Assembly: GCA_937625935.1 (NCBI GenBank)
Contig: OW569369.1
Span: 1 to 64,000, forward strand
Length of the DNA stretch: 64,000 nt
DNA from: Tetramitus jugosus
Lineage: Eukaryota > Protista > Heterolobosea
Direction: 5' to 3'
A program made the translations under genes and the position numbers. The notes under the pieces are model-generated. The model searched no databases, had not been told where the DNA came from, and saw only the letters and a list, made by a program, of their open reading frames with translations. Positions 1 to 64,000 of this stretch are shown here, piece by piece. Each line of letters starts with the position of its first letter. Within the stretch, counting starts at the first letter, position 1.

Positions 1-769
1 CCTAACCCAAACCCAAACCCTACCAACCCTAACCCAAACCCAAACCCAAACCCAAACCCAAACCAAACCCAAACCCAAACCCAAACCCAAACCCAAACCC
101 AAACCCAAACCCAAACCCAAACCCAAACCCAAACCCAAACCCAAACCCAAACCCAAACCCAAACCCAAACCCAAACCCAAACCCAAACCCAAACCCAAAC
201 CCAAACCCAAACCCAAACCCAAACCCAAACCCAAACCCAAACCCAAACCCAAACCCAAACCCAAACCCAAACCCAAACCCAAACCCAAACCCAAACCCAA
301 ACCCAAACCCAAACCCAAACCCAAACCCAAACCCAAACCCAAACCCAAACCCAAACCCAAACCCAAACCCAAACCCAAACCCAAACCCAAACCCAAACCC
401 AAACCCAAACCCAAACCCAAACCCAAACCCAAACCCAAACCCAAACCCAAACCCAAACCCAAACCCAAACCCAAACCCAAACCCAAACCCAAACCCAAAC
501 CCAAACCCAAACCCAAACCCAAACCCAAACCCAAACCCAAACCCAAACCCAAACCCAAACCCAAACCCAAACCCAAACCCAAACCCAAACCCAAACCCAA
601 ACCCAAACCCAAACCCAAACCCAAACCCAAACCCAAACCCAAACCCAAACCCAAACCCAAACCCAAACCCAAACCCAAACCCAAACCCAAACCCAAACCC
701 AAACCCAAACCCAAACCCAAACCCAAACCCAAACCCAAACCCAAACCCAAACCCAAACCCAAACCCAAA
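1..769. repeat. Telomere, (CCCAAA)n = (TTTGGG)n on the other strand, with a few CCCTAA-type variants in the first ~40 bp
   Basis: Uninterrupted CCCAAA array from ~35 to 769 at the very start of the window, C-rich strand 5'. Confidence 0.95.
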
Positions 770-770
770 T

Positions 771-1290
771 CAACTTTCTTCTCGAATATCGAAATTTTCA
801 TCAAAATTCGAAATAAAACCAGTTTGACATCAAAATCCTCTCTATTAGTCTGTTTTGAAATTCAAATCACACTTACTCTCTCAAACTTTCATTTTCTACC
901 TCCTTTCATCAAAATTGCCACCAAACCCAAACCCAATGTTGTTGTTGTCATTGCTCCGTTGGTCAAGAATCAATTTGTTGGAGAAGAACAAATTATGTCG
1001 ATGTCGGTTCCTTAGTGATGGCACTAAGAGATGGGAATCAAAATCTATTGTATTTAGTCGACATTCATGATTGTCACTCAATTCTATTGAGATGATCATC
1101 TAAAACTTTTGTGTATGTTCCTGAAGCCGCCAGTACTCTCAAAACTCAAAAATAACAATCGGAATAATTTCAACTTTAGCTTCAAAAATCGAAACTTTCA
1201 TCCAAATTCGAAATAAACCCAGTTTGACATCAAAATTCTCTGAATTAATCTGTATTGTATGTAAAGTCATCTTTCTAATCACAAATATTC
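771..1290. repeat. Telomere-adjacent diverged duplication (~771-890 vs ~1171-1290) with an interstitial telomeric seed at 921-936
   Basis: caacttt...tcgaaa.tttcatc.aaattcgaaataaa.ccagtttgacatcaaaat occurs at 771 and 1171; ccaaacccaaacccaa at 921-936. Confidence 0.8.
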
Positions 1291-1501
1291 ATATCTCTTA
1301 CCTCATTTCCTCAAAACTGCTCGTTACTGCTGTCAGTGCGATGTTAGTTCGGTGACTTCGTCTCTTTGGTAGAGTGTTTGTGTTGTATTATATTCAAATA
1401 CACTCTGCTTTTTATCATCTTTATTTGTTCTCTGTTCGTTCTAGTTACTTCTCTCTGCTCTTCTATTCTTCTTTTGTGTTCGTCCACAAGTTCTATGCTT
1501 C

Positions 1502-1870
1502 TTTTTTCGTTCATTTCATTCCCATAGTCTTAATTTTATGTCTAGATTCTGTTTTTAAACTCTAATTTTGATTTTGTTTCGTATTCGTAAAGTATCTACC
1601 AGAATGGTCGATTTATTCGATAGGAAGTCAAAAACAAGACTGCTATCGTTAACTGTTTCTCAATTCTCATTCCTAATCTAATCGTTAATCATTTTGCTGA
1701 TTTTATCGCTCTCATTTTGTATGTATATCTGATCAGCTTTCTACTGGAGCAGACAAATCGTTTTATACATCATTTTTCGTTCATAGCATTCCCGTTATCA
1801 TAATTTTAGGTGTAAATTCCGTTTTTAAACTCTAAATTTGATTTTGATTCTTATCTTTCAAGTTTTTACC
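1502..1870. repeat. Diverged direct repeat (~100 bp units at ~1502 and ~1773)
   Basis: tttttcgttcat..cattccc...taatttta.gt...attc.gtttttaaactctaa.tttgattttg is shared by both copies. Confidence 0.75.
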
Positions 1871-3107
1871 AACTCATCTGGATTTTTTGAAGTTATAGCT
1901 AGAGTTCTGAAGTATAATATCTATTTTCAAACGTCACTCGAAGGTTTAGTAGTTTCCTTCATCCCAAATACGAAGATAATTATATAGATCATTTAGTTCA
2001 ATGATATGTTTATTCAATAGTATTTTATAATTCTACTCTGTTTTTAGTCGAAGTAGTCTCAGCTTCTGTAGCCATGATGTTCAACTTTCGTGTAGGTGAT
2101 AGAGAATCATAGTGAAGACACATATCCTTATCCTTCCTATTTGAATTATCCTCAGTGGCTACTATTCCCTTGTAGATATAAGAATCTGTATAGCATAAAG
2201 TAAACGCCTTCGGATGTCAATATATATGTACTAAAATATCCATTGAGAGGTTTGATTTGTATCCATGTTTTTTATGATTCCTAGTATCATTGTAGAGGAA
2301 TAATAACTCTTATTCAATAGAGGAGAGTCTCTATTCAACATCTTATACAACAAAGGGAAAGGGGGTAGCGATTGGAAGAGAGTATAATATCTGAACATTC
2401 TCCCCCGTAGACTAGACATTGTGAAACTTTGTTGCTTCACACATTATTGTTGGTTCTTTGGCACAGAAATGATGGGCAACTCGGTGTTTCTGTTTGATGT
2501 ATTCGGTAGAACTATCTCTGCTCGTACGCGCATAGAAAAAAAAGCCCTAGAAGGGATTATTTATGACGCGCGGCAAAAATTCCCCCAAAAAAAAATTAAC
2601 CGTTACGTTCATCCATATTTACAAATCATTTTCTCTATTGCTTGTATGTGGAATGAGTGATGTGTGCTCGAGCTAGCAATTACACACAGTATCCAACAAT
2701 AATCTTCGTCTTCTTTCTCCGATTGGAGCTTCTCACTTCATTCTTCATCAGTTGACACAACCAAAACACTTGGATTCTATCTGCAAGCATCCAAGAATTG
2801 ACACAAGAACTGGCCAACGATCACAACTAAAGGTTCACTTGTGCCCATTGGTTACTATTGAAATTGAATCAACAATTCACACTTTATTAAAACTTGCAAG
2901 AAGCATGAGGACAACTCTTTCTCTCTGCTGATACCTGTTGTTCAGCCTCCTCAAAGATTTGTCTTCTTCTTCCCTATTCTCCTCATTCTATTCTTCTTCT
3001 TTTTCCATCCCCGTTCATCTATTCCTCCATATTTCCATCCCCATTCACATCCATTTCTGTTGCTTCACTCCCTCCATAAAATCCATTGTAGATTGTAGTA
3101 CTTGAAG

Positions 3108-3124
3108 CACACACACACACATAG

Positions 3125-3157
<33 letters not shown>
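3108..3157. repeat. (CA)n/(GA)n microsatellite
   Basis: Directly visible. Confidence 0.9.
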
Positions 3158-4009
3158 GATGATGAAAACCAAACCTATATCATCATCACCACTATTATAA
3201 TCATTATAAAACAATGATATGAGACATAGACACCTTTACTTTTGTAATTGTTTTATTGGGTTGATTGAGCTCGCCCTACTTGTTTCTCACTTTACATGAC
3301 AGCAAACAATAAACAGGTAAAGTATAATAGGAAAGGCAAACAAACAAATAGGGTAATTTCTATGATTTCAACACGGTTCTTTCTTCCAACAGGTGAGGGA
3401 GTACAAAAGTGTGAAATGATGCAGTATTGTGATTTAAATTGACTCTTCACAATTCACTTGTTCATTTGTAGATGATGATGATGAGTGAAGGATAAGAAAG
3501 AAGACACAACTTGGAGGTAGATTCATTGACTTCCTATCTATCAAAACAACTACTACAGTAATTGAGTAGTGTTCGCAATCCAGTATCACAATTTGGTTGT
3601 TCATTTCAAGGTTCAAGACAAATGGAGAGTGTGTGTAGAGTGTATGACACAACAACACAATTGACACACAACAACAATAACAACAAGATGTGCTGTGATT
3701 CCTGTTTTCTAACAGAGGTTGATTTGAGTCTGCAAACAGCACCCAATCCTGGCTTGTGATTATTGTTACAAGAACAAAGAAAGACAATGGACAAGTATTT
3801 TGGAGAAAGAGAAGGTGAGAATAGATGATTATACAAGCTTTTTATTGGATTACTTTCAAAGGGAATGCAGTTCATGAAGAGAGAATTGCAACGCTCTGCT
3901 CTAGCAACCTCCGCGACTTTGTATCTCTATCAAACAATAAAATTGACAAATACTGAGACAATAGAAAGTCATTTAAAGCAATTTAAAGTTGTAATTGCAC
4001 TTGATTCGA

Positions 4010-4098
4010 CCAGTTGAGAGGAAAGTCGATTTGGTTGTTCGGTCATCAGTTCCAGCTCTGACTGGAAATTGCGAATTTGGTTCAATCACCGACTGGAA
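4010..4098. repeat. 89-bp hairpin-forming repeat, copy 1
   Basis: Identical to 4861-4949 except one base (ggtc vs ggcc); internal ttccag-ctctga-ctggaa palindrome. Confidence 0.9.
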
Positions 4099-4860
4099 TT
4101 ACGAAAATTGATGCGCGTACCAGCAGAGTTAGGATTCGAGAACATATGAAACAACTTGTCAAAAATAAACGTATCACCTTGAAAGAAGACCTGATAGTTC
4201 GTATCTACTCTCTGTCTCTTGTTCTACAACCATATCATTCGAAGGAACTCACGCAATAACTAGCGATGAATCTGAGTGCATCACGAAGAGCAACAAACAA
4301 TGGAATCGTACTGCAAGAATTACACTGAAGGAAATAGGAGTGCTAATTGAGCAGTATTGCATTATTTCATGAATAAACGAACAAAATTGAATTGATTGAG
4401 ACACAGACTCAACTATTGTATACCTGATGAAGGATTGGAAGACTGTTGAGATCTTAGATCTGCACCAAAAAGCAATATTTACGAATACTGAGACGAGAGA
4501 TAAGTATCCCAAATTAATTTGAAGTAATATTTGGGCTTGGTTCGGCAAGTTAGGAAAAAGGTTGATTTGGTTTTCACAGTTGCGGCCTCTGAAAACTAAC
4601 CCCCAGAAGAAAGCAATGGAAACACTCTGCGAGAGTTGCTTTGAGCAACATAGACACAAGAATAGTCTTAAATATTCAAGATAGTAGTGACTCGAATAAT
4701 AGTGATTCGATTTCAAATCAGTTTCAATGATTGTATAGCCGTTGAACGATAAAACAATTTTCGCGACTTTAGATCTCCGTCAAAAGGCATAGTTCACCAA
4801 AAGCAAGACGATAAATAGACTCCCCAAAGTAATGAGTAGTAGAAACTGTAATTGGTTTGG

Positions 4861-4949
4861 CCAGTTGAGAGGAAAGTCGATTTGGTTGTTCGGCCATCAG
4901 TTCCAGCTCTGACTGGAAATTGCGAATTTGGTTCAATCACCGACTGGAA
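4861..4949. repeat. 89-bp hairpin-forming repeat, copy 2
   Basis: See copy 1 at 4010-4098. Confidence 0.9.
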
Positions 4950-5794
4950 CTTCTCTTCATCAGTTCACACAACACCAGAACATCACCTCTTCTACATCAA
5001 CCACCACACTGTCCTAATAATTACCACTACTTACTTTCATCCCCTCCAACTCATCATCAATAAATTTGAACAGCTATGCAACTTTACTTTTTGTGTGATC
5101 GTACGGTGTGAGACTTCTCATTCTTCGTATCCGTTTCAAGACGTACCATCTCGTGACTATTTGTAATCTTTATATTCTTACTGTCATATCATTCTTGTTC
5201 TTGTCACGACGTACCAGATCTTGTGAGTACTTGCTTCGTGTCGTCGAGACATGAGAAAACGTCAGACATTAGGAAACGTGTTCAGAAACGAATACAATGA
5301 TTTTATTGGATACAGTCTTGGTCCCAAAGGACAATGCTTAAGTGACGCTCAAGGTTTGGGATCAAACTTACCTGCTTTGTCGCATCTTGTTGTTGTGATG
5401 ATGATTGGGACCACTTTTGAATCGCAAGAGCACAACCATTGTTTGCTCTGGGCAACGTCGTAAGAGATGATTCGAGGTGTTTTGGCGTTCAGACAGTTTG
5501 ATACGACAATGGAAAGGAATGATGCACACTTTCAATGCTGCGTTGAACTAACAAATCAGACAGCATAAGTAGAGAGAGTTCACAGATTAGTACTAAACGT
5601 TAACGCGAGGGCGAACTAGTAACATAGGGTCTGACTAGAAACACATAAAATAACGGTTTATTGTTTTGGTAGCACATATAACGACAACAGGGAACACAAC
5701 AACACAACAAAATCATGCTAATTTTGACAGTCAAAATGTACGCAAGTTTCCTTGCGTCCTTTAGTACTGTCCATCTAGTTCTGAGAATTGCTGA

Positions 5795-5841
5795 GTTGTT
5801 GTTCTTGTTGTTGTTGTTTGCTGTTGTTGTTGTTATTGTTC

Positions 5842-5877
<36 letters not shown>

Positions 5878-5917
5878 GTTGTTGTTTGTTGTTGTTGTTC
5901 TTGTTGTTGTTGTTGTG
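5795..5917. repeat. (TTG)n low-complexity tract
   Basis: Directly visible. Confidence 0.85.
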
Positions 5918-6195
5918 TACTCTTCTGAGAAACACCACAGTAGTGTGTTTTGCGCGTTGGTATGTGTTCGCTCTTTGCTGAAAAATTGTTAGTTCAACAT
6001 GAATGTGAGTATAGGCATAAAAAGACATACTTTGATTGTGTTCTTCCATTATTATTTTTGTAGTAGGTTTGTTGTTGTTGGTGTTGTTTGGTTGGACCTC
6101 TTGGTGTACCAAATACTACTTCTCTATTTATTCAGTAATAAACAATAATCCCACTATTTCAGACTTCTCATCGTCTTCAATTTTCTGTTTGTTTT

Positions 6196-7123
6196 TTATG
6201 GAGTGCGTACATCTCGAATGGTTTGAGATGGTTTCTTCACTTGAGATTGAGAATTCCTTGGTTCCATCTCCTCAGACACAATCGCAGTTTGCTGGAAAAT
6301 ATTCTTCTTGATTCGAGAACACTTTTCTAAGGTCTTCAACCATTCAGAATCGAGTGTCTCTTTGAATCCTTGATACTCTAAGAGTATACTACGAGTACTT
6401 TCTTCAATTAGGCGAGATGATTCCGAGTTAATATGGAGAGTTTGATTCATATGGCTTTCTCTATTCTGAATTTGTTCCTTGTATTTTTGTATCTCAACAC
6501 TCATAGTCGATACCTTACTCTCGAGCAACAATTTGTCACTGTTAACTTCACTATGTACTTGAAGCAACTTTTCCACTTGGTTCTTCAAAGACAAGATCTC
6601 TTTGTCTTTAGTTTCGCAACTATCTTCCACCTTCTTCAAACGTTGATTCTCTTCTTTCAAAAGTGAGTTCTCTGTCATGGGAGCGACCAGATATTATATT
6701 CACCTCTGACCCCCTCCCTGCCTGTTTTGAATAAATTTGAATAACACATTTTCCTGTAAATTCGAACGTTACATTAATTCTCCTACTAGGGTTGGGATCA
6801 AGAGACCCCCTTTGAATAAAATATTGAATAAATTTCTCAGACCCCCTCCCTAGGGGGTGCGTAAGAAATAATATCTGGACGCTCCCCATGAGCTGCTTTG
6901 CCCTATTCACAACATTAAGATCAAAGTTAGTAATAAAAGCATTCAACACTGACTCAGTAGAGGGAGCGTTCGATACTGCCTCAGTAGAGGGAACATGAGA
7001 TTTAGGTAAAAGCTTGAGTTTCTTAGAAGGACTGGGCTTCTCTTCTTGACCCTTTCTCTTAGTAGCGGAAGTTTCTGATGTAGGCATCTTTACCACAGGA
7101 GGTGTTGGGAATCCTTGTTGCAT
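6196..7123 (-). pseudogene. Coiled-coil protein ORF (~238 aa when rejoined) interrupted by a MITE
   Basis: ORF 6620-7123 reads ...NRAKQLM up to 6887 and ORF 6196-6678 starts MTENSLL; deleting 6679-6886 plus one CAT joins them in frame. NLS-like KRK/KKLK and a heptad-rich C-half. Confidence 0.7.
6679..6886. mobile_element. 208-bp MITE with 18-bp TIRs and CAT (or CATG) target-site duplication
   Basis: Left gggagcgaccagatatta (6679-6696), right taatatctggacgctccc (6869-6886), 1 mismatch; CAT at 6676-6678 and 6887-6889; internal direct repeat gaccccctccct at ~6708 and ~6840. Confidence 0.9.
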
Positions 7124-7859
7124 TGTTTTCTTTTGAATCGAAAGTGTTGTGTCTATGTGTCTATTGTAGAAGTCGCCCCAATTTTTTCCTGGACTGGGGC
7201 TACACTATCTATGCACGTACGGGCAGAGTTAGAACTAAAAAACAGATGAAAGGACCTGTCAAAAATAGGGCTCAAAAAATGATAGAAAAAGATGAGCAAC
7301 GATAGAAGAAACATTGCCAACAAAGGCAGGAAGATCTTGTTAGCTAAGGCTTGGGTTGCGACAAACTCATCTCTTTGGTTTGAAATCATTATTTGTTTGT
7401 AAATACGATATACAGTTTCAAATGAAGGTTGTACTGCACGTTGTGTTTATATCTCATAGAGAGGACAGTGGATACAACCTGTTCAATAATATCTTGAGGT
7501 GTTAACACGTCATAGGCATACACTCCAGGACTCTTCATACCATCGTACAAATAAGCAATGGTCTTAAACTGTGTAATATCATGATACTTCAAACCAGAGA
7601 GTTTTGACTGATCCACTGGTGGAGTCTTGTCCAACTTCTTCAAATCGCTCAGAGGATATCGATCCTTTTTGTTCCCTCCCTTTCCATTCAGAACAAATGC
7701 ACCTCCTTTGAACATCAAAGGAATCCAATCGGCTTCTTCTTCAATGATATCCCCAAGTTCATTCTTTGTACTGACTACTGTTGCGTCCTCGACAATGGAA
7801 CAAACCGAGTTGAAATTGATGATTAGAACGATCTACAATGTCAAATATATTCTTGTAGA

Positions 7860-10725
7860 TGGTTATTGTGAATGAAGAAAAAGGAGAAAAATTGTTCTTG
7901 AATCGGTGCTCTTGCACTGATGCTGATTCTCTAGTCCGAAGTGGAGAAAATTTCTTGAACTATGGTTCGGCAAACAATGTTGGTGCTACTCATATTAATC
8001 CACACTTACTCGAACAGAAGAAGGATCTATTTCTCAAGATGTACCAAGCATTGAGGCATTGAGTCAGCCAGAAACACATGGGTTCTTTTTCAGATTCATA
8101 GATAATCAACTAGATAACTTCATCAAGCAGGTCTTGAGCATAACTTGATAGTCCCTAGTAATGATACTCTGGATAGGACGGACGTTGGAAGCTATGGCGC
8201 TCCTATTGATTTTAACTGCAATTGGAGTTCATTCAAAAGCATCTAACTGTCGTCACTTCTTGATATCGTATGATGGAATCATTGTCATTCCTAGGTACAA
8301 GTTCAATGAAGGACTGGATCTCGTGCTGGGTGGAAGTGTATCATTAACTCCAGAGGAGTATGTATAGAGGGATAAGGTGAAGCTGGATGATGATCTGGGT
8401 CATGAAGTTCTTCATTTCATGTTACAGAGTTTGGAAGGTATGGTGACAGTTCGTACTGGGCATTGAGTTAAGCGAGACAGGACCCATGGAACAAAGTTTG
8501 TTATTTCCAAGTTAAAGGTGCTCGTTGATCTATTCTATAGGAAGGATATATGTGAGATAATAGCTTCATCCAGTGATGGTGATCTAGCATCAGATGCTGT
8601 CCATAAGTTTATGAATGACTACACAATTGCAAAGTATGGGACACCATGGTTCCACATGTTCGACTTTAGTCACAATACGAAGGCAACTCGTAATGCAACA
8701 ATGAACAGGCATCTACAGCCAGGTCAGCACAAGCTGCATATGAATGTATTGATAGATCTCTGCAGGAAGAGTCCAAATGTGAATGATGCTCTAGGTTTCA
8801 TACGGGACAGTTGGCTCAATCCACCAGATATCATGAAGATGAACCAAGCGTTGGGGTTAACTTCAAAACGTGTGCAGGATGCATTGAGTAACCTTCCAGA
8901 TGAGTATACACAAGAGAAGGAGATAGGGAATATGCTGAGTATTTTAGACAAATTAGACGGATGTAGGATTGCTTCATGGATAAATCCATGTCTCAAGATG
9001 AAGCAGTGACACAACTAGGAAAGGCAGATCCCTTGGGAACTATATGAGCTATATCTGTAATTGGAACAACAGTACATCACACCCAGATTCTAAGCTTGCA
9101 CTTCAAACCAGTAGACACTTGACAACGACCATCTACCAGTTCTATCTTATAGGATAGTTATATCTAATTATGCATCTCTGCTTGAAGCGAGTTGGAACTA
9201 CGTAGATTGTCTGCAGATCTGTTGTATGTACATTACCAGTGGAACTGCTGTTCTGTTGCATCCGAGGTATGCAACCATTATCATGTGTACTATCACTGAG
9301 GTTCGTGGATTATTCCGCTTCTGCGAATGTTGTGAAGCAGATTAAAGCCACAATCATGCAGAAGATTCTTTTGGGTAGATCTGAAGAAAGGAACCAGAGT
9401 GCATCTGAATCTGGAGGATGTGTTCCACTTCATGCAAATAGAACAGAGCAGTGATGTCATAAATGATGAGTGTGACGCGTGTTTTGAGGAACAGTTTGGA
9501 TCACAATATAAGAAGCCATTGATTATTGCATATTATGCTGGGAGACAGTGAACTTGAAGTTCTTCCCAGATGGCTGTCCTCGTGAGATTGCTGCTCGTGT
9601 TGAGGGTATGAGTGGAAGTGATATTCTATCTTGCAGATTCAATCCACACATCAAACCAGAAGCATGGAGTGAACAGAGTAGTGCTATCCATGGTGTTACA
9701 CCAGATGATGTTATTGGACAGCCTCTATTAGAGAATGGTGTTTCTGCGTTCTATAGATTAGTGAAAGTTAACAAGCGTTGCATACAACTCTAGTTTTGAT
9801 AAATCGAGGATCGGTAGCTGTGCATAGGAGCTTGTCAAAGAGCACGATGTGATATGGCCGGATGGAAGATGATTGATTGGCGATGAGCTAGTGTATGATG
9901 ATGACGGCAGAATAATTAACAAGCCTGCGAAGCTGTCTGAGATCTTTCAACATAGAATGAAAGAGTATGAGCAGATTGACTTGAGTCAGGTGCATGGAGC
10001 AAGGTATGACACGTATATGATGCAAAGATTATTACTGCAGAATTATGGAAGTGAAGAACTTGTGAGAAACGCAATTATAACATTGTGTAAGCAAAGCAAA
10101 GGTTCAGGATGCAAATGCTTTACCGGTTGCTCTGCATCCTGTAAGTGCTCAATTGGGTGCACACTAGAATGTAAGTGTATTGGATGTGCTATTCCTGTCA
10201 AGATCAGACCAGATCATAAACTGCCATTCGATGTTGACAAGCTTACTGTTACTGCCATCACGAAACTGCCTACACTAGAACTACAATTGTGTTTGTTCGC
10301 GAAGAACAGTGATATGAGAGGAACCAAATCTGTACTTCAAGATAGACTAGAGAAGGTTCAAAGTGGAACTACAGTTGCACCACCAACATCTGTTTCAAGA
10401 AAACTGAAGAGAGAAGCAGATGTTCAATCTGATACGTTAACTAGGGAGATTATTTTGACCATGATCAAAGAGCAGTGTATCTATGAATATCAACAGCCAA
10501 GTAGGACTATTGAGATACAAACTGCTCGAATCTGCAGATCTGCTAGAAGCGGGTGATGAATCATTGAAGACACCACGCAAGTACAATAAGAAGAAGAAAC
10601 AATCAGAACAGCCTGTAAACAAGAAGAAGAGAACTAGTAAGAAGAGAACTGCTGTAGATGCAGATATAGAAATATATAACTCTCAGCTGTCTTCCAAGAA
10701 GCCTCTCGTTGCTACAAGGATCTAG
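7860..10725 (+). pseudogene. Decayed P-element/THAP9-like DDE transposase followed by DEDDh exonuclease, Cys-rich CXC-like and SAP-like coding sequence
   Basis: Frame 8161-9009 (two internal stops) reads LISYDG...HEVLHFMLQSLEG...IIASSSDGD...DFSHNTKATRN...DIMKMNQALGLTSKRVQDAL; TLPVELLFCCIRG at ~9230. Then Y(A)GET...AIHGVTPDDV...HGARYD (exonuclease), CKCFTGCSASCKCSIGCTLECKCIGC, and LPTLEL...MRGTKSVLQDRL (SAP). Multiple stops and frameshifts; ends not found. Confidence 0.65.
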
Positions 10726-10829
10726 ATGAAAGAAACTTTCTTCACTGCTAAGGAAGCAATGCTTCCTTTTCAGAGTACTTGTATGGATTGAAGAGAACGA
10801 GTGCTACCATTGATGTCAGTCGGACGAGT

Positions 10830-11428
10830 AGTGGTGGAGGTGGTGGTAATGTAGGAAAGTGTGTTGAATAGTCAGATATGACATAACCCAATCGTAACAC
10901 ATAGGTCATTAGGCTCCACATTCCTCCTCTCTTATTGAAAAGTGAAATGATCTTTAACCGTGAAATGTTCATGTTTCTTCGATCGTTGATCAAATCAATG
11001 ATACTCATCCGCTTGAGCATTAACCCCTGCAGATGCATCAACGGAGAATGATACCTGATATCTTTGAATAAATACAATAGCATATATACAAAAAAGGATG
11101 CTACATAGGCAGCACTACAGTAGGGCCACATCAACACAAACATCTTCATCAACTGTTTGTACAGCCGTTGAATCATGGATGGTTTGACAGACAACAATGA
11201 AGAATCAACTTGATCTGTAATTTGTTGTTGCTGTTGTTCTTGTTGTATCCTCATATGTTTTCGATACATTTGATCGAGCTTACTCTTCAAGAACGGAACA
11301 ACAATCACATTGAACAAACTCACATTTTTTTGTCGTGTCGTCAGTGCAGTTGCTTCTCTATGATGGTGATGGTGATGAGAAGCAGTTCCTATGGCTTTTC
11401 TGTTCAAGTTCTTTGAGTGGTGGTACAC
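10830..11428 (-). pseudogene. PEX12: Internal fragment of peroxin PEX12 (Pex2/Pex12 N-domain; no RING)
   Basis: VVPFLKSKLDQMY...FVLMWPY...YMLLYLF...YHSPLMHLQGLMLKRM...LPPPPP matches PEX12 motifs; the N-terminus, the LEWW segment and the RING finger are absent. Confidence 0.7.
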
Positions 11429-11826
11429 TAGTGAAAATCAACTCAAATCGAAGACTACCATGCTCTAACTTCCTGAGTTCTATCATGATAGAAGTCTCCA
11501 GTAGTAAAGTTCAATCGAACGTCCATTTCACACTCGGAAACGATTTTTCGCGCACTTATTGGCTTCCTAGTCATAGGGTTTACGATTCGGGACTCGGGTT
11601 TCCCATAACATTGCATTTCAAGGATGGTGATGAAGATGATGGTCTATCTCTCTTTCCTGGTCTTGATTCCGCTCAAAAATTTTTCTTCGGTTATCTGTTG
11701 GACCATCAACGGTCATCCAAAGTTGGTTCACGAACTTTCGTTGAACTTTTTTTTGGGTTCTGATCAGCTGGGTGTGTTACAAACAAAAACCGATAATTAT
11801 CCGAAAAAACACAAACAAGCTTTCAA

Positions 11827-13695
11827 ATGTCACGTGCTTACTCGGTCATTTGTTTGTTCCTGCTCATCTTGATGATAGAAGTATGCAGTGCCGGTGGTAA
11901 GAAAGGTAACCCAAAGTATCACATTCCTGCACATTACTATTGCTCTTCTGTACATGCTGGGGACAATACAACACGTTTGTATTCCGTGACTTATTATATT
12001 AATCATTATATTGAGAAAGGTCAGGTTTCTTTACGTTCCTTTGGTGATGATGTTGCCCAGATAGAAATTAATTTTGGGGGACTTTATGGGAGAGTTGAAT
12101 ATAATACAATGTTAACTGTTGTGAATTGGAATGATAGTATCGTAGTATCTAGTAATACTACTATTAATGTGAATACTGGGCTGTTCCAGTTACAAGTATT
12201 ACCGATGAAGTATAGAAAAGATAAATATTATCAGAAGAATATGAAATATTATACAGTTAATTTTGATAGAATACAACAAGAGATTTCTATAGAGTATATT
12301 AGAGTTGAGACAAAAAATGGGACGAATACAACTATCATTCCAGATGACAAACTATGTACAGATTACTCTGATAGTAATACAATGTATTACTATTATTTCC
12401 AGCCAAGTTACTCACTCTCATCTGTGATTTGTGCAGTGTTTCTAGCATCAGTTAGTTTAGTGACATTGTTTTTGCAAATCCTATTCAGAAATTATAAACT
12501 TGTTCGAAGCAGATTATTATCTGAAATACCATGCAACATTGCGATATTGGCAACTGATCTAATGATGATAGCTGGGTATTCAGCAGATATTTACTACATG
12601 AACAAACGAGGTGTGAGGAATATTCCAGTCATTGTCATGTTGTCATACATTAGATCTTGGTTTATGTATGCTGCATGTTGGTGCTATATTCTGAACTCTC
12701 TCAGATATTTGTATATGCTCAATTTCTATCGGTTAATGAAACAAGGAAGAGATATGATGAGATTTCAAAGAATACTTACCTCAAAATTAATGTTTGTAGT
12801 TGTACTAAGTGTTGCTGGTTTTGTGATGATTGCTGCATTGAGTATTATTGGTGGATTTGTTGGAATGACAACTATTGTAACTCCTGGATTAATTAGCTCC
12901 ATTGTATCTGGAGGATCTGCCGCAGTAGTGCTGATCACTGGTTTATCATGCATTATTATAGAGATGATAGCTTCTCGGTCAATAATTAAGAAACATGGTA
13001 TAATCGCTTATTTCAGAAGAGACCCTCTCTACATCAAACTGCAGATGTTTACACTGCTGCCTAATATTGTGATTGCTGCCCCATATGCAGTACTGTGTAC
13101 CATTATTGATGCCAACTACACAAGTCTCTCTCTTACAAATTTCATTGTAGTTGTGAATGCATTGTTGTTCATTGCATTTGGATTATTAGCTCGCTTAATG
13201 ATGAGTGGTGTATTCATATGTAGTCTGCAACTCTGGTTACTATTGTTTCAAAAGAAAGAGGAAAAGAAGGATGATGAAGTACTGTTCTTATCCTTGATGG
13301 AGATCCCAGAATGCTATGACATGATGGTAGAGTATTGTAGATATGAATTCTCACTGGAAAACTTCTTGTTCTGGAAGCACATGAAAGATTTAAATGAAAC
13401 CTTGGGATACGCTACACTCACAAAGATTGCAGACTTGTATTTGAAGCCATACAGTCCTATGCAAGTCAATCTACCAAATAGTATTATCACCAAATACTTT
13501 GCATTAATGGACTCTGTGAAAGAACAGGAGAATCAACAGGTTCATGTGAATGAGATCCACAAGATAGTAATGCCAGATGTATTGTTAAATCTGAATGACA
13601 CATTCTCAAGGTTCCGTACAACGAAAGATTTTATAGAGTGGCAGCAGAATCACGATGCCTCTAAGCATTTAATTGAATCCCAATTTGCACTGTAA
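11827..13695 (+). CDS. Signal peptide + extracellular domain + ~7 TM + C-terminal RGS domain protein (7TM-RGS)
   Basis: Hydrophobic N-terminus, multiple TM segments, RGS motifs EYCRYEFSLENFLFWK, YLKPYSPMQVNL, NLNDTFSRF. Confidence 0.85.
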   Translation: MSRAYSVICLFLLILMIEVCSAGGKKGNPKYHIPAHYYCSSVHAGDNTTRLYSVTYYINHYIEKGQVSLRSFGDDVAQIEINFGGLYGRVEYNTMLTVVNWNDSIVVSSNTTINVNTGLFQLQVLPMKYRKDKYYQKNMKYYTVNFDRIQQEISIEYIRVETKNGTNTTIIPDDKLCTDYSDSNTMYYYYFQPSYSLSSVICAVFLASVSLVTLFLQILFRNYKLVRSRLLSEIPCNIAILATDLMMIAGYSADIYYMNKRGVRNIPVIVMLSYIRSWFMYAACWCYILNSLRYLYMLNFYRLMKQGRDMMRFQRILTSKLMFVVVLSVAGFVMIAALSIIGGFVGMTTIVTPGLISSIVSGGSAAVVLITGLSCIIIEMIASRSIIKKHGIIAYFRRDPLYIKLQMFTLLPNIVIAAPYAVLCTIIDANYTSLSLTNFIVVVNALLFIAFGLLARLMMSGVFICSLQLWLLLFQKKEEKKDDEVLFLSLMEIPECYDMMVEYCRYEFSLENFLFWKHMKDLNETLGYATLTKIADLYLKPYSPMQVNLPNSIITKYFALMDSVKEQENQQVHVNEIHKIVMPDVLLNLNDTFSRFRTTKDFIEWQQNHDASKHLIESQFAL

Positions 13696-14359
13696 TCAAA
13701 TACAATTTATAGCCTAGATAAAAGTTGTTCTCGGATGTCAGAAGACGGGAGGAAAACAGTAGACTGGTGCAATAGGATCAAACTCCTCGATCTGATAATT
13801 GAACTCGTCAGTAAACAGCACAACAACGGAAAAAGAACAGTTGGGTACAGACTAATGCTTTAGAAGGAACTGTACTAAAATATCAAGCCTATGTGTTTTG
13901 GTAATCCGTCACTGTCTCTGCGTCAATCGGTACTTTGCAATTCGCTTGAACATTTCTCTTCAAGAGCCCAAGATTTGAACTTAAACAACACCATTAGACA
14001 ACTTGAAGAAGATTCTTAAGGAAATTCAGAAACAAACTGACACTGTTGGAGGAGGTCCTGTTCAACATGCAGTTCAAGCTTTGTCTTGGGTGTCCAAATG
14101 TACAACTTGAACATGGGGATTCCACTCGGGGATTCAGAATTCCAACCATCTGATGGGGTAAAAAATAGTCTTAACGCAGAATGATATTAATAGTGCTCCT
14201 TAATTTGTACATTTTACTGTATCCTCACAAGTTTTTTCCAAAATCAGTATCAACATGTTCTAGTATGGTGAAGAATATTCTATCTTATGCCATACTAGTT
14301 TAATTATTCTAAAGATCTGTAAAGACTTGATCCAAAAGACAACTTATTTATCCACACAA

Positions 14360-15682
14360 ATGAAAGTACTGTGGATCATCGTATTACTATCAGTAATACT
14401 AGTACTACTGGTCTATCGAACACATGGACAGACATGCAATTGTCCGCCTACTTTGCAATGTTGTGTGAGCGGATCGTCGGCCAGTTGTTACAATCCCTCG
14501 CAGTACAGTTGTTTTAATGGACAATTATGTCCAGCTGGTACATTGGCGTGTGGCAAGGCTTGTTACACGAGCACTCAATACGATTGTGTGAACGGTCAAC
14601 TAGTTCGAAAGGGATCAACACCACCACCTCCTCCACCACCTCCTCCACCTCCTCCTCCACCACCCCCTTCACCACCACCCCCTCCACCTCCTCCACCACC
14701 TCCCCCTTCACCTGGTCCTGGTTGTGCGACTGTGAACTGTGGATCACTGCAATGTTGTTCGGGTGCATGTTTTAATCCATCTCAGTATAGTTGTTTTAAT
14801 GGACAGCTTTGTCCAGCTGGTACATTGGCGTGTGGCAAGGCTTGTTACACGAGCACGCAATACGATTGTGTGAATGGTCAACTAGTTCGAAAGGGATCAA
14901 CACCACCACCTCCACCACCACCTCCACCACCTCCACCACCACCTCCACCTCCTCCACCTCCTCCTCCACCTCCTCCACCTCCTCCATCTGGTAATGTTAT
15001 ATTTGAAGATCAGTTTAATACTATCGATTTATCGAAGTGGTCATACGAAGTTCCCAGTTTTGACAATGGAAATGGAGAGAAACAAACATATGTAGACACT
15101 CATGCTGCTACAAATAATGGTATTCTGACAATTACTGCTACAAAGATTGCCGGAACAAATCGATGGCTATCATCTAAACTCCTAACTAAAGACAAATTCT
15201 TCTTCAAGTATGGTACAGTTGAAGCACGAGTAAGAATACCATTCCTTGGACCTGGACCATTCCCTGCAGTTTGGCTATTCCCAGAGTTTTCAGTTTATGG
15301 AGGCTGGCCAGCATCTGGCGAAATTGATCTGATGGAGTATGAAGCTGGATGGAACACGCCACAAGGTCCTCAGACATTTAGAGGACTTCACTTCACAACT
15401 CGGAACGGTGGAAATGCATTTGGCAGAATGATGCAGCATGATATGAGTCAGTGGAATGTGTATGGGGCACAGTGGACAGAAACGTACATTGCATTCTTCC
15501 TAAATGGAGCTGAAATTCTAAGATACAACAAACCAGCGGGAGCAGATTTCAAAACTTGGCCATTTGATCAAGAATTCTATCTGATTATTAATATGGCAAT
15601 TGATCCATGGTGGGCACCTCAGAGTCCTCCATTGACAACATCATGCTCAATAGAGGTAGATTGGATCAGAGTGAGACAGTAA
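14360..15682 (+). CDS. Secreted GH16 beta-1,3-glucanase with two Cys-rich CBM52-like modules and polyproline linkers
   Basis: Signal peptide MKVLWII; duplicated CxNPSQYSCFNGQLCPAGTLACGKACY..QYDCVNGQLV; GH16 WPASGEIDLME catalytic motif and WPFDQEFYLIINMA. Confidence 0.9.
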   Translation: MKVLWIIVLLSVILVLLVYRTHGQTCNCPPTLQCCVSGSSASCYNPSQYSCFNGQLCPAGTLACGKACYTSTQYDCVNGQLVRKGSTPPPPPPPPPPPPPPPPSPPPPPPPPPPPPSPGPGCATVNCGSLQCCSGACFNPSQYSCFNGQLCPAGTLACGKACYTSTQYDCVNGQLVRKGSTPPPPPPPPPPPPPPPPPPPPPPPPPPPPSGNVIFEDQFNTIDLSKWSYEVPSFDNGNGEKQTYVDTHAATNNGILTITATKIAGTNRWLSSKLLTKDKFFFKYGTVEARVRIPFLGPGPFPAVWLFPEFSVYGGWPASGEIDLMEYEAGWNTPQGPQTFRGLHFTTRNGGNAFGRMMQHDMSQWNVYGAQWTETYIAFFLNGAEILRYNKPAGADFKTWPFDQEFYLIINMAIDPWWAPQSPPLTTSCSIEVDWIRVRQ

Positions 15683-15899
15683 TAGTTGTATAACACTTTT
15701 CCTAAAATGGCGTTCTAGTTCTCGAGATTGTGTCAGATCAGGCAAGACAAATCATGTATAATGGGTCAACAACAAGGTTGTGAATAGAAAGAGAGTCTTC
15801 TTTTCGGGGTAAGTGTAACTAGAAACGAAAAGCAAAACATGGCGGTTGTGATCATTAGGATTATGTAGATATGATATACTCAATTAAAATTGTAAATAT

Positions 15900-16205
15900 T
15901 CATCGTAACGTCTCGTAGTGCTTGATAGAATGGAGTACCTTTCGATGGGAGTCATCAACTCGTTTCTTCAATTCTTTAGCCAGCTTAGTTCCTCTTTTCA
16001 TCTCCAAGTGGAGCAAGGAAAGAATATTCTTGGAGGCATTGATGTCTCTATTGCGAGTTAAACACTTAGTGGTTGCACACTGTTTAACACCTCTAACAAC
16101 AGACTCTTTCATCAATCCTTCTTTGTCTTTTCTTTGATGCTTGACTGAAGTCAGATGACTATGACACCCACAACAAACTTGGCTCGTCAGAAATTCATCG
16201 ACCCT
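15900..16205 (-). pseudogene. C-terminal Fanzor fragment (RuvC-II, Zn finger, RuvC-III), same family as the 55659-57587 gene
   Basis: VDEFLTSQVCCGCHSHL..VKH.R...SVVRGVKQCATTKCL..NRDINASKNIL..L..EM aligns closely with the intact copy; no Fanzor similarity upstream of ~16205. Confidence 0.85.
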
Positions 16206-16908
16206 TTCGGTGCAGGATCGTTTTCTTGGTAACAACTCCAAAATCTTCCATTATATTTAAAAGGTCATTCATCACATCAGAACTTGCCGTCTCTTTGAAG
16301 GAAGAGGCCCTCAAATCCGGACTGCAACAAGCAAACAAAACCCAACCATAAACAACGTCAGGCATGTTTATTTTGCTGGCAAGAATCACTTCGGTCTCAA
16401 ACCAATAATATGACTATTCCTCTCCACTATGACATTGACTCAGTGACTCGCAACCCTCGAAGAATGCCAGTGTATTAGATCAATATAGAGAGAATCGCTT
16501 GTACATGCTATTTGTTTGATCCTGGTATCATGAGTGATGATAATTCTTCAGCGTTCGTTGTTGCTGTTGAGAATTGGTCAATGGTATGGTACTCCTCAAA
16601 CTCATTCTTTGGAACGGAAGATGTATGTGTCTATGCTAGTGGATACAACGCGGATCACTACGCGGTACTCCGTGACGGTTCCCCAAAGCTTGATTTTCTA
16701 ACTAGACAAGTGAAACACTTGTTTGGTTATGTGAGCGCGATGATGACATCTATAAAACAATGAAAGGTACAGTGGGCACAGCACGTCTGAACCTATCTAT
16801 ACAACTTCATTATTAAGACAACTTGAGATATGGTCCACCAAATTGCGGGAGCTGATTTTATCATTTTTCGAGTAGGGAAGTGAGAGTATAGTATCAGTGT
16901 TCAACTAT

Positions 16909-17430
16909 TCATTCAAATTGGTCAAATCCACCTCTTCTGAAACTAGCCTTCTTTCTGGCATCAGTTCTTTCCCTCTGTTTTTGCTTTGGTCGACTTGATT
17001 CCCCATCGCCTGTCTGTAAATCTCTATGCACCAAACCAACCTCATAATGTTGCAGTGTACTACTATCCTTGCTGATTTCCAGATTGAGTTCTTCAGCCAT
17101 TCGAACAGCCATACTAACAGATCTATGCTTTCCCTTTTCACATCCAAATGCGAAAACATGTTGCTCATTGTTGTCCGTCTCCTTCAACTTTTTCAGGATA
17201 TTCTCCTTACATTCATTGAAATAATGTGTTGCAGATTCATTGGAGAAGAAATCACTCCTCAAATCCTTGTTCTCTCCTGTGAATCTGTCCCGTAAGCTCT
17301 TGCATGGATTCGACAAGTGCCTGCAGTTGAAAATGGTAACTTGCTGACTGGATTCTAGAAATTTGAATCCTTTGCCATTACTGTAACCAAATGACACTAA
17401 AATGACACTCTCATTTTGCTGTGATTCCAT
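16909..17430 (-). CDS. Stand-alone RapZ C-terminal-domain protein
   Basis: LVSFGYSNG, FNCRHLSNP, TG, AFGCEKGKHRSV and VHRDL motifs of the RapZ/YvcJ CTD; likely start MESQQ. Confidence 0.8.
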   Translation of the reverse strand: MESQQNESVILVSFGYSNGKGFKFLESSQQVTIFNCRHLSNPCKSLRDRFTGENKDLRSDFFSNESATHYFNECKENILKKLKETDNNEQHVFAFGCEKGKHRSVSMAVRMAEELNLEISKDSSTLQHYEVGLVHRDLQTGDGESSRPKQKQRERTDARKKASFRRGGFDQFE

Positions 17431-17567
17431 TTTATCAGTGTTCTTCTTGTTTCGTCGTAGAAGAAGGAACTCGAGCACAAAATTCAGAGGCACCAGCAAG
17501 ATAGAACGCGCTGGACATTCGTATGAACTATCTCAATTTGTTCCGAATGTTGTGACTAAGTTAATGT

Positions 17568-19632
17568 TTATTTCAGCTCCAGAATGTCAATCTTGACCAT
17601 TTCTTCCCCTTCATCATCTGATCCATCTGATGATTCTCCATCCGATGAGTAGGAACCTTGCGTGCTAGGTCCACCTGGCAACAACATCTGTTTCGAAGCC
17701 AGTTTGCGATAATATCCCTCTGGCATGTTCACCAACTCCAGATGAGTTCCCATCTCCTTGATCTCTCCCTTGTTCATCACAACAATGACGTCAGAGTCAA
17801 TGATAGTTGACAAACGATGGGCAATGATGATTGATGTTCTTCCTTCCATCAACTTGTTCAATGCTTCTTGGACAATTGATTCGGACTGAGTATCCAGAGC
17901 ACTCGTAGCTTCATCGAGTAGCAATAGTTTTGGATCTTGGATCATTGCTCGAGCAATGGCAATTCTTTGCTTTTGACCACCGGACATTGAAACTCCTCTC
18001 TCTCCCAACATTGTGTTATAGCCATCAGGAAGTGCCATGATAAAGTCATGTGCATTCGCTGCAATGGCTGCATCAATAACTTCTTGCTCTGACACTTCTC
18101 TTCCCGATTGTTGCACGGCATACAAGATGTTTTCTCTGATGGTTGAAGCAAAGAGTGTAGGTTCTTGTGTCACAATACCAATATTTCTGTGCAGCCATCT
18201 TGGATCGATCTCATTCAAATTGTTTCCATCCAAGATAATCTCACCAGAATCGGCTCGATAAAACTTTTCGAGAAGACCAACGATCGTCGACTGGTTTGGT
18301 TGAAGAAATCGATTAATATGAATCTACAGTAACAAAGAACCAACAGAAAATACCTACCTTTCCTGATCCTGAAGCACCCACCAAGGCAACTGCTTGACCA
18401 GGATGAATTGTTAGATTAAAATTTTTCAAAACTTGAGTGTTAGGTCGTGTGGGGTAGGAGAATGTTACATCTTTGAACACAATGTGACCCACGACTTTTT
18501 CTGGTTGAAGTCCACCACTAGGGTTCAGTATTGGATCTCTTCGAATGACTTTCAAAAGATCTCGGATATTCTGGGAGGCTTTACCAAATTCTGGCAGAAT
18601 CTTAAGACCATTGGCAATTCCTAACACACTCATCAGAATATAACTAAACACTTGAAACATGGTTCCAATCGTGATTTCACCCTTCACCACAAGGGTTCCT
18701 CCATACCAGAATCCCAGGGCGATATCTCCATAATTGAGGAAAATAGCCAAGGGGACTGTTGCTGCAAGAACAGTAGCCTTAAACAAGTAAATCTTATGAT
18801 TTTCGAGCAATTTTTGGTAAAATCTGCTCTTCTCCCTTTCTTCACCATCCATGGATCGAATCGTTCTCATAGAACTCACAACTTCATTGGAAATGTTTGC
18901 TGCTTGTCCGTTAATTTGATTAATCTTTTTCTGAGCAGCTGTAACTCCAACACCAGTCATCGAAAGAAGGACAACAAAAAGAGGAATAATTGATATCATC
19001 ACCAAAGCCATCTTCCATCCTGCAACCAAAGCCATAATCATTCCAAACAACATCTGAGTGAAGTGCATTGTTAATTCTCCAATTTTGTTCGTGTACGTTT
19101 CTTGAACCAACTCCATCGATTCCGTCATATCATTGATCAACTGGCCTGTTCTCTTCATATCAAAGTATCCAATCTCTTGATTCATTAGGGAATCAAAGTA
19201 TGCCTTCTTGAGACGAGTACCTATTCTTCCATGAGCCAAATTCAAGAAGAAGAAGAAGATGATACAAGCAAAAAGAGCTCCCACAGCAATGTAAGACATC
19301 TTTGTAGCTAAATCGTTCATGACAACACTTGACGTTGCCAAAGATTTGATACCAACTGCTTGGCTCACAATAAGTGAGGTAGGGACCGCTGTTGAAGCCG
19401 ATGAGGACATTCCGTCAATCATATCACCCATGATCATAAATAACAGAATTGGAATACAACCAAACCCAGCAGATCCCACCAACCCAAGTAAGATGAGAAT
19501 ACTTTCTGCTCCAAAGTACCACCAAACCATGAGAGGATTTACATTCTTGGGGTCGGCAGGATCTTCGAAATCCTTTTTCGGTTTCGTTTTCTTGAAAGTC
19601 TTAATGCTCTTTTCTCTCTTATGACGACCCAT
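17568..19632 (-). CDS. ABC transporter B-family half transporter (TMD-NBD), one intron 18291-18357
   Basis: Six-TM domain, GASGSGK|ST split by a GT-AG intron, MSGGQKQRIAIARA, LLLDEATSALD, AHRLST. Confidence 0.95.
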
Positions 19633-19977
19633 TGTTATGTATAGTACGATTTAGTTATCAGTTATTTGTTGTTTGAATTGTTGCCGGGTACTGAACGAAC
19701 GTCGCTTTTTGTTGGGCTCCCAGGTCCGCTTAAGATCCGCTTTAAAATGCGCTTTAACCTGCGCAGGCCAGCGATGGCATTTCAGACTATTCCACCTCCA
19801 ACCGGCACGGACAATAGTAGTGCCTACCCGTTGAAGAGGCTCAACGGCAGCTTTAGTCCAAATAGCCGAAGAAGAGGAGTGGTGTTGGATGGATGGAATT
19901 TCCTACTTCTGTCCCGATCTGCGCACAAATCTTTCAACCAAAAACGACCCAACTTGAACAATCAGTGGCCACCACCA

Positions 19978-21753
19978 ATGAATGATTCATTGATCCATAA
20001 CACCTCTGCACCATCATCATCCTCACAACAAGAACAACGACACTACAGAATCGCATGTCAAGCATGTCGTTCATTGCACAGAAAGTGCGACAAAATTCTT
20101 CCCAGTTGTTCCCAATGCATCGCCAATCAGAGAAGTTGCGAGTACACACCACCCAAAAAACGTATCCGATCAAAAAGAAAACGACCACAGAATGAACCTT
20201 CACAAACGACCCAAACGAATGAAAAACGAATGAGAGAAGATTCTCTCGGTCCAATCAGTACGATTGACAATCCAATGACGATCACCTTGGGCAGCAATGA
20301 TAATAATAATCCTATTTCAATTGTTCCGAATCAGTGTACTAGTCAGAATCTTTGTGAAGTGGATCACAATAATCATAATGTGGAGATGAATCGAGTACCA
20401 GCTAATCCTGAAGTCCCATTCAAAACATCTGATTTGGTCAATTTCTATTACAAAGAGTGCAGTGCAGAGTGGAATTTAGTTCCGAAGCATTTGATTTGTG
20501 AAGCTGTAGCTGCTGCCGAAAACAAAAAGTTAAATCATCAAGAGAGTGACAACACAGCAACGATTGCTAGTGTTAATCAGTTTGATTTGCATGTGAATGA
20601 GGCTGTCTGGTGCAGCGTACAAATGATGTCTTTGGGTCGAATTGTATCAATGGAGCGACATGAGGAAGAAATGGAGAGGAGAGTGATCAATATTGTTCAA
20701 CAACTGCGTCGCATATGTAAAATGCTCCTGTTGCGTGCCGATATATTCGATGCCATACCCAATAATGAAAAATTGGCTTGGGCAGCCATGAACATGTCCA
20801 TTTTTGAAAGAGTGCATGAAAATAGGGGAGCGTATGCACAATGGATGGGCCTTGTGAAATCCTATTTAAAATCAGCTCAAGTCCCTACTGTGCAATTAAA
20901 GGCATGTTACGAAACTTTTAAATGGAGAACAGATTGTGCACGAGCAGATGCACATGGTTTGAGAGGATATGACTTGATTTTAAAATCACTGAGGAAGAGA
21001 CTTCGATTGAATGAAAAGCTTGTAAAACTTGGTTTATGGAATGCCAATTCGACCGGTAATCATTTGTTGGAAGAGTTGATCAGTGTATTAGTAGCGAGAA
21101 TATCAAAGAAGGACCAATCTACAGACTTGGTGGCAACATCAAGAACGTTAGACTTATTGCAACAGCTTGTTGACGCGATTCCTAGCGTTGCTGTGAAACT
21201 TGATGCTATCAGTGGCAAGATGGATTGCTTATTGAATGAGGAGTCAAGGTTGTCTCCAGAAACATCGAATGAGGATCTGAATCAGCTCTACAAGCTTAAA
21301 CGACAAGTTAGCGACCAAATATCACTCTTTCTTGCAAGTTTTCCCTCCTTGCCTCTGGATACTCTATGGATGATCAGACAAGTATGTGTGGCAATATCAG
21401 TTCACTATCAAGCTGCACTGAGAGGGGAACCAGTGCTAGATATTCTAAGCGTTGATGTAAGGATATTAGAACTGTTAGAGATATCACGAAAATTACCTGA
21501 GAAGGGTGTCTCTCTTTTAAGAGACGTAAAGCAATGGATTGCAGATCAATCACGACAAACCATAGTTCGCCCGAACACGCAGCCACATGATCAACATCAA
21601 TACTTGAACTTAAATACGAATGTTTCCTCCTTTGTCGATTCAGATTTACCCATGGATGCCTTGCTGCTTGACGATGCAACTGTTTTACAGATTCTTGCTG
21701 ATTTAGCGCCAGCAAACTCGATCCTAGATGCCAATTTTATGAACTTGTTTTAG
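19978..21753 (+). CDS. Zn(II)2Cys6 binuclear-cluster transcription factor
   Basis: ACQACRSLHRKCDKILPSCSQCIANQRSCEY followed by a basic NLS; start uncertain (ORF open from 19666). Confidence 0.85.
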   Translation: MNDSLIHNTSAPSSSSQQEQRHYRIACQACRSLHRKCDKILPSCSQCIANQRSCEYTPPKKRIRSKRKRPQNEPSQTTQTNEKRMREDSLGPISTIDNPMTITLGSNDNNNPISIVPNQCTSQNLCEVDHNNHNVEMNRVPANPEVPFKTSDLVNFYYKECSAEWNLVPKHLICEAVAAAENKKLNHQESDNTATIASVNQFDLHVNEAVWCSVQMMSLGRIVSMERHEEEMERRVINIVQQLRRICKMLLLRADIFDAIPNNEKLAWAAMNMSIFERVHENRGAYAQWMGLVKSYLKSAQVPTVQLKACYETFKWRTDCARADAHGLRGYDLILKSLRKRLRLNEKLVKLGLWNANSTGNHLLEELISVLVARISKKDQSTDLVATSRTLDLLQQLVDAIPSVAVKLDAISGKMDCLLNEESRLSPETSNEDLNQLYKLKRQVSDQISLFLASFPSLPLDTLWMIRQVCVAISVHYQAALRGEPVLDILSVDVRILELLEISRKLPEKGVSLLRDVKQWIADQSRQTIVRPNTQPHDQHQYLNLNTNVSSFVDSDLPMDALLLDDATVLQILADLAPANSILDANFMNLF

Positions 21754-21980
21754 AGACACATATACCAAGTGTTTCAGCTGAAGTCTTGCTGTACTCTGAA
21801 TTGGGCGGCAAAAAAGCAGTTGGGTAGATTCTCGTCGGATTTTAGGTGTCAAAGGACTTGTCTCGAGATTGAACATGGGAATTACCCAAAGGACCAAAGG
21901 ACTTTAGCGCGGGAGTGGAATTCCAAGAGACAAAAGCAAGAGGCACAGAGAAAAACAATAGCAAACACAAATAGAAAGAA

Positions 21981-22820
21981 ATGAATCTTTACCAAGTAAT
22001 ATTATTCGTCACTGCTATTGCATTTAGCATTTACGCTGCTTCAGCAACGTCGTGTGTCACCACTCCATCTGCAACAGAAGGCCCTTACTATGCCAGTGGA
22101 ATGCCCTTCCGTAAAAACATCACTGAGGGAAAACCAGGACTACCTGTCATACTGGAATTGACAATCGTGAACAAGACAACTTGTGAGCCTGTTCCTGGTG
22201 CTACTGTTGAAATTTGGCACTGTGATGCTCTTGGCATCTACAGCCACTATGAGGAAGCAAGCAACAATATTCGGAATCCAAAGACTGATGACACCACGTA
22301 TCTCCGCGGTAAGCAATACGCCAACTCGAGCGGTATTGCCACCTTCGAAACTATTTACCCAGGATGGTATGTGAGCCGTGACACTCACATTCATATGAAG
22401 ATTTACAATGGTGAGAAGGAAGTGCTCACAAGTCAACTCTTCTTCTCCGACACTCTCTCTGATCAAATTGGACTGCTCTCTCCGTACAGCTCTCACAAGG
22501 TTGAAAGAACAAGACTGGACGAAGATAATGTGTATTCTGAGGGTGATATCATGTTGACGATTACTAGAATGCAAAGTTCATTAGAAGGTGGATTGATTGC
22601 ACAAGGAACCGTGGTAGTGGATTTCGAATCAACAAGTGGATCAAATAGACCAGATGGAACCAATTGGTCAATCATCGTTCTCGTCGGAGGAGCAATAATC
22701 ATTGCTATTATTGTTTTGTGTGCATTGGCTTACGGTGTCAAAGTATACCTCTCAAAACGACAGAAGCAGAACCACCATCATTTGGTTGAACAGTATGAGC
22801 AAGCAGATGAATTGATATAA
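21981..22820 (+). CDS. Intradiol ring-cleavage dioxygenase-like protein with signal peptide and C-terminal TM helix
   Basis: EGPYY, VEIWHCDALGIYS, LRG, TIYPGWY..R.THIH motifs; hydrophobic N- and C-terminal segments. Confidence 0.88.
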   Translation: MNLYQVILFVTAIAFSIYAASATSCVTTPSATEGPYYASGMPFRKNITEGKPGLPVILELTIVNKTTCEPVPGATVEIWHCDALGIYSHYEEASNNIRNPKTDDTTYLRGKQYANSSGIATFETIYPGWYVSRDTHIHMKIYNGEKEVLTSQLFFSDTLSDQIGLLSPYSSHKVERTRLDEDNVYSEGDIMLTITRMQSSLEGGLIAQGTVVVDFESTSGSNRPDGTNWSIIVLVGGAIIIAIIVLCALAYGVKVYLSKRQKQNHHHLVEQYEQADELI

Positions 22821-22897
22821 TTCTTCTGTCTGTCGAGCCACGTTCTTCGAAATTAGGAACAAAAAATTGTTGTGATAAACACCTTTTTCAGCTTTAT

Positions 22898-25099
22898 TTA
22901 GTAATTATATCGATCTCTGGAGTTATTGGGTCGATATCGCCTGGAGTTGTCGGGAGGATATTGAGGAGGATACTGCTCGTCTTGTGGATGTTCATGAGGG
23001 TATCCGTAAGGTCCAGGTGGATATTGAGAGTGACCACGCGGAGGTGGAGCATTGTAGGCTCTATCGTCATGATCAGGATAATTGTAGGATGAGAATGCTT
23101 CTTCAAAATCGGCAGAGAAATCATCTTCATCAAACTGAGGTCTAGGTAGATGTTCTGGGACAGGAGGAGGGACAAATCCGCTTGTATTTCTACTGGTGGT
23201 TGTCGTCTGAGTGACAGTTCTGTGTGCAGGAGTGTTTCTCGAAGACTCAGTGGTTCGGTGTACCGTGACGTTTCGTTGAACTGGAGCTGCATGATGACTG
23301 GTGTGCATGTACTCGTTCATTCTGCCCATCAGTCCCCTGTCGGATTGAATTCCCCCAGTGTTTCTTCTGACTGTAGTGGTTGTAACTGTTGAGCTCTTGG
23401 GTTCATTCATCTCTCTATGTAATCTCATTGCCATTTCGTGATCAGACTCCACAGTTCTCGATTGACGTGTTGGTGCAGCTGATCTTTGACTACTTCTTCC
23501 TTGCTCTACATGTCGGGAAGTTACAGGGGTTGAGCGATGGGTTGATTGGTATTGTTGTGGTTGGGGTTGTCGAGGAGCCGCTGTCGTAGTGGATCGTTGT
23601 GGTTGTTGTTGCTTTGGCTGTGGCTGCACTCCGTAACCTGGTTGCTTCTCAAACTCTCTCTCCGCTTCCAGGTTGTACTTTTCTTGCAATTTTCTTGCAA
23701 TCAGTTCATCTTTCATCGTCTGTGCAGTTGGAGGTCTCACGGGTCTCTTCTCATCTCTTGTCGAGGGTCTCTTCTCTTCATATTCAGTTGGGTTGAACTT
23801 TCTCACATCCACGATACCTTTGGCTGCCCTACGGTCATAATCAAGCATCGTCGTTCTGAGACATAACAAGTAAGTGACCATACTTAGTTCATCTGGTCGA
23901 TCTGTAACATCATCAGAGTCCAACAAATTTGGAATTCCAAAAATCTCCTTGGACCATCCAAGCGCCTTTCGAACTCTATTATGACTCGACTCATTGGGAT
24001 TCAATTTTACAATTGGTCTCATCTTTCTGTCCCATTGCAATCGTTGAACTAGACGAGTCAGGATGTATCCGTCAGAGAAGTCTCCAGTGAAGTTATGAAC
24101 TTGAATCTGGGTCATATGATTAATCCACTTGACCAACTCTTGCTTCTGTGACAAATCTGCATCTCTTTGATATTGTGGTTGCATAAAGAATGGTTGTCTG
24201 AATTGATTCTGTTTCTCCATAGGATCTCTTGAGAGTGTAGGCAGAGCACTCTTGGATGAAGAACCACCAGTAGCTCCTAACCCTGAAGAGGAACCTCTCG
24301 AGGAGGAACCGCCATGACTCATCGATAAGTTGCTCATTCCTTCAACCAGGGAGTCATCATGACCTCCAGCGCCATGAGACGACGAGGAAGAAGCTGAACC
24401 AAACTTGGAGGAATCTCCTCCTCTCATTGTGTTTGAACTGGAGCTCCACCATATGGAATCTTTGTCATTCTTGTCACCAAATGGATTCTCATCAAATCCC
24501 ATGGAAGAGTGGCTCATATTTCTCATATTGTTTTGCAATGCTTGATCAATGAGATCAAAATCTTGTCCAGGAACAGTAGTGCCTCTCTTGTCTCGATCAC
24601 TAGCTCCACTTCGAGAAGCAGTGGAGGCAACAGATGAAGCTGGTTGTGCCATTCTCTTAACTTGTTGTTCGATACGACCAACATCTTGGAAATGACGAAT
24701 AAGTGACCACACTAGACCCAAAATCAGTTTCAAGTTACCATTCACAATTGAGTCAGGACTAATACCGACCAATCGAATTTTCTCGTCATTTTCAATCATA
24801 TCCAAAGCAGTTTGTACATTTTCTATACATTGAATTCTCATGCGCGGATCAGAATTGTATTTTCGATCGGATCCTGAGAGTCCATTGAGTAATCGTACCA
24901 AGTTCTCACCAGTGGCGAAACCAGAGACTAAATCTTTCATGGGAGAAAAACCAAATTTCTTGAGAGTCAAATTACACCAGTTAGTAAAGGTTTTGTGCTG
25001 TGTTTCAATCCAGGCAGAGTCGGACTGGCCAGTCTCTGCCGTTGAGGCACTGCGTCTTCTTTGTTGCAGTTGATCTTGTAGTTGTTGTTGGGAGAACAT
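22898..25099 (-). CDS. Actinin/filamin-type calponin-homology (CH1/CH2) protein with low-complexity tail
   Basis: WIETQHKTFTNWCN, IVNGNLKLILGLVWSLIRHF (CH1); LVKWIN...NFTGDFSDG...PDELSMVTYL (CH2). Confidence 0.85.
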   Translation of the reverse strand: MFSQQQLQDQLQQRRRSASTAETGQSDSAWIETQHKTFTNWCNLTLKKFGFSPMKDLVSGFATGENLVRLLNGLSGSDRKYNSDPRMRIQCIENVQTALDMIENDEKIRLVGISPDSIVNGNLKLILGLVWSLIRHFQDVGRIEQQVKRMAQPASSVASTASRSGASDRDKRGTTVPGQDFDLIDQALQNNMRNMSHSSMGFDENPFGDKNDKDSIWWSSSSNTMRGGDSSKFGSASSSSSHGAGGHDDSLVEGMSNLSMSHGGSSSRGSSSGLGATGGSSSKSALPTLSRDPMEKQNQFRQPFFMQPQYQRDADLSQKQELVKWINHMTQIQVHNFTGDFSDGYILTRLVQRLQWDRKMRPIVKLNPNESSHNRVRKALGWSKEIFGIPNLLDSDDVTDRPDELSMVTYLLCLRTTMLDYDRRAAKGIVDVRKFNPTEYEEKRPSTRDEKRPVRPPTAQTMKDELIARKLQEKYNLEAEREFEKQPGYGVQPQPKQQQPQRSTTTAAPRQPQPQQYQSTHRSTPVTSRHVEQGRSSQRSAAPTRQSRTVESDHEMAMRLHREMNEPKSSTVTTTTVRRNTGGIQSDRGLMGRMNEYMHTSHHAAPVQRNVTVHRTTESSRNTPAHRTVTQTTTTSRNTSGFVPPPVPEHLPRPQFDEDDFSADFEEAFSSYNYPDHDDRAYNAPPPRGHSQYPPGPYGYPHEHPQDEQYPPQYPPDNSRRYRPNNSRDRYNY

Positions 25100-25346
25100 G
25101 AGGGCTAGTTGTGGCTTGGTTTTCTTACCAAATTTCGTGTTCTATGAACCTCAGGAACATAAAAAATACAACCAAGAGCATAAAAAAATAAAGGACTTGT
25201 CTATCATTTTCAAGTGACAAAAATAAGTGAAAATTACGCGGCTTCTTTTTTCGTCTTACTTTTTTCTCCGCAGCGGAACAACTTGCAAACAATTGAAGGT
25301 TCATCAAACAACAGTTCATCATATCCAAACAAAAATCAACAACAAA

Positions 25347-26651
25347 ATGCAATCTACCACCACCATGCTACCCGTCCTACAAAGACTTGCCAAAGTCAAC
25401 ATGAAGAGACTCTTTCCATGCACCACAGCCATTCTCACACCAAAAACCCACAAAAAATCATCTCAACAACAACAATTTTCGCCAAACAACAACAATAGAG
25501 CTTCTTCACCTACTTCGTTGAATGAACCTCTCCAAATTTTTTCTGTCAAATTCTTAAAAGAACAATTGAATAAGAAGAATGTGAATGTGCCTACGCGAGT
25601 ATTCGATGAAATGAACGAAGGTCAAGTCAATCGCCCATTCTATGGCGTATTTCTCTTCACATCAACATCCAATCAATCGAAACAACATGTGAATTGTGTG
25701 ATTGACAGTGGATACAATCCAATATTGAGATGGTTGGAACACTTGGATGAGACAAAAGGAACAACAACGACCACTGCCTCGACAATCAATCAAAGATCAT
25801 CATCATCATCATCACAATTCATCACCAACAATCGACAGAAAAAGGAAAATGTAATGTCAAAGAAGACAACAACACCAAACAGTAACAGACAACAAGAATC
25901 CAAATGGGATTTAGTGGCCGTAGTGTATGGATTTGAAACGAGGATCGAAGCACTGGAGTTTGAATTCTTGTGGAAGAATCCATTGAGAATCACTGGTTCT
26001 AAATCATTTCAGCAAATGATGAAACAACTCAAGATGAGTTCTGAGAATGATTCGGATGAGAAGAGTGGCAGCGGTAACAATGTGATGAACAATATACCTG
26101 CCAAGCTACACGTACTCTTTCATCTTTTGACTGATCCTAGTAGTCGCTTCTATCGACCATTGATGAATCCTGAGGGTAAATCAATTTTGCACGTACGATT
26201 CCTTTCAGAGACATGCGAGGGGATTGCACGAGAGTATCAATTCCCTATTGATAAATGTTTGAATCATATTGTTTCATGTTCAGCAGAACAAATGCAAGAA
26301 CATGTGCTTGTCGCGTTGAACACTGAACCACTGATATGGAACCATCAGCAACAACAGCAACAACAAACATCATCGCCTCCAGCTTTCGACCAACCAGTCA
26401 AGCAATTTGGTGCTCCTCGAACACAACAAGCATTGACCCAAGAGATCAACACACCATCAACTCAAGTCAATCTAGGACGTAAAGAGCCTTTTTCTCCAAG
26501 ACTCAAGCAATTTGATGACAAGGAAGCCAAGAAGAACGCAGAAGTCGTTCGTGTGCCAAAGATTGTCATTTCAGCAGATGGCAAAATCAAGAAGGTACTG
26601 GAACCTGCAAAGCCCGCCAAAAAAATATCGGTAAAGTCGTCAAAAAAATAG
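25347..26651 (+). CDS. SLX1-like GIY-YIG domain protein (degenerate motifs)
   Basis: FYGVFLFTS, NPILRWLEH, WDLVAVVYGF..RIEALEFEFLWKNP resemble SLX1; the YIG motif is replaced by IDSG. Confidence 0.65.
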   Translation: MQSTTTMLPVLQRLAKVNMKRLFPCTTAILTPKTHKKSSQQQQFSPNNNNRASSPTSLNEPLQIFSVKFLKEQLNKKNVNVPTRVFDEMNEGQVNRPFYGVFLFTSTSNQSKQHVNCVIDSGYNPILRWLEHLDETKGTTTTTASTINQRSSSSSSQFITNNRQKKENVMSKKTTTPNSNRQQESKWDLVAVVYGFETRIEALEFEFLWKNPLRITGSKSFQQMMKQLKMSSENDSDEKSGSGNNVMNNIPAKLHVLFHLLTDPSSRFYRPLMNPEGKSILHVRFLSETCEGIAREYQFPIDKCLNHIVSCSAEQMQEHVLVALNTEPLIWNHQQQQQQQTSSPPAFDQPVKQFGAPRTQQALTQEINTPSTQVNLGRKEPFSPRLKQFDDKEAKKNAEVVRVPKIVISADGKIKKVLEPAKPAKKISVKSSKK

Positions 26652-26721
26652 ACAAAATACAAAACAACAAGTCAAACAACCGCAGACACATTGCATTGGA
26701 TATCTGAGTGGCTCACTAGAA

Positions 26722-29700
26722 ATGTCTTCAAACAACAACTACAATGCCCGTCGCCCACCATTCCTCAACAACTCCCAAACAGCATCAACAACAACATCAG
26801 TCAGTGGCGGACAACAGAGAACAATCAATCAATTTTTTACGCCAAAGAAGAATGCAGACACAAGCATTGGGAGTCAACCAACACCTACTCAATCAATGAA
26901 TGACGACGATGAAGAGTTGACTGCTGAAGAATTGGAACGCATGGAAAGGAATAAAAGAGAAGCAGAGTTGCGCAGATCATCTCTCGCCGCTTCTTTATCC
27001 GCAAAGAAGCCGTTTGTCGGGGTTGGCACGAGCAATGCATTCCAAGCCTTTGCTCAAAAACGAAAGAGAATGGTGGATGATGATGAAAATGATGCCGATG
27101 GTCATACCAACAATAGTGACACTAAGAGAATGAGAGTTTCATCATCGAGCATGAGCTCCGATGTCAGTACTCTAAAGACTCCCAGTACTCCACTGTTGAA
27201 CCGTGGGAAGCAACAGTCATCTGCTGGGACAAAATCAGTCACTCGTCAACCAGTGTTGCCATCTCCTCAGCAAAACAACAAAAAGAATGCAACAACTAAG
27301 AAGAAGGAAGTGGACAATGATTACGAAGATGCAGAAGATGATGAAGATGAAGATGCGGAAGAGCGACAGAAGCCTGCTTCTACATCATCCACGAGAAGAG
27401 GTGCCACTTCAAAGCCCAATGCATTTGCCAGAGCAAAACAAAAGAGGGATGAAGAGGAGAGACATACTTGGTTGATGGAGAGTGAAATCAGAGACAAGGA
27501 ACAACGAAAAAAGGACCACCCTGACTATGATCCATCGACTCTGTATATTCCTGCAGCTGGACTCTCGGAGATGACTCCTTTTGAAAAACAGTACTGGGAA
27601 GTGAAGAAGGAGAATTGGGACACTGTCATCTTCTTTAAGAAGGGAAAGTTTTATGAATTGTATGAAAAAGATGCCTATTTGGGAAAGGAATTATTTGATT
27701 TGAAGATGACTGAGAGAGTGAATATGCCCATGGTGGGAGTACCCGAGGGATCGTTCCAACATTGGGCTTCCAAATTTATCGCTGCTGGATTCAAGTTGGC
27801 TCGTGTCGAACAAATGGAAACACCAGACGAGGTGAAGAAGCGAAATAAGGGAAAGAAGCAAGCAAAGAATGCCACAAGTAGAGTGGTCAGTAGAGAAATT
27901 GTTGAAATTATTACGCCTGGCACAATCAGAGACAATGACATGATTATGGATTATAACAGTCCTTATTTACTGTCCATTCGCGAGAATCAGGTTGCCAGTA
28001 GCTTTGGCATTAGTTTCTCTGATGTCTCCACTGGTAGAATATTCCTGACATTTATTGAACGAGATGATGCTGGTTTTACTGGATTGGAAACTGTATTGCA
28101 GCAAATTCAGCCACGAGAAATTTTATTCGAGAAAGGAAATTTGTCCAAGCAAACTCTCCATATTATCAAACAAAAGTTGAATATCAGTGCCAAACTCACA
28201 CCTATAGCTTCAAAAGAGTATTATGATGCCTCTGCGGTAGTGCAACAGATTGAGGACGGTGAATATTTTGAACAATCTGAATGGCCAGAAGCACTGAACG
28301 AGTTTAGAGAGAACGAAATTGTGTTGTGTTCTTTTGGTGGTTTGTTGTTCCATTTGAAGAAGGTAATGCTTGACTCAGATGTACTCACAATGGGCAATAT
28401 TAAGAAATATGAGCCAAATGAGCACGCATCTACCATGATTATTGATGGTCAAACTCTAGCAAATCTTGAAATTCTATGTAACAATCGCGATAATACCCGT
28501 AAGGGATCGCTTATTGAACATTTGGACAGATGTCTAACACCATTCGGTAAGAGATTATTTAGAAAGTGGATATGTGCTCCACTTCGACGAATAGAAGATA
28601 TTAATGCAAGATTAGACGCTCTGGAAGATCTTCACCGAGTCTCAGAAGCAAAGGATGAGGTTCGACCACTATTGAAACAGATTCCTGATTTAGAGAGAAT
28701 GTTAGCCAAACTACACAGTGAAAGTAGAATTGAAAAGGATGCAGTTTATTTCGATGTGAAGACCGATAAGAGGAAAATCGATATGTTTTTGGGGACATTG
28801 GATGGCTTCAAAAAAATTAACAACATCTCAAAGCGAATGAACCAGTTGATCAATGAGTTTGAAACAGATATAATGAAAGATTTCTCACAGATTGTGTCAG
28901 TATCAGATGTGAATGATATTCCAGATCATGGTTTTCCAGATATCGATGATTTATTGAATCACTTCGATGGTGCATTTGATCACAAGATTGCCAAAGAACA
29001 ATATATTATCTGTCCTAACGAGGGTGAAGATGAGGAATACGATAAAGTTGTGCAACTGATCAAAAAAACCGAAGCAGAATTTGAGGAAGAATTGAAGAAG
29101 GCGAGGAAGTTACTCAAGTGTGCGAGTGCACAATACAAGCACTTGCAAAAGGATACATATCAAATCGAAGTTCCAAACAATGTAAAGGTACCAGACACGT
29201 TCACAGTGGTTACTAAAACTAGCAAGATGAATAGATACTATACTCCTTGGATTCGAGAGAATTTATCCAAATTGCAAGAACTTGAGTCCCAAAAGGAAGA
29301 AGTTTTGAGACGTCAAATGAAGCGAATGTTCAAGAAGTTTGACGCTTATTACAAGATATGGGCTCGTGCAATCGAATACTGCGCAGAATTAGATTGTCTA
29401 TTTAGCTTGTCATTGACCAGTTTCGAATCTCATTTACCTATGGTCAGGCCATCGTTCGTCAACAGTAGAAGACCAGTGTTTGACATCAAACAAATGATTC
29501 ATCCCTGTGTAAGCTCGCCTAACGCAAGCACACCCATTCAACCAAATGACACTTTACTTGGAGGTCTTAATCATCCTTGTTGTGCTGTAGTTACAGGACC
29601 AAATATGGGAGGTAAATCGACTCTGCTCAGACAAAACTGTATAGCAATTATCATGGCTCAGGTCGGATGCTATGTGTCAGCTCAAGAGTTTACCTTGAGT

Positions 29701-30348
29701 CCTGTTGACAGAATTTTTACCAGAATTGGAGCAAATGATAAAATCATGGCAGGTGAGAGCACATTTATGGTTGAGTTGAATGAAACATCAAACATTATCA
29801 ACAATGCCACTCGTAATAGCTTTGTCATCCTGGATGAAATGGGTCGTGGAACAAGTACCTTTGATGGACTTTCAATGGCTTTTAGTGTTGTTCAATATCT
29901 CGCAGAGAAAACTCAATGCAGAACACTCTTCAGCACACATTATTACAACTTGACAGAGCAATTGAAGTTCCATCCACTCATTGCAATGTACCAGATGGAG
30001 TGTCACGTCAATCCTGAGAACAAGAAAGACATTACTTTCTTGTACAAGTACTCTCCAGGAGTTTGCCCAAAGAGTTATGGAATGAACGTGGCCAGCATGG
30101 CTGGTGTAGACTCAAAGATTGTTGACCGTGCGTCACAAATTGCAGAGATGTTCGAACAAAACCTGGAGAAACAATCGAATGGAACTGTGGTCGACAGTTC
30201 TCGTATCAGCAGAGAACAAACCCAGCGATTCTTAAATCTTAATGTATTGCTGCACGATGATCAGAATAATGCCAATGATTTGCGTGCACGACTTCGTAAG
30301 CTACAGAGTGGTTCTCTAGCTGAATTAACTTCTTTCCTATCTCAATAA
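26722..30348 (+). CDS. MSH6: DNA mismatch repair protein MSH6
   Basis: DYDPSTLYIP, FFKKGKFYELYE, GPNMGGKSTLLRQ, DEMGRGTSTFDG, STHY; long disordered N-terminus with PIP-like QRTINQFF. Confidence 0.96.
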   Translation: MSSNNNYNARRPPFLNNSQTASTTTSVSGGQQRTINQFFTPKKNADTSIGSQPTPTQSMNDDDEELTAEELERMERNKREAELRRSSLAASLSAKKPFVGVGTSNAFQAFAQKRKRMVDDDENDADGHTNNSDTKRMRVSSSSMSSDVSTLKTPSTPLLNRGKQQSSAGTKSVTRQPVLPSPQQNNKKNATTKKKEVDNDYEDAEDDEDEDAEERQKPASTSSTRRGATSKPNAFARAKQKRDEEERHTWLMESEIRDKEQRKKDHPDYDPSTLYIPAAGLSEMTPFEKQYWEVKKENWDTVIFFKKGKFYELYEKDAYLGKELFDLKMTERVNMPMVGVPEGSFQHWASKFIAAGFKLARVEQMETPDEVKKRNKGKKQAKNATSRVVSREIVEIITPGTIRDNDMIMDYNSPYLLSIRENQVASSFGISFSDVSTGRIFLTFIERDDAGFTGLETVLQQIQPREILFEKGNLSKQTLHIIKQKLNISAKLTPIASKEYYDASAVVQQIEDGEYFEQSEWPEALNEFRENEIVLCSFGGLLFHLKKVMLDSDVLTMGNIKKYEPNEHASTMIIDGQTLANLEILCNNRDNTRKGSLIEHLDRCLTPFGKRLFRKWICAPLRRIEDINARLDALEDLHRVSEAKDEVRPLLKQIPDLERMLAKLHSESRIEKDAVYFDVKTDKRKIDMFLGTLDGFKKINNISKRMNQLINEFETDIMKDFSQIVSVSDVNDIPDHGFPDIDDLLNHFDGAFDHKIAKEQYIICPNEGEDEEYDKVVQLIKKTEAEFEEELKKARKLLKCASAQYKHLQKDTYQIEVPNNVKVPDTFTVVTKTSKMNRYYTPWIRENLSKLQELESQKEEVLRRQMKRMFKKFDAYYKIWARAIEYCAELDCLFSLSLTSFESHLPMVRPSFVNSRRPVFDIKQMIHPCVSSPNASTPIQPNDTLLGGLNHPCCAVVTGPNMGGKSTLLRQNCIAIIMAQVGCYVSAQEFTLSPVDRIFTRIGANDKIMAGESTFMVELNETSNIINNATRNSFVILDEMGRGTSTFDGLSMAFSVVQYLAEKTQCRTLFSTHYYNLTEQLKFHPLIAMYQMECHVNPENKKDITFLYKYSPGVCPKSYGMNVASMAGVDSKIVDRASQIAEMFEQNLEKQSNGTVVDSSRISREQTQRFLNLNVLLHDDQNNANDLRARLRKLQSGSLAELTSFLSQ

Positions 30349-30403
30349 TTGTCATCGAGAGTTGTAGGGAGGACAGTGAATAAAAGTATTTATTGTTGAC
30401 AAA

Positions 30404-33400
30404 CTATCTGGGACTGTACATTCCCAATTTAGTACCGAATTGCAGTTTGAGTCTCTTCTGTTGTGTGAAGTACTTCTTTCTCATTCTAATCTTGGCCAGT
30501 TCATCAATCAGCACCACAATCGGTGGAGGCAGCAATACAATTAAGTATGCATAGAATGGATAGTGGGGGAATTTGACTGGTGAGAGATGGTGCTGAACAC
30601 TGATACAAGCGACAAAGCTGAATATGAACTGCAAAATGAGAATCAGAGGCATCACAACCATCCACAGAATATTTCTGTAGAGACGAACCGTGAATATGGA
30701 GTACACTCTGTGCAGGAAGCAGATCGAAATAAATATTAGGTAGAACACAACCACAAACAAGGTAATGTTCTGTGCGTAGGTCACAGCCGCCAAGAATTCA
30801 TGCGTTCGGTATAGTCCGGTACTTTGTCTGACACCCGTACCAAATATCTTCCAATTAACACCGACGGCTGGTCTCATGCTAAACAATGTCCACACATAAA
30901 CTACAAAGGCGATTGGTATTGGGAGTAAAAATCGCAAGTAGTTGTGTAGAAAGAGACGGAAACTCTTTCCCTTATTCAATATGTTCTTCGATGAAATGGT
31001 GTCCATGATCTTGGGTTCAATAGGATTACCCATGAGCGCCAATGAGAATAATGGAAGGATTACAAACATCATCCATAAACACTGTACGCCCGTAAATATC
31101 GTACTGGGTAGAAACACCATTTGGGATAGCACCTGAATAGTCAATAAACATAAATTAGAGCACATGAGAAACAAGAGAGCTTGTTTCAGGTTTGCAATAT
31201 TTCTTCTTCCCTCTTTGATCAGGTGGAATAGAATTGGAAAGGTAGCGGTCAACTGTTCATTTTGAGGATTCGATTTGATCTGGAATGCTGATGGAAATGA
31301 AAACAAGCTAGAATAATCCTCCTGGAAATCATTCTCTTCTTGTTGTCCGTTGGCATCATAAATATTATTCATACTGGACATGTGTTGCTCGCTAGATGGA
31401 TCAACAGAGATACACACATTGCTCTGCGTTAATACTGGAATATTGTCAACAGCAATTGATGATCCAACACAGCAAACAACTTCGTGATTCTCTTGCAATA
31501 TTGAAACCATCTGTGATGTGCTCTCCGGTGTTGCATCACTGAATAAACTCACGAGTAGAGGCACATTATCAGTCATTTTGATATGCTCTCGAATACCAGC
31601 TATACCATGCGGTAATCGAGCACGCAAATCAGACTCATCAAGATCCACTTCATTCTCCGCTAAGGAGATACAACTATTCCAATCAGTTTCCATGCCCAAC
31701 TTTGCTCCAAACGCTTTGGTTTTTTGACTGTTGTGAGTCGAGAAGAAGATGAATCTGATTCCAGAGTCGTTTTCAAGATCTCTGATAAAATCTGGTAGGT
31801 TTGCCTTTGGCTGTTGTCTAAACGCAGCCATACCCAAAAAGATTTGACCACACTGCATCGCATTAAACTTCTGCGCTGGTGTCTTATTGTCTTGACGAAC
31901 AGAATCAATATTGCTGTCTGTTTTCACACCATCGTTATCAATATCTGTAGCTGCATTAACATTGTCGTCCAAATTAGCATCGAAATTAGCGTCAGCATCT
32001 CTAATGTTAATCACATCTTCGCTCTGGTGCTGAACTATCAATGTTGAGTACTTGTTATCGATTGGCTTGTAGGCAATCGCTAAAACATACAAGTCTCTTC
32101 GCTTGGACCACTGTGTAAACGTGTGCTGAATATGATTCTTCACTCCCTGTGTGATTGGCCGAATGTCACTTCCATCCCAAAAATCTGAGCAATAATCAAC
32201 GAGTAAATCAGGATGGCCGAAAGACTGAATTTGCATTCCACTGCCTTCATACTCAACAATGACAGAGGACATTTCTCTCTTCCCTCTCTGGGTATGAATT
32301 CTCTTTCGGAAAGAGAAGGATTCCAGCACGTCATCAGAAAATCCAATTTCCTTTCCCAGAAGATAGACATACTTTTGCCATAAATGACTCTTTGCGTCTA
32401 TCATTCCCTCTACTTGATCGAAATCAGGCAACTTTGAACGACCAGTAATCAAAAAGTTAAGGCCCAAAGGCTTGAGCAGATCGAGATGTCTTCTCCAATC
32501 AGTATCCTCGAATTTGATGACACAACTTTCATCTGAAGTCTCACGATCAAACATTAAATCTAGTGTGACATAATTTGGACCGAATAATCGCGAACAGTCA
32601 GAAGGAGTTGGCGATTGAGGAATTTCAGCATTTGGATCATTTGGATCGAGCAGATAGGCACCCTCATTTTCCATCTCGTGATCAAAGTTCTGTCCAATCT
32701 CTCCTTGATCAATCATTCCTTGTTCGGGATTAAAATCTTGTTCATATTGCTCCAGTGCTTCTTCATTTCCATGTTGATTCTCGTACTCCAAGTTTTCTTG
32801 TGGTTGAAATCCAAAGTCAGTATCAAGTGCATCTTCTTGATTCACATGTTGATGTTCTTCATAAAACTCACTATGTGTCACAATCTGTTCGTCATTTTGT
32901 TCAACAGCTCCATCATATATCACTTCACTCTCATAATTGGTATCGTCTGGATTCCTCTCATAGTTATCTTGGATGAATCCGTCTTGTCCACCATCAACAT
33001 CATACTGTCCATAATTATCATTATTATAGCCATCTTGGTAATCATCAACCATGCCGCCATCCAGGTAAACAGTCTCAGGCATTGTATTTTCAACCCCATA
33101 ATCATCTATGCCAGGTCTGACGGCTTCACTATCATCATTCACTTCCGCATTGTTGCCTGTAGTGATAAGCAACAACTTTTCTGGTGCGTAAAGCAAATCT
33201 GCCAGCACTCCATTCTTGTTGACAAAGCATAATGCAGTTACAGACCCGAGAGCCAAAACACTATCGTAAGATAGAGCTTTGTGAAGTAAAATCCGGAAGA
33301 AATTTTTCATAAATGACGATATAGGAATGGGAACGGGCTTATGCTTCTTGTCAGGCTCCATACAGCTGTACTGCTCTCTCCGTGTTAGACCAGAGCTGCT

Positions 33401-35221
33401 GGCAGTCAGAACAGAGAACACTGATGCAATACGTGCTTTGATAATCACATTGAATATTAACCAAGCAAGCGGCATACCAACTGGTAGAAGCAAAAGGGTG
33501 ACATAGATTGGTTGCATGAGCAGTAACAATACCCAATCGTTGTTTCCGAACCGAGCAGCAACCCGAACAACATTGAAAAGCATCACAATCAGAAAACTTA
33601 TGAGTGCCAATACAGAGAAAACCCGCGAATAGTAGTCCATCTTTGCGTACAGTGGTACCTTATTCTGTGTGCTCTGCAAATTCGGAAGATAACTTCGCAA
33701 CAGTGTACACATTGGGGTCTCTTCAATAATAAAAAAACAGGGCCTATTTGTGCTTCGGTACTTGATTGTGTTCACTTCAAAATCATTCTTCGGTAATGGA
33801 CTATACACATAATCACCTGATACCAACAAAATATGTGGAAGTTTTATCCACTTGTCATCTCGATAAACAAAAACGATCCGATATGGAATTAAATTAATTC
33901 CCTCAAAAATATCACCATTCTTCCGTTTAATCGTAAACTCAAATCCGTTCTTCAGCATTTGTTGAAACCGTCGCTGTAACAACCGAACATAAACTTTCTT
34001 CTTACGAACATATCTCTCCATATTGACACCACATACGATCACGATTGCAATAAACACGAGAACACACTCAACCAAAATACGAATGGCCTCCAATGGATCC
34101 ACTCTCCGATATGGTATATGACACCACTTTAAAACACATGCAGTAATCAAGCAAAGCAAACTAATCACCAACAACAAAATATTCAATCCACCACTCAACG
34201 GCTTTGATATAAAATTATGGAACAATGTTTGTAAAAACAGGCTCAAAAACGATCCAATTCCTGTCTCCAAATATTCAATCGTTAACTGAATATCCTTAAT
34301 AAATTGCTCCTTGGCCATTGGCGTCGATAACCCCAATAACTGTTGTTGTTGTTGCTGTTCTTTTTCATTGTTCGCCTGTTGTTGATCAGAAATCATTGAA
34401 CCATACGACAAGTGCACATTGTGTTTCATTGCGTCTCCGTCCATGATATATGTCAATGCGTTGTTTTTCACTTCTCCCTCATTCACCTCATTTGCTTTCT
34501 CATTTTGCTCGGCACTCATCACAGCATCCATCTCATGGTTATATCCCAAATTTTCATCTTCTCCATTCACATGATCATTCTTGGAATCATTATCCACTTT
34601 TTTATTTTCTCGTTGTTGTTGCTGTTGCTGTTGCTGTTGTTGATTCAATTTTCTGTCTGTCGATAATAATGGATTATTTGACTTGACTGATGTTTTCAAT
34701 GCAGCAAACGAGTCTTCAATGTACTTGTCCGATCGAGTGACCGGTGTGTACACAACAGATGATAATGATGATGAAACTCGAGTCATACGTGAATTTTTAC
34801 CACCATGATGATGATGATGATGATGATTGGTTGATTCTTCCAAATCTCTACTTGTTTCATGCGTCATCATTGGTGTCACTACTCCTTCATCATCATGTTG
34901 ATTTTCATGAATCATCATTGGCGATGAAATATAAGAAGAAGGCGTATGATATTGTTGTTGTTGTTGTTGTTGATCGGAGGGTGGTGGTGGTAGTTGAAGA
35001 TTGTGAGTAATGAGTGATAGTTCAATAGATCGAGAAGTAATGGCGTCATCTTCTGTTGCATCATCTTGGTTGATGATGCTTGTCGTTGTTGGAGTATGAT
35101 TGTTATTATTGTTATTGTAATGGTGATGATGATAACTGTGATGTGCAGCTAGATCATCAACGGATGAAGAAACATCAGTGTTGGTGATGAGTATAGGTGG
35201 AGTGGGTGTTGGACTTGACAT
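30404..35221 (-). CDS. TMEM94: TMEM94-like (P-type ATPase-related) membrane protein
   Basis: LGMETDWNSCISL, ARLPHGIAGIREHI..TDNVPLLVSLFSDAT, C-terminal KLQFGTKLGMYSP; start uncertain. Confidence 0.85.
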   Translation of the reverse strand: MSSPTPTPPILITNTDVSSSVDDLAAHHSYHHHHYNNNNNNHTPTTTSIINQDDATEDDAITSRSIELSLITHNLQLPPPPSDQQQQQQQYHTPSSYISSPMMIHENQHDDEGVVTPMMTHETSRDLEESTNHHHHHHHGGKNSRMTRVSSSLSSVVYTPVTRSDKYIEDSFAALKTSVKSNNPLLSTDRKLNQQQQQQQQQQRENKKVDNDSKNDHVNGEDENLGYNHEMDAVMSAEQNEKANEVNEGEVKNNALTYIMDGDAMKHNVHLSYGSMISDQQQANNEKEQQQQQQLLGLSTPMAKEQFIKDIQLTIEYLETGIGSFLSLFLQTLFHNFISKPLSGGLNILLLVISLLCLITACVLKWCHIPYRRVDPLEAIRILVECVLVFIAIVIVCGVNMERYVRKKKVYVRLLQRRFQQMLKNGFEFTIKRKNGDIFEGINLIPYRIVFVYRDDKWIKLPHILLVSGDYVYSPLPKNDFEVNTIKYRSTNRPCFFIIEETPMCTLLRSYLPNLQSTQNKVPLYAKMDYYSRVFSVLALISFLIVMLFNVVRVAARFGNNDWVLLLLMQPIYVTLLLLPVGMPLAWLIFNVIIKARIASVFSVLTASSSGLTRREQYSCMEPDKKHKPVPIPISSFMKNFFRILLHKALSYDSVLALGSVTALCFVNKNGVLADLLYAPEKLLLITTGNNAEVNDDSEAVRPGIDDYGVENTMPETVYLDGGMVDDYQDGYNNDNYGQYDVDGGQDGFIQDNYERNPDDTNYESEVIYDGAVEQNDEQIVTHSEFYEEHQHVNQEDALDTDFGFQPQENLEYENQHGNEEALEQYEQDFNPEQGMIDQGEIGQNFDHEMENEGAYLLDPNDPNAEIPQSPTPSDCSRLFGPNYVTLDLMFDRETSDESCVIKFEDTDWRRHLDLLKPLGLNFLITGRSKLPDFDQVEGMIDAKSHLWQKYVYLLGKEIGFSDDVLESFSFRKRIHTQRGKREMSSVIVEYEGSGMQIQSFGHPDLLVDYCSDFWDGSDIRPITQGVKNHIQHTFTQWSKRRDLYVLAIAYKPIDNKYSTLIVQHQSEDVINIRDADANFDANLDDNVNAATDIDNDGVKTDSNIDSVRQDNKTPAQKFNAMQCGQIFLGMAAFRQQPKANLPDFIRDLENDSGIRFIFFSTHNSQKTKAFGAKLGMETDWNSCISLAENEVDLDESDLRARLPHGIAGIREHIKMTDNVPLLVSLFSDATPESTSQMVSILQENHEVVCCVGSSIAVDNIPVLTQSNVCISVDPSSEQHMSSMNNIYDANGQQEENDFQEDYSSLFSFPSAFQIKSNPQNEQLTATFPILFHLIKEGRRNIANLKQALLFLMCSNLCLLTIQVLSQMVFLPSTIFTGVQCLWMMFVILPLFSLALMGNPIEPKIMDTISSKNILNKGKSFRLFLHNYLRFLLPIPIAFVVYVWTLFSMRPAVGVNWKIFGTGVRQSTGLYRTHEFLAAVTYAQNITLFVVVFYLIFISICFLHRVYSIFTVRLYRNILWMVVMPLILILQFIFSFVACISVQHHLSPVKFPHYPFYAYLIVLLPPPIVVLIDELAKIRMRKKYFTQQKRLKLQFGTKLGMYSPR

Positions 35222-35447
35222 TCCACCATGCACATGTATTGATTGAGTTGTGTGATTGATGTTGGTTGCAAGTTGTTGGAAATGTCCAGTTGAAGCCGCT
35301 ACGGCGCAGAGAGTGTGAAAATGGTCTGTTGCACGTGTTGTTTTGCCCGACAACAACTTCAATTAATCACTTCAATGTTTTTGTTGAACAAGCAAATTTT
35401 TTCATTCGCCAAAAAACGACAACAAACAACAATCAATTCGAGAGAAA

Positions 35448-36200
35448 ATGCTTACATCCAAGAAGAGACAAGTCCTCACAAAACTAACAACTCAAGAATT
35501 AGACTCTGACCAAAAGGTTTATGTCATTCTTGAGAATTGTGCACTAGAACACGCAAAAGTCGGTCCGGAATACAAGTTGTTAAACTCCGACGATCACCGA
35601 AGTTTTATTTCGCGACATGGCGCCAATCCGGACAACTACCGTCCTGATATTGTTCACCAGTGTTTGCTCACACTCATGGATAGCGCATTGAACAAGGCAG
35701 GAAGATTGCAAGTTTATATTCACACACAAAAGAATGTGTGCATTGAGATTAATCCTCAGTGTAGAATTCCTAGAACGTATCGTCGTTTTGCTGGTCTAAT
35801 GGTTCAATTGTTGCACAAGTTTAAGATTGTGGCTGCTACTGGAGATGAACAAGAGAATAAGACTGACTCTGCAAAGAATAGAGTTTTGATGAAGATTGTG
35901 AAGAATCCAATTCAGAGTCATTTGCCATTGAACAGCGTCAAGATTGCACTGGAAGAAACAGAAGATGAAAACAACTTGATCCGAGTGGAGAATTTGATTT
36001 ATCAAAAGATGGATAAGAAGTCTGAGAAGAGCACGAGCACAAAGAGTATTGTGTTTGTTGTTGGTGGTTTTGCCCATGGTGAACTCAAGAATCTAGAGTA
36101 CGTGGATGAGTATGTCAGTATCAGTCAATATAGTTTATCTGCCAGTGTGGTCTGCAGTAAGCTATGCAATGCTATGGAAGACTACTTTGACATTTTCTAA
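35448..36200 (+). CDS. EMG1: 18S rRNA pseudouridine N1-methyltransferase EMG1/NEP1
   Basis: LLNSDDH, RPDIVHQCLLTLMDS.LNKAG, RIPRTYRRFAGLMVQLLHK, VGGFAHG, YSLSAS. Confidence 0.96.
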   Translation: MLTSKKRQVLTKLTTQELDSDQKVYVILENCALEHAKVGPEYKLLNSDDHRSFISRHGANPDNYRPDIVHQCLLTLMDSALNKAGRLQVYIHTQKNVCIEINPQCRIPRTYRRFAGLMVQLLHKFKIVAATGDEQENKTDSAKNRVLMKIVKNPIQSHLPLNSVKIALEETEDENNLIRVENLIYQKMDKKSEKSTSTKSIVFVVGGFAHGELKNLEYVDEYVSISQYSLSASVVCSKLCNAMEDYFDIF

Positions 36201-36930
36201 TTTTTATGAAACAAAATAGATCCATTATTTCTTTTAACAACAATGACGCATGCATACATTTCCCATCTGATTATCTCCACAGGAATGCAGATATTATTCT
36301 CCACTGCCATCAGAATATCTTACAAATTTTCTGTCCCTTATCCGGCAACTGATCAGTCAGGTATAAAATGCTCTGCTCTTCTTTTACCTTGAGCTTCTCC
36401 AACACCAGACGTACTTTCCCAGATTGTTAACTTCTTATCTCTCAGCCAAAAACAGCATCGAATACTCTCAAAATGAGAGTAGTATACTTGTTGTTCAGCA
36501 AGAATAATGAGCAGTGCCATCATGATTGTTTGCTCCTGCAAATGTTCATTATTTCATCTGTGTCATCCTTCGAGGGTTGCACCCCTTTAGGACACAAACG
36601 ATCTAAGAATCCAAGGAACATTTGATTCAACAGTCTTCGCCCTAAGGAAATTCACTTAAAATTCCACTGTAGTTTGCGCACCTAGAATGACTTTAGACCC
36701 CGAACAATTCTCCCCCAACGAACAACCGTCTCGGCAAAAAAAATAGTGCCGTCTGGACGGAAACACCGGACTCTGAAAGAGTGCGAGAAAACCCCGTGTG
36801 GTGGATAAAAAGTGCTGAATACTTTTCGAGCAAGCATCAAGTTACCAAAACACAACAACAACAAAACTGAACCAAACAAACAACAAGAGTCAACACTCCT
36901 CATCCCCAACAACACACTATATCTAACAAC

Positions 36931-37533
36931 ATGAACAAATCACTATTGAGTGTTCTCTTCGTTTCCGTGATCGTCCTGATCATGTCTCTCTCAACGACAG
37001 CACAATGGCTTCAACCTGACCAATATCTCACTACTGTTCACGGTTGTGATAACTCCACATTGGCACCACAACAATTCTGTGAGACTATTCATAGATGGCC
37101 AAGAGCTTTGAATGCGATTGAAGGAATGAACACTACTGAAGCAGTGTTGGAAGCAGTTGCCATGAGTTTCCTCTCATCCATCAAGGTTAAGAACCCAGAT
37201 GCTGTTGCCAACGGCACTACACCAAAGTATGATATTCCAAGTGGTGACTGCGCTGGTGCGATTAGCAATGTTTTGTGCGCCAAATTTTTCATGAGATGCG
37301 ATGCCGAGACTGGAGAACCAATGTTGCCATGTAAGAAGCGTTGCCAACAAGTCAGAAAGAACTGTAAGGGTGAACCATTGAGTGCCTATGGTAAGGCATT
37401 CTACGACAGTTTGGACTGTAACGATAAGACCAAGTTCTCCTCAAGTCATTGCACAAGTGCTGCCTCAAGATTCCAAGTCTTCACTGGTGCTGTTGTTGCT
37501 ACACTGTTAGCCACTGTTTTCCTCATGTTCTAA
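36931..37533 (+). CDS. Secreted, probably GPI-anchored Frizzled-CRD-like cysteine-rich protein
   Basis: Signal peptide; C...LCAKFFMRC...LPCKKRCQQVRKNC pattern; small residues (SAAS) then a hydrophobic C-terminal tail. Confidence 0.65.
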   Translation: MNKSLLSVLFVSVIVLIMSLSTTAQWLQPDQYLTTVHGCDNSTLAPQQFCETIHRWPRALNAIEGMNTTEAVLEAVAMSFLSSIKVKNPDAVANGTTPKYDIPSGDCAGAISNVLCAKFFMRCDAETGEPMLPCKKRCQQVRKNCKGEPLSAYGKAFYDSLDCNDKTKFSSSHCTSAASRFQVFTGAVVATLLATVFLMF

Positions 37534-37831
37534 ATGAGCAACAACATGTGTACAGGACTCCTCAACCAACAAACAATAAATATGATCGAATAACTTATTC
37601 CTCGGACTTGTCGTGTGAACACAATTTGAAGACAACTTGAAGCTGTCAAAATTCCCGGACATCACAGGACATCATTTTCTGTTGAATACCCGAACAAATT
37701 TCTTCAAAAGGAGCTCCAAGTGACAATACAATAGTCAACCACAAGTTCTCCGTTACAGCCATTTACAAAAAAAAATCATTGCGATTACATTGAATCCATA
37801 TATAATATATTTATAATTTTATCCCTGAATG

Positions 37832-38494
37832 TTATGCTCTTCCATGATTCTCAGTCTTTCTTCTCTCAAGCGAAGTGCCTCTTCTCTTTGTGCATCAGTC
37901 AAGCGCACATTAGTCATTGGATGAAGAGAATTTGCTGGAGCTTGCAAATAATATCTATAAAGAGTGTACATGGAGACTGCCCAACCCAAAAAGTACAAAC
38001 TCCATTGAAGAGCTTGACTACGAGATATCCATGGAGTATCATCAAAGTATGTGTATTCTCTTTGAACACCATCGTCCCACCAGAGATCATATGACTCATC
38101 AAACTAAGAATTTACCATCAGTACATACATGGTTTCAAATAAAAAAAAAAGCGAGGTTAGCATCAATTGATGATTAGTTGTGAGCAAAAAAACGCATTTT
38201 GCTTTTTTTCTGTTGTTGCGAAAAATATCATTGCAAACATAAATGAACACATACACCAGACTTGTTTTCGTTGATTAATGGTCCACTATATGGTGATTCG
38301 TATTCTGGTTGCCTTCTTGTTGGATCCAAAGTCGTTCTCTTGAGCTCTCCTGGGAGCTTGGTTTCAGGTTCAGCGGTGTAGCTTGCCTTTGCAGGCAATG
38401 ATTTTAGGAGAGAAAGAGGAGAAGTTGTTCTCTTTATCATGGTCGATGACAACAATGCCCTCTTGACCATCATGTTGGTAGATCGATTCATCAT
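37832..38494 (-). CDS. Mitochondrial complex I subunit NDUFB8-like (two exons, intron 38104-38254)
   Basis: Arg/Ser-rich presequence; phase-0 GT-AG intron joins ENKSG to FDESYDLWWDDG...ISRSQALQW + TM, resembling plant/protist NDUFB8; not called whole by the ORF track. Confidence 0.6.
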
Positions 38495-38864
38495 CCTTGT
38501 TCGTTGCTCAATTTTTTGTGTGGGTGGCGAAATGCGCATTGTAAACGGAGAAAATATAAGTCCGTTATTATCCGACTGCTGTGAAGAAGACCCATAAGGC
38601 CAAAACACGAAGATGAACGAAGACAACATTGGAATTCGCTTCAAGTTCTTGTGCACTCATAAAGGTGTGAATGCCTCTTTTGAAGATCATTGGATGTGTC
38701 TAACCGATTGTAAAGTGCTCGAGAAGTTAAGTGCTCAAAGTTCCTCTTCTTCGCCACAAAAAAGCTCAAAAAAACAAATCAGAGAAGCATCGAAAATCAG
38801 ATTGAAAATTGCGACGACTATTGCTCCTGGAGATTGATTTTTTGACGTATCGACACACTCCACA

Positions 38865-39952
38865 ATGACAACACCATCCTCCCACCATCACTCTCATCAC
38901 TCTCATCACCACCACCACCATCACTCTAGTTCCCCTCAAGCACCTAGTATCGACAATGCACGAGCCAAGAGTGAAATGATTGAATATATTGTAAATAAGC
39001 GAGTCAAAAATTTGGATTATCTGAAACGAGTGCACGAAGGACATGTACTCTGGCTCAATATTGTAAAAATTCAAACATCTGACATTGAACGGTTCTATCA
39101 ACCACAGACACTACAAAAACGAGTTCAACAATGGTTCCATCTAGGCATGAGTATTGCACCATTGTTGAACAGTGAACATGGTTGGTGTTTTTTGAGAGCT
39201 TGTTCACAGCTAATGGAAGAGTATGAGTATCATTTTGCGAATGCAGCTGTTCAAGGAATGGTACGTACAAGTGATCTATACATATTGATCTATATATTGA
39301 TATGTATTGAGATATGCATTGATTGATTCGTTGATGGGTGATTTGAAAAAAATTTTATTGACCCATTCTTTTGTGTGTGTTTTCATTGTCTTATTATTAT
39401 TATTGGGTTTGGATCGTGTTTTCTAATGGATGATGAAATGATGAATGATGATTCTACATCTGTAAACAGAAAATATTGAAATCGATCAAATTTACGAGCT
39501 CTGATGAAGAAATGAGCAAACATGCGATCAAGCCATCGATTAACAAGGTTAGTGGCAACGTTGCGTACGAATTCTTGAAACTACCCAATATTCCTTGTAT
39601 TTTAGACTATACGCAGGTTGTTTATTCCCTGTGTGATATCCTGACGTTGGTTTATCAGAAAATGATGGATGATTCTTCAATGCAGTTCTGTGAAGCTGTT
39701 TTGAAGCTCGATTCACGATTCAAGCATCACTTTTTCGGCCTCATTAGCAGAGATTTAAACACGTTGGCTACTTATGTTGCCAAGAGTCGATTATCACTTG
39801 TTGAAGCTCTGTTCACAAGTTCCTATCCTCAAAAGCTGAATGAAGATGTTGTTCCCTATCTGGTGGCTCCATCCACGCCAAGCAAGAAACTGCATCTGTC
39901 AACAGAATTGGATGATGAAGTAGATGAGTGGGCAGAAGCATTCCCAGAGTGA
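38865..39952 (+). CDS. Conserved uncharacterised protein (two exons; intron from ~39261 to ~39469)
   Basis: KRVKNLDYLKRVHEG..LWLN exon ending at GTACGT; second exon YEFLKLPNIP..LDY.QV..SLCD.L...YQKM. Confidence 0.7.
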
Positions 39953-40137
39953 CCATTGTCGATTCAATTCATCATCCATTCGATTGTATAAAAAACCAAA
40001 CAACAACAATTTTAAGTAAAAAACAAACTCGAATCATTCTGTCACAACCAACTGACGGTTTCTTCGTAAGAATCACCGACAAAACAACGGAGAAACGTAC
40101 AAAAAAAACCAACAACAAAACAACAATAACATTAAAA

Positions 40138-41037
40138 ATGACAGTTGCTATCATCAACAACAACACCAATGGTGATTCACAACCAACAATGATACTGAGA
40201 CGTAACCGTCCAGGAACCAAACGAAAAGACTTGTATAATTGGATCCATCAACAATCCAATGATTCTCAACACAGTATCAACAACAACAACAATGACATGA
40301 ATAACAATACGAATAGTGGTTTTGATAGTGTTGATAGCAGTAGTAGTAGTTCATCACGTACATCCTCCTCTCAAAGTCTCAATGATGATACATCGTCCAA
40401 TTTTGCCGTTCAAGAAATGATACAAACACAAATTCGATTGAATCCGTCCAAAGTCAAGAAAATTTTGGAACTTTCTCAAAACACCACCCTTCTCAACAAT
40501 AACAACAACAATGATGTCAATAATAATAATAATCATAGTGGTAATAATAATAGCTTGAATATTGATGAACAAGCATGGATCTATGAACACATGAGACAAT
40601 TCTTGTTGGAGCTCAATGGATTCATTCTGGCACATAAACAAGTGTGTACACATGAGACACAACCAGAGATGAAAATTACAGGTGCAAAATCAGGTGAAGA
40701 TTTGGTGTTTTTGTGCTCTGCGTTCACTCCACCACAACAAGTCAGTGCAATTGATTACATGGTGCACACTGTGCTGCAGTCGAGTCAAATTTTGAATAAT
40801 TTGAAATTGTTTCCCAATCGAATTTCGATATCGGAAAAGGGCATGAAGGAAATTAAGACGATGACGCGAAGAATTTATCGAATTTTTGCCTTTTCGTACT
40901 TTGTGCATCCAGAACAATTTTTCAAGTATGAATCCAAGACTCACTTGTGTGAACGATACACAAAGTTTTTGAAAATGTTTTCACTGATGCAAAAGAAGCA
41001 ATTTTTGATTCCTGATCAGGCTTTCAAAAAAAAGTAA
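40138..41037 (+). CDS. MOB4: MOB4/phocein
   Basis: LRRNRPGTK, WIYEHMRQFLLELN, FLCSA...AIDYM.HT, RRIYRIF, THLCERY. Confidence 0.9.
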   Translation: MTVAIINNNTNGDSQPTMILRRNRPGTKRKDLYNWIHQQSNDSQHSINNNNNDMNNNTNSGFDSVDSSSSSSSRTSSSQSLNDDTSSNFAVQEMIQTQIRLNPSKVKKILELSQNTTLLNNNNNNDVNNNNNHSGNNNSLNIDEQAWIYEHMRQFLLELNGFILAHKQVCTHETQPEMKITGAKSGEDLVFLCSAFTPPQQVSAIDYMVHTVLQSSQILNNLKLFPNRISISEKGMKEIKTMTRRIYRIFAFSYFVHPEQFFKYESKTHLCERYTKFLKMFSLMQKKQFLIPDQAFKKK

Positions 41038-41243
41038 CAAGATTTCATGCCATGTTTTGTTGCTTGTCCTTTTTGTACACTAAGAATAAATACAGTCAAG
41101 TCTTGACCTAGCTGTCATTCATCACATGTATTTTCACTTTTGAGCTAATAAAGTTCATTTGCTTGGAAGCTCCAATGGTAGAACCGAAACACAAAAAACG
41201 GGAGTGTGCGGTCAAAAGTCAGTATCAAGTAAAGCCATCATAT

Positions 41244-41316
41244 GGCTCCTTAGCACAGGTGGCAGTGCGCTGTCCTAGTAAGACAGAGGTCACGAGTTCG
41301 AGTCTCGTAGGAGCCT
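41244..41316 (+). tRNA. tRNA-Thr (AGT)
   Basis: Cloverleaf ggctcct/aggagcc, anticodon stem ctgtc-ctAGTaa-gacag, T-loop gttcgag, followed by a T-run terminator. Confidence 0.96.
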
Positions 41317-42014
41317 TTTTGTCAGCCGCTGTTTTCCCGCGGCTCATTGTCCGTAGATTTCCGAACGCGTGGTTGACGAGTGACATTCCGGGAAATCAGT
41401 TGATTTCATGCGAGCCTACCCAATCAGAAGGACAATTTGTGCTGTTACGCCACCGGTAAGTACAAGCAAGTTAGTACGACAACATACATATTCATCCTCC
41501 ACAGCACCAGCACCAACCAGTTAAACCTTGGTCGTTGTGATATTTCTTGCGAATCGAGAACGAGCAGCAACCCAAACGAACGAGACAAGAAACAAGCCCC
41601 AAAAAAACCAAAAAACCAAAAGCAGCAAACAATTTTTGTAGCCGACGCAGCAAACCCTCAACCACGCGGCTTTCTTCAAAAATCAAAAAAGCGCACACAC
41701 CACTCTGCCAAGCTCCACCAAACAGAACAAAGCCACAATCCAATCCATTCCCCCTACCGTTTTCACCTCAAACATCCAGGTGTCCAACCGCAACACCCAA
41801 ACTACCAACCACCAAACCACCAACCAATAACAACAATAGCAAATCCACTCAACTACCCAAAGCTTTCACTAACCACACAAAAACAACAAAAAAGCTCTCC
41901 CAATTCACAACAACAACATAGAAAAAAAATTATCCCAAAAACAAACAACCATAAAAATTTACCCTACCCCAACAAAACAAACTCAAGAAGCATACTAAGA
42001 ATCAATAAGACAAC

Positions 42015-43761
42015 ATGGATGACCAGAGCTACTGCAGTGAAATTGACACAGATGACGATATGATGAACGATGATAGTGGTGACATGGATGACGAAAATCA
42101 AATGAGCAACAGTCATCACTCCATGAGCTCACTCAACAATCACCCTAATCCTTCTCATCATCATCATCACAACAACAACAATAACAACAACATCATCATA
42201 GAAGAACAACAACAACAAAAACTCATATCATCATCAGTCACATCAACAGAGAGAGCTGAAGTCATTGAAGATGAAGAAGAACAACAACTCATTGAAGAAG
42301 AAGAAGGAGAGGCAGTAGAATATGATGAAGAAGCTCTCTATGCCTATGACATGGACAAGACGACTGAATTAGATACAGTGTATCTCACACATGACATTTC
42401 TGGTGATGTGTTTCGTCTACCCAAGCGATATCAAGTCGAGTATGTTATTATTATTTGATGTTGATGCAAAAAAAAGTGTTTTTTTTTTGATCATTTTTTT
42501 GTTTATATGGTTGTTGATGATGATGATGATTGACACACAATAAACATAAACACAACAATAGAGGTATATTGGGTAGAGGATCCTATGGTGTCGTTGCACG
42601 GTGTCACGACTCAAAATTGGATCGCAAGGTTGCGATAAAGAGAATTCGACCATCGGATCATGACAATGATTTTACAAAGATTGTACTGAGAGAGGTTCGA
42701 GTGTTGAAACACTTGGGTTATCATACAAACATTGTTGATTTGTATGATTTGATTGTACCACTAGATAATAATAATAACAACAACAACAACAACAATAGTA
42801 GTAATAACAATAGTAATGGAGGAACAGAGATTGGATCACCATCATCATCATCATCATCGTGGAAAGTACAAGAAATTTATGTGGTGATGGAGTACATGAG
42901 ATGTAGTTTGTTTACGTTGTTGCAGACACCGAGTGTGGACATTACGGAGGATCATGTCCGATATTTTATGTATAATTTATTGAAGGGACTAAAGTATATT
43001 CATAGCGCTGGTATTGTGCATAGAGATATCAAGGTATGTGTTTGTGTTTGAGAATGATGAGTGACTACTTGTTGTTCTTGTTATTTTTTTTATTGTTTGT
43101 TGCTGGAATTGTGTAACAAGGCTAATGTGCATATAATTTTGTTTAGCCTTCCAACATTTTGTTAAATCATGAAATGGAGGTCAAGTACTGTGATTTTGGG
43201 TTGGCTGTGGGATGTCAACAAGCAGAACCCATGCGTACCCTGTATGTCGTGACTCGGTACTATAGAGCACCAGAATTGTGTGCTCAGTATGTTCATTCTT
43301 CGTTCCCTGTGGATGTTTGGGCACTTGGTTGTATTTTGGCAGAGTTGTTGGGCAGAAGAATTCTGTTCACTGGAGACAGTTACATTACTCAACTCCAACA
43401 CATTTTCTATATTTTGGGATTTCCATCAGACTTGAATGATTTGAAGGGATCACAGTCGTTTGTACAGTATTCGGTAAAGCATTGGGGCGGCTACAAGGGC
43501 AAGCCTATGAGAGAGCTGTTCCCGAGGGCGAGTGAAGAAATTTTGGACTTGCTCAAAGATATGTTACATATTAATCCTGATAAGCGGTTAACAGTGGATC
43601 AGGCAATCGAGCACCCATGCTTCAAAATGTTACGAGAGATGGAAGATGAAACGATATGTGATTCACGATTTATTTTCAAGCTGCCTGATAATACGAGTCA
43701 ATCGGCCATACATGGAATGCTCAAACAAGAAGTGATAGATTATTATTACCACAAGAAATAA
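42015..43761 (+). CDS. MAP kinase-like Ser/Thr kinase (introns 42440-42561, 43034-43146)
   Basis: GRGSYGVV, VAIK, LREVRVL, HRDIK|PSN, DFG, TLYVVTRYYRAPE. Confidence 0.9.
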
Positions 43762-43807
43762 ATGATTGTTCACACAATATCTGAGTTGATATTCTCTCGA
43801 TTTACTT

Positions 43808-45265
43808 CTATGCGAACACTTGACTACGAACCTTCAGAAAGCCGAGCCATCGCATAGTGAAGAAGGAAGCAATGGTGTACTGCAAGGGTGTGAAAGGTAT
43901 CAAGCAGAGCCGCACAAAGGCATTCCTTAAGAATAAGTACTTTGGTTTTCTTCCAAGCATCATATTCATCTCTGCTCTGTGCACGACGGCTTGAGCTCTC
44001 TCCATTTGCTTCTTGTTGTATTGTTGGATCACAGTTCGAACACAAGTGGTTTTCTCAGTCAATATGGTGTGGAACGCGGTAGCCAATTCCCAGGCGTCCA
44101 ACCATCCTAAATTCATTCCTTGACCTCCCAATGGACTGCAAATATGAGCTGAATCTCCTGCCAACACAAACCTGCAGTGTTCATGGTCGTAGAACTGGTT
44201 CACTACGTATCCTTGGACTCCAAATGAGCTTATCATGGTATTCTCCTGTTGGGTGATATCATAGTGTGTTCTTTCTTGTACCAAGTCGCTCACCATTTGA
44301 ACAGATGGTTGTTTTACATAGTTGTCTGTTGAACAAACCCATCTTCTCATTCCTCCAGGCAATGGAAAACATTCAACTAGTCCTGTATCTGACAGGAATA
44401 TAGCTGCCTTCTTACCAAAGTGCGTATTGTCCTTGAAATCACCCATGAGGAATGTGTCACAATAGGGACTTCCCGTGTAAGAGACATTGGAACACTTTGA
44501 TCTCACGACACTCTTCTTTCCGTCACAACCAACAACGAAATGAGACGTCAATCGATGAACCACTTTACTTGGATCACTTTCTCTCTCAAAGGTCACATTG
44601 ACAAGGTTGGATTCTGAGTCGAAGACAACATCCTTCACGGAAACACCAGTATAAAACAAATCGTGGTTCGTTCCGTTTCTCTCATTGTACAACTTGACTT
44701 GATTTAATAGTGTATCCCTGAGCAAAGCTTCGGACAAGTGCTGCGGACAACTGAGAACAAAATTGAATGGTCCCTTGCACAAATCCAACCGTAAAGATCC
44801 AATCACGCGCTCAAAATGATTCCGTAGCGCAACGCCCTCGCGCACAACAACACTCACATCGCATAGCTTTTGCACCAACTCAGAATCAAGTTGATCAAAC
44901 AGCTCTAACGAAGGTGGGTGAATTCCAATGGCCTTTGAGTGCAAAGCAGAGCGATCACCACTGCTCACAACACCATGACTCTGATCAGAAACAATGTCCT
45001 TGTTACTGGGCAAGATGTCTACTCTCTGTTCAAGCACAATGGCATGAATGTTGAGTTGGAGAAGTCGACTCGCAAGTAGTAGACCAACAGGACCGCCTCC
45101 TACAATGACCACTTGACAAGAAACGGCACTGTCATGGTCAATGACATCACTCTTCTTTGTTGTCGAAGATTTTTGTAGTTTTCTTTTGAGTGATGTCACG
45201 AATAAAAAGAGTGAAAGAATGCACGCGATGATTGTGCACACCACAACGAGTGATGCGGGTATCAT
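43808..45265 (-). CDS. FAD-dependent monooxygenase (FAD_binding_3/PheA-TfdB family) with N-terminal membrane anchor
   Basis: GGGPVG, GCDG..S.VR, GDSAH..SPLGGQGMNLG. Confidence 0.9.
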   Translation of the reverse strand: MIPASLVVVCTIIACILSLFLFVTSLKRKLQKSSTTKKSDVIDHDSAVSCQVVIVGGGPVGLLLASRLLQLNIHAIVLEQRVDILPSNKDIVSDQSHGVVSSGDRSALHSKAIGIHPPSLELFDQLDSELVQKLCDVSVVVREGVALRNHFERVIGSLRLDLCKGPFNFVLSCPQHLSEALLRDTLLNQVKLYNERNGTNHDLFYTGVSVKDVVFDSESNLVNVTFERESDPSKVVHRLTSHFVVGCDGKKSVVRSKCSNVSYTGSPYCDTFLMGDFKDNTHFGKKAAIFLSDTGLVECFPLPGGMRRWVCSTDNYVKQPSVQMVSDLVQERTHYDITQQENTMISSFGVQGYVVNQFYDHEHCRFVLAGDSAHICSPLGGQGMNLGWLDAWELATAFHTILTEKTTCVRTVIQQYNKKQMERAQAVVHRAEMNMMLGRKPKYLFLRNAFVRLCLIPFTPLQYTIASFFTMRWLGFLKVRSQVFA

Positions 45266-45339
45266 TTGCCACTAGGAGGGTTGTGTTTGTGTGGTAAAAT
45301 GCAAAAATCTTGTTGTTTTTTTGTTGTTTGATTGGAGGA

Positions 45340-47361
45340 TTACGAGGGTTTATTGTTGCTGGTTTTGGAAATATTAGCCCTGCGTTTCTTGTTGGATTTA
45401 TCCTTGTTACTTGTTTTGGTTGTGTCAGATGTTGATTTGTGTCCAGCAGCGAGAGCACCAAGGTTCTTTTCATCGATAACAACATAGGGCAAGCTGGTCG
45501 CCTTTTGAACACGCTCCAAAGTTTCCATTGCCTTCAGTGGAGTATCTGTATCGCTCATGCGCTTCCGTTTCATTTCTTCCATGTACTTCTTTCTCTGCTT
45601 TTCGAGCTTATTCTTTCCTGGTCCTTCACCGTGATACTTGTGTGACATGACTCTAAAGGTTTCCTTTGGAGTCATGATACGACCAAATTCATCTCGATAT
45701 TCAATCTTGATATCTGAGTCATCTGTATCATCGCTGTGAAGAACACCTCTCTGGTTCAATACCTTCTTGTCCTTGCTTCTTCCACCGTAGTCTTGCTGAT
45801 TAATGAATCCCTTTTGTTTGGCAAATGCCAAAGTAGCAGCTAGACCAGTTGCGACGATTGGTTCTTCCACTACATCAACGTGATCTTCAGTCTTTATGTC
45901 AATAGTGCTAAAGGAGGCACTAGATGGTACAATGGGTTCATCCTCCTCATCCACATCTCTAGAACTCCTTACATTTGCCCGTATATTCTTTTTCTTGATA
46001 GAGGGTAGTGAGGATGGAGGAGGCATTGAATGATTGGTCGAGGGTTCAGTAGATCCCTCTTCTTCAGTCTTCACAACTGGACGAGGCAAAATTGGAGTGA
46101 TCTGTTCATTGCTCCTGAATTCCTCCTCTTCCTCTGTTTTGATATTGATGTGGCGAACAAATTCAGTCGTTGCATCAAATGTGACAGTGTTCAGTGGTTC
46201 TTCCTTGATCTGTGATTGTTCCTCCTGTTCGAATAACCTCATATTTTCAGCAACAATCTCGTCTGCTTTCATGGATCTTGTAGGTTGTCTAATCAGAGGT
46301 ATCGTCTCATCATCGTCAATAATATTCACAGTTGACACCTTTGCACGATAGTTACGTGATCCATGGTGACCAGAAGCACTCGAAGAGCTGTTAATAGCAG
46401 GACTGCTCAATAGAGATTCGAGAACAGAAGATGATGAAGATGATTCAGACTGTGACTCCTGATCCTTGCTCTGGCGAATTTTTGCACTGCTCGCTCTCTT
46501 CTTTTTCTTTACTTTGACTTCCTTGCGCTCTATCGTTAATGGCGATTCTTCATTGGTCATGAAATCACTCGTCGCATTCTTTACAACTGTCTTGTCCAAA
46601 GAGTACACGGCAGCAGCAGAGGTCGATTCCTTGTCTTTCATGGCCAACTTTGCTCTCAACTTGTTCAATCGTTCATTCTGTGTTCGAGCACTCTCTTCAG
46701 CCGACGTGATTGTAAAGGATTTCTTGGGCTTGAACGTTTCATCATCGACAACTGAATTGTACTGCGGCAAAATGTGTTCATCACCATCGAGCAAGTTATC
46801 ATTCTCTAGTGCATCGATTGCGTCCAACACCTTGTTTCGTTTGAAGCTTCTCTGCTTATTCCACTGTTTTTTCTCTTGTTGAACCAGGTGAACATTTTCC
46901 AACTCGTCCTGAGCATCTTCGTCCAACACATTGGCATCTTTCAACGTTAAAATGACTTCTTCTGAGCCAAACATGCGTTGATCGTGATTAATCTTGAGTC
47001 CTACGAGATCTTTTGTTTCGTACTTTGGTTGATTCATCGACAGTGCTGCCTGTTCCAATTCTTCTTGCTCCAGTGCACGTTGTTCGGCCAATTTTTTTTC
47101 TCGTTCCAAATTTCGACTCTTGTTGACCCATGCCAATGCACTGTTATTGTTGTTATTGTTGTTGCTCTGCTGCTGAGTTTTTTGTTTCTTCTTTTGTGGT
47201 TCATCCGTGTTATTCGCATCATATTGTTCGTTATCATTGTCATCGTCTTCACCCAGTGATCGATACTGCTGTTGTTCACGATCTCTTCTGCGTTTTCTAG
47301 CAAGGGCGATGCGCTCGGACACGGTCATTGATTGTGTGTCATCAATGTTGTTTTGGGTCAT
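45340..47361 (-). CDS. SART1: U4/U6.U5 tri-snRNP protein SART1/Snu66
   Basis: ILTLKDANVL...ELENV, GLAATL, IEYRDEFGRIMTPKETFRVMSHKYHGEGPGKNK. Confidence 0.92.
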   Translation of the reverse strand: MTQNNIDDTQSMTVSERIALARKRRRDREQQQYRSLGEDDDNDNEQYDANNTDEPQKKKQKTQQQSNNNNNNNSALAWVNKSRNLEREKKLAEQRALEQEELEQAALSMNQPKYETKDLVGLKINHDQRMFGSEEVILTLKDANVLDEDAQDELENVHLVQQEKKQWNKQRSFKRNKVLDAIDALENDNLLDGDEHILPQYNSVVDDETFKPKKSFTITSAEESARTQNERLNKLRAKLAMKDKESTSAAAVYSLDKTVVKNATSDFMTNEESPLTIERKEVKVKKKKRASSAKIRQSKDQESQSESSSSSSVLESLLSSPAINSSSSASGHHGSRNYRAKVSTVNIIDDDETIPLIRQPTRSMKADEIVAENMRLFEQEEQSQIKEEPLNTVTFDATTEFVRHINIKTEEEEEFRSNEQITPILPRPVVKTEEEGSTEPSTNHSMPPPSSLPSIKKKNIRANVRSSRDVDEEDEPIVPSSASFSTIDIKTEDHVDVVEEPIVATGLAATLAFAKQKGFINQQDYGGRSKDKKVLNQRGVLHSDDTDDSDIKIEYRDEFGRIMTPKETFRVMSHKYHGEGPGKNKLEKQRKKYMEEMKRKRMSDTDTPLKAMETLERVQKATSLPYVVIDEKNLGALAAGHKSTSDTTKTSNKDKSNKKRRANISKTSNNKPS

Positions 47362-47518
47362 TTGTTTTCTTCACAGTGATGCTTACTTGTTGCTTTTCTG
47401 AAGAGAGATTGATCACGTTGCTGCTGTTGTTTCGTTTGTTTTGTTTTGCTGCTGGCCGAAGTGAAAACTTCATCCATTCAATTGAACAAATAAAGGAGCG
47501 GAGAATTCAAAAAACTTT

Positions 47519-48526
47519 TTACTTAACCAAATTCTTGTCTGGTACCTTTCCTTCGGCCTGGAACATATCCACACTCTCAAAGACAGATTGAGCAATGTTG
47601 AGAACAGCTTCGCGAGTGAAGAAAGCCTGGTGACTGGTTACAATCACATTTGGGAATGAAGTCAAGCGAGCCAATGTGTCATCATCGAATCCAGAATCAC
47701 TAAAATCTCTAAAGAAGAAGGCTCCTTCATTCTCGTAGACATCAATTGCTAGACCACCAATCTTGCGCTTCTTGAGAGCACCAATCACAGCCTTAGTATC
47801 AACGACAGCACCTCGAGAGGCATTAACCAACAAAACACCTGGTTTCATCATTCCCAATGCCTCTTCATTGATCAAATGCTGAGTCTCCTTTGTCAATGGG
47901 CAGTGCAATGTGATCACATCACTCTTTGCAAACAATTCCTTGATATCGGACACGTAGGTCACATTCTCCATCTGTTTCACTTCTGGATTCTCATACACAT
48001 CATAGGCCAACACCTTGCAACGGAATCCCTGAGAGAGAATACGGGTTACAATGGCTCCAATTTGACCCGTTCCAACCACACCAACAGTCTTTCCAAACAT
48101 GTCCATTCCCATCAATCCATTAATTGTAAAGTTACCGTCCCGAACACGATCGTGAGCCTTGTGAATCTTTCTGTTCAGTGTCATCATCAGAGCAACAGTG
48201 TACTCTGCAGTGGCATAGGGAGAATAGGCAGGAACACGAGCTACTGTGATTCCTCTCTTGGATGCTGCCTGGAGATCCACATTGTTGAATCCAGCACATC
48301 TGTTGCTCACGAGCTTTACACTCTCTGGCAAGTTGTCAATGGTTTGTTGATCGACTTGATCATTGACAAATGTACAAATGGCGTCACAACCTTGAGCCAA
48401 TGATGCTGTTTGTGAGTGGAGAGTCGTATCAAAGAATATGAGCTCATGCTTGTGAACGCTCTGGTTGGCACGTTCGGAAAGGTATTGACGATCGTAAGGT
48501 TGAGCGGAGAAGACTGCGATTTTCAT
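47519..48526 (-). CDS. D-lactate dehydrogenase (D-2-hydroxyacid dehydrogenase, LdhA-like)
   Basis: RCAGFNNVD, VPAYSPYA.AE, GTGQIG, LHCPLT, N.SRG, DVYENE, TSHQAF. Confidence 0.93.
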   Translation of the reverse strand: MKIAVFSAQPYDRQYLSERANQSVHKHELIFFDTTLHSQTASLAQGCDAICTFVNDQVDQQTIDNLPESVKLVSNRCAGFNNVDLQAASKRGITVARVPAYSPYATAEYTVALMMTLNRKIHKAHDRVRDGNFTINGLMGMDMFGKTVGVVGTGQIGAIVTRILSQGFRCKVLAYDVYENPEVKQMENVTYVSDIKELFAKSDVITLHCPLTKETQHLINEEALGMMKPGVLLVNASRGAVVDTKAVIGALKKRKIGGLAIDVYENEGAFFFRDFSDSGFDDDTLARLTSFPNVIVTSHQAFFTREAVLNIAQSVFESVDMFQAEGKVPDKNLVK

Positions 48527-48766
48527 TGCTTTTGTTGGTGTTGGGGTTGATTGGTTATTTGTTAGATATGGTTGTAATTGGTTGTGCTTTGGTTGTTGTT
48601 TTTCATGGGTTTTGAACGAGATTCCAAGGTACACAGAGCAGCGGATCAATCGGGGAGACCAAATTTCGTTTCAACAGCCCAAAACGAATTTGTGTTTACG
48701 TTCATGATATTCGTCATTTCTCAACATTTCGGGACATCATAATGTCCTTGTGTGGAAGCGCGAAAA

Positions 48767-51700
48767 CTACACGACAAGGCACCCCGAAATGATGTTCATA
48801 ATCTCTTCGAGACGATTGTTGACAACATAGCGCTGCTCAGTGCTATCTCTGAGTTTCACACAGAAGCACTTGTTGCACAGGCCCCAGTTGTTTCTCTTCA
48901 CAGTTTTCACCTTGGAATAGTTGAGTACGAACAGCTCTTGACCGACAATAGCCTCAAAACAGAGGTTCTTGTTTCCAATGTATAATGTACCGGGAATGCG
49001 ACGACCAGAGGAAGTTCTCATCACACTTGACTCAACTGTGGCAAGCAACTTGTCATCCAAGAGTTCAAAGCGTGAGAGAAAGTATGAGTTTTCATCTGCT
49101 TGCTTCAGTTTCACCAGTCTCTGTTGATTTCCTTCGTAATCTAACAATTGCAATTGAATGCTGTTACAAACAGAGCTGACATCCGATAAAAATCCACCAA
49201 ACACCAACTTTTGTCCATCTATCAGTGTGATTCGAATGAGTCCTTGCTCGATATCCGGTGATACTGATGAAATGGACAAGAGAGAAGCAGTGAAGCCAGA
49301 ATCACTCATGCTCAAGTCAGACAAAGCATCAAAACAGAAGCACGTATCAAACAAGTAAAGAACCCCATTCACGCGTTGAGAGTCTTCCAAGCGAGCACAG
49401 TTGAATCTTTGCTTCAGAATGGCTCCAGGAATTCCGAATCTGATCTGTAGTTGGACTTGAGCTTCATCCAGTGTCAATACATTGATACGTTCAGAAGTAG
49501 ATATAGTAGATTCAGATACATCTTCCTTCCGTGTTTGTGGATTCGCAGATGAGAATGGCTTGAATATTTTATGGGTTCTCGTAATTGAACCCGTCACTGA
49601 TAGTTTCTTCGTGGGACGTACAGTTATCGTATTTCCAATTTGTTTTGCTTGCTTTACGATACAGTCAAGGAGTTCATCTCGCAATTTTCGAGTTCCCAAA
49701 GAAATTTTGATTCTGGGTATGGAGGACATGTAGATTGTCATTCCCTTTGTAATCCACGGATCAATTGGTCGAATCGATGTGATTTCACTGAGAGAAAGTT
49801 TAAACTTGCCAGTCTTTGTATCAATCATTGATTCATTATTCAGGAATATTTCATTGCTTCCTCGAAGAACACCTTGCGGTGACCACAAGAAGTGATATCG
49901 AGTTAAATAATAGTATCCCTTGCGGAGTCGTTCATTTCCGCAATGATTTGTCTTGACAATCAACGGTTGCTGAGTTGATTCATCTGGGTTGATTGCAAAT
50001 TCATTTGTAAGATACAATTCCTCGACTTTTGTTTTGTTTTTATCCACGAAGGTTGCGGCAACAGGGTCAGTTGTTGATCGAGAGCATATCACTGCTAGGA
50101 GATGATAACTCTTCAGGGAGCGATTAGAGGAGGCGACCGAGAATTTAGGATAGATTTCAATTAAACGATCTGTAGTCAACGAATACAGTTTAAGGACCTT
50201 TCGAAGGAATACCTTTTGGCGAGCAATTTGATCACGAGACAAGCCTTCACCTGCTCCGTAGAAGTAGTCTTCGCAGAATAGTGTCAGAGAGTTCAACAGT
50301 TCCCTTTGGCCTTCACTCATTATTCCAGAGTTGTCCTTGTCGGAAGGAATTGGTGGCAGTAAAATGCTAGAAACTTCTTGAAAGATTACTGACAGAACCT
50401 GACTTAGAGTCTGCATAAATGCTGCTTCATAAATATTGCCTGAGAGAGTAGTCAAGTTTGGTGTAATTGCTGTATCAAAGAGCATTGAGCTCAGTTGTTT
50501 AGTGGCATTCTTTTCACGTTTCTTTGCTTCCTCAACATTGATATTTTTGTACTGGTCTAGAATGTTCGAGAAACTAATCCTAAAGAACGGATCGAATTGA
50601 TTAACTATCATCGAAATGAGTTCATTATTGATTGTTTTAACTGTAACAAAGATGTTTCGAATGTTGTCAGAGTCAGACTCATCATCACTATTGTATGAAT
50701 CAGATTCGGAGCTTAAATCTGTGTTGGTGTCCGAATCAGAGCTTTGATCATCAAACTGAGATTTTTCGTCATTAATTGATTGAATTATCGTTTTAAACTG
50801 CGAGATAGCACCATTAACGTTATTTACAATAACCACATATCTTTCGGTTATGTTGACGACATCCCTCTCTTCTTCATTTAATTTGTATTTATCGCAAAGC
50901 CCAATCAAGTTCAATAAACATGGTCGTTCATTAGTTTTCGTCTTTGATTCATTCTTCGCAGATGAAGAAAGTTCCTTCAATGCAATAGATTTGAGAATTC
51001 GAGCGTATTCAACCACAACTTCTCCAAGAGCTAATCCGAAAGATGATAATAGTGAGTAGTTTGTGAATTCTAGTTTCGAGATAAACGACAAGGTTTCTCC
51101 TGCTGATGTAAAGAAATCTACGAGAGAGGAACTGTGCAAGACTTCATCGTTCATCTTCAACCAGTTGTCTAGTGCTACGGCGCGTTGCATGTATCCCATT
51201 AATTTTTCTTTGACCTCCAAAATGAACTTGGTTTCATAGCCGATCGATATAGTGGTCGGATCTAATAGTGTCAGATTCAACTCTTCTATCTCTTCTTGTT
51301 CAAAACTATCTTCAATTTCGGTATTCAACTCACGTAGTTTCTCGCAGAAATATAACATTTGGTACCCTGAAAATCCTCCAGAATTAATTAATTTCTCATA
51401 ATCTGTTGTGAAGCACATGTAATATGTTCTCATGGCTCTCGAGATGAAGTTACAATAAGATGGTATCGAGTTTGAATAATACAGTATATCATCTACTTTC
51501 TCTTTCAATAGTTGGGCAACGTTGATGAGTACAGATGCATTCAATGTTGTTGTCGGTTCTTCTGATGAACTGATTTGGTCATTACGAATATTAATATAAT
51601 CTGAAGTGATAGCATCTTGGATCAAGTCACACAACTTTGCTTGTGATTGTTCCCTATTGGGTTTGTTAATGTGTTCATACAGTCGAATTAATGTTTTGAA

Positions 51701-53416
51701 AATGTTTTTCTTGCCTCCTCCGAGTACTGTCATAAACTTTTGGACAATGACCTCAATCTTCGCCTGTAATTCTAGCTTGATTCTGTCAAAGTATTCAATC
51801 TTACAATGTATATTCGTTAGCTATGAGTGGAGCAACTAGAATGAAAGAAACAATGGCACTTACTTCATTCTTTGTAATAATAACAAACTTATCTGTGAGG
51901 GCAGATGAAACAAAATCGTAGCACTGTTTAAATTCTTCGGTATAGTACAAAAGAAGATCATTTCTTCTCACAATTTCTCTCATAATTCTACACGACAAGT
52001 TAATCCTATTCGAGAAACGAACAACATACAAGTATATACATACGATAGCCTCTTGTACACTTCACTGATACCATGTTGATTACTAAACTCCTCCAAAATC
52101 CATTTCTGATAGCTATTGAGGAGCTCTTTATCGGATAGTACACTGCGAGCAGCCATTTGCTGGATAATTGCGTCATACATTACATAATAATTATTATCTT
52201 TGCTTTCTTTCACATATGACGGAGTGGGATATGGAAATTGTTCGAGCTGAAGAACCATCGTTGCTCTCAACTCTCCAATGGGTTCTGTCTGTGTTGTTCT
52301 GATGATTGGAAACACAAACTCTTCGCTTTGCACTCCCCAAGAACAGTTTTGAGGTTGAATTCGAGAGATGACATCCTTGAGTGAAATGTTGACCTCTCCT
52401 ATTGCCTCAGTACTCAACAAGTTCTTTTTCAATAGTTGAAGTTTTAGAAGCTCTCGAACTGAGCTTGCTTCACAATATATTGCAATATCAATGTCTCCCA
52501 CCTTCAGATCTCCATTATTGGAAGATTGATTGCTCGAGAATTTGAAGCCCTTTGTTTGGGATGTATTCTTGCCTGTGGTCGAGGTTGTGATACCGTATTT
52601 CAGTACAGCATCAAAAGAAGCTGCCTTCAACTTTGTGAGCATGGAGTCTAGTGCAATCGAGTTCAACTGTAAAGACATGCGCAAAGTGAAAGGCTTCGAT
52701 TGGCGAATAGTTAGACTCTTTTGCAATAGAGACTCAATGGACCTTTTCTCTAAATCTCTCCACGTTTCATAATCCTCCTTGGAGTTAAAATTAGCTGGTT
52801 GAAAGAATGCATAGCTTTCATCGTTCAATAGCTCAATTCTCTCAAACAAGTGATTCACTGCAAAGTCCATTGTAGCAGCAACACCTTGGTTCACATCAGA
52901 CTCTGATACAAAAGATTTGGAATGCAGCTTATTCCAAACATGTACGAAACCTTGTTGTTCCTTCTCAAACATGGTTGGAAACGTGTATTGTATCGTGTCT
53001 CGCAACTGCGAGCCCAGATTCATGTATCCAGACAGGGATTCCACAACAGGACTTGCTGCATCGAATGAAGGTGGTATCTGAGACAACAATGGCCTATAAA
53101 CAACCTTAATAACCTCTTCAAAGATGGTGACCAAGTAAGCTTCCGATTGAGCAGAGTCTTCCAATTCAACCAAACTTGTCCAATTCACATCAGACATGAC
53201 CTCACGGAAAAAGTCTTCAATGGACACGGTGCTGCCAAAGCTTTCATCGTTGGAGCTAAGCACGTCAACCTCCTCATCAACAGATGCTTCTTCGTGTTGG
53301 GCAGTTTTGGAAGTGGAGAGCACTTTCTCTTGAGGTTCGAGTCGTTTCTTTTCCTTCTTATCCTTGGCACGCTTGTTGCTGCCAGACAGCAAGGCAACAA
53401 AAGCAATCTTTTTCAT
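48767..53416 (-). CDS. Munc13/Unc13-like MUN-domain protein with C2-like region and C-terminal GRAM-like repeats (multi-exon, introns near 51800-52040)
   Basis: Three adjacent minus-strand ORFs; AVALDNW...HSSSLVDFF (MHD1), GAGEGL (MHD2), GxLY...xCF GRAM-like repeats. Confidence 0.7.
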
Positions 53417-53484
53417 TGTTGTTTTGTGCAGTTCAGGAACTCGCCAAAGTTCTTTCGTTGTTTTCAACCAGTTAAAAGGTATGC

Positions 53485-53557
53485 TAGCATCTCCAGGTAT
53501 CGATCCTGGGACCTACGGGTTATGAGCCCGTCGCGCTAACCGCTGCGCCAAGATGCT
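53485..53557 (-). tRNA. Initiator tRNA-Met (CAT)
   Basis: agcatct...acggg-ctCATaa-cccgt...ccagg-atcgata-cctgg-agatgct-a; A1:U72 pair and ATCG T-loop typical of eukaryotic initiator tRNA. Confidence 0.95.
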
Positions 53558-53781
53558 GTTGGTGTTAAGAAAACCCAACAAGCGAGGACGATTAATTCTC
53601 CGATCAATCCAGAATTATCTCCCAACTACTATGACTCCTATTCTTCATGATGTCCTTGATCCTGCTTTTTAACTGTCTCTCTGCTGAGAATGAAATAATC
53701 AGGGCCACAATTTTGCTCAAAAAACTCCTCTCCGCTCCTTCAACAACAAACAGGAACGCACAAAAAAAAACGAAGACAAAC

Positions 53782-55080
53782 ATGAACAGTTTCACACTGC
53801 ACAAGGACGATCTCAACGATGACAACAACCAACAAGCAAACACATCCACCATTACCAACACTCCTCAACAACTTCAAAAAACATACTTGAATGAACGTCA
53901 ATTCATTCTCAAATCACTCACCATACCCTCTCATGAAAGTGCAGCACTTGATGATGTGAGCAACAACGTATCTTCATCATCGATACGTGTCGATGGAAGA
54001 CAAATTTATGATTTTCGATCTGTTCAATTGTCATTTGATCCCTATCAGTTGGGTCATGTGACGTGCAAGCTTGGTAATACACAAGTGATGGCTCATGTGG
54101 TGTGTGATATTGTGGAACCATATCCTGAACGGCCAACAGAAGGTTTTCTCACCTTTTCAATGGAGCTTCATCCCAGTTTGTTTGATAAAAAGTCCGCTTT
54201 TCCCGCGTATTTATTATCGCGAAACGCGCCAACGGAACAATCCAGAGAAAATTTACAGGAGCTGAGCATTGAATGGAGCAGAGTGATTGAGAGAAGTTTG
54301 AGAGGTAGTAGAGCGATCGATACGGAAGCTCTATGTCTCGTAGCTGGAGAAAAAGTTTGGAGCTTGAGGGTCGTGCTTCATGTGCTCGATGCAGATGGCA
54401 ATGTGTTGGACTGTGCACACATTGCTGCCATTACAAGTCTTTTGCACTTTAAGAGACCAGAGGTCACTATTGATGGTGAAGATGTCATTATTCACAGCTT
54501 ATCAGAAAGAGAACCAGTGCCACTGTCTGTGCATCACATTCCTCTGTGTGTGACGTTTGCTTTCTTTGAGCGCGATCGATTGATTCGCTTTGATAAGCAA
54601 CAAGAAAAGGCTGATAGAAGGCTTGCAATGGAAGATGAACTCGTCTGTGTTGATCCCTGTCTGAGAGAAGAGCTCATGGTGGATGGAACCATGACGATTG
54701 CAGTGAACGGACATGGTGAATTGTGTGCGATTCAAAAGGGTGGTGGCTTAGCTCTCAAAACATCTCAAATTCTCAAGTGCTCAAAAATTGCTGCTGTGAA
54801 GGCACAGGAGCTGACAACCATTATTAAGACTGCATTGACAACTGATGAAGAGCAGAGAAAGGCAAGAAAGCTGCCAAATTATGGAAAGCCTGTAATTCCA
54901 GTTGGCTTCAAGGAGCCATTCGATTTTGATAAGAAGCGAGGTGCAAAGAAGGACGAAGTGATGAAGGACGAAGAAGAGACTGATGATGCTGGTTTGAGTG
55001 ACATATCAGAGGACGAGGACGAAGATATGGACGATGATGCTTTCCAAGCTGACCTTAATGACTTTAGGAATAAAAAGTGA
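53782..55080 (+). CDS. RRP45: Exosome complex subunit RRP45/EXOSC9
   Basis: RVDGR..YDFR, LGNTQV, PYPERPTEG, AIDTEALCLVAGEKVW, DGNVLD, PVPLSVHHIP, ELCAIQKGG. Confidence 0.95.
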   Translation: MNSFTLHKDDLNDDNNQQANTSTITNTPQQLQKTYLNERQFILKSLTIPSHESAALDDVSNNVSSSSIRVDGRQIYDFRSVQLSFDPYQLGHVTCKLGNTQVMAHVVCDIVEPYPERPTEGFLTFSMELHPSLFDKKSAFPAYLLSRNAPTEQSRENLQELSIEWSRVIERSLRGSRAIDTEALCLVAGEKVWSLRVVLHVLDADGNVLDCAHIAAITSLLHFKRPEVTIDGEDVIIHSLSEREPVPLSVHHIPLCVTFAFFERDRLIRFDKQQEKADRRLAMEDELVCVDPCLREELMVDGTMTIAVNGHGELCAIQKGGGLALKTSQILKCSKIAAVKAQELTTIIKTALTTDEEQRKARKLPNYGKPVIPVGFKEPFDFDKKRGAKKDEVMKDEEETDDAGLSDISEDEDEDMDDDAFQADLNDFRNKK

Positions 55081-55112
55081 AAGCAAATAATCTATTGATA
55101 TGAAACTCTGTC

Positions 55113-55573
55113 TTAGGTAATAATTACTATCTCTCCAGATGAGTCTTCATCCACTTGTGTGCAAAAGTATATTCTAGCTTCTGGGTTTGCAAAAATACCT
55201 GTGTGGGATCGTAGGACACTTTCAACACCATTGAGCAAGCAAGTAAAACGGCCATAAGGTGTTGTCCAATTGGACTTCTTTGCCTCTTCGTACCCGTATT
55301 CCCCATCCACAATTAACGATACCACATCACCAGAGTAGAACTTGTCAGTCCATTTGGTGATGCTTTTCCTCGTAAAGGATCCATTGTTGGAACAACCAAT
55401 ATTTTCACCCTCAAGGAATGCTCCCAAGAAAACAGATCCTTGATCTTTTGTATACACATCCTGAAGAATGTTCTCTTCAATGATACCCAGCAACACCCAA
55501 AAAGAGGCATACAAGAAAGTGGATCTACATACTTCCACCTTGAGGTCAATTTTGGTCGTTCCTCTTGTGTTAA
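55113..55573 (-). pseudogene. 3' half of an F-box gene split by the Fanzor transposon
   Basis: In frame with 59377-59807 once the element and one TTAA are removed (...SRPI-NTRGTTKIDLKVE...). Confidence 0.85.
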
Positions 55574-55658
55574 GGATGTAGTTCGGTGAAATAAAATCCA
55601 TAATAAAAAAATTATGATTTCCCGAGAAGACACCTTAACGCTCCTACATAATCGGGAC
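55550..55658 (-). ncRNA. Predicted Fanzor omega-RNA (scaffold ~55658-55570, guide ~55569-55550)
   Basis: Lies between the Fanzor stop and the element end; stem tcccga/tcggga, hairpin aaatcataat-tttttt-attatggattt, and atgtag/ctacat pseudoknot with the TIR. Confidence 0.72.
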
Positions 55659-57587
55659 TTACATAGCAGCTTGATGGAGTGAGCCTTGGAGGTGTTCCAC
55701 CATTTTGATTAATTCTTTTGCGACCTTTTTCTTCCTCTTGAAGGCATCGGGACGTGACTGTCCATCCATTTCTGTTCTCAGTAGATGGAGCATGTTCTTG
55801 GCCGCATTGATGTCTCTGTTGTGAGTCACTAAACATTTAGTGGTTGCACACTGTTTAACTCCTCGGACGACAGAGACATTCAACGTTCCATTCTTGTCTA
55901 TTCTCTTATGCTTGACTGGCTTCATGTGAGAATGGCAATGATGACATTTCTGACTTGTCATGAACTCGTCGATCATTTTCACTTTGAAGTGCTCATTCAA
56001 CTTTTTCAATAGCTTTCCTTTTGGTGTTGGAGCATGTCCTTTGTAACAATGACCAAAACCAGCATTGCCCATCCCAATTAACATGCTTCTTCCATTTGCT
56101 CTCTTTCGAAAGTCATTCATAACATTGGCAATCGTCTTATCTCTCATTATATAGCTATCCCAATTCAGTCTCTTCACCTTTGGGGTGCAATAAAAATTCA
56201 ACAAATCGTCCTCGACTTTCAATACAGAATTGATGTGTTCAAGGAACAGACCACTTGTAGGTACACCGGCCTGTTTGATTGAGTTTTGGAGTTCATCCAA
56301 GTTCTTCTCATTCATTTCGTTCCATTCTGCTTTGTATTTCAACAATCGCTTGGAGTTTTTTGAATGATGGGATAGATGTCTATATGTTTTGTTCGACAAC
56401 TCCCACTTCTTGCCGTCTGAATCAACACAACTCACCAAAGTAACAATACCCGGGTCAATCCCAACCAAATATTCAGCACCTTCGTTCATACTTGTTTCTT
56501 TCTTTCTCTTCTTTGCTTCTTTCTGGCCCTTGGATTCCTTTGCCTTATTGTTCTTGTGATTGCCAACGAGTTGATGTCTGAGAACAACAGAGGCCTGAAT
56601 ACCGTCAGTTCTGATAGAGTCGATTTGAATCTTCTTTATGCCAACATTCAAACACTTGAGATTGTATTTCAATTCAATGGGTTCAATTACTTGTTCATTT
56701 CCCTTCTTTTGTCCTCCTGGTTTCTTCTTCTGTTGGAGCATGTCTATCAGGTCCGTTGTACCTATCTCCATGCATCTACATTTAAAGTGGGACAAGGGCA
56801 ACAATGCAAATGATTTTGTTCCATTGCCAATCAGAAACTGTTGAACATGCCAGTAAAACTTCAGCATGTTGTTGGTGTTGTTGTTCACAAAAGATTCATC
56901 AATAATCTCGTCGGTTTCAGCACCAACAAGTGTTCGAATCTCTTGGATCAACACAGGAATAGTCTCTATCAACTCTTTTGGAGGCAGTTTGACAAAATCA
57001 TAAACTGGAGTGACGAATGTCAACCGTCTGATAATATATTCTACGACTCTTCTGTATTCAGACCATGGGATTGATTGACCATTGTGCAATTGAGCCATCC
57101 TCACTCTCAAGTACTTTCTCAGTCTTTGTTCCAATGTGAACTTGAGCATGTTAGAAATATTGACATTGAGAGACTTGGCAACGTAATTGATGGATTTGGA
57201 TAACTTCTCACAAATCTTCCTTTGCTTGATTATTACGTCATCCATGTTGACTGACCCGTTGATGAGGTTGACATTATCGTCTCTTGTCTTCGACTTGCGT
57301 CCAAACAACACTGAACCGATTCGTTGAATAAATCCTTGATTCAAGAGAGGGATATCACAATTGTTCTCCAAGTGCCTCAAAACAAATATGTTTATAAATC
57401 TTGTGAGTCGAAGAGCAATCCTTGTAATCTCCAGAGCTTGAGTTTGTATGATTGGTAACAGAGTTGGATGATGCAACAACAGAGACTTCAGACCGACCTT
57501 GACCACGTAATGTGATGAGTATTCATTCTTTTTGACAGTCTCTCTTTTTCTCTTTCTCTTACCGTCCTTAGGCACGCCTCGTGGCAT
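55659..57587 (-). CDS. Fanzor (Fanzor1-like) RNA-guided RuvC endonuclease, 642 aa, intact
   Basis: RuvC-I LVGIDPG, GHAPTPKG, RuvC-II IDEFMTSQ, Zn finger CHHC...CATTKC, RuvC-III NRDINAAKNM; N-terminal NLS KRKRKR and VVKVGLKSLL; start MPRGVP at 57587. Confidence 0.93.
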   Translation of the reverse strand: MPRGVPKDGKRKRKRETVKKNEYSSHYVVKVGLKSLLLHHPTLLPIIQTQALEITRIALRLTRFINIFVLRHLENNCDIPLLNQGFIQRIGSVLFGRKSKTRDDNVNLINGSVNMDDVIIKQRKICEKLSKSINYVAKSLNVNISNMLKFTLEQRLRKYLRVRMAQLHNGQSIPWSEYRRVVEYIIRRLTFVTPVYDFVKLPPKELIETIPVLIQEIRTLVGAETDEIIDESFVNNNTNNMLKFYWHVQQFLIGNGTKSFALLPLSHFKCRCMEIGTTDLIDMLQQKKKPGGQKKGNEQVIEPIELKYNLKCLNVGIKKIQIDSIRTDGIQASVVLRHQLVGNHKNNKAKESKGQKEAKKRKKETSMNEGAEYLVGIDPGIVTLVSCVDSDGKKWELSNKTYRHLSHHSKNSKRLLKYKAEWNEMNEKNLDELQNSIKQAGVPTSGLFLEHINSVLKVEDDLLNFYCTPKVKRLNWDSYIMRDKTIANVMNDFRKRANGRSMLIGMGNAGFGHCYKGHAPTPKGKLLKKLNEHFKVKMIDEFMTSQKCHHCHSHMKPVKHKRIDKNGTLNVSVVRGVKQCATTKCLVTHNRDINAAKNMLHLLRTEMDGQSRPDAFKRKKKVAKELIKMVEHLQGSLHQAAM

Positions 57588-57899
57588 AATGTTATTGTAT
57601 TTGTTGTGTTGTATTTGTTGTGTGAGATGAATCAAACAGCGAAAAAGACAGCGCTTTTTAAACCGAGGTAGATGGCCGTTGCCGTTGTAAAGACAGTCTC
57701 AACGGAAATTTTTACAACTGCACCAATTCCGCAGCTTAGAGGAAACTGATACAACATTTATTGTATTTTTTTATAATATATCCACCTATCTATCCAATCT
57801 TGAACGCGACAACAACAACGAAAAACACAAGTCGCACAACGAACATCAACAACAACAATCAAATCAATCAAAAAGATGGAGAGTCGACAAGAGGTGTCT

Positions 57900-58547
57900 A
57901 TTTGCAGTGTGCATTGTAGATTCTCTGAGCAAGTTTCAAGTACTTGAGGAGAATACAAGCGGTACCAATGTGTATTGAATTCTCTTGACACCACCCTGAC
58001 CAAAGTGCTTTCTGGCTGCGGCCAAAACTTTAAACAATTGATCAGAATCGCTATTATCAAACAAATGAACCAATCTGGCAATCAAGTTCTGTTCTTCTTC
58101 GAAATCTTCGAGCAATGTTGCAGCTATTGGTGAGTCGTCAGAAGGTGAGAATGTTGTCTGGTCTTCCTCATCCTTCAACAGTGGACGAATCAAATCAAAC
58201 AGTTTGTTCACTTGTTCAAATGTTGAAATCTTGTGTCCATTGTCAAGTGCGCATCTCACAATGCTCAGTGCAATAAACTTTCTCTGTTCATATCCAAGAG
58301 AATGAATAATATCACCATACTTCTCCAACTTCAAAACTGTTAGCACATTGTTGTATGACTCGAGTGGCACCAACAACAATCGCTTCAACATGTCTACAAT
58401 TTCATCTGAAGCAAGTGCAGTGCTATTCAATTGACTAGCAATGTTATTAATAATCTTGTTGACATAGTCAGTGTTATCAGGATATGTTTGAAGAGCAAGT
58501 GTCATCAATGAGATCTGAATACTCAAGTTATCGGACAATTCAACACC
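57900..58547 (-). pseudogene. VPS35: Captured internal fragment of retromer subunit VPS35
   Basis: QISLMTLALQTYPD..DYVN, LLLVPLESY, EDFEEEQNLIARLVH, ARKHFGQGGVKRIQYTLVPLVF; no start or end of VPS35; frameshift near 57945. Confidence 0.88.
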
Positions 58548-58820
58548 TCTCTAATGGTATCAATAGTAGGACAGAATTTGACAAACGTCAGAAAACTCAC
58601 ACTCATCATCAGGTCACTCGCTCTCACGATGTCCTTCAGAGTGTTTGTTTTCTGTGCTTTTGCAAGTTTTTTTTGATGAAAAAATCTCTAATGGTATCAA
58701 TAGGACAGAATTTGACAAACGTCAGAAAACTCACACTCATCATCAGGTCACTCGCATTCACGATGTCCTTCAGAGTGTTTGTTTTCTGTTTTTTGCAAGT
58801 TTTTTTTGATGAAAAAAATC
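58548..58820. repeat. Tandem duplication, two ~137-bp units inside the transposon
   Basis: tctctaatggtatcaata...tttttgatgaaaaaa at 58548-58684 and 58685-58820, few differences. Confidence 0.93.
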
Positions 58821-58829
58821 AATGAACAA

Positions 58830-59150
58830 ATGGGAAAACAAGGAAAAGGCGCCAAAAGAAGACATAACCAACACCAACAATTGGTAAAGTTTGGAGTCAA
58901 AAGAAAAGTAAGAATAACCGATATACATATTGATTTATTTGTGTATCTAGTTGGTTCGTTCCTTGGTGTAGAAGATGTGTTGAATTTGGTATTGACGTGT
59001 CGGGATTTTCGATCTTCGATAGTCAATAATCTATCAACAATAAGGTCTTATATGGACAATTTGTACTCACACTGTTTGGCCGTTTGCAAGTCAGGCTTAC
59101 CGTGCAAATTGCAAAGGAAATTTTTTGTGCCTGTTTTGATTGCTTGTTGA
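58830..59150 (+). CDS. Short F-box-motif ORF (cargo, probably truncated)
   Basis: ITDIHIDLFVYLVGSFLGVEDVLNLVLTCRDFR resembles the F-box consensus. Confidence 0.55.
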   Translation: MGKQGKGAKRRHNQHQQLVKFGVKRKVRITDIHIDLFVYLVGSFLGVEDVLNLVLTCRDFRSSIVNNLSTIRSYMDNLYSHCLAVCKSGLPCKLQRKFFVPVLIAC

Positions 59151-59376
59151 ATCAACCAGTACTTGACCGCATCCTGGGCAGAACCATGAGGCAGTATTCA
59201 TTATAATACTCTTGGCTGAGACGGAACCACAGCCGGAACAGAACCATTGATGAGATGTGGCAACCATGATCGTAAGCTTGTGTTTGTGATTGGGTGTCGT
59301 GCACCTGTTTTTTTGGGCAGTCTGGAAAATTTATAGGTAGAGTTCTATTTACGTTGAGGTCCAACGAACTACATCC

Positions 59377-59807
59377 TTAATGGGTCTCGAAGCGTTGGTG
59401 ATTCTGTAAATTTGTCGGACGTCATTTGCCGTGAATCGAAACACCTTTCCACGCTCGTCGATGATCGGACCTTGAGGGTTCATGGTTATATTGCCCTTGG
59501 AATCCATAAGGTGGGGGCTCCATCTGTGCTGTCTTGTCATCAGCACATTGTACTTCCATGTCTTACATGGAAACATTTTGTCTGTCCTTGGTCGTTGCCG
59601 CTGTTGTGCTTTCTTTTCCGATTGCACGACCGGTGGAAGGGTATCAGGTGCGGCCAGGTAGAAGAGGCGCCACTGTGTTTCAGAGTCAGCAATCTGGTTC
59701 AGACGACGATTGGCAAGGAGGATACCGAAGAGGTCTTCAACAGGCAGGAAGAGAATAAGTTCTCTTAACACATCGTCTGATAAAATAAGGAGTTTCATCT
59801 TGTTCAT
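59377..59807 (-). pseudogene. 5' half of an F-box gene split by the Fanzor transposon
   Basis: LLILSDDVLRELILFLPVEDLFGILLANRRLNQIADSETQW F-box; the frame runs into the TIR after SRPI. Confidence 0.88.
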
Positions 59808-59868
59808 GAACTTTCAATGGTGTGTTTTTGTCCACGGAACAAAATTGCGAGTTCGGGACTTTTCGTTA

Positions 59869-62295
59869 TTATCCTTTTATGTTGTGCAAGATGTAATTGA
59901 TGACCTTTGCATTCATGCCCAAGGTTAATTCCAAATGACCACAGCCTACAAACTTCTTTACATGGATATAGTCGCCGTGACACCGTTTCAATTCATGTGC
60001 ATGAGTCAGAATATTGTGTGGTGGGATAATGCGATCATCATCCCCGTACATGATATGTATCGGTATTATGGGATCAATGTCCTTGTAGTGAGCCAAAAAG
60101 TTCCATGGCGTGTCCTGACCATAATGCTTCTGATTTTCCTCTGCAGAACCATAATCGTAGGCCACAAATTTGCCACAACGCTTCATTTGTATCAAGTGAT
60201 CCACCACTTTCACCGAAGTGCCATTGTATGATTGATAGAGTATGTTATGAATATATTGGAATGGAGACTCCTCGACCGGTCCTCCGAGCAATAGTTTAGA
60301 CACTGCCACGGTCCACAGTGCCCTCAACGCAGGATGGTTATTGATGTCTTGAAGTATCTTGGCAAACAAAACCTTCTTTTCGCGAGTAGTGATTCCGAAA
60401 TATGGTATCAGTCGTCGAACCAATGGCATGCATGTGTATGACATGACATTTGCAATAAATGGAATCTTTTGATGAATTCCAGCTGGTGCCAATAACATGA
60501 CATTCTTCAAGTGATGCGCCTGATTTGTCAATCTACTATGCACTAAATAAGCCAAAATACAACCAGCTCCCATCGAATGGGCAACAACATTGATCGTAAA
60601 TCCGTCTTCATCACATCCCAACTCTCTCTTCTTGATCTCTGTAATCTTTTCAACAAAAGCGCGAACATCATAAAATGCATGTTCATTAAACGAGTAATCC
60701 CAAAAATTCTTCTTGTTAAATGCTTCCGTAGTCTCCAAATAGTGCGGTGAGAGACCGAAGCCTCTGAAATTACCGAGAAAAATGTCAACATCCTTCAAAC
60801 TGTATGCTCGCAGGGCGATCGAACGACTCACTCCACTTCCTACCCATGCGAACCCAGAATCTAGAATACCATGTTGGAAGTATACAACTTTTCGAGCCTT
60901 TCTATTCGGTATTCTGTCCATGTGTAACACGTAGCCATCTTGTGTCTCACAAGTGATTGATTCATGCGGAAATCCCTCATCTATAATCACCTGCGCCACT
61001 GTCCGATCATCAATTCCCTCCGTACTCAACAACTTCGAGAGCTTGAAGAGCGCAAAACTGAATTTGATCTGTTTCCAACACTTGATCCACTGAAAACGAA
61101 TAAACAATCGAATCGCCTGTGCAATGCTGTCAGTAAAGTCCAAGAGCGTCAGTGTGATATCTTGAATGAGACCTGTCGATTTCTTCTCATGCACATGCAC
61201 TTTGTCGTTTCTAACAGAAAATTGACTCTTTGATACCGGTGCCTGAAAGAGTGACGGTATATACCAGATCAACATTACGAACCATAAGATGACGGACAAC
61301 ACTGAATTATATATAGTTGCTAGTATGGTGCGCTGATTAGGAACGGAGCTCAATTCATCATCATCCACCGAATCTGCAGTGCTCAAATCTTCATCAATCA
61401 AGGAAGCTTCATCGACATCGAAATCGTCTTCGAGCTCTCTCTTTTGCCTGTTTTCAATCTCATCCGAAGGTAATGGCGTCTCAATATTGGCAACAATTTG
61501 CTTCTGATCATCAATTGTCGAGTTTAACATAATTGTTTTCTCTAGCAATTCATTCAATCGATTCTCCTTTGGTTTCTTGTGAGACTTCAGAGGCTCTTCA
61601 CCACTACTCAATGAAGACTTTTTCCTTCGACCAGTGCCTTCATCCGAGGATCCAGAAGCCAGTGATAATAAAGACTTTTTGGCTCGGGCCAATTTGTCCA
61701 ATGAGGCCAATGCACTCAAGCTCTTTGTCAGTGATAATCGCTGTTTCTTGTCGTCGGTGTTCATGTCTTCTGCTTGTTGCTTTTGAGATAGGGTCATGTT
61801 TGTCTCATCAATCGTCGGCACAAGTGTCGGTTGATCCCTATGACGATGAGGGTGATAATGTTCGTCATCATCACCCTCATCGTCACCAGCATGTTCATCC
61901 GATTGCTCTGGTGACAATGCAACGTGATCTTCTCTTGCTTGCAGTTTCGGTGGTGGGTTTTTCAATCTTGTGCCTACTATTTTCTTCTTCTTCTTTTTCT
62001 CCTTTAGTTTCTCAAGTAAAGGCATGGAAGCCACGCTTGGAATTCCCTTCTCCTTCACTGCTAATTCTCCGCTTGTGAACACATTTTGTTCGAATTGACC
62101 TGGCTTGTACACCAAGTGCAACAACAACCGAATGACAAAGTTTACAATCTGAGACAATAACAAAATGCATTCACGAATAAATGTTTTGATGTACTCGACG
62201 CACATGAAGATGTACGCGTCGAGAACCTTGTAAATGATCACAGTCAAGTACGATGATTTCTTGTAATTGTGTGAGGATGAAGCGTTTTTACCCAT
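59869..62295 (-). CDS. Alpha/beta-hydrolase lipase (acid lipase / steryl ester hydrolase-like) with long N-terminal extension
   Basis: TQDGYVLHMDRIP, FQHGILDS, GNFRG, AHSMG nucleophile, GDDD, GHLE. Confidence 0.9.
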   Translation of the reverse strand: MGKNASSSHNYKKSSYLTVIIYKVLDAYIFMCVEYIKTFIRECILLLSQIVNFVIRLLLHLVYKPGQFEQNVFTSGELAVKEKGIPSVASMPLLEKLKEKKKKKKIVGTRLKNPPPKLQAREDHVALSPEQSDEHAGDDEGDDDEHYHPHRHRDQPTLVPTIDETNMTLSQKQQAEDMNTDDKKQRLSLTKSLSALASLDKLARAKKSLLSLASGSSDEGTGRRKKSSLSSGEEPLKSHKKPKENRLNELLEKTIMLNSTIDDQKQIVANIETPLPSDEIENRQKRELEDDFDVDEASLIDEDLSTADSVDDDELSSVPNQRTILATIYNSVLSVILWFVMLIWYIPSLFQAPVSKSQFSVRNDKVHVHEKKSTGLIQDITLTLLDFTDSIAQAIRLFIRFQWIKCWKQIKFSFALFKLSKLLSTEGIDDRTVAQVIIDEGFPHESITCETQDGYVLHMDRIPNRKARKVVYFQHGILDSGFAWVGSGVSRSIALRAYSLKDVDIFLGNFRGFGLSPHYLETTEAFNKKNFWDYSFNEHAFYDVRAFVEKITEIKKRELGCDEDGFTINVVAHSMGAGCILAYLVHSRLTNQAHHLKNVMLLAPAGIHQKIPFIANVMSYTCMPLVRRLIPYFGITTREKKVLFAKILQDINNHPALRALWTVAVSKLLLGGPVEESPFQYIHNILYQSYNGTSVKVVDHLIQMKRCGKFVAYDYGSAEENQKHYGQDTPWNFLAHYKDIDPIIPIHIMYGDDDRIIPPHNILTHAHELKRCHGDYIHVKKFVGCGHLELTLGMNAKVINYILHNIKG

Positions 62296-62448
62296 GTTGT
62301 GTCTGCATTTGCTTTTTTGAGTGTTTGTCCAATCAAGAAGATTTGAACGAAAGCTTTGTGGATCAGAGATCGCAGAAACCAAAAGAGTTCTTATTTTTGG
62401 ATTGCGAGTTTTTTGGCGCTTTCACTGTTTACTGCTGATCGAGTTAGG

Positions 62449-63035
62449 ATGGAGCCTCTACCTGTGATTTCGAACTATATGACGACCAGTGGAGGGAGTA
62501 AGATCACTAACACTTCAGCCCTCTATGGTTTGCACAACATTACGGGAAACAAGTACATTGTGACAGAAGGAACGGTGATCAGAGCTGACTTGGCTCCAAT
62601 AAAAATTGGTGTCTACTCAGTTGTCAGGCCAGGAGCTGTTGTTAGACCTCCGGTATCCCTCACAACCAGGTATGGAACTATTCTTTTTGTTCAAAGGGAG
62701 ATCTCAACTAATGAACTTCATGTAGCACAACCTACCTGCCGGTTCTCATCGGAGACTATGTTCATATCGGTGAGGGAAGTGTTGTTCAAGCGAATGACAT
62801 CGGCAATTATGTTCACATTGGAAATAATTGTGTAATTGGACCCAGATGCAAACTGAAGGATGCTTGTCGTATCGCTGATAACACGGTACTTCCACCAGAC
62901 ACAACAGTTCCCTCCTACACTCTTTTTGGGGGCAATCCTGGACGATATCTCGAAGACTTACACGAACCCATTGATTATTCAATGAGAGAGAAACTCACTC
63001 AATACTACAACAATTTTACCAACCAATTCTTCTAA
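62449..63035 (+). CDS. DCTN5: Dynactin subunit 5 (p25), intron 62670-62725
   Basis: VIRADLA.IKIG, IGDYVHIGEGSVV, IGNYVHIGNNCVIG...LKD..RI.DNTVLPP left-handed beta-helix. Confidence 0.9.
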
Positions 63036-63175
63036 TGATTGTAAAGACCCCACCAGTCGCGTTCAGATTACTCCTCTCATCCCGCCCTGCGTCAAAAAAG
63101 TTCATTTTCTTTCAAAAGGAAAACAACAACAAAAAAAAAAAGTTGCCCACAAGCGAAAATTGCAATTTCGACATC

Positions 63176-64000
63176 ATGCATGAGGCACTAAGCTACACGA
63201 TACACTCATCTTCTCACTCTATCCCTCCTCATCTCCCTCAAAATATCTTAGTCAATCAACCAAAAGTCTTAGATTCACGATGGTCCACTCACTCTTCACT
63301 CTCAACTAGCGGCGATGCATCCATGATGAAACTACGAAGTACCACCAACAGTCATGAAAACATGTTTTTCTCATCACAACAACAACAACAACAACAACAA
63401 CACTATAGCATTATTGATTCTCAACAACAACAACAACAACAATTCTGTGTCAACAATGATATCATACAAGGTCTTCAGCAGCACCATGAAACACCACCAT
63501 CCGCAGAGGAGAAATTTATTATTATCAAATTGGAACATGCGAGCATCGTACATTCCATTTCCTTTGGCAAATATCACAAAGGTATATTTGAACGACGACA
63601 CCATAGTTGTCATTTTATTGTGTTGTTGCAATCTTTATTTGTTGTTGAATGCTAAACGATGGGAGTATTGTTGTCATGTATTTTCGAATATATAATCTCA
63701 TGATGAGTAGCTCATCCATGCAATATGAAAGAGTTCAAGGTGTATGGTTGTGTCGATGAATCCATTACAGACAGTTCAGTCTTTTTTTGTCTGTTGCACT
63801 CGAGTATGTGTCCTGTGTTGATGGCCTTAATTGTGTGTTCCTCCTCTGCTTAACAATTTCATAATGCGTGAGCTCACACCATTGATTTTGCATTGTTGTT
63901 ATTATTGTGGTCGTGGCTTCAATTTAGAGTTGAGAGATGATACGAAAACCGAAACGTTTCCTCTGAAATATGTGTTGCGGACTCCAGAGTATGGCACATT
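63176..64000 (+). CDS. MKLN1: Muskelin N-terminal discoidin domain (5' partial gene, runs off window)
   Basis: LSYTIHS.S...PQNILVNQP...SRWS, FIIIKLEHASIVHSISFGKYHK, next exon HPCNMKEFKVYG. Confidence 0.85.

Follow-up and report, generated by a model that had tools for sequence, protein, structure and literature searches.

The window, by which we mean the whole stretch of 64,000 nucleotides analysed here, comes from a heterolobosean amoeba, probably Tetramitus jugosus, and contains a host F-box gene whose two halves are separated by a transposable element carrying a Fanzor1-type nuclease gene and a captured piece of a Vps35 gene. The features of this locus are as follows.

55113..55573, minus strand: interrupted host F-box gene, 3′ half
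55555..55569, minus strand: predicted guide, 15 nt of host flank past the TTAA (rule from PMC10711439 and PMC13565253)
55570..55573, no strand: TTAA target-site duplication (TSD), right side (Fanzor 3′ end); predicted to contribute to the stem that closes the omega-RNA
55570..55670, minus strand: predicted omega-RNA scaffold (folding z -3.1)
55574..55588, no strand: right-end TIR, type A
55574..55597, no strand: type-A right arm; near-identical copies continue as a type-B arm from 55598
55659..57587, minus strand: Fanzor1 gene, 642 aa, catalytic residues and zinc finger intact
57908..58552, minus strand: captured internal Vps35 fragment (E 1.7e-41 to Pfam Vps35, covering positions 330-515 of the 726 in the model)
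58548..58820, no strand: about 134-137 bp duplicated in tandem; lacking in L005, L082, L083 and run X8
58779..59150, plus strand: F-box-like ORF of 123 aa, probable second cargo fragment (Pfam E 0.034, below the cut-off)
59121..59376, no strand: type-A left arm, with the left TIR (59362-59376) at its end
59377..59380, no strand: TTAA target-site duplication, left side; would form the core of the TAM
59377..59807, minus strand: interrupted host F-box gene, 5′ half (Pfam F-box E 0.00095)

The element measures 3,803 bp (55574-59376) and lies between the two TTAA copies, with TIRs that are perfect over 12 bp and match at 14/15 positions when extended. Coordinates and an ORF check thereby confirm the TTAA-bounded unit with perfect TIRs that the earlier note had described, and no transposase ORF is present inside it. 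A perfect pair of TTAA plus 12-bp TIR occurs once in the window, as this element, and arose anywhere in 3/200 shuffled windows. An empty site with a single TTAA was found in sequencing runs X3, X5 and X9, from three studies; its joint runs from 55569 to 59377, omits 3,807 bases, is ambiguous by 4 letters, and restores one 295-codon (295-aa) F-box frame, which an RNA-run contig spans. Read depth over the element is 7-40 times that of its flanks, and the family comprises roughly ten copies. TIRs, duplication, empty site, dispersed copies and the lack of a transposase together identify a young, non-autonomous, multi-copy cut-and-paste DNA transposon with a polymorphic insertion. The earlier note had called it young and non-autonomous, and the copies sharing its termini and the empty site, whose absence the note had said would count against its reading, both exist. 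The split host gene had gone unmentioned. Run X3 still carries the empty allele and may be the source culture.

The three RuvC acidic residues, zinc finger and NLS previously ascribed to the intact 642-aa protein could all be located. The catalytic residues are D378 (GIDPG), E541 (IDEF) and D592 (NRD), the zinc finger is of the CCCC type (C548/C551/C580/C585), and basic NLS-like patches lie at 10-15, 359-363 and 617-621. Fanzor1 was defined by a DPG in RuvC-I, a catalytic E six residues before a CCCC zinc finger and a D in RuvC-III, a RuvC/zinc-finger motif set that is near-invariant across 111 homologues; the TDG motif in WED (TDG327) and the enlarged REC expected of Fanzor1 are also present. 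Profile searches against three Fanzor1 structures gave E values of 5e-98, 1e-76 and 7e-69, the values for Fanzor2 and TnpB being 4e-11 and about 1e-4, and the fold comparison gave Fanzor1 TM scores of 0.60-0.70 versus 0.24. By sequence, profile and fold, the protein is thus assigned to Fanzor1, the closest of the Fanzor1, Fanzor2 and TnpB classes; the earlier note had staked its reading on a place within Fanzor/TnpB. Fanzor2 and IS607 identities were rejected because profile and fold scores favour Fanzor1, and no exact match to the protein is on record. The gene is under purifying selection: pN/pS is 0.07 in the comparison with L006 and about 0.16 in those with L005 and L082. In RNA run X9, Fanzor-coding contigs are shallow.

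The same 3.5-kb core is also found with a second end type, type B. The switch between types at 55598 is seen as loose ends in X5 and X8 and in L006, and on the left side L005 and run X5 part from the element at 59120. L010 and L048, two further loci of the host, carry the same type-A left arm. Over its last 30 nt the element matches L008 at 25/30 positions and L006 at 15/30, and both end types have GG..CC termini, in keeping with the 5′-RR and YY-3′ rule. A Fanzor that is 99% identical bears the other TIR and one that is 40% identical shares the type-A TIR, placing the end types in conflict with the protein tree, which was a quick version. Because end types disagree with protein relatedness, TIR ends have been exchanged between Fanzor cores.

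Cargo, likewise absent from the earlier description, makes up a total of 1.8 kb. The limits of the Vps35 fragment were drawn from loose ends in X9; it is open for 200 codons (58538-57936), and a 5-bp insertion near 57942 shortens its frame relative to most copies. The 123-aa F-box-like ORF falls in an Atlas F-box cluster (0.95) and is a probable, weak candidate for a second cargo fragment.

At the right end, the predicted scaffold would form stem-loop 1 over the stop codon (55670-55640) followed by a long interrupted stem, closed by pairing of TTAAGG (55638-55633) with CC+TTAA. The same layout is predicted in L001, L004 and L008, and also when the arm of L006 is folded by itself. Predicted folds in five homologues have z values of -2.3 to -5.5, with TTAAGG and CCTTAA invariant and paired in homologues down to 40% protein identity. 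Since the six closing pairs never vary, they give no covariation signal, and an automatic alignment yielded only 2 compensated pairs. An Rfam search with the predicted RNA returned no match, and a sigma-70 promoter scan, the model of which does not apply to a eukaryote, returned nothing; a pseudoknot reading was unneeded, the pairing being nested. In Fanzor1 RNAs the stem includes the TIR and TSD, and the guide lies beyond the TSD (PMC10711439). The guide predicted on this basis matches perfectly in the window only at its own site, and L084 and L085, samples with the empty site, have an identical sequence there. RNA-guided double-strand cleavage by Fanzor1 takes place beside an AT-rich TAM. 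At the filled right junction, too, TTAA is followed by target sequence, so an extra TAM base would be needed to avoid self-cutting. X9 contigs are deeper over the 3′ end of the Fanzor gene than over the remainder, a weak signal from contigs only. The earlier note had noticed neither the predicted omega-RNA nor the swapped ends.

Our preferred explanation, to which we give a probability of about 0.7, is a non-autonomous DNA transposon moved in trans by a TTAA-specific, Kolobok-like DDE transposase and carrying a working Fanzor1 homing system. In this mechanism, a transposase that is Kolobok-like by the element's ends would mobilise the element, and a transcript through the right end would yield the omega-RNA, with its scaffold closing on the terminal CC and duplicated TTAA and the next 15 or so host bases serving as guide. 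The empty site left by excision, TTAA plus the guide sequence, would be cut by Fanzor, and repair from the filled chromatid would copy the element back into the cut site. As CC+TTAA is all that the scaffold would require of the end, the Fanzor core could fit between TIRs of either of the two types, which are related. Template switching during repair would also account for the end swap, mosaic Fanzor genes and host-gene cargo.

The mover of the same Fanzor system could instead be a transposase of Tc1/mariner type, which would duplicate TA and act on 13-bp TIRs beginning with A; the TTAA appearance would then reflect target preference and selection by the TAM and RNA stem. The empty site is identical under both parses, which the earlier note had held equally valid, Fanzor1 is well known in Mariner elements with TA duplications (PMC3627910), and the left end of L001, TCAA, is imperfect by either. 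Base -4, however, is T at 7/7 assembled ends found without requiring TTAA, and also in the loose ends of X5 and X9, for which the chance would be of the order of 1e-4 were that base free. In all, 8/9 assembled ends are TTAA, the L001 left end being the exception, and 2/9 were found by a TTAA-containing pattern. TTAA is therefore favoured over TA, short of proof, and a TA mover seems improbable. A Zator-type 3-bp duplication was rejected, as the 3-mers at the two sides differ and the empty site has 4 ambiguous bases. Among movers that duplicate TTAA, piggyBac has termini of the CC..GG type and Sola3 has GAG-type termini with long TIRs. The element, with GG..CC termini, differs from piggyBac, and its ends of GGA or GGT and TIRs of 12-15 bp would not suit Sola3 as so characterised. 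The earlier note had proposed ends of Kolobok or Sola3 type. Nor does its TTAA agree with the AWWT duplication of Sola2 (PMC3627910). Kolobok combines TTAA with RR..YY termini, unlike piggyBac, and occurs in Naegleria (PMC9587614); judged by the ends, it would be the mover. A piggyBac-type or undescribed TTAA-specific transposase, leaving the Fanzor mechanism unchanged, is rather unlikely: similar TTAA/TTAN Fanzor1 elements of insect viruses are unassigned to a superfamily, but the RR..YY termini typical of Kolobok set it apart from piggyBac (PMC9587614). The earlier note had suggested looking for a DDE transposase with the same ends. A Kolobok partner would encode a DDD/E transposase with C/DxxH. 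When metagenomes were scanned with the type-A end, 73 hits resulted, of which only L010, L048 and L042 were real, with no partner transposase at these three, and viral scans gave nothing or chance hits. A decayed gene at 7.8-10.7 kb was rejected as a KolobokD-like partner, having no matching TIRs and P-element-type best look-alikes.

Fanzor might also be a passive or silenced passenger in this copy, moved by transposition only, with a nuclease that no longer homes here. The empty allele persisting at about one-haplotype depth in X3, the little Fanzor-coding signal in X9 and the self-target problem at the right junction are consistent with such a passenger. The strong purifying selection, evident even against a 99%-identical copy, the retention of all catalytic and zinc residues and the preservation of the RNA stem across the end swap argue against it, as does, weakly, the X9 depth over the gene's 3′ end, and we regard it as improbable.

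More tentatively, and at somewhat less than even odds, the homing transposon may represent the first Fanzor1 family on Kolobok (or undescribed TTAA/GG..CC) transposons, its nuclease-RNA core acting as a portable cassette that hops between TIR families during its own homing repair and gains host-gene fragments. Kolobok elements are known to carry accessory nucleases (PMC9587614, PMC6004289), and a review of 2026 does not name Kolobok among the hosts of Fanzor (PMC13565253). The earlier suggestion of a Fanzor1/transposon pairing possibly undescribed in this lineage is not supported in that form, as transposase-less Fanzor1 elements with TTAA-type duplications have been published (HAmv-1, SFav-1, HVav-1, MCi-3; PMC3627910). 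For the pairing of host-gene cargo with an RNA-guided nuclease, a limited literature search found no description. The native role of Fanzors is still inferred from bacterial TnpB. Restorative homing is directly testable in this young family, since an expressed gene exists in both filled and empty form, the guide can be read, and the host is harmless and probably amenable to culture. Two end types on near-identical genes distinguish the RNA bases that the transposase fixes from those free to vary, and offer a direct look at the passage of Fanzor1 from one transposon host to another. With about 19% identity, the protein itself is a distant Fanzor1, and its RNA is predicted to be compact, at about 100 nt plus guide.

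Known systems share parts of this arrangement. Pack-type transposons (Pack-MULE and kin) likewise combine TIRs, no transposase and an internal host-gene fragment (here Vps35, probably also F-box), but here the cargo accompanies an RNA-guided nuclease. Kolobok non-autonomous elements such as T2-MITEs (PMC9587614, PMC6004289) have the same TTAA, RR..YY termini and short TIRs. The Sola2-Fanzor1 elements DFa-1/2/3 and PPa-1/4/5 of dictyostelid amoebae (PMC3627910) resemble it in their amoeba host, 12-13-bp TIRs, 4-bp duplication and chimeric nature, exchanging parts, and differ in their AWWT duplication and their Sola2 transposase or its remnants, none of which occurs here. The insect-virus elements HAmv-1, SFav-1, HVav-1, HAgv-1 and PUgv-1 (PMC3627910; PMC10711439), likened by description, also carry Fanzor1 only, without a transposase, and have 13-bp TIRs, a 4-bp TTAA/TTAT/TTAN duplication and no assigned superfamily. 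Their RNA scaffold incorporates the TIR and TSD (PMC10711439), as predicted here, whereas they are viral, about 1.9 kb long and free of cargo, with a looser fourth TSD base. The best match is Spu-1/SpuFz1 of Spizellomyces punctatus (PDB 8gkh; PMC10432273; sequence E 1e-13, profile E 5e-98, fold TM about 0.7), also a transposase-less, multi-copy TIR element. In both, a short RNA region separates the stop codon from the right TIR, and the IRs are of two types that are related yet distinct, found in Spu-1 at Fanzor loci and ghost loci. The two proteins are about 19% identical, and Spu-1 has 30-nt IRs and a CATA TAM in place of 12-15-bp TIRs and TTAA. Unlike Spu-1, the amoeba element has both end types flanking intact Fanzor genes and carries host-gene cargo.

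The element is a real and recent insertion into a host F-box gene. The 3,803-bp TTAA-bounded unit of the earlier note keeps its position and size, with terminal inverted repeats (TIRs) that are perfect over 12 bp (14/15 when extended). The window contains no other pairing of TTAA with a perfect 12-bp TIR, and such a pair arises somewhere in the 64 kb in 3 of 200 shuffled versions. The features are as follows.

55570-55573 and 59377-59380: TTAA target-site duplications (TSDs) flanking the 3,803-bp element
57587-55659, minus strand: Fanzor1 ORF, 642 aa, with TDG327, D378, E541, four zinc cysteines and D592
55569-55555, minus strand: putative guide, in the host flank beyond TTAA
Fanzor start to left end: cargo, including an internal fragment of Vps35 (Pfam E 1.7e-41)

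The recent insertion suggested earlier is borne out by an empty joint in contigs from three studies, where 55569 is joined to 59377, skipping 3,807 bases with four letters ambiguous. Once joined, the flanks read as a single F-box gene of 295 codons, which has a predicted stop after 152 residues in the filled allele, and one RNA-run contig crosses the empty site. Shared termini, which the earlier note proposed to look for, are present, as the left end (59380 side) also lies at two other host loci, L010 and L048. As a rough guide only, contigs in two environmental DNA runs are ~7-40x as deep on the element as on the flanks, with ~10x for most of the Fanzor gene. Run X3, which may be the source culture, contains the empty joint at a depth of about one haplotype, suggesting that the insertion is heterozygous. 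A ligation artefact is conceivable for this joint if X3 is a Hi-C library; the empty joints in runs X5 and X9 are independent of X3. In other alleles (X3, X5, X9), the F-box gene has a 32-bp insertion near 59620. The host is a heterolobosean amoeba, because the best named matches of the neighbouring RRP45 are in Acrasis, Willaertia and Naegleria. The Tetramitus jugosus assembly comprises 26.3 Mb in 55 scaffolds and two haplotypes (PMC11106597). A CCCAAA telomere array (1-770) marks the beginning of the window as a chromosome end, and a 124-bp subtelomeric direct repeat follows (3975-4098 and 4826-4949; 89% identical, 851 bp apart).

The empty site is compatible with both a TTAA and a TA duplication, which had been held equally valid. 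Our comparison of ends favours the 4-bp TTAA as the better, if not proven, reading: T stands at -4 in 7/7 ends found without requiring TTAA and in loose ends of X5 and X9, and the nine assembled ends read TTAA in eight cases and TCAA in one.

The 642-aa protein is a Fanzor1 and, as the earlier note stated, intact, with D378, E541, D592 and all four zinc cysteines present. On its proposed placement among Fanzor1, Fanzor2 and TnpB, sequence, profile and predicted fold agree. SpuFz1 is the sole sequence match among solved structures (E 1e-13); a profile of 111 homologues scores 5e-98, 1e-76 and 7e-69 against three Fanzor1 structures, 4e-11 against Fanzor2 and near 1e-4 against TnpB; and the predicted model (pLDDT 91) has a TM of 0.70 to SpuFz1 and 0.24 to Fanzor2. 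The protein is under purifying selection, with 11 synonymous and 3 non-synonymous differences from the closest copy, L006 (pN/pS 0.07), and pN/pS ~0.16 against copies L005 and L082. Most of what sets the latter two apart is confined to exchanged blocks: the identity of L005 is 77-86% over 56600-57400, compared with 97-100% in the remainder, indicating that the Fanzor genes are mosaics. The block at 56600-57400 spans REC to WED; its swap between subfamilies, seen in both L005 and L082, might alter target-motif reading.

The stop codon lies just 85 bases from the end of the element, and our folding predicts an omega-RNA at this right end (55570 side). TTAAGG shortly past the stop region and the terminal CCTTAA do not vary across five homologues, the most distant at 40% protein identity. 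The two would pair to close a long interrupted hairpin (z -2.3 to -5.5), preceded by a first stem-loop spanning the stop codon. The full L006 fragment folds differently; its arm alone gives the same layout. On visual inspection, L001 and L008 show changes in both strands of the first stem and of the inner stems, but the structure is a prediction, because the automatic alignment finds two compensated pairs only and the closing pairs show no variation. The predicted layout is that reported for Fanzor1 RNAs, with TIR and TSD within the scaffold, no pseudoknot and a guide ~15 nt past the TSD (PMC10711439; PMC13565253). In the empty allele, as in the empty-site sequences L084 and L085, TTAA is directly followed by a perfect match to the putative guide. 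The filled right junction likewise reads TTAA plus target, so the predicted target-adjacent motif should include an upstream base excluding C; this base is A, A, T and T in the four known left flanks, too few for significance.

The element family has two related end types, A (the window element) and B. L006 (99%-identical Fanzor) is collinear with the window to 55598 and continues into a different, type-B TIR, GGTGGCGGTC, plus TTAA. This TIR with TTAA recurs in L001 (76%), L004 (60%) and loose ends of X5, X8 and X9. L008/L042, with a 40%-identical Fanzor, has the type-A right end, agreeing with the window's last 30 bases at 25 positions, versus 15 for L006, and a quick tree places the window copy within the type-B copies and L008 outside. 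On the left, L005 and X5 depart from the window at 59120, and the ~3.5-kb core (55598-59120) is thus found with two arm kinds. The type-B left arm is our inference, since the full type-B element with cargo is not among the assembled sequences. In folding, either 5' RNA half with either 3' end keeps the closing stem. The simplest reading would be that recombination exchanged the ends and that the right-hand breakpoint lay in the inner hairpin common to both. The complete type-B element of L001 has unequal flanks, TCAA left (395-398) and TTAA right (2565-2568). Elsewhere, a decayed second Fanzor 3' fragment (15954-16252, minus strand; 60% identical over 93 aa) has neither end type, and the 40%-identical Fanzor L042:49-1865, split over two frames as assembled, has a type-A right end. 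Two Fanzors from one metagenome (L002:2437-4521, L003:1631-3862; 61-63% identical) lack the shared right end and any clear TIR and are possibly immobile or equipped with another end type.

The Vps35 piece is common to many copies and has too few changes for judging selection. The cargo is dispensable, as the 2,166-bp element of L001 has none. A 134-bp duplication in the window copy is absent from L005, L082, L083 and X8, and an F-box-like ORF in the cargo is a weak match. Contigs of the RNA run X9 reach a depth of 500-2,100 on the cargo, compared with 45-74 at the 3' end of the Fanzor gene and 0-5 along most of that gene, a contrast that serves as a lead only, as these contigs carry no strand or level information. 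Over 57800-59200 they are 100-fold deeper than neighbouring genes. A CAA-rich leader precedes a plus-strand ATG at 57877, and this sequence suggests a transcript antisense to Vps35. Another X9 contig links 55693 to 58798, keeping the RNA end and left arm and dropping the Fanzor gene, which makes it a candidate for a ghost or mini element.

The element is most likely moved in trans by a TTAA-specific DDE transposase. The Fanzor would recut the empty site and repair would copy the element back, as in restorative homing (PMC13565253). If that repair involved template switching, end swaps, mosaics and cargo would be accounted for. In this model the anatomy, the empty site, the selection and the two end types are demonstrated, while the RNA, the target-adjacent motif, cutting, homing and the partner are inferred. 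No transposase with the same ends was found in metagenome and viral scans. The window also holds a decayed transposase-like region (7293-10992), with a DxxH-like motif near 8650, an exonuclease-like piece (9548-9790), a cysteine-rich, SAP-like piece (9873-10556) and a bracketing 22-bp inverted repeat (20 matches); its Atlas look-alikes are P-element-type, and it was rejected as the partner.

Kolobok combines TTAA with RR..YY ends and is known from Naegleria (PMC9587614), and it is missing among Fanzor hosts in a 2026 review (PMC13565253). Our element is not assigned to Kolobok because membership needs a transposase. The finding is real and well supported, and its architecture has precedent. 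Transposase-less TIR Fanzor1 elements such as Spu-1 are already known (PMC10432273), and HAmv-1, SFav-1 and HVav-1, with 13-bp TIRs, TTAA or TTAN duplications and no assigned superfamily (PMC3627910), resemble the window element as transposase-less Fanzor1 elements with short TIRs and a TTAA-type duplication. No mention of Tetramitus was found in the Fanzor papers and supplements searched, some covered only in part. What stands out beyond the known architecture is the exchange of ends, the presence of cargo and an empty allele open to testing.

Follow-up and report, generated by a model that had tools for sequence, protein, structure and literature searches.

At the right end of a minus-strand transposon in Tetramitus jugosus, the question arises whether the terminal-repeat bases that bound the element in DNA also fold, as RNA, into the scaffold of a Fanzor guide RNA, and through which pairings they do so. 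The window analysed here is the whole stretch of 64,000 nucleotides at positions 1–64,000 of contig OW569369.1; it represents a chromosome end, where a C-rich, telomere-like repeat with a period of 12 nt occupies positions 1–950. The region after the Fanzor stop codon is very likely a Fanzor1 guide-RNA region in which the transposon end helps to fold the RNA. Specifically, we assign nucleotides 55671–55555 of the minus strand, at a probability of about 75%, to the omega-RNA of this Fanzor1, consisting of stem-loop 1 (SL1), a linker, a long stem 2 and the guide, as in SpuFz1 from Spizellomyces punctatus. The coordinates of all features are collected in Table 1.

Table 1 Features of the element, its insertion site and the predicted omega-RNA (positions in the window)
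Feature	Position	Strand	Remarks
Interrupted host F-box gene, 5' part	59381..59807	-	
Left target-site duplication, TTAA	59377..59380	-	predicted TAM core at the empty site; empty allele with a single TTAA
Left TIR, class A, GG start	59365..59376	-	12 bp perfect; 15/17 with the right end
Cargo: two 120-nt direct repeats	58567..58820		spacing 134 nt
Cargo: captured Vps35 gene fragment	57936..58538	-	Pfam positions 330-515 of 726, E 1.7e-41
Intact Fanzor1 gene, 642 aa	55659..57587	-	RuvC D378, E541, D592; zinc finger C548, C551, C580, C585
Stem-loop 1 (SL1), 8 bp, 7-nt loop	55644..55666	-	55666-55659 with 55651-55644; overlaps last codons and stop
SL1 loop UCCCGA, 5' strand of candidate helix K	55652..55657	-	
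G-UUAAGG, 5' strand of the stem 2 basal helix	55633..55639	-	invariant in 11/11 aligned ends, five lineages
UCGGGA, 3' strand of candidate helix K	55620..55625	-	here can instead pair with CCGA at the TIR inner edge
Apical AU-rich hairpin of stem 2	55599..55616	-	
Right TIR, class A, CC end	55574..55585	-	terminal CC within the basal helix; other bases able to pair farther up stem 2
Right target-site duplication, TTAA	55570..55573	-	last four bases of the RNA scaffold
Predicted guide, ~15 nt of flank	55555..55569	-	length from SpuFz1 and SfAV data (PMC10432273, PMC10711439)
Interrupted host gene, 3' part	55113..55569	-	

The element is a young, non-autonomous, TTAA-duplicating transposon of Tetramitus jugosus with terminal inverted repeats (TIRs) and an intact Fanzor1. 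It occupies 59376–55574 on the minus strand (3,803 bp), with TTAA on both sides and perfect 12-bp TIRs that start with GG and end with CC. When the two halves of the host F-box gene are joined with one TTAA, an open frame of 295 codons results, and the empty allele with its single TTAA was found in assemblies of two soil RNA libraries (joint 55569–59377). The left TIR, more than 30 sister copies that diverge at this position and the empty allele all agree on an element boundary after TTAA. The Vps35 fragment of the cargo is common to the sister copies. Many contigs cover the cargo region (57800–59200) in all four RNA libraries, part of which may be explained by the host's own Vps35 gene.

The 642-aa protein falls within the size range of Fanzor1 proteins (600–700 aa, with an enlarged REC fold). 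Its RuvC residues follow a D-E-D order in which C548 lies six residues after E541, i.e. the glutamate is placed just upstream of the zinc finger, and all three catalytic residues and the four zinc cysteines are conserved among 106 relatives. SpuFz1 is the sole sequence match in the PDB (E 1e-13). The predicted model (pLDDT 90.6) matches the folds of SpuFz1 (TM 0.71, 19% identity, shared catalytic layout), PpFz1 (TM 0.65) and, at a lower level, GtFz1 from Guillardia theta (TM 0.60), whereas the match to Fanzor2 and TnpB is weak (TM 0.23–0.24). The top seven Foldseek matches are likewise SpuFz1, PpFz1 and GtFz1 (E 1e-24 to 9e-17), with Fanzor2 at 9e-5. Judged from this model, the protein is a Fanzor1, and any claim of a pseudoknot in its RNA therefore matters: the preliminary description of this DNA had invoked a pseudoknot as the known Fanzor architecture, which is wrong for Fanzor1, whose RNAs are reported without the TnpB pseudoknot (PMC10432273, PMC10711439, PMC13565253). 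One CASP16 paper mentions a pseudoknot in Fanzor1, contrary to the primary structure paper; we adopted the latter.

We compared copies throughout the T. jugosus genome (26,350,207 bases; ~30 long copies, 34 distinct right ends) and four divergent lineages (L030, L031, L051, L054) from this genome and from metagenomes. Profile searches returned few close relatives: one hit (L058) was the L031 locus again and four (L059–L062) had no usable or comparable end. A metagenome search yielded only near-identical fragments without RNA ends, and viral contigs contained no relative. A remnant of a second Fanzor subfamily lies in the window at 15957–16211 on the minus strand (C-terminal 90 aa 60% identical, 3' end different); related remnants are present on C48 and C7 (L041, L042). 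Two metagenomic loci with 61–63% identity (L052 4505–4556, L053 3846–3897) have non-TTAA ends and no clear TIR; in both, a hairpin is followed by CGUUA and by a short stem that the element end closes, which is the same plan with a third kind of end.

SL1 appears once 13 more upstream bases are included than in the preliminary description, which had started the RNA at 55658. The 5' arm of this hairpin is formed by the last two codons and the stop codon, its 3' arm contains ATGTAG, and its pairs have probabilities of 0.95–1.0. Divergent copies show one- and two-sided changes in SL1, with G-U replaced by A-U or G-C and one A-U replaced by G-C, and L054 forms the hairpin from different letters; by prediction and covariation, SL1 comprises 7–8 bp in four lineages and 5 bp in L031. 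A 5' boundary at 55658 would cut this best-supported hairpin, which starts at 55666, so that the scaffold measures ~97–102 nt rather than the 85–90 nt first proposed.

In the basal helix of stem 2, UUAAGG pairs with the last CC of the TIR and the TTAA duplication. This helix is 100% paired in 11 of 11 sequences, with pair probabilities of 0.95–0.99 except for the last pair, and does not vary at all among the five TTAA-ended lineages. Because its 3' strand is fixed by transposition, support comes only from the internal UUAAGG, which is conserved although the bases around it diverge. UUAAGG/CCUUAA is present in 29 of the 34 genomic ends, the exceptions being three internal deletions, one lost target-site duplication (TSD) and one end without a scaffold. 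Small deletions within the RNA occur in L007, L010, L015, L023 and L026, three of which lose UUAAGG; L007, L010 and L015 have full ORFs despite these deletions. Two junctions lack a full TTAA, the right one of L018 (CCTT then GG) and the left one of L051 (ATC then AAGG).

The minimum free energy (MFE) of the 102-nt scaffold is −28.4 kcal/mol (z −3.5). The same two-stem layout is the MFE structure in B1, B2, L030, L031 (z −4.0) and L054 (z −5.8), and L051 adopts nearly the same layout with its 3' end in a neighbouring register, a comparison that comprises five independent lineages only and in which the L030 fold is no better than shuffles (z −0.3). Rfam contains no relevant family for the scaffold. 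The scaffold end is common to 35 ends, which diverge directly after TTAA, where the guide had been proposed to start; this guide start and the earlier identification of a Fanzor omega-RNA region are both supported. The proposed AU-rich hairpin (55620–55594) is also present, although as drawn it shares base 55620 with the proposed stem 1. The idea that TIR bases act in both DNA and RNA is supported through the basal helix and not through CTACAT, and TIR and TSD as part of a scaffold have already been described (PMC10711439).

The RNA 5' parts of the copies are nearly identical, yet their right ends fall into two classes: class A ends read CTACATCC-TTAA (11 of 34) and class B ends read CCGCCACC-TTAA (23 of 34), with GG..CC termini in both; the TIR of most intact copies is not that of the present copy. 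In the present copy, the 70 nt upstream of the 3' arm of the apical hairpin show no difference from a class B copy (70/70). The last 35 nt, by contrast, match L031 at 30/35, a class A end beside a non-Fanzor ORF at 34/35 and class B at 20–21/35. Class B-type sequence gives way to class A-type sequence at the 3' foot of the apical hairpin. In terms of sequence, the present copy is thus a hybrid of a class B-type 5' part and a class A end, and we infer that recombination at the hairpin placed a class B-type Fanzor and its RNA 5' part on class A ends, a direction judged by which lineages have well-paired stems and not by a rooted tree. The basal helix of stem 2 survives this exchange, as CC-TTAA is the end of both TIR classes. 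In L017 and L022, the proteins are 80% and 66% identical overall, yet their last 75 aa are identical and their RNAs nearly so, a pattern that points to homogenisation of the 3' end by recombination.

A candidate addition to the SL1, stem 2 and guide fold, which it would supplement and not replace, is a true pseudoknot in which the SL1 loop UCCCGA pairs with UCGGGA (helix K); we consider it less likely than not. The preliminary description had drawn this pairing as a nested stem 1, a form that is not retained, but the complementarity itself is not accidental and could form as a helix between a hairpin loop and an internal loop. Helix K would cross SL1 as well as the UUAAGG/CCUUAA helix, so that TIR end and TSD would constitute one strand of a pseudoknotted helix pair beside the guide, a TnpB-like topology. 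RNAalifold selects the helix unprompted, and five of its pairs are kept at 100% in the main family, L030 and L051, with G-C changed to A-U on both sides (UCCCAA/UUGGGA in L030, CCCAA/UUGGG in L051) while the other four pairs are fixed. This is, however, a single clean compensatory event. L054 (CUAAA/UUUAG) would add two further two-sided changes, but its match is one register off and the A-rich loop has a different partner; in L031 the loop is a GCGA tetraloop, with 3 bp at most. Per lineage, a match of this length would arise by chance within the 12 nt preceding the hairpin with a probability of 0.0003–0.01, the lineages being kin. Freeing the strands costs 3–6 kcal/mol in class B lineages compared with roughly 9–13 kcal/mol of stacking, whereas in the present class A copy it costs 9 kcal/mol and disturbs stem 2. 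In addition, three Fanzor1 structures contain no such pseudoknot (PMC10432273, PMC11423790), that of SpuFz1 among them. We regard the combined reading, namely a pseudoknotted omega-RNA in this Fanzor1 lineage on a Kolobok-ended element whose RNA 3' strand was exchanged between families with the basal helix kept, as a possibility that currently falls short of even odds.

Less probable is that the RNA of the class A hybrid is impaired, the copy spreading passively with a fold inherited from class B ancestors. Consistent with impairment, pairing in the central part of stem 2 is poorer than in L031 or L054, and the first guide base, C, can pair with a linker G and lengthen stem 2. This base is C in only 2 of 36 right ends, of which the present copy is one; G is just as rare ahead of the left TTAA, so that a symmetric transposase preference suffices to explain the rarity. 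Against impairment, SL1, the basal helix and the hairpin are all still present, the distal part of stem 2 is dispensable in SpuFz1 (PMC10432273), and five class A copies have kept a full ORF together with a full scaffold.

More doubtful still is a switch in which SL1 and helix K alternate, such that a ribosome at the stop codon opens SL1, helix K forms in the mRNA, and SL1 forms after excision of the RNA. In favour of such a switch, both helices covary and the stop codon lies within SL1 or the UUAAGG strand in every lineage. TnpB and GtFz1, however, share this overlap of the RNA with the ORF end and are not known to use a switch, and K and SL1 share no bases, so the choice between them is not forced.

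The motifs on which the preliminary description built its fold are all present at the positions given (TCCCGA 55657–55652, TCGGGA 55625–55620, ATGTAG 55649–55644, CTACAT 55581–55576, TTAA 55573–55570). It had proposed that the nested stem UCCCGA/UCGGGA encloses a loop whose ATGTAG pairs with CTACAT of the TIR, and six perfect pairs can indeed form in the present copy and in 7 near-identical class A ends, i.e. in 8 of the 34 right ends, but in none of the 23 class B ends. Class B keeps ATGTAG without CTACAT, whereas L031, a divergent lineage (~40% protein identity) with native class A ends, has CTACAT without ATGTAG, and the pairing thereby fails the conservation test that the preliminary description itself had set. 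Neither the match nor a compensated version is found in L030, L051 or L054. Covariation across copies had been suggested as a check; the alignments are paired in 50% of cells, no better than shuffles and without consistent compensatory change, the two double-change cells falling in a column where most rows are unpaired. The fold would require SL1 to unfold and reaches at best about −18.5 kcal/mol without a pseudoknot penalty, compared with −28.4 kcal/mol on 102 nt for the assigned fold. By itself, the 6-bp match does not exceed chance expectation: among shuffled 26-nt loops, 13.5% find a perfect 6-mer complement within the final 20 nt, and the actual loop contains two, AUGUAG and UUAAGG (with CCUUAA). 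Nor do we find the TnpB/Fanzor2-type pairing with guide-flanking bases; CTACAT ends 6 nt before the guide. The ATGTAG/CTACAT fold is accordingly very improbable, and its match is probably explained by the end exchange, which joined the two motifs by accident.

The assigned fold of SL1, linker, stem 2 and guide most closely resembles that of SpuFz1, which, like PpFz1, has an SL1 of 7 bp, a linker, one SL2 and the guide (PMC11423790). Further likenesses to SpuFz1 are the TSD within the scaffold, the non-autonomous TIR element and deletion copies that retain the RNA end. The SpuFz1 scaffold is shorter (75 nt versus ~100 nt) and lacks a pseudoknot where we find candidate helix K, and the TTAA duplication, GG..CC ends, Vps35 fragment and two exchangeable end classes set the present element apart. 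GtFz1 is similar in that a TTAA-containing TAM is expected, the RNA overlaps the ORF end and tertiary contacts link stem-loops (SL2 with SL4, PMC11423790); its RNA differs in length (150 nt) and in having four stem-loops. The transposon right end is also within the scaffold in TnpB (ISDra2, IS607 ISXfa1) and Fanzor2, and, if helix K forms, the guide-adjacent helix would belong to a pseudoknot here as well. In the TnpB and Fanzor2 RNAs, an apical loop pairs with about five guide-flanking bases; in the present RNA, such bases serve to close stem 2, and the helix that crosses would be internal.

By its sequence features, namely TTAA duplication, GG..CC termini and short TIRs, the carrier has what we term Kolobok-type ends. 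piggyBac termini read YY..RR. A piggyBac carrier was rejected on the GG..CC termini. Kolobok elements, set against piggyBac, combine TTAA duplication with 5'-RR and YY-3' termini (PMC9587614); the present element differs from them in having no transposase. A 2026 review (PMC13565253) does not name Kolobok among the carriers of Fanzor, and in the literature searched the sole paper that mentions Fanzor together with Kolobok does not count the latter as a carrier; no paper paired Fanzor with Tetramitus. The non-Fanzor ORF beside the class A right end at C47 (L032 648–1136, minus strand) resembles a transposase C-terminus by eye, and an open frame of 308 aa is present in a second copy at C1:696987–697358. 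Searches with the C47 ORF against Pfam, PF20700 and Atlas gave no support for a transposase.

By analogy with TnpB and Fanzor1, the RNA would be cut from the 3' end of the transcript and loaded into Fanzor1, which would be guided to the site left by excision, where the TAM is followed by a guide match; repair of the cut from the filled allele would then restore the element. Such restorative homing is listed as shown for bacterial systems only (PMC13565253). Contigs on the element 3' end, class B ends included, were scored for presence only and occur in four soil RNA libraries. Two soil RNA libraries contain a deletion form that joins the left part (58798) to 55693 and keeps the RNA end, likely a 'ghost' element. 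The filled right junction also presents TTAA followed by a guide match and reads C-TTAA. Of 18 insertions, 17 have A or T immediately 5' of the left TTAA (p 0.002 relative to background); C stands there in 1/18, compared with 15/36 at the mirrored base of the right flank (Fisher p 0.01), a bias seen after the fact in a sample that excludes most class B2 left ends. These flanks indicate that the TAM is probably A/T-TTAA, in which case empty sites would be cut and the element's own right junction, C-TTAA, would be spared. An oriented transposase preference alone could also produce the flank bias.

What is new here is modest and consists of the Kolobok-type GG..CC ends, an RNA 3' strand swapped between two TIR classes, and candidate helix K. 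An RNA started at 55658 would lose SL1, the part bound most closely in the solved Fanzor1 structures, and the corrected boundaries therefore matter for building a nuclease. Helix K, if real, would be an exception to the rule of pseudoknot-free Fanzor1 RNAs. The family represents a natural experiment in which a Fanzor guide RNA moves between transposons: across five lineages and two TIR classes, one internal UUAAGG pairs with any CC-TTAA end. With a cultured amoeba, a natural empty allele, a predicted guide and a predicted A/T-TTAA TAM, this system offers testable predictions on the role of Fanzor in its hosts.

Follow-up and report, generated by a model that had tools for sequence, protein, structure and literature searches.

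A polymorphic Fanzor1-bearing TTAA transposon splits an F-box-like gene in Tetramitus jugosus: a candidate for RNA-guided homing into empty sites

The SpuFz1/Spu-1 system of Spizellomyces punctatus consists of a single Fanzor1 ORF between inverted repeats; it occurs in many full-length copies, no transposase lies between such repeats anywhere in its genome, and a conserved 3' non-coding RNA region reaches its right end (Saito et al. 2023, PMC10432273). GtFz1 of Guillardia theta has a measured TAM of 5'-TTAAN (PMC10432273, PMC11423790), and its loci have been reported without inverted repeats or transposase association. What Fanzor does biologically is not known, according to Saito et al. 2023 (PMC10432273). 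For the bacterial TnpB and IscB nucleases, and only for these, a model of transposon restorative and non-restorative homing has been demonstrated (PMC13565253). In the IS200/IS605 and IS607 elements, the flank next to the right end gives the guide and the TAM is the target motif of the transposon, on the left side, TAM and target being adjacent only in the empty site; there is no target duplication, so that the occupied site has no TAM beside the target.

The locus described here lies in a window of 64,000 nucleotides (the whole stretch of DNA analysed, contig OW569369.1), and its features are collected in Table 1. It shares with SpuFz1/Spu-1 the four traits listed above (as to the transposase, none with matching ends was found), a nearly equal numbering of the catalytic triad (D383/E541/D606 in SpuFz1, D378/E541/D592 here) and an N-terminal basic stretch, but the match between the two proteins is limited to the RuvC/TNB part (E = 1.2e-13), and the TAM/insertion context of SpuFz1 is CATA, whereas here the insertion context and predicted TAM are TTAA. 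Furthermore, the present copy adds host-gene cargo (a Vps35 fragment), and two end types share one nuclease. The searches run revealed no similarity to the GtFz1 protein; the TTAA of its TAM is, however, the sequence duplicated in the present family, where TIRs and target-site duplications (TSDs) tie the TAM-like motif to the target site. The logic would be the same as in the bacterial elements (PMC13565253), in which the transposase is encoded or known and homing is experimentally demonstrated; neither holds for the present family. Since TTAA is duplicated in this family, the discrimination between occupied and empty sites needs something more. The finding is not new in kind.

Table 1. Coordinates of the features at the split locus (positions in the window)
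Feature	Position	Strand	Basis
TIR transposon, non-autonomous, 3803 bp, termini 5'-GG...CC-3', carrying Fanzor1	55574–59376	-	more than 20 related genomic copies, 83–100% identity
N-terminal half of the split gene, 143 codons, weak F-box motif	59379–59807	-	paralog matches stop exactly at the junction
C-terminal half of the split gene, 152 codons + stop	55113–55571 (codons 55571–55116)	-	58–63% identity to eight paralogs, beginning exactly where the N-half match stops
Fanzor1 ORF, 642 aa from ATG (MPRGVPKDGKRKRKRE...)	55662–57587	-	PF07282 at 8e-10; SpuFz1 (8GKH) 1.2e-13 over the RuvC/TNB region
Captured Vps35 fragment, 200-aa ORF	57936–58538	-	PF03635, profile positions 330–515 of 726, E = 1.7e-41
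Tandem pair of 134-bp repeats within the element	58567–58820	.	88% identity
Near-invariant 240-nt stretch (last 190 nt of ORF + 3' UTR), candidate omega-RNA scaffold	55611–55850	-	15-copy diversity
Right terminal segment, backbone-specific, including the 15-nt TIR	55574–55597	-	type 1 ends ...ttttatttcaccgaactacatcc
Left-end TIR	59362–59376	.	same sequence in sibling copies
TTAA TSD, right-end (Fanzor 3') side	55570–55573	.	sequence
TTAA TSD, left-end side; predicted TAM core in the empty allele (inferred role)	59377–59380	.	sequence; GtFz1 TAM TTAA(N) (PMC10432273)
Predicted guide-encoding flank, target in the empty allele, CACAAGAGGAACGACCAAAA	55550–55569	-	position directly past the 3' TSD in the sense direction of Fanzor; guide role inferred

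The two open reading frames flanking the element are the halves of one gene. The host gene was opened at a TTAA within its Ile-Asn codons (ATT AAC), and the removal of 55574–59376 together with one TTAA gives a stop-free ORF of 295 aa (143 + 152 codons), the codon phase being equal for both TTAAs (xTT AAx). Eight paralogous loci elsewhere in the genome match both halves, and in each of them the two matches meet without a gap or overlap of even one base, in a single open frame (for example C44:145091-145522 and 145523-145984, C21:414953-415423 and 415424-415894, as well as C36 and C9); a TAG stop is present in one of them (C11), while the other seven are intact. Moreover, the peptide RPI/NTRG across the junction is conserved in the paralogs, and residues 4–295 of the joined model, which was compared by local scripts (remote searches used each half separately), are collinear with four independent database proteins of 315–330 aa. 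The fusion ORF claimed in a preliminary description of this DNA is thus borne out, being stop-free and collinear with the seven intact paralogs and the four database proteins, and no ortholog with separate halves, the case named there as contrary, was seen. That the halves are unrelated genes, or that the junction is an assembly artefact, is refuted by the collinearity of all eight paralogs and the four database proteins, as well as by the exact TSD and an independent contig with a precise empty junction, and we give this explanation virtually no credence.

The split gene is a member of a small, lineage-restricted F-box-like family, and the disrupted copy looks dispensable. The preliminary description had called it an F-box gene: it is indeed one gene, but its F-box motif falls below the Pfam cut-off (PF00646 on the N-terminal half: E = 9e-4, 19.5 bits vs. 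the curated 20.5). Only one paralog passes this cut-off (L037, 21.6 bits), the others lying below it, and "F-box", read from the motif, is a weak label for the split copy. The C-terminal half matched no Pfam family; Atlas features hint at a SPRY/Neuralized-like domain, as a lead only. Probing PDB sequences with the family profile retrieved nothing meaningful, and the AlphaFold2 model of the family (from a 9-sequence alignment) had a mean pLDDT of 37 and was unusable.

The element is delimited by 15-nt TIRs (GGATGTAGTTCGGTG at 55574–55588, with its near-complement at 59362–59376). Related copies are of two types; type 2 copies have everything upstream in common with type 1, but end in ...cttgatcgacagtagaccgccacc. 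Type 1 copies have the termini GGATG...CATCC, type 2 copies GGTGG...CCACC, both fitting 5'-RR...YY-3', and the copy at this locus is a mosaic of two element lineages. A TTAA followed by unrelated flank was found at 40 out of 41 ends (19 left and 22 right), the sole exception being a right end, that of one copy, where TTGG stands instead. The Kolobok superfamily has a TTAA TSD and termini 5'-RR...YY-3' (PMC9587614); the present family has the TTAA duplication and GG...CC termini in common with it, which would point to a Kolobok-type transposon, while the ends of piggyBac differ from these (PMC9587614). A Kolobok transposase was, however, neither located nor tied to the repeats of the family, and PMC13565253 does not name Kolobok among the carriers of Fanzor (Mariner, Sola2, MuDR, Harbinger, Helitron, Crypton, hAT, EnSpm, and piggyBac). 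A transposase with matching ends was not found; a link of the element repeats to the piggyBac-like (PF13843) ORFs of the genome was not upheld in the six loci examined, which lack these repeats. Matches to these repeats without a Fanzor occur at C10:247207, C24:126311, C25:365136, C47:119542, and C32:2812-4985. The search of the element on Rfam retrieved no family.

The cargo of the element, according to its sequence, is an intact Fanzor1. Its alignment to SpuFz1 (8GKH) places GIDPG, IDEF, and NRD opposite the catalytic motifs of the latter, and the RuvC triad is retained (D378, E541, and D592). A hallmark of Fanzor1 is that the zinc-finger (TNB) motif follows the catalytic Glu at a distance of six residues (PMC13565253); here, a CHHC motif lies six residues past E541 (E541-FMTSQK-C548HHC). 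The genome harbors at least 17 intact Fanzor ORFs with a median dN/dS of 0.18, the catalytic residues being present in 16 of the 17; judged by these values, Fanzor1 is under purifying selection. In an element devoid of a transposase, purifying selection on the nuclease and on the RNA-like stretch at its 3' end implies that the nuclease matters for the spread of the element.

This stretch (55611–55850) has a pairwise diversity among 15 copies of 0.000–0.002 (UTR 0.028), against 0.05–0.19 in the body of the ORF, and a fold z-score of -4.0. The constrained 3' non-coding region reaches the transposon end, and the flanks beyond it are unrelated among copies. On these grounds the stretch looks like an omega-RNA scaffold overlapping the 3' end of the ORF. 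In Fanzor1, the scaffold includes the 3' TSD, and the TAM includes the 5' one (PMC13565253). The flank past the 3' TTAA reads CACAAGAGGAACGACC..., in the position where the published Fanzor1 guides lie. A metagenome contig has the same layout, i.e., a 76%-identical Fanzor followed by a hairpin, a terminal repeat of about 23 nt ending in CC, TTAA, and an unrelated flank. Two other uses of the terminal repeat, where the two backbones diverge, were considered and rejected: as a guide, it would match only the element's own end; as a partner of the upstream ATGTAG in a pseudoknot, it has changed in type 2 without a compensating change upstream, and Fanzor1 RNAs lack that pseudoknot (PMC13565253). 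In the assembly, TTAA plus the first 16 nt has a perfect match at this site only; in the paralogs, 14–17 of the 20 bases of the predicted target match, and four of them retain the TTAA.

The TTAA and the full target are present in the occupied allele as well as in the empty one, a point that the preliminary description does not address, and the two differ in the base 5' of TTAA, which is A in the empty site and C in the occupied one, because the terminal repeat ends in ...CC. The base preceding the left-end TTAA is A or T in 18 out of 19 insertions (P about 8e-4), and the right-end side is not a mirror image of the left (Fisher P = 0.002); this WTTAA pattern rests on 19 sites and on post-hoc inspection of the flanking positions. 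The type 1 copies by themselves suggested a longer T-rich TAM (TTT before TTAA); with the left ends of type 2 included, this was rejected, and a single constrained preceding base is left. Fanzor1 TAMs are AT-rich and of 4–5 nt (PMC13565253). Both TIR types place CC ahead of the right-end TTAA; therefore, a WTTAA TAM would spare occupied sites. Such a distinction between WTTAA and CTTAA, if true, would explain how an OMEGA nuclease can persist in a transposon whose own TAM is duplicated on insertion.

The insertion is polymorphic, as precise empty and deletion alleles are present in other public samples, whose run data were compared as assembled contigs. The precise empty junction (55569/59377, with an ambiguity of 4 nt) was recovered from a soil RNA library (run X10), in a contig of 661 nt with 427 and 234 nt on either side and four mismatches on each. 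It is also present, though less firmly placed, in a run that bears the name of the source species (X3), with only 26 nt on one side. A groundwater sample (X5) contains mostly a third allele, a deletion starting at the TTAA boundary and breaking between flank and TSD. The flank at 55540–55569 is intact here: none of the differences listed with respect to the empty-allele contigs falls within it (43 further ones are unlisted). The empty-site allele that the preliminary description had proposed to look for thus exists in another sample (X10); the exact empty junction, together with the TTAA duplication, the TIRs, and the sibling copies, also upholds the boundaries it had given to the element, and the sequence agrees with its claim that a flank-derived guide, itself predicted, would match the intact F-box allele. 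Probing JGI metagenome contigs, from which records near the source genome were possibly excluded, with a 22-mer of the empty junction and a 24-mer of the guide region retrieved no match in either case, and an exact-protein look-up of the two truncated ORFs, i.e., of the occupied allele in other assemblies, found none on record.

In principle, these elements could be combined as follows. The 55611–55850 stretch would be transcribed as an omega-RNA that extends over the terminal repeat and, past the 3' TTAA, into the flank, and the Fanzor-RNA complex would recognise TTAA (probably WTTAA) followed by CACAAGAGGAACG... TAM and target would be intact only where the element is absent, that is, in the excision site of a sister chromatid or in a homologue with the intact F-box allele; the complex would cut this empty site, and repair from the occupied copy would re-install the element, while the C ahead of the 3' TTAA could protect the occupied copy from cutting. 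The insertion, the splitting of the gene, the polymorphism, an intact Fanzor1 under selection, and the near-invariant stretch up to the transposon end are nearly certain. The statement as a whole, comprising these and homing into empty sites, appears to us reasonably probable; the homing step alone, i.e., guided cutting of the empty allele and re-copying of the element, which the preliminary description had proposed as a homing or drive-like system, corresponds to the model published for the bacterial nucleases and is tentative, falling somewhat short of probable.

Part of the evidence counts against homing. The base that follows TTAA here is C, which fewer of the 22 right ends have than any other base; the empty and deleted alleles persist in the samples examined, where a sweep has left no trace; and no transposase that could give rise to excision sites was found, whereas restorative homing needs excision to have a site to refill. 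An alternative is an ordinary polymorphic insertion, in which a trans-acting transposase knocked out a dispensable paralog, the empty allele is ancestral, and Fanzor is idle at the locus, being inactive in vivo, without a suitable TAM here, or engaged in another step of the element's life. Published Fanzor1 enzymes cut 14–21 nt into the flank; the scar in X5 lies instead at the TSD boundary, where a transposase cuts, which counts both against homing and for this alternative. Moreover, no two copies share a TTAA, and their flanks are unrelated, as expected from ordinary transposition; no copy occupies the equivalent site of any paralog, although four paralogs keep the TTAA. The role of Fanzor being unknown (Saito et al., PMC10432273) also agrees with an idle nuclease. 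The strong purifying selection on the nuclease (dN/dS of 0.18, catalytic residues in 16 of 17) and on the 3' stretch argues against idleness, and the orientation-specific A/T ahead of the left-end TTAA is unexpected from a symmetric transposase. We consider this explanation a serious possibility, though clearly not a probable one.

The nuclease might instead target its own occupied-site flank, or near-matching paralogs, leading to deletions, ectopic gene conversion among copies of the element or among paralogs, or an addiction-like effect. The occupied site does hold TTAA and the full target, the deletion allele starts at this very site, and two element lineages are combined in the mosaic copy found here. 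Among the paralogs, C9:157559 retains TTAA and matches the target at 13 of its first 16 bases, while the first nine are common to several paralogs. Self-cutting would, however, be costly, the right-end flank is intact here, 55540–55569 being free of the listed differences from the empty-allele contigs, and the paralog mismatches start at target position 10. This position is inside the seed region of related enzymes of the Cas12/TnpB family. Targeting of this kind is in our opinion very improbable.

Under the homing proposal, the locus might represent a natural allelic series for eukaryotic RNA-guided homing, with an occupied allele whose Fanzor guide would read CACAAGAGGAACG..., an empty one (ATTAA plus target), and a deletion allele which, having no TTAA, would be resistant; the fifth TAM base, W in the empty site and the C of the terminal repeat in the occupied one, would discriminate between these two. 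We regard this reading as rather doubtful. The guide, the target, and the intact and scar alleles can all be written from public data and the gene looks dispensable, which makes a direct test possible; the site could show whether the cutter accepts the empty allele and rejects the occupied one, and whether the insertion is over-transmitted. Fanzors have been characterised as genome editors, and their natural role is an open question (PMC10432273). If the allelic-series reading were true, a wild protist would retain a gene knockout through the super-Mendelian or restorative action of a Fanzor1, and Fanzors would thereby gain their first in vivo role.

In the preliminary description, the minus-strand ORF that starts at window position 59807 was proposed to be one half of an F-box gene split by the insertion. 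This ORF enters the element as ...TCG AGA CCC ATT AA/G, and the ORF that emerges on the other side reads C/TT AAC ACA AGA GGA ACG; thus, both TTAAs lie in the same codon phase. Deleting the element and one TTAA leaves a stop-free ORF of 295 aa, which, together with the TTAA on both sides and terminal inverted repeats of 15 nt, establishes the exact element boundaries that had been proposed (Table). The two halves were then searched as separate proteins against the source 26.35-Mb assembly, and both matched the same eight paralogous loci, in each of which the C-half match starts on the base that follows the N-half match, within one open frame. Moreover, the junction peptide RPI/NTRG is conserved, the joined model aligns collinearly with the paralogs, and its residues 4–295 align with four proteins of 315–330 aa from other assemblies (49–55% identity). 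Whether orthologs or paralogs assign the halves to different genes was examined: they abut to the base in 8/8 paralogs. The two halves are therefore one gene, its junction being spanned by eight collinear paralogs and four database proteins.

Judging from database searches, the family of the split gene is lineage-restricted, with 4 matches among 5.8 billion proteins. Its F-box label is weak: the window copy falls just below the Pfam cut-off and one paralog just above it. No Pfam match was retrieved for the C-terminal domain, for which a language-model look-up offers SPRY/Neuralized-like as a lead only, and the predicted structure is of low confidence (pLDDT 37). Three paralogs of this family lie in tandem within 4 kb in the source assembly (G000 C21:413853-417578), and a fourth lies far from them, at 423 kb. 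At C11:426081-427029, the paralog is itself interrupted by a TAG stop.

Features of the element, its nuclease region and the paralogs of the split gene (diversity, pairwise nucleotide diversity among 15 full-length copies)
Feature	Position	Strand	Details
Element	window 55574-59376		3803 bp
Flanking TTAAs	window 55570-55573 and 59377-59380		
Fanzor1 ORF	window 57587-55662	minus	642 aa, start MPRGVPKDGKRKRKRE
ORF body			diversity 0.05-0.19
Last 190 nt of ORF			diversity 0.000-0.002
3' UTR			diversity 0.03
Final 37 nt			diversity 0.21
Low-diversity ORF end and 3' UTR	window 55611-55850		
Vps35 fragment	window 57936-58538		200 aa (PF03635, 1.7e-41)
ORF with faint F-box-like match	window 58779-59150		123 aa (E = 0.034)
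Type 1 right end (window copy)			...TTTTATTTCACCGAACTACATCC
Type 2 right end			...CTTGATCGACAGTAGACCGCCACC
Predicted guide	window 55569 down to 55554		CACAAGAGGAACGACC, next to 3' TTAA
Paralog C44	N half 145091-145522, C half 145523-145984		
Paralog C21	N half 414953-415423, C half 415424-415894		
Other paralogs	C36, C11, C9, C44:290k, two further on C21		

More than 20 copies of the element family are present in the source genome. At the readable ends, TTAA is followed by unrelated DNA (19/19 left ends and 21/22 right ends); thus, the copies represent independent insertions with TTAA duplication. The termini are 5'-GG...CC-3', and TTAA with RR...YY termini is the signature of Kolobok, in contrast to piggyBac (PMC9587614); both the target site duplication (TSD) and the termini of the family agree with ends of the Kolobok type. 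A transposase is absent from all the copies examined. Piggy­Bac-like ORFs are present elsewhere in the genome, and the loci read for them lack the element's repeats. The repeats also match at loci without a Fanzor, namely C10:247207, C24:126311, C25:365136, C47:119542, C32:2812-4985, and C11:254177. One copy, L011 (G000 C24:244717-248270), is the sole one having TTGG rather than TTAA as right-end duplication; a C precedes its left-end TTAA, and it carries deletions in the nuclease ORF and the 3' region.

The nuclease ORF matches Cas12f1-like_TNB (PF07282, 8e-10) and, over the RuvC/TNB region, the solved Spizellomyces Fanzor1 (8GKH, 1.2e-13). D378, E541, and D592 are kept, and a CHHC zinc-finger motif lies six residues past E541; a catalytic Glu six residues before the zinc-finger motif is the Fanzor arrangement (PMC13565253). 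Intact nuclease ORFs of 637–649 aa occur in 17 copies, with a median pairwise dN/dS of 0.18. Along the element, nucleotide diversity shifts abruptly (Table); even synonymous variation has been lost at the 3' terminus of the ORF, as an overlapping omega-RNA scaffold would predict. Shuffled sequence folds less well than this low-diversity stretch (z = -4.0 for the latter), and no family matched it in Rfam. Selection clearly acts on the nuclease and on its RNA-like region.

The high diversity of the final segment is due to the existence of two backbones, type 1 and type 2, which are the same upstream of the divergent terminal segment. Type 2 elements occur either in a minimal form of 2.7 kb (repeat, about 650 nt, Fanzor, repeat) or in a 4.6-kb cargo form (L002, L012-L016). 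A metagenome contig (L060) encoding a 76%-identical Fanzor is organised alike, in an element of 2.17 kb that has TTAA next to a type 2 end; since this Fanzor lies between type 2 ends, type 2 would probably be the more ancient of the two backbones. The window copy is type 1-like over its left 1.6 kb and last ~100 nt (97–99.8% to L005/L030). In the Fanzor ORF segment, by contrast, its identity is 98% to the short type 2 copies (L012; dS 0.056) and only 92% to the type 1 siblings (dS 0.28). The copy is thus a mosaic, which points to gene conversion between lineages of the element or to their recombination.

Besides the nuclease, the element carries a Vps35 fragment, a 123-aa ORF, and a tandem repeat of 134 bp. 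Contigs of the RNA run X10 cover the Vps35 part at a far greater depth than the nuclease ORF, for which host Vps35 mRNA may be responsible. In one contig of the same library, 55693 and 58798 are linked through TG; this contig seems to represent a derivative with an internal deletion, in which both ends are present and the nuclease is missing, resembling the "ghost" loci of Spizellomyces.

In Fanzor1 systems, the scaffold includes the 3' TSD, the TAM includes the 5' TSD, and the guide consists of about 14–15 non-conserved nucleotides after the 3' TSD (PMC13565253); the TAM measured for GtFz1 is TTAAN (PMC10432273). According to this layout, the predicted flank-derived guide of the preliminary description is correctly placed, and it matches the intact allele by construction. 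Perfect matches to TTAA plus the 16-nt target are limited, in the assembly, to the occupied site; four paralogs keep TTAA at the equivalent position and match 14–17/20 target bases, with mismatches from position 10.

Owing to the TTAA duplication, the target has TTAA beside it at the occupied site as well. The base before the left-end TTAA is A/T in 18/19 insertions (background 0.60; P about 8e-4), that after the right-end TTAA is G in 10/22 (background 0.16; P about 1e-3), and the left-end pattern is not mirrored at the right end (Fisher P = 0.002). CC precedes the right-end TTAA in both repeat types; this, together with the A/T at the left end, implies that a TAM of the form WTTAA would spare occupied sites. 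We therefore infer, from a small post-hoc sample, a possible five-base TAM by which empty sites would be accepted and occupied ones rejected; the empty site at the window locus is ATTAA.

Four public runs, all consisting of contigs, were compared with window 54700-60300. In X10 (a soil metatranscriptome), a 661-nt contig joins 55143-55569 directly to 59377-59610, with four bases (TTAA) fitting either side and 4 mismatches on each side. X3, labelled as the source species, has the same 55569/59377 joint with only 26 nt on one side; it departs from the window at SNPs in the flanks and is itself polymorphic at position 55355, so that it is not simply the assembled strain. Hence, the intact empty allele predicted as the target does exist, with a precise junction in X10 and shorter support in X3. 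In the neighbouring gene, all four runs depart from the window in the same way (54747 C>T, 54906 C>T, and an insertion of GAA after 54969), which makes the assembled strain the outlier of the samples seen.

In X5 (groundwater), a 2158-nt flank contig terminates precisely at 55569, this position is reported as joined to 59859 with GAC in between, and depth over 59375-59748 is about 0–2 vs. 12–15 in the flanks. Thus, its main haplotype seems deleted, tentatively lacking the element, TTAA, and the whole N half, on the basis of contigs and one low-depth joint. The breakpoint lies at the flank/TSD boundary, the cut position of a TTAA-type transposase; published Fanzor1 enzymes cut 14–21 nt into the target, a distance that would correspond to about 55549-55556 in the right flank of the window copy.

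The preliminary description had read the locus as a homing or drive-like system that could cut the intact allele or excision site and copy the interruption back. Demonstrations of homing come from bacteria only (PMC13565253), and Fanzors are stated to have an unknown role (PMC10432273). We place this reading somewhat short of an even chance, since no transposase was found among the copies and loci examined, the occupied site carries a duplicated TAM, the X5 scar breaks at the TSD boundary and not at the expected Fanzor cut site, and empty alleles persist in the examined samples. The analysis confirms that one gene is split, that the boundaries are exact, and that the predicted target allele exists, and homing or drive at this locus would be a reasonable, if tentative, application of the published model.
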